Source of the DNA: an uncultured Candidatus Peribacteria bacterium | GTDB lineage: Bacteria > Patescibacteriota > Gracilibacteria > Absconditabacterales > Absconditicoccaceae | Assembly (NCBI GenBank): GCA_964620295.1 | Contig: CAZUIS010000001.1 | Span: forward strand, 1-29,638 | Reading direction: 5' to 3' | DNA length: 29,638 nucleotides | In this document: positions 1-29,638 of the stretch, piece by piece | Layout of the letters: every line of letters starts with the position of its first letter | Numbering within the stretch: position 1 is the first letter of the stretch | Position numbers and translations under genes: made by a program | The notes under the pieces: model-generated | Told to the model about the DNA's origin: nothing | The model's input: the letters and a program-made list of their open reading frames with translations, nothing else | Databases searched by the model: none

Positions 1-1
1 T

Positions 2-283
2 ATTCAAGCATCAATATTTTTTGTTTGGTTTCCAATCATCATTGGGGTTATATTCATGATTTTTACTGATGGCCACTTCAAAGAATCGCATGTGAATGTT
101 GGTATAATCATTACATTACTAGTAGATGTAGTTGGTATGTTTTATATAATGGAGCATCCCATAGGTAAAATAACCATTACAGATGCTACTGTAAAAGAAG
201 AAATCAACAGAAGGGTTGCAGAAAACAACAAACTACTGGAAACTAAAAAAAAAGAGAATCAGGAACTAGAACTTTCTTACTAA
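2..283 (+). CDS. 5'-truncated membrane protein (C-terminal part)
   Basis: Frame of track ORF 56..283 is open from base 2 (IQASIFFVWFPIIIGVIFM...). Two hydrophobic stretches then a charged tail. TAA at 281-283 is followed by a terminator. Confidence 0.65.
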   Translation: MQASIFFVWFPIIIGVIFMIFTDGHFKESHVNVGIIITLLVDVVGMFYIMEHPIGKITITDATVKEEINRRVAENNKLLETKKKENQELELSY

Positions 284-284
284 G

Positions 285-309
285 CGTTGGATATATCCAA
301 CGTTTTTTT
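285..309 (+). terminator. Intrinsic terminator
   Basis: Perfect inverted repeat cgttgga-tata-tccaacg (285-302) followed by T7 (303-309), immediately after TAA 283. Confidence 0.8.
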
Positions 310-379
310 AGATAAACTATATTTTTTGCATTTTTCATAATTCTCCATATACTTACCTTGGTTTATTTCTCTCCCAACT

Positions 380-1585
380 ATGGAACAAGAAAAAGTAAGA
401 GAATTAGTAAATAAACAACCGTCTGAAGAACAACAAAAAACCATAAAAGAATTTCAGACTATTTTTTCTGAATTTAAAAATGAAATAAAAACAACAGCCC
501 AAGAAAAGACACAAGAAACACTAAATAAAGAAGATTTTACCAAACTTTTTGAATCTTTTGGCAGAGATTTACGAGACAATCAAAAAGAATCCCATATTCA
601 TGACAACGAAAATACAAAAATAAACCTTGAACGAGTCTACAACTACATATTACAAAAATGTACGACAAAAGATCCAAGCTTTATCCAAAAAATACAAGAC
701 CACGAAAAAACATATCTCACAGAAGAAATGCTCTCTTGACAAGGACTCTACTACAAAAAATTAATGATACTCAACATCTACCTAACAGAATATTTTTGAG
801 TGTTTTTTGCATACAATACCAGACATCTCGCCTATACTCCAAACCCAATTTTGGAAGCAGAAAAAAAACAAGTTTCAAAAGACGAACAGATAAAAATACA
901 AGAATCTATGCAATGATTTGGATTTGAGAGCGACCAACAACCAATTGAATATATATTAGTGAAAGGCAAATTTCCTGACACTAATTTCCAATGAGTATAT
1001 ATAGCAAACACCATATTTGCTTTCGACCAAACAGGAGGAGAAGACGTACAGCAAAGTATCATCCATGAATATGTTCACCAATGTTTCGATAAAAAATATG
1101 GCAACCAGATTTGACTCCAAGAGATTATCAAAAGCGATGAAAAAGAATATCGCATAGGATATATCTCTGATGGAATTTTCAAAAACGAATCACGATATAC
1201 AGCAACAGGACTATCAATTCAAGAATTTCTTGCTGATGCAATAGAAATGAATCTCTCAAAAGGAGGAAATCAGATAGACTTACGACACAAAGCATACAAT
1301 CTCAACGAACACAAAACATGTCCGATAAAATACAGAAATAGTATATGGCTAATGACATATCTCATTAACAACACTCCAGAACTAAGAGATATCTACGAAA
1401 AATACACAGACAATATAAAACATTTAGGAGAAGAAAAAGCTGACCAGATACTAAAAGAAAAATTAGAATCAACAAAAATCCAAGAAAAAAGCTGCCAAGA
1501 ATATATCACACAAAAATACTTTACAAAAACACAAGAAATAATCAGAATAATCGAAACCATAAGAACATCAAAAGGAAAAAAATAA
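380..1585 (+). CDS. HExxH-containing putative zinc metalloprotease (~401 aa)
   Basis: With TGA=Gly, track ORFs 380..739 and 1247..1585 (same frame) join with no TAA/TAG between them. Contains SIIHEYVHQC (1064-1078) and downstream QEFLADA (~1220-1240). No signal peptide. Confidence 0.75.
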
Positions 1586-1645
1586 TCAAAATTTGATTTT
1601 GAAAACGAAAACTGTATAAGTACCAGATAAAACAAAAACAGAACT

Positions 1646-2110
1646 ATGAACATCAAAGTAATGGCACTTATCATTAGCGGAATGACGATGATAGGGTGTA
1701 GTCTCAAGACTGACAAATCTATTGGTACAGAACAAATCAACAAGAAGATTGAAACATTAAAGAAAGAAAAGGATTCTCTCCTGTCAAGAAGACAAGAATT
1801 GGCAGAAGAAGAATTCAAACAGAAGAAAAGCGATGATTTAAAATTTGCTCTAGATCAAGAAATATTAAGCAAAGATGTAAAAATCAATGAGCAAGTACTA
1901 GAAAAAAGCAAACTACAATTAGATAAAAAAAAGTATGAAACAAAATTAGTTATCATATCAATTGTTGGAGTTATTGTACTAACGATTATTCATGTATTGC
2001 TTCCCAAGAAAAAAGAAACAAAGAGCTGATGGTTTTTTCATCAGCTTTTTTATAAAAAAAAGAGATTTTCCTTGATTTTTCCTACCAAAACAACACAATT
2101 CTCTTTATAG
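1646..2110 (+). CDS. Putative lipoprotein with coiled coil and C-terminal TM helix (ends 2029 if TGA acts as stop, 2110 under UGA=Gly)
   Basis: MNIKVMALIISGMTMIGC is lipobox-like. Middle is K/E/Q-rich, then hydrophobic LVIISIVGVIVLTIIHVLL and a basic tail. TGA at 2027-2029; next in-frame TAG at 2108-2110. Confidence 0.7.
2021..2051 (+). terminator. Intrinsic terminator-like hairpin overlapping TGA 2027-2029
   Basis: Stem agctgatg (2024-2031)/catcagct (2039-2046), 7-nt loop, T-run 2046-2051. Confidence 0.65.
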
Positions 2111-2142
2111 AAATATAGTATAATAGAAAAATAGAATTAAAG

Positions 2143-2193
2143 ACTATTTAACTATACCACTATAAAAACTATTTAACTATACCACTATTTAAC
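2143..2193 (+). repeat. 20-bp direct repeat plus partial third copy upstream of the exonuclease gene
   Basis: actatttaactataccacta at 2143-2162 and 2168-2187; actatttaac again at 2184-2193. TATAAT at 2119-2124 lies upstream; ATG at 2196. Confidence 0.8.
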
Positions 2194-2195
2194 CC

Positions 2196-4304
2196 ATGAA
2201 TCTCAATCCAAACTACAGATATATAGGTCTCGACTTCGAAACCACAGGACTTGATTTTACCAAAGATGAACCAATCCAAATAGGAATCGTAGAAATTGAT
2301 CACACAGGGAAAATTATCAATGAATTTTCTAGTCTTCTCAAACCAACTAAGGATCTCAACGAACTCAAAACAATAGTCTGATTTATCACGGGAATAGCTG
2401 TTGACGATATAGCAAACGCTCCAACACCGCAAGATATTCTTCCACAGATTCAATCATTTTTCACAGACAACACCATTCTTATTGGTCATAATATCAAGTT
2501 CGATTTAATGTTTCTAAATAAGTTTTTTTCCGATCTCAGCTACGCTGATACGATTGATACGTTTCCGCTGGCACAAGCCGTGATACACTATCAGTCCAGT
2601 TACGCACTAGAGGTTCTTGTGCCAGGAGAAAACGCCCACAACGCGCTTCAAGATACAAGAAACGCCCTCATTTTTTTCCAAAAAACTATCGAAAGACTTG
2701 AAATCCTCCAAACAAAATATCCAATTCTCTCTCATTTCACTTCCAATACGAACTATTCTCTCTCTAAATATCTCTCAAATAAACCAACACCAGAAAATTC
2801 AATACAAATCAAAGATATTCCAAGACTGACCAAAATTATGGGATCCTACACCCAACCCCAACCAAACGAAAAAACTCTCAGCACCTCAGAATTAGAAAAT
2901 CAAAAAAGATATTACGTAGGAAACAGTAATCTCAAAACATTTTTGGAACGTATTATTCCCAACAAAAATATCATTCTGACTTTTTCTAATCTCCAAAAAC
3001 TCAATATCGCAAAATCGATGCTCAACAATATGGGCATTAAAAATCTAGGATTTCTCAAAGATGATCAGATGATGGATTACCAAAAATTTGAAAATTTTCT
3101 CAACAAATCAACACATACTCACGAAGAAATCGCATTTATTTGTAAATATTATTCTCACCTAGAACAAGGTTTGGGATTACTTGATCTCAATACCAAAAGC
3201 GATTATCAAATTTATCATGCGCTCAAAAACAAAAAAGAAAAAACAAGATATCCTATCGTTTTAGCGACTCACCAAGGATTGTTTTCTTATATCCAAGACG
3301 AAACCAACGAATATCAAGACTATGAAATTCTATTTTTTGACGCTGAACGACGATACAAAAGTTATAACCTTTTCCTTTCTCGTCCTTGGGATATGTATTA
3401 TACACTTAATTTCATAGAGACCCTTCTCTACAAACAATCCCTCGACACTCAAATCCAAAAAAATGGAGAACAGAAAACCCAAAATTTAGAAGTATTTTAC
3501 ACTTCTTTCCAAATTTTTATTGGGCAGCTTTTTATCGAAAGCAAACAATTATTCACAGGAAATAATCTTGATAAGATCCAAAGCAACCCAATTACTACAG
3601 ATCCGACCTTTTACAAGACCAACCTTCTTTGGAAACAAATCAAAGAAAATCTTTCGCTCCTTGAAAATGAAATTGAAAAATCAGACTTTACAATTATCAA
3701 AAAACAATTTGATCACATAGATACGCTCTTCAACACAGTAGTAAATATCGAAAAGAAAATGATGGGAGAAGAAATGAATTTTGTCTACAGCGAACACACC
3801 CAATATACTTCATGGTCAGAATTTGTTGAAATATTTCCTTCAACAATCTATTTTTTCTCAAACACCGACAAATCTGCAGCTATGCTTTTTCCCAATAATG
3901 AATTTCAACAATCTATCAAAACCATCAAAATCTGACTTTATGACAGGATTCTCACCTATCTCCAAAACAACATTCCAACTGACGATTCCAACACTTCTCA
4001 TCTAACTAAATCTTTCTTTATCGCGTCAACAAGAAAAGAAGAATCCAAACAATTATTTGAAACATTATACAAAAACAATCTCCACAATTATTACACCATA
4101 GTAGCAGAAAACATCACCTGATGAGCAGGAAAAAACATCTTTAAACTCAAAAACAACAAACCCAAAATAATTATTGGTTGATATGCATTCTTATTATCCG
4201 TATATGCAGAGTGTATTTCTCTTGATGAAATCATCATTTTCAATATAAGAGGAAATAATGAACAATCAATTTTAGATGACATCCAACGGTATGCCAACAA
4301 ATAA
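2196..4304 (+). CDS. DEDDh 3'-5' exonuclease (DnaQ-like) fused to a degenerate DinG-like helicase region (~702 aa)
   Basis: TGA=Gly joins 2196..2381, 2508..3935 and the extension to TAA 4302-4304. ExoI GLDFETTG, ExoII GHNIKFD and ExoIII HNALQD are intact. Downstream PIVLATHQGL and ILFFDAE align by eye to DinG IVVTNHALL and LIIDEAH. No intact Walker A. Confidence 0.8.
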
Positions 4305-5196
4305 GGTCTTGTTCAGCGATATAATCAAATTTTTGATAGCAACAAGTATTATTTTGCTAGGATTTTTACGAAAAGGAGAAAAAGTCGGCGAAACGCAAGA
4401 AAACATATTTTTTCAAGATTATTTAAGCAAACAAGAAACGACAGAAACTATTTCCCAAGAAATATTCTCCCCAAAAACAAGTCCCGAAGAAACCCATGAA
4501 AGCGCACCAGAAATCCAAGATAAATGTACACAAGACGACGCTCTTTGCAAAAAAATAGAATTACAAGAGACAACAGCCATATTGCCTTACAAAAATCAAG
4601 TATATACAACCACGTATTTCATCAACACCAATCAAATCATTAAGAAAAAAATTGTAGATACTGTTCAAAAAATAGAGATCAAAGATGATAAAAACGAAAA
4701 AAGATGATACGCTACACGAGATACAGTTGTACTAAATATAGGGCCAATCGACAATCTAAAAGAATTCCAAAATCTTTCGGCACATGAATTAGGACATATC
4801 TTTGATTTATGAACAATTCAAGGAAAATCAAAAACAAAAAACAAGTTTTTTACGGAATTTAATAGGGCGGTTTTTTCCACAGATGATCCGTCGATTTTGT
4901 TCTACAAAATCTCCCGAGAATCCGAGAAAGTCAGAAAAAAAACCGCCACCAAAAAAGATTTTTGTAGTGGCTATGGAATGACAAACCCATTTGAAGATTT
5001 TTCTGAGTGTTTTAATCTCTTCATAAATAACCAAACCTTTTTTAAAATTATAGCCAAAAAAAACAAAACTCTGGAATTAAAATATAATTTTATTGCTACC
5101 CTCCTTCAAGGGCAATACCTAGAAAAAAACACGCAAGCACTGCAATTACTCAAAGAAGATATTGCGCGAAGGCCTCGAGACACAACAAAACTTTAA
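4291..5196 (+). CDS. Membrane-anchored zinc metallopeptidase (HExxH...EDFSE), ~301 aa
   Basis: TGA=Gly joins 4276..4707 and 4897..5196. N-terminal hydrophobic anchor IIKFLIATSIILLGFL, HELGH at 4783-4797, NPFEDFSE from ~4984. Start uncertain (ATG 4276 or 4291). Confidence 0.78.
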
Positions 5197-5209
5197 TCAT
5201 TGACGAGAT

Positions 5210-6619
5210 ATGAAAAAAACAAAACTTCTCCTCTCTCTACTTATTTCAATTCGATGAATAATACCATTCATATCTTTTTGACAAACACCAACAAATCAAG
5301 AGCCATGTACAACATGTTCTAGTTCTCCAGAAACACTATTATTGGTAAACAATTTTATCAATGAAATACTTCTCGAAATAAGAACAGTCTGAACAGCGGC
5401 CCCTTATGCGGGAAAATTTGTTCCTCCTAGCCGATTTGATACAGGAAAATTCGTAGGACAAAAACAAGGTATTTTAACAAAAGGCCTAAAACGAGCTAAA
5501 CAATCACTATGAAGCGTATTAGCCATCAAAAGAATATATATGGAATTTTGAGATGGAGTTGAAGTCATAGACTCTTTTGCTGTATTACCAAGAAACAAAA
5601 CCATCTTAAGAGACTGGCAGAAATTAGAAAAAATAGACGAGCTCATCAATAAAAAAAAATATGAACTTTCGGTAGGATGAGGACGAACAGATAAAATAGG
5701 AGGAGTGCCTTATCAAAACATGGAAAGAATAATAAAAAAATATCAAGATCTTTGAATTTTAACAAAAGATTCCAGTAAAATAAATGAATGAGCTGAATAT
5801 GGAGACCTTATCACATTATTATCAAAAATAAACAGCTCTATGAAACATCTAGTGGCGCTTCAGGGAGATAATCGAGCAAAAAAAGAAAAAGAAATCATAA
5901 TCATTTTATTAACAAGAGGAAGAATCTCTTTTAAAATACAAGAAACCGCAGTAGAAAAAATCAAAACCGCTTATGATTGTACAAAACGATACAAATGCGA
6001 ACAATCTCGAACAAACGCAAAAGATGAACTTAAAAAAATTAAAGATACTTTTAAAGATGGAATAAAAAGATCATCAGAGCAATTCAAAATTGCAAATGAT
6101 AAGCTTAAAAAAGCATATTCTCGAGAAAACATCAAAAAATCTATTCGAGAAGAAAACACAATAGTAAACCAACTTTCAGGAAGCATCAATAAGTTATGGA
6201 GGAAATTTGAAAAAAAAGATAATGAGATAAACGAGATCGAATCTTGGACCCAAGAACAAGATTGAGCTCAAAACACAAAAGACCAAGATAACAACGGAGA
6301 TCTACCAACTACAAGAAATGAAATAGAAAATAATTTACAAATAGCTGAAGACAAACAAGCAATTATCGATAATTTCATTGCTAAAATAGAAAAAACACAA
6401 ATGATGATAAGAGATGAGGCTACAACAATGGAAAGCCAATATAGGACAACTGACATTTCTGATATCATGGCATACTTCACTTCATTATCACAAACAACCA
6501 AAGGAATAACAGAAAACATAATTGGAAGCAAAGACTCAGAAAAAGACTGCCTTATCAAAAACCTAGGAGAGCTTTGTGAAAAACAGTGCGTAAACATAAG
6601 CAAAAAATGTTATTATTAA
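5210..6619 (+). CDS. Secreted hypothetical protein with N-terminal CxxC and C-terminal 4-Cys cluster (~469 aa)
   Basis: One open frame under UGA=Gly that includes track ORFs 5840..6265 and 6401..6619. Signal peptide MKKTKLLLSLLISIWGIIPFISFG; CTTC; C-terminal DCLIKNLGELCEKQCVNISKKCYY. Confidence 0.78.
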
Positions 6620-6636
6620 TTATTATATAAGAAATA

Positions 6637-7791
6637 ATGAAACAATCTTCAAAAAAACAAGCATATACAATTGTTGGAATCATAAGCATGATAGGTTTTT
6701 TTGTATGATCAATAACTCAAGCAAAAACAATTGATATCCAGTCTTTTTTGGTTTGAATAGATATGATCGAAGAAGGAAAGACTGATAATGATAATTTTAA
6801 CGCAATGTTAGTGTCATTTTGTTCTGCTATAAAAGAGTACAAAGAAATTTACAATAACATCATTTATGATAGTTCTCAATCACTTTTTGTCTATTATGTC
6901 TGCAAATACAAAAATGCAGGATCATTTGTATACAAAAATAAAGGGTTTTCCGATTCAGAAGAGATGTCCTACATGAAGTTCGAAAAGGACAACGAAGGAG
7001 AAAGCAAAAACAAGCTAGAGCAATCTTTACCATCTTTTTACAAGGAAACAGAAAAATATACAAAACAACTTTTTGACAAAATTATTGCAAGTTATACCAA
7101 CATCTATCAAGCAAATTTATATGGATACGCAAATAATCCAGACAAAGATCCAGAAGAAATAATTCACGAAAAATTTAGCAAAACATTTTTCAAAAGAAGC
7201 AATAAAGAAAACGATTATATACAATTTTGTTCTACAGAAAACCAAAAGGACACCTATCCCAAAACATGTAAAACGCTAAAAGAATATTTCTACGTAGGAA
7301 AAAACTTAATAAACGGAAATTGATCTAATTATCTAAACGACCAAAATATTTATGCAGGACTAGGAAAAACAAATTGTTGAAAAAAGTCATCAAGAGATAT
7401 TATTGCCTGCTGACTATTTTGAAATAAAATAGAAGATATCATCCACCCTATTTATAACGAACTGATGATGTATACGATATTTGTAGAATATTATTCATAT
7501 CTTTTGGAAAGCAAACCAAATTTTAGAAATCGAGACGAAAAAGAATTTCAAAAAAAAATAGCAAACAATCAAAACAGAATACAAAAAATGATAAGCAGTG
7601 TTGAATCATCAAGAAAAGCAATACAAACGACAATCAGAAAACTAAAAGAAACCCAATATACGCTACCAATTCATATCTGATTCCTTATGTATAGCGAGAG
7701 TATCTACGAATTAACAACAAATATGAATAAAACACTGACTCCTATTTATACATTACATGACATTCTAAGAAATGTTCAAAACCCAAACTAA
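6637..7791 (+). CDS. Secreted hypothetical protein with paired cysteines (~384 aa)
   Basis: One frame under UGA=Gly that includes 6763..7323 and 7465..7680, ending at TAA 7789-7791. Signal MKQSSKKQAYTIVGIISMIGFFVGSITQA. Confidence 0.78.
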
Positions 7792-9766
7792 AAAAATTAA
7801 ATTACTTATTCTTTTATGAGCTTTGTTGGGACTAATCCGAAGCATATTTTTCTTGAGAAAAAATGTTTTTGGTTGAATAGTTAACAACTTATTACAAGAA
7901 ACACTAAACATAATAGAGTCAAATCAACCAATAGAAGCTATATTTGAAGGAAAAATAACTGAAAGCATTTATGAAAAAGCTCTTGAAGCAGAAACCGTTG
8001 AAAGTGCAAAAATAACAAATGCAGCATTAGAAGATATGCAGTTTATAAACAGTTGAGTTACCATCAAAAAAGAAGATTTGCTCAACATATTATACTATAC
8101 AAACAACAACATCAATTATGCGATGAATAAAGTTTGCGAAAACAAAAAAAGTTGCAATATTACTCAAAAAGATATTTCAAAAAGCTATGATAACATAATA
8201 AAAGAATTACACCAAGCAAAGATCTTATCTACAAATAACAACAATCTAATAACAAGAAAAAAAGTAGATAGCCGAGTTAACAACAATTTTATACTATTTT
8301 CAAATAATGAATCTTCTTTTAAACAATTTGAAACAGCAAGTATCTGAGAAGATCTATTTATCAATGGAGTTCTCGAAGACGGAGATTACGATTTACAAGT
8401 AGACATGGAAAACATAGGAAACCTTTTGTTTGAATCATTTATCAGTCCCATTGAAACAGTATTTTATAAACTACCAACAAGCAAAAAAGGAAGTTCCGCA
8501 AATGGATGAAACAATTCAAACAACAATAGTAATGAAAGCATAAAAGATATTCTTCAAAAAGCATTAAACCAAATAAATACAGGAGTAATTACCAACTGAG
8601 GAGAACAAAACATATGATGACAAAATTCAACATCTCAAAATCCGCAAACAACAAACAAACAAATAACAACAGATTTAGATACTGATTTAAAAAATTTTAT
8701 AGCACAAAATAAGGTAACACAGCAAGAAGATCGTCAAAAAATAGGAGGAGTAGCTGGAGATATCTGTAGAGAAGAAATAGAAAGTAATGAAATAATTTCT
8801 CAAACAGAAGGAAACATAACAACACCAAGTTTCCAAGAAATAGAAAACTATCTAAAAGAAGCTCAAAACGAAATATCTTCATATAACAACACCTATCCAG
8901 AAAATCAAATAGCACCAAACATCAACAATATTTTAAGTGGGATGGATCCAAAACAGGCAAATGCGTTTGTTGAGGACTATATTAATGATTTTTTCAATAC
9001 AGAATCGACAGAATCTTGTCTAAAAAGTTGCAATAGTTTACCAGCTTCAGAAAGAATCATCTGCCAAATACAATGCCTATGTTTTACTATGTGACGACCA
9101 TCAGACAAGGATCCTAGAGTAAAAAATATGAATGAAATGTTGAAGTTAAGATTTTGTATGGTTCCTGCCAAAAGCATAGCAATTCCTAGAGGGAAAAGCA
9201 TTTATAGTCTAGACGATATTCTAGAAAGAATAAAAGCAAATATGGAAGATACAATCCAATGAGGCCAAATGGTAAAATTTCAAAAAACAAAAGAATTTTT
9301 GGATAACCCTATAGCAGATCTTAAGCGAGACAAAGTTATTTCCTTTCAAATAAATGTTAACATGAAACCATTATTTAGCAACAAATCTGCTTTAGCAAAA
9401 AAAGATCAAGAAAAAACAGCTTTAGAAAAGTTAGAACAGTCAGCTGGGAAAGAACAATCACCATGAACAAACAATAACAAATACGTCATCATCCAAGACA
9501 TTGCTAAAAACAAAGTTTACAAAGAATATGCCTGAGATTTTGAAGAATATCAAAACAAATACAATCAAGAAGTAGAAAAAATAAACCAAGAAAAAAATGA
9601 AAAAGAAAACTCGTTTAAACAAACAAACGTCATAAACGACCAAAAAGCAAGTTTTTTAACAACATTAACAGATTTTCTAGATAAGAATCTGGCATTCCGA
9701 AAGGAAACGGAAAAAAAATTACAAAATATTAATAACGTAGTAAATGCATTAGAAAGTAAGCTTTAA
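7772..9766 (+). CDS. Secreted or anchored hypothetical protein with N/Q/G-rich linker and CxxxC...CxxxCxC motif (~664 aa)
   Basis: One frame under UGA=Gly that includes 8078..8347 and 9269..9466, ending at TAA 9764-9766. N-terminal hydrophobic segment; SCLKSCNSLPASERIICQIQCLCF at ~9015-9085. Overlaps the upstream gene by 20 bp. Confidence 0.78.
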
Positions 9767-10221
9767 GTCAAGAAAGCAGCAACAATAGCTTTCATTATTG
9801 CATAAGAAAATGTTATAACGAGCACGCCAATAACAGCATTACTAATTGCTTTATTTGCTGAAGAAGGATCTTTTCCAGTAAAAATATTAGTAGCGTAAAG
9901 ATACCCCGCATAAACAATAAAACAAGCCCCAACGAAAATTCAAATTTCAGAAAGAAATTTAATAAGATATGCTAAATAGTCTAGCAAAGTATCCCATGTA
10001 AAAACTCAAGAAGCTAACTGAGCTGCAAGATTTTTCTTTTCCTTAAAAACACGTGCTTGTTGATTATAAGCATCCCAAACATGTCATCAAGAATTAGCAA
10101 TTGTTGTAACCGCCTGTTCCACTCCATCACTAGGTTTAACCTCTGGTATAATTTGAAGGTTTTGCGCAAACAGCGATCAATAAAATCCCAAAGAAAGAAG
10201 TAACCCAATAAAATACTTCAT
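9763..10221 (-). CDS. TrbC/VirB2-like (T4SS-type) pilin, ~152 aa
   Basis: Absent from the ORF track because of TGA. Signal MKYFIGLLLSLGFYGSLFA. C-terminal two-helix hydrophobic hairpin FLSEIGIFVGACFIVYAGYLYAT...KAISNAVIGVLVITFSYAIMKAIVA matches the pattern of CPR VirB2-like pilins (recognised by eye). Confidence 0.7.
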
Positions 10222-10244
10222 ATAACATATCTAAAAAAATAAAA

Positions 10245-11075
10245 TTATTTTTGGCAATAAGATGATAACGGGGCTTGTTGGAGTAAGATATCAAAGAGAC
10301 TTGAAAGAGTTGAAAGTTTATCCAATAACTTCATCAGCCTATTCTCCACGAAATACTTTGTATAAGAAGTAAAGCCATCCAACAAAAGAGTTGTTGCATT
10401 ATATTGAGAGATCAAAATAGCTAAGGAAGTTTCTTGACGAATTCTAGAGGAGACCAAAGAAAAACACCTTCCATAATAACCATCAGCTTCAATATCTATA
10501 TGATTTGTTGGTGCTAATTGATAATACATTAACATGGCAACCAAACAATAGTTAATATATTTATCATGAAGACTATATCAAGAAATATTTCAGAGAAGGC
10601 TTACAGGATCTTTGTTAGTTTCATAAAGTTCATAAAGATACGGTTGTTTAATTGTTCGATATTGTTTATATTTTTCTCCAAATCAAGAAACATTTTTTTT
10701 ATAGTCAATGTCTTTAACAAATTCTCTCCATTCTTTTCCCAAAGGATCAGGTATCATACCCGGATACATCATTTCTGCATCAAGCTTTCTTAATCAAACA
10801 TCAATAAGATGATCATACCAATAAGGACTTTCTGGTCAAACATCAAGATTCTCACAACTTCAACGATAAAGGTTTTCTAAACAACAATAAGACCTTAGAT
10901 GATTTTGAGCAATTTTCAAATCATCAAGAGAAAGAAATGGAGAAAACGCAACCCAAGAAGGAGTAACGTTGTCTGATAAAATAGTATCACAATCAGTTTT
11001 AGCAAAACTAAAACCCAAAAACAAAGGGATCAAAAAGACAATTCATCAGATTATTTTTTTTTGAAAACAACTCAT
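10245..11075 (-). CDS. Secreted Cys-containing hypothetical protein (~276 aa)
   Basis: Frame of track ORF 10245..10544 is open under UGA=Gly up to ATG 11075. Signal MSCFQKKIIGGIVFLIPLFLGFSFA; motifs YCC...GSC, PESPYWYDHLIDVGLRKLD, PDPLGKEWRE. Confidence 0.78.
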
Positions 11076-11096
11076 AAAAACAAGGAAAAATATAAA

Positions 11097-24439: not shown

Positions 24440-25633
24440 ATGGCCGAACCACTTTCTTCATTACTCAGACCACAAACATTAGATGACTGTATAGGACAAC
24501 AACATCTTATTGGACCTGGTAAACCTATACGCGTTTTTCTCGAACAGAAAAAAATTCCTTCAATGCTTTTTCGAGGACCTCCAGGATGCGGAAAAACAAC
24601 GGTAGCAAGAGTTATCGCTAATATGCTTGAAGCAGAAACCTTCTTCCTATCAGGAGTAACCAGCAAAAAAGAAGATCTCAAAGAAATATTGGTAAGAGCA
24701 AAAACCAATAGACAATATGGCAAAACAACGATCATTTTTTTGGATGAAATACATCGCCGAAACAAGGCTCAACAAGATACTTTACTCCCTTATGTAGAAA
24801 AAGGAGATATTATTCTCATTGGAGCAACCACCGAAAATCCAAGTTTTTCTATCAATAGTGCCCTTCTTTCTAGGTCAAGAACCTTTGTTTTTGAAAGACT
24901 ATGAGAAGAAGACATCAAAGATTTTATCAACAACAATCGACAAAAAATTCTGGATTCTCATCCAGGGATAATTGCTTCCGACGAAGTAATTTCTTATATC
25001 GCAAGACTTGGAAACGGAGATTTGAGAAATAGTTTAAATATTTTGGAAGCAACTATTTTTTTGAAAAAGACAGGAGAAATAACAATAGAAGACATAAAAA
25101 TAGCCGGACAAAAAAATCTCTATTACGATAAAAACGGTGAAGAACATTACAACATCATTTCAGCAATCCACAAATCGCTTCGCGATAGTAATGCTGACGC
25201 AGCATGTTACCGGATCGAGAGAATGCTCGCCGGCGGGGAGGACCCGCTCTACATAGCGAGGAGATTACTCCGCTTCGCATCCGAAGACATCGGCCCCGCC
25301 GACAACAATGCCCTCCTTCTCGCAAATCAAGTCTATGATGCTGTTTCCAAAGTAGGTATGCCAGAATGTGATATTTTTCTGATACAACTAGCTCTCTATT
25401 TAGCAAAAGCACCCAAAAACAATATCACTTATAAAATATCCTTAGAAACCAAAGCGGATATAGAAAAATATGGAAATCTTCCTGTTCCTATGGATATTAG
25501 AAATGCACCGACAAATTTTATGAAAGAATTAGGATACGGAAAAAATTATCAATACACACACAACCAACCAGATAAAAAAACAAATAATCAGCATTTTCCC
25601 AATGAATTACAAGGAAGAACCTACGGAAAATAA
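24440..25633 (+). CDS. rarA: Replication-associated recombination protein A (MgsA/RarA AAA+ ATPase), ~397 aa
   Basis: PLSSLLRPQTLDDCIGQQHL, GPPGCGKTT, DEIHR.NKAQQD, GATTENPSF, GDLRNSLN, YNIISAIHKSLRDS, EDIGPAD, MKELGYGKNY. TGA 24902-24904=Gly joins the two track ORFs. Confidence 0.96.
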
Positions 25634-25696
25634 CAGCTCTTGAAATATACCTACAAGTAGTTAAAATACCAGGACTTTATATCTTTATTTTTTCTC

Positions 25697-26227
25697 ATGA
25701 AAAAATTTATTGTATGAGTAATTATGGCTGGAAGCATTTTACTCGTAGGATGTTGAAAAACACCAACAACTGATGTTTCAACAGAAGGAATAGCACCAGA
25801 AAACAAACAAGAAAAGCAAAATGTATTCAAAGGAACAGCAAAAGACCTTTTAACAAAAGAAGATAATGTAAGTTGTTCATTCACTTTTGAAGACAATGAT
25901 ACCAAAGAAGAAGGAACTATATACATTTATAAAGGGATGATGAAAAGCGTCGCAAAAGTTCAACTTAAAAAAGAAAATATGAACCTAGAAGCCTATACAG
26001 TAACAAAAGATGGATATACCTATACACGAAGTAATATTCAAAAAAGCCAATGAGCAAAATTTAAAACAATACCTGAATGAACAAACGAAGAAGCTTATTC
26101 CGAAGATCCTTTAGGAGAAAAAGAAGTGGATTTCGTTTGTAAAGAAGAAAACCTTCAAGAAAACATGTTTGAAATCCCAAGTGATGTAAGTTTTATGGAT
26201 ATAACTGATTATCTAAAGAATAAATAA
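25697..26227 (+). CDS. Lipoprotein, hypothetical (~176 aa)
   Basis: Hidden by TGAs. MKKFIVGVIMAGSILLVGC-G lipobox; SCSF...GTIYI, DGYTYTWS (CGA=W), FVC...FEIPSDVSFMD; TAA 26225-26227. Confidence 0.8.
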
Positions 26228-26229
26228 TT

Positions 26230-26259
26230 AAAAAAATGGAGCAATTGCTCCATTTTTTT
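26230..26259. terminator. Bidirectional intrinsic terminator between the lipoprotein gene and secA
   Basis: Perfect palindrome A7-tggagc-aatt-gctcca-T7, overlapping the secA TAA. Confidence 0.88.
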
Positions 26260-29200
26260 ATACTGATCAACAACACTTTTTATACTTTTTACCACTTCCA
26301 CAAGGACAAGCATCGTTTGGTTTTGGCTTTTTTGAACCCGTTTCAAAAATATCTTTATATGGATTTTTTTGTTCTGAAGAAACTTCAAACACTTCAACAT
26401 CTTGTGTAGAAGCTGCCTTTTTTTTGGAAATTACAGATTGAGTAGGGGCAATTGCTCCAGCCTGTTGAAGAGTATCAAGGTAAGAAGAATCATTTACATC
26501 AACAACCTGAGAAGATGGCTTTGAAGAGAAATCGAAATTAACAAGATACAAGGTCACATCCTGTTTTAATCTCATAAGTAAGCTTTGGAATTTTTCAAAC
26601 GCTTCTTTCTTATAGACAACTAGAGGATCTATCTGAGCATATCCCATAAGACCAACCTTATCTCTTAGATATTCCATTTCATCAATATGTTTAACCCAAA
26701 GTGTATCCAAATTATAGAGATAGACATCTTTCAAAAATCTATAAGCAATCATATGATCTGCTGAAGAAATAGGGTCAACTACCTTTTTAATAAGATGTTC
26801 TGATATTTTTTCTTGAAGTTCAGGGAACGAACACGAAGCCAATGATGCACTAAAAGAAGAATCCAAAGAAAATTCTTTCATTGCAGCTTCTAGATATGAT
26901 TTTTCAGTTTGTCCCAAAGTTTGGGCAGTCACGAGAGAATAAGAAACAATGTCGCGAATATTTTGAGGGATCTCGATAAGCATTGATTCTACCAAAGATT
27001 TTCTACGACTTTCGTCTGTTTCCGAAAAAAGAATATCATCTCTTTTTTTGTAAATTGCTTGTCTTTGTTTGTTAATCACACTATCATATTCAAATACATG
27101 TTTTCTAGAACCAAAATGCCAAGCTTCCATCTGTTTTTGAGCTCTCACGATAGAACTATTAAATTGCTTTTGAGTAAGTTCAAGATTTTCTAACTCTGTT
27201 TTTGGCAAAAGCATTGCTGCCATAGACTGGATTCTTTCTCCTCACATTTTTCTCATAATCAGATCATCTAAGGCCACAAAAAATACAGAAACTCCAGGAT
27301 CTCATTGTCTTCAAGCACGTCCACGAAGTTGATTATCTATACGTCTTGACTCATGTTTTTCTGTACCAAGAATAAATAATCCATAGTGGAAATCTTTTTG
27401 AATCAAATCACCAGCATTTTTATGTTCTACAACAATTTTTGCATAAGCATCTTCGTTATTTTTTTTGCGAGAATTAAATACAATTTTCAATGTAACATCA
27501 TCTAAAGACAATCAACCAGATTGTGCTGTACGAATCTGTTCTTCATCCAAATTCCAAATACGCATAAATGCATCCATCGTTAAATCATATTCAACTTCAG
27601 AATATACCAAAGCCGAAACTGAAGATGGATTTTTTGCCAAAACTTGTTTTTTTGTCCAATTAACATAATTATCTGCTAATTTTTCATTAAGACCTTTATC
27701 TAACTTAATATCTGTCCCACGTCAAGCCATATTTGTCGCAACAACAACACTCTTAAATTTACCCGCTTGTGAAACAATATGTGCTTCTTGTTCATGAAAT
27801 TTTGCATTCAAAACATAGTGGGTAATTCCTTCTTTTTCCAATACTTTAGACACATGTTCAGATGTATCAATAGAAGATGTTCCAATCAAAATAGGTTGAC
27901 CGATTTCATAAGCAAATTTAATATATTCTTTTACAAACTTCCATTTTGCAGCCTGATTAAAATAAACCTTATCATGTCTATCTACTCTAATGGTAGGTTT
28001 ATTTGTAGGTATTTCCAAAACCGAAAGTTCATAAATTTTTTCAAATTCTTCCCCTTCAGTAGTAGCAGTACCCGTCATACCACCAAGTTTTTTGTATTGT
28101 TTGAAAAAATTCTGATAGGTAATCGTTGCCATAGTTTTTGATTCTTTTTGAATAGTAACACCCTCCTTGGCTTCGATAGCTTGATGAAGACCTTCAGAAA
28201 ATCTTCTTCCTGGCATAGTACGACCCGTATGTTCATCAACAATAAGAACCTCTCAGTTAACAACAATATACTCTCTATCTCTTTGATAAACAGCTTGAGC
28301 TCTCAAAGCATTTTCTATATGATGAATTTCTTCATATCCTATATCTTTATACAAATTTTCTACTTTCAAAATTTCTTCCAATTTTTTAATTCCGATACCG
28401 CTCAAAGAAACTGTTTTTGTTTTTTCATCAATATAATAATCACCATCTTCCTCTTGTTGAAGTTCATCTGCACGAACCAACTCGTTTAACAACCCCTTTG
28501 ATACCTTTTTCTTTGTAGAACAAGGCGTAAGAAAGCGAACAATTTGCGCATAATACACATATTTATCTGTTGCTTCAGCACTTGCTTCTGAAATAATCAA
28601 AGGTGTTCTTGCCTCATCAATCAAAATACTATCAATTTCATCAACGATAGCATAATGAAGTGGTCTTCGAACCAAACTTCTTCATTCAATTGATTTAACT
28701 AAATTATCTCTCAAAAAATCAAATCACAATTCTGAATTTTCAACATAGGTAATATCACTTTCATACATTTCACGTCTCTTTTGTAAAGAAACACTTTTTG
28801 TAACACAACCAACAGATAACCCAAGAAAATTATACACATATTTCATCCAATCAGAGTCACGAGATGCAAGATAATCATTAACCGTAACAACATGAACTCC
28901 TTTTCCTTCCAAAGCATTGAGATAAACAGGAGCAACAGCAACAAGCGTTTTTCCTTCTCATGTTTTCATTTCAGCAATAATCCCCTTATGCAAAATAATT
29001 CCTCACAAAAGCTGAACATCATAAGGAATCATATCCCAAGTGAGTTCTTGTCCTCTTACTTGAATTTTTGTTCAAACAAGTCTTTTACATGCTTGTTTTA
29101 CAAGACCAAAAGCTTCGGGCAACAAACTATCCAATGACTCTCATTGAGCAATTCTTTGTTTAAATTCTTCTGTTTTTTTTGGAAAGTCTTCATTTTTAAG

Positions 29201-29311
29201 GAAATTATATTCATCATACCAATGATTAGCCTGATGAACAAGTGGCATAAGTTTATTTATCTGTCTTTGATTATAATTTCCAGACATCCAGTTCAAAATC
29301 CATTGTAACAT
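26258..29311 (-). CDS. secA: Preprotein translocase ATPase SecA (~1017 aa) with C-terminal SEC-C zinc motif
   Basis: [124 protein letters not shown]. All fragments are in one frame joined by TGA=Gly. Confidence 0.98.
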
Positions 29312-29402
29312 ACGAAAAAAATAAGTAATAAATTTTATAGCAACTTAGTATAGAAAAACTGAGCCGGAAAACAAGACAAAAAAAGAAATAGGTTTGAAGA
29401 AT

Positions 29403-29585
29403 TTACCCAAAAAACCTTTCTTCCAAATCATCTTCATATTCATCACTTTCTTCATCTTCATCATCTTCTTCATCGCGTTCTTGAGCATCTTCATCATCCT
29501 CATTCTCAGAAGAAAATAACAGTTGCCAAAACAAATGGCTTCTATATTCCCCAAAAAAAGTTTCTAAGAAAAGTGTCATAAGCAT
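29403..29585 (-). CDS. Small protein with highly acidic C-terminal half (60 aa)
   Basis: ATG 3 nt after an upstream in-frame TAA; tail SENEDDEDAQERDEEDDEDEESDEYEDDLEER; lies directly upstream of secA. Confidence 0.5.
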   Translation of the reverse strand: MLMTLFLETFFGEYRSHLFWQLLFSSENEDDEDAQERDEEDDEDEESDEYEDDLEERFFG

Positions 29586-29588
29586 GTA

Positions 29589-29636
29589 TTAAAAATAAAT
29601 ACGAACAAGATCTAAATTTCCTTTACCAAGCTTCCA
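29589..29636 (-). CDS. Possible 3' end of a gene running off the window (...WKLGKGNLDLVRIYF*)
   Basis: The only minus-strand frame open from the window edge, ending at TAA 29589-29591. Too short to identify. Confidence 0.25.
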   Translation of the reverse strand, partial: WKLGKGNLDLVRIYF

Positions 29637-29638
29637 AA

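Follow-up and report, generated by a model that had tools for sequence, protein, structure and literature searches.

Codon alignments, tRNAs and release factors point to UGA as glycine and CGA and CGG as tryptophan in an Absconditabacterales genome

The window analysed here, an entire contig of 29,638 nt from a genome assembly that is 91% complete and in which 22 tRNA genes were detected, raises the question of which genetic code its genes are written in. Under table 11 the longest ORF in the window is 475 aa, and in-frame TGA breaks 13 of the 14 main ORFs; when TGA is taken as a sense codon, a 4365-aa ORF with 155 TGA codons emerges. In total, the 14 main ORFs contain 228 TGA, 40 CGA and 2 CGG codons. 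Table 25 leaves all of the genes intact, yet it renders 42 codons as Arg that are read here as Trp, as the initial annotation had warned. That annotation proposed three departures from the standard code, and the assignment of UGA to Gly and of both CGA and CGG to Trp is, in our assessment, very probable; aligned columns, the SecA codons of the clade, codon exchange between orthologs, tRNAs and release factors all bear it out. The genes and ORFs of the window considered here are the following.

380-1585, 1646-2110, 2196-4304 and 4276-5196, + strand: four ORFs, each with in-frame TGA; 2196-4304 has an RNase_T exonuclease domain
5162-6619, 6637-7791 and 7772-9766, + strand: three ORFs, each with in-frame TGA
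9763-10221 and 10245-11075, - strand: two ORFs, each with in-frame TGA
11097-24194, - strand: the giant 4365-aa ORF, with 7 CGA and 51 TGG besides its TGA codons, readable only if TGA is sense
24440-25633, + strand: rarA/mgsA, 397 aa, with 3 CGA, 1 CGG, 0 TGG and 1 TGA
25697-26227, + strand: small lipoprotein-like ORF, 176 aa, with 4 TGA and 1 CGA; its signal peptide ends LLVGC
26258-29311, - strand: secA, 1017 aa, with 13 in-frame TGA, 1 CGA and 10 TGG

SecA carries the Pfam domains SecA_DEAD, P-loop_SecA, SecA_SW, SecA_PP_bind and SEC-C and matches PDB SecA structures at E ~1e-186, and RarA carries MgsA_C, AAA_assoc_2 and AAA and matches E. coli RarA (3pvs) at E 5.7e-95. The lipoprotein-like ORF matched no Pfam family, and the sole Pfam match of the giant ORF is one FG-GAP_3 repeat. 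The nine ORFs within 380-11075 all contain TGA and most contain CGA; the small ORF 1646-2110 appears to end naturally at a TGA that lies within a terminator hairpin. When named relatives are ranked by SecA similarity, SR1 RAAC1_SR1_1, at 82% identity, and Absconditabacteria MAGs rank best. This agrees with the lineage first suggested for the contig, whose source is, on its sequence, an Absconditabacterales genome (candidate division SR1/Absconditabacteria). The genome shares the GTDB genus UBA5124 with RAAC1_SR1_1; its GC content is low (31%), and AGA is its main Arg codon.

The proposal originally rested on eight codons in three genes, all of which are present at the following positions and in the context described for them.

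28958-28960, - strand: TGA at the SecA Walker A Gly, MKT-G-EGKT; B. subtilis SecA has G in this column
27311-27313 and 27302-27304, - strand: two TGA at Gly positions of RGRAGRQGDPG in SecA; PDB SecA homologues have RGRSGRQGDPG
26267-26269, - strand: TGA at the Gly that closes the SecA SEC-C zinc motif, KKCC-G; B. subtilis has KNCCG, and the SEC-C Pfam match covers residues 999-1015
24572-24574, + strand: CGA at RarA residue 45, ahead of the Walker A motif (F-x-GPPG); W in E. coli 3pvs, Y in 8g28
24758-24760, + strand: CGA after DEIHR, RarA residue 107; homologues have F (3pvs) and L (8g28)
25211-25213, + strand: CGG at RarA residue 258, Y-x-IERM; W in 3pvs, 3bge and 3ctd, Y in 8g28
26027-26029, + strand: CGA in the lipoprotein-like ORF

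In all four SecA columns the PDB homologues have Gly. The three RarA sites, which had been described as Trp or aromatic positions, have Arg in none of the PDB RarA/MgsA homologues, and two standard-code genomes of the phylum have Y and W at residue 258. The column of residue 107 is hydrophobic or aromatic rather than Trp among the PDB homologues, which lies within what had been allowed for it. At 26027-26029, CGA is found in all four SR1 orthologues of the lipoprotein, and Trp at this site is putative.

The same pattern extends across the genome. When columns were aligned to standard-code genomes of the same phylum with the tested codons masked as X, TGA columns (n=1705) were 59% Gly and resembled those of the GGN codons, and CGA columns (n=307) were 28% W, 12% F and 10% Y, a profile that mirrors that of TGG (W 37%, F 9%, L 8%, Y 8%) and is unlike that of any Arg codon. 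The CGG columns (n=20; 15 aligned sites) were 40% W and 15% Y, with Arg confined to one Adk gene. The columns of CGT, CGC, AGA and AGG were 42–58% R, and these four codons remain Arg. Likewise, when the secA genes of 75 relatives from the SR1 clade are aligned by codon, TGG, CGA and CGG replace one another freely: the Trp columns (802 codons) hold 400 TGG, 145 CGA, 34 CGG and 3 Arg codons, and the Arg columns (3,115 codons) hold 2 CGA and 0 CGG. Codon exchange over 408 ortholog pairs shared with RAAC1_SR1_1 places the 585 CGA codons opposite CGA (380), TGG (133) and CGG (12), and the 37 CGG codons opposite TGG (16), CGA (15), CGG (3) and AGG (2); between the same orthologs, TGA swaps freely with GGA, GGT, GGG and GGC.

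The tRNAs and release factors, which the initial annotation had named as a check on such a code, are of the expected kinds. A tRNA(UCA) (contig C40, 6504-6577) has the Gly identity set G1:C72, C2:G71, G3:C70 and U73. At their identity positions, tRNA(UCG) (G1.U72, G73, U20) and tRNA(CCG) (A1:U72, G73, C20) resemble tRNA-Trp(CCA), and both thereby fit a provisional rule for Trp acceptors, G73 without A20 (PMC8629427); the Arg tRNAs, GCG, UCU and CCU, each combine A20 with A73. Among the 22 tRNA genes of this 91% complete assembly, ARAGORN found tRNA(GCG) and no tRNA(ACG), and no Arg-type tRNA that reads CGR was found, such that the sole Arg-type reader of the CGN box is tRNA(GCG), limited to CGU and CGC. 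An identical set of CGN tRNAs is tabulated for the complete genome of RAAC1_SR1_1 (PMC8629427). The Trp-type tRNA(UCG) is present in 7 of 8 same-genus genomes and in 6 other genomes of the family, and a tRNA(CCG) with G73, A1:U72 and C20 is shared by this genome and 4 of the 8. In other families of the class, tRNA(UCG) is of Arg type, with A73 and A20; the tRNA(UCG) of this genome is 82–87% identical to those tRNAs in the anticodon, variable and T arms and only 40–49% identical in the acceptor and D arms. The genome has a single trpS, a single argS and a single release-factor gene, which is RF1-like (420 bits against prfA, 239 against prfB) and itself contains 7 in-frame TGA. By profile scores, no RF2 gene (prfB) was found in the 91% complete assembly or in 24 same-family genomes, the complete RAAC1_SR1_1 having no match above the cut-off; among 16 other families of the class, 15 have RF2. 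Because no RF2 gene was found, nothing would be expected to terminate at UGA.

These observations bear directly on other ways of reading the three codons. UGA as Trp is the commoner bacterial reassignment (table 4), and UGA could also be a stop amid widespread pseudogenes or readthrough, as the apparent TGA end of ORF 1646-2110 might suggest. We regard this as extremely improbable, and for the bulk of the genes it is refuted: the best likelihood for TGA is Gly, with the next-best non-Gly model worse by ~1,800 lnL; TGA exchanges with GGN and the tRNA(UCA) bears the Gly identity set; RF2 was not found in the assembly; and TGA occurs in frame in 669 of 787 ORFs, which end at TAA (598) or TAG (129). 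It is hardly more credible that CGA and CGG keep the meaning Arg, with the Trp and aromatic columns being chance substitutions of a lineage that evolves fast. Both codons are indeed Arg in table 25, the official code for SR1, and Arg occupies 3.6% of CGA sites, but TGG sites have 3.0%, and there is thus no residual Arg signal at CGA. Furthermore, the Arg model for CGA is ~949 lnL worse than Trp, CGA/TGG exchanges with RAAC1_SR1_1 exceed 300 (133+169) against 8 of CGA/AGA, CGA fills just 2 of the 3,115 Arg-column positions in the clade SecA, and the assembly yielded no tRNA of Arg type that reads CGR. At the level of comparative evidence, this reading of the two codons together is refuted.

A more specific possibility is that in genus UBA5124 CGA is Trp while CGG has kept Arg, is read ambiguously or is in effect without an assignment. 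The per-genome Codetta calls of 2021 for CGG in this genus are 'Arg' in sp002414185 and '?' in RAAC1_SR1_1 (PMC8629427), CGG is scarce (128 codons, 4.9 per 10,000), and there are 2+2 CGG/AGG exchanges with RAAC1_SR1_1. In addition, in an Adk paralog (contig C57) CGG stands at LID-domain positions 119 and 151, where Arg is conserved, with AGA at 151 in a close relative, and this gene is an unexplained exception. It has no orthologue among the 24 same-family genomes, lacks TGA and TGG, and has a KilA-N gene two genes away, and is therefore probably foreign or decaying. Other evidence runs the other way. Specifically, the best likelihood for CGG is W, with Arg lower by ~47 lnL; 34 of the 37 aligned CGG codons lie opposite TGG, CGA or CGG; and in the clade SecA all CGG codons assigned to either kind of column lie at Trp. 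The same column test on RAAC1_SR1_1 gives F, W or Y in 9 of 15 CGG observations and R in 1 of 15. A dedicated tRNA(CCG) of Trp type exists here and in half of the same-genus genomes, and the Trp-type tRNA(UCG) is expected to read CGG anyway through wobble. We therefore consider a separate fate for CGG unlikely, if less so than the readings above, and the evidence favours CGG as Trp in this genus.

If UGA is Gly and CGA and CGG are Trp, decoding may work as follows. The Gly-identity tRNA(UCA) would read UGA as Gly without competition from RF2, and the CGN box is split between the Arg-identity tRNA(GCG), for CGU and CGC, and tRNA(UCG) and tRNA(CCG), for CGA and CGG. Judging from their identity elements, the latter two would not be accepted by the one ArgRS of the genome and would be aminoacylated by its one TrpRS. 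Trp thus has three codons, used per 10,000 codons over all ORFs at 72 (TGG), 46 (CGA) and, for CGG, the low rate given above; CGA and CGG together number 1,324 codons, spread over 473 of the 787 ORFs, and account for ~41% of Trp positions genome-wide. This usage, high relative to TGG, suggests that the reassignment is well advanced, and the choice among the Trp codons tracks local strand composition. A fuller account, which we hold to be somewhat better than an even bet, is that CGG has been wholly captured for Trp in UBA5124 by the dedicated tRNA(CCG); that tRNA(UCG) goes back to an ancestral tRNA-Arg(UCG) that switched identity, keeping the anticodon and T arms while the acceptor stem, the D loop and the discriminator were remodelled; and that the three-codon family, at this level of use, is shaped by strand-specific mutation bias.

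It is worth considering these features in light of other altered codes. Table 25, for SR1 and Gracilibacteria, reportedly goes back to Campbell 2013 and Rinke 2013; it shares with this genome UGA as Gly, the loss of RF2 and tRNA-Gly(UCA), but keeps CGA and CGG as Arg and so mistranslates the 42 window codons and the ~41% of Trp positions noted above. To our knowledge, none of the NCBI tables includes the reassignment of CGR. Table 4 lineages (Mycoplasma/Spiroplasma and insect endosymbionts) are similar in RF2 loss, stop-codon capture and small AT-rich genomes, but there UGA is Trp, whereas here it is Gly and Trp has expanded through CGR codons. CGG is reported as Trp in Anaerococcus and the RFN20 Bacilli (Onthovivens) and as Gln in Peptacetobacter (PMC8629427), where, as here, the genome is low in GC and an identity-changed tRNA(CCG) has captured an Arg codon that is GC-rich and rare. 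Those lineages use tRNA(ICG) for CGA and have no tRNA(UCG), and hence only CGG changed; in this genome, in contrast, no tRNA(ACG) was found, and a Trp-type tRNA(UCG) would carry CGA and CGG together.

The three-codon code itself is already published and is not new, as the initial annotation rightly said: it was described for Absconditabacteria by Shulgina & Eddy 2021, eLife 10:e71402 (PMC8629427), who note that in vivo decoding can be settled by experiment only, and a 2026 NAR paper takes it as established (PMC13092985). The present genome matches that description in its three codons, clade, low GC and AGA-dominant Arg usage and in its tRNA set (no ACG found, GCG of Arg type, UCG and CCG with G73 and no A20, UCA of Gly type). 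RAAC1_SR1_1 is tabulated there with UGA as Gly and CGA as Trp; given the 'Arg' and '?' calls for CGG in UBA5124, unlike the Trp-like CGG seen here and in RAAC1_SR1_1, the assignment of CGG rests on the present evidence and not on that table. The small addition made here is thus per-genome support for CGG as Trp in a genus that the original screen left inconclusive.

Standard gene callers, and even table 25, mistranslate this genome, and the resulting errors in SR1 proteins compromise protein searches, the prediction of structures and inferences about active sites. The genome also provides another clean case in which a sense codon was captured as a tRNA changed its identity. If the fuller account is true, its three-codon Trp family would offer a rare natural opportunity to study the choice among synonymous Trp codons.

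Under table 11 the longest ORF in the window is 475 aa, and when TGA is read as sense 14 ORFs tile the window, one of them 4365 aa long with 155 in-frame TGA. Together these 14 ORFs contain 228 TGA, 40 CGA, 2 CGG and 75 TGG codons, and they terminate at TAA (13) or TAG (1). The window makes up contig C1 in full; the assembly to which it belongs comprises 944 kb in 114 contigs, with 31% GC and 91% completeness. The ORFs discussed here are the following:

1646-2110, plus strand, small orphan ORF with TGA at 2027-2029 and a hairpin at 2024-2046
11097-24194, minus strand, ORF of 4365 aa with 155 TGA and, as its sole Pfam match, one FG-GAP_3 repeat (residues 2032-2093); presumably a giant surface protein
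24440-25633, plus strand, rarA/mgsA
25697-26227, plus strand, small lipoprotein-like ORF, whose signal peptide ends in LLVGC and which matched no Pfam family
26258-29311, minus strand, secA

The initial annotation had drawn on eight codons in secA, rarA and the lipoprotein-like ORF, and for all eight the positions and peptide contexts proved exact. The four TGA codons it placed at invariant Gly sites of SecA (one in Walker A, two in RGRxGRQGDPG and one closing the SEC-C zinc motif) all lie in columns that are Gly in solved structures. Its assignment of three CGA/CGG codons in rarA to Trp or aromatic sites holds for residue 45 (W/Y) and residue 258 (W, W, W, Y) and only loosely for residue 107, which is F/L; Arg occurs in the RarA structures at none of the three. 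The CGA of the lipoprotein-like ORF is also CGA in four SR1 orthologues, and such a CGA-only column has no bearing on the meaning of the codon.

Two local features of these ORFs are worth recording. Within rarA, positions 25160-25339 form a GC-rich patch (56-58%, versus 28-36% across most of the other rarA sequence, with 38-43% in the first ~240 bp) that spans the most conserved MgsA_C segment and the CGG Trp codon. In the small orphan ORF, which has no orthologue among eight genomes of the same genus, the TGA lies within an 8-bp hairpin followed on the plus strand by a T-run, and the ORF appears to end there; with TGA as Gly the frame continues for 27 codons to a TAG at 2108-2110.

The meaning of the three codons was examined genome-wide with a Codetta-like approach, in which 787 ORFs were called with only TAA and TAG as stops, TGA, CGA and CGG were masked as X, and the products were aligned with those of two complete genomes from this phylum, both with the standard code and RF2, and of part of a genome from the same class. 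The residues opposite CGA (n=307; W 28%, F 12%, Y 10%, L 9%) give a profile nearly equal to that opposite TGG (W 37%, F 9%, L 8%, Y 8%), and Arg is about as rare opposite the one as the other (3.6% versus 3.0%). The R share opposite Arg codons, by comparison, is 51% for CGT, 42% for CGC, 58% for AGA and 54% for AGG. Columns of the rarer CGG (20 observations at 15 sites) show W 40%, Y 15% and R 10%, and those of TGA show G 59%, against 60-67% for GGN. When each codon's columns were compared with profiles of all 20 amino acids, the best likelihood was obtained for W at CGA (Arg 949 lnL worse) and at CGG (Arg 47 worse), for G at TGA, and for R at CGT, CGC and AGG; an initial run with CGR (CGA and CGG) scored as Arg, and therefore biased against Trp, had the same outcome. 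The claim that CGA and CGG are read as Trp rather than Arg is thus borne out by homologue columns across the genome, with Trp the best model for both.

Two further comparisons with relatives address the same question. In a codon alignment of SecA from 75 SR1-clade relatives, with columns set by the SecA of the window, the Arg columns (3,115 codons) contain AGA 1521, CGT 394, AGG 212, CGC 33, CGA 2 and CGG 0, and the Trp columns (802 codons) contain TGG 400, CGA 145 and CGG 34, with Arg codons at only 3; in the 23 strictly Arg columns (~1,730 codons) neither CGA nor CGG occurs. Column 858, where the window has TGA, is variable among these relatives (CGA 21, TGA 7, TGG 7, GGA 6); as TGA and CGA are one transition apart, swaps between Gly and Trp are easy under this code. 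Codon exchange was also tabulated over 408 ortholog pairs with the same-genus genome RAAC1_SR1_1 (mean identity 77%), from 800 kb of its 1.18 Mb, with the region syntenic to the window lying outside this portion. The 37 CGG codons stand opposite TGG 16, CGA 15, CGG 3 and AGG 2; the 585 CGA codons opposite CGA 380, TGG 133, CGG 12, AGA 5 and CGT 2; and the 1037 TGG codons opposite TGG 786, CGA 169 and CGG 7. TGA is matched by TGA or GGN in 2,216 of 2,599 cases.

The decoding apparatus lies outside the window, in which there are no tRNA genes. ARAGORN found 22 tRNA genes genome-wide, and those relevant here are on other contigs of the assembly:

C40, tRNA(UCA), with G1:C72, C2:G71, G3:C70 and U73, the Gly set of PMC8629427
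C41, C40 and C67, tRNA(GCG), tRNA(UCU) and tRNA(CCU), respectively, with A73 and A20 (GGAUA D-loop), Arg
C39:7363-7436, tRNA(UCG), with G1.U72, G73, U20, G37, an A27.C43 mismatch and encoded CCA, Trp-type
C6, tRNA(CCG), with A1:U72, G73, C20, A37 and a 5-bp anticodon stem, Trp-type
C11, tRNA(CCA), with A1:U72, G73 and U20, Trp

The expected tRNA-Gly(UCA) is therefore present with its Gly identity set, and the Trp-identity tRNAs anticipated for CGR are represented by both tRNA(UCG) and tRNA(CCG), each of which follows the published Trp-acceptor rule of G73 and not A20, with position 1:72 as a supporting element (PMC8629427). The predicted loss of RF2 is likewise upheld in this 91% complete assembly: the sole class-I release factor gene is RF1-like (prfA 420 bits versus prfB 239 bits) and itself carries 7 in-frame TGA. 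There is one trpS and one argS, and it would follow from the tRNA sequences that TrpRS charges tRNA(UCG) and tRNA(CCG) and that ArgRS rejects both. The identity of tRNA-Trp in E. coli and B. subtilis depends chiefly on C35 and G73 and less on A36; Trp identity based on C35 and G73 would presumably make the CCG and UCG anticodons tolerable here. The A27.C43 mismatch leaves a 4-bp anticodon stem in tRNA(UCG), both here and in all same-genus genomes in which this tRNA was found, a feature that bears on the discussion of “extended superwobble” (PMC13092985); the stem is 5 bp in the tRNA(UCG) of some same-family genomes, as it is in tRNA(CCG) and tRNA-Trp(CCA).

It is informative to consider where these features occur. 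Among named relatives, the SecA of RAAC1_SR1_1 (82%) and those of Absconditabacteria MAGs come closest, which supports placement in SR1/Absconditabacteria. RF2 scored above cut-off in 58 of 61 sampled genomes of the phylum, and of the 16 other families in the class 15 have it; it was found in none of 24 same-family genomes, in which the one release factor gene is RF1-like and rich in TGA. A Trp-type tRNA(UCG) is present in seven of eight same-genus genomes and six further same-family genomes, and an Arg-type tRNA(UCG) with A73 and A20 in four genomes of other families. Whole-tRNA nearest-neighbour identities (all 64-74%) do not separate possible parents of tRNA(UCG) and tRNA(CCG), and a comparison by halves helped only in the case of UCG. 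The lower half of tRNA(UCG) (anticodon arm, variable loop and T arm) is 82-87% identical to Arg-type tRNA(UCG) and the upper half (acceptor, D arm and N73) 40-49%; the corresponding values against Trp(CCA) tRNAs are 59-61% and 48-61%. We infer from this pattern that an ancestral tRNA-Arg(UCG) may have switched identity. BLAST located the Trp-type tRNA(CCG) only in this genome and four of the eight same-genus genomes, and its acceptor+D and anticodon+T halves are 67% and 66% identical to one Trp(CCA) and 37% and 59% to an Arg-type CCG.

Two observations concern sequence labels and binning. Many MAGs among the SecA relatives (loci L145-L224) are titled “uncultured Candidatus Peribacteria bacterium”, with SecA identities of 56-85% to the SR1 protein studied here, and another carries the title “Fermentimonas sp.”; since the 2021 table lists Peribacteria proper with RF2 and with CGR in its standard meaning (PMC8629427), the titles would seem to reflect taxonomic mislabelling or contaminated bins. 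Within the present assembly, several short contigs (C71, C87, C66, C99, C104, C23 and C46) have few or no in-frame TGA or an odd GC content (46% in C71, 59% in C87, 22% in C99), and may represent rRNA, mobile DNA or the bin's reported 2.7% contamination.

Synonymous use of the Trp codons is extensive, with 1,324 CGA/CGG versus 1,870 TGG genome-wide (CGR share 41%; CGA 46 and CGG 4.9 per 10,000 codons), and it depends on strand. By our own gene calls, plus-strand genes of the window have 33 CGR and 9 TGG and minus-strand genes 9 CGR and 66 TGG (Fisher p = 4e-13), and the same contrast is seen on C7, C9, C12 and C6. Arg codons shift between CGT and AGA in the same strand direction, CGT being used 3 times in plus-strand versus 51 times in minus-strand genes of the window. 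Across the genome, the per-gene CGR fraction correlates at four-fold sites with A-over-T skew (rho 0.42) and with GC skew (rho -0.45, that is, C over G). These patterns fit strand-specific mutation pressure on a TGG/CGG/CGA family that is now synonymous.

The initial annotation was right to regard this code as known rather than new: Shulgina & Eddy 2021 (PMC8629427) reported reassignment of CGA and CGG to Trp in Absconditabacteria, where UGA=Gly was already known, and this genome shares all three changes. That study described Absconditabacteria as having low GC, AGA as the dominant Arg codon and no tRNA(ACG); likewise, none of the 22 tRNA genes that ARAGORN found in this 91% complete assembly is a tRNA(ACG). 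The one difference concerns CGG in GTDB genus UBA5124, to which the 2021 table assigns RAAC1_SR1_1. For both UBA5124 species Codetta called CGA as Trp, but CGG, at ~1.4-1.6 per 10,000 aligned codons, as “Arg” (sp002414185) or “?” (RAAC1_SR1_1) (PMC8629427). In the same column test, however, the 15 residues aligned with RAAC1 CGG codons include four F, three W, two Y and one R; W is the favoured model, and the fit of Arg is 24.5 lnL worse. In this genome, judging from the alignments, CGG behaves as a Trp codon, in this detail going beyond the published per-genome table.

An Arg meaning of CGG might nonetheless be implied by one gene:

C57:2727-3365 (L108:1468-2106), divergent third Adk-family gene with CGG at residues 119 and 151

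Both residues align with conserved LID-domain arginines, and the single close relative (L265; 87% identical, apparently truncated) has CGG at 119 and AGA at 151. A search for a donor gave one fragment at 92% identity and otherwise only matches of 37% or less. However, the paralog contains no TGA and no TGG, and an orthologue was found in none of 24 same-family genomes. The neighbouring genes encode an S1-domain protein, a DNA alkylation repair protein and, two genes away, a KilA-N protein, whose domain is a weak hint of a mobile element. Contamination does not account for the contig, as other C57 genes use TGA and CGA as sense and C57 is therefore native. We do not read the Adk paralog as evidence for CGG=Arg; its features indicate that it is probably foreign or decaying.

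The observation that UGA, CGA and CGG are reassigned is confirmed, and the alignments and tRNA complement support the meanings Gly, Trp and Trp, respectively, in this genome, a code that is already known. Translation of the contig and the genome accordingly calls for table 25 amended to CGA=W and CGG=W. Where CGG is very rare, a few genes like the Adk paralog could be enough to account for an “Arg” call, and such genes could mislead codon-inference tools at this codon.
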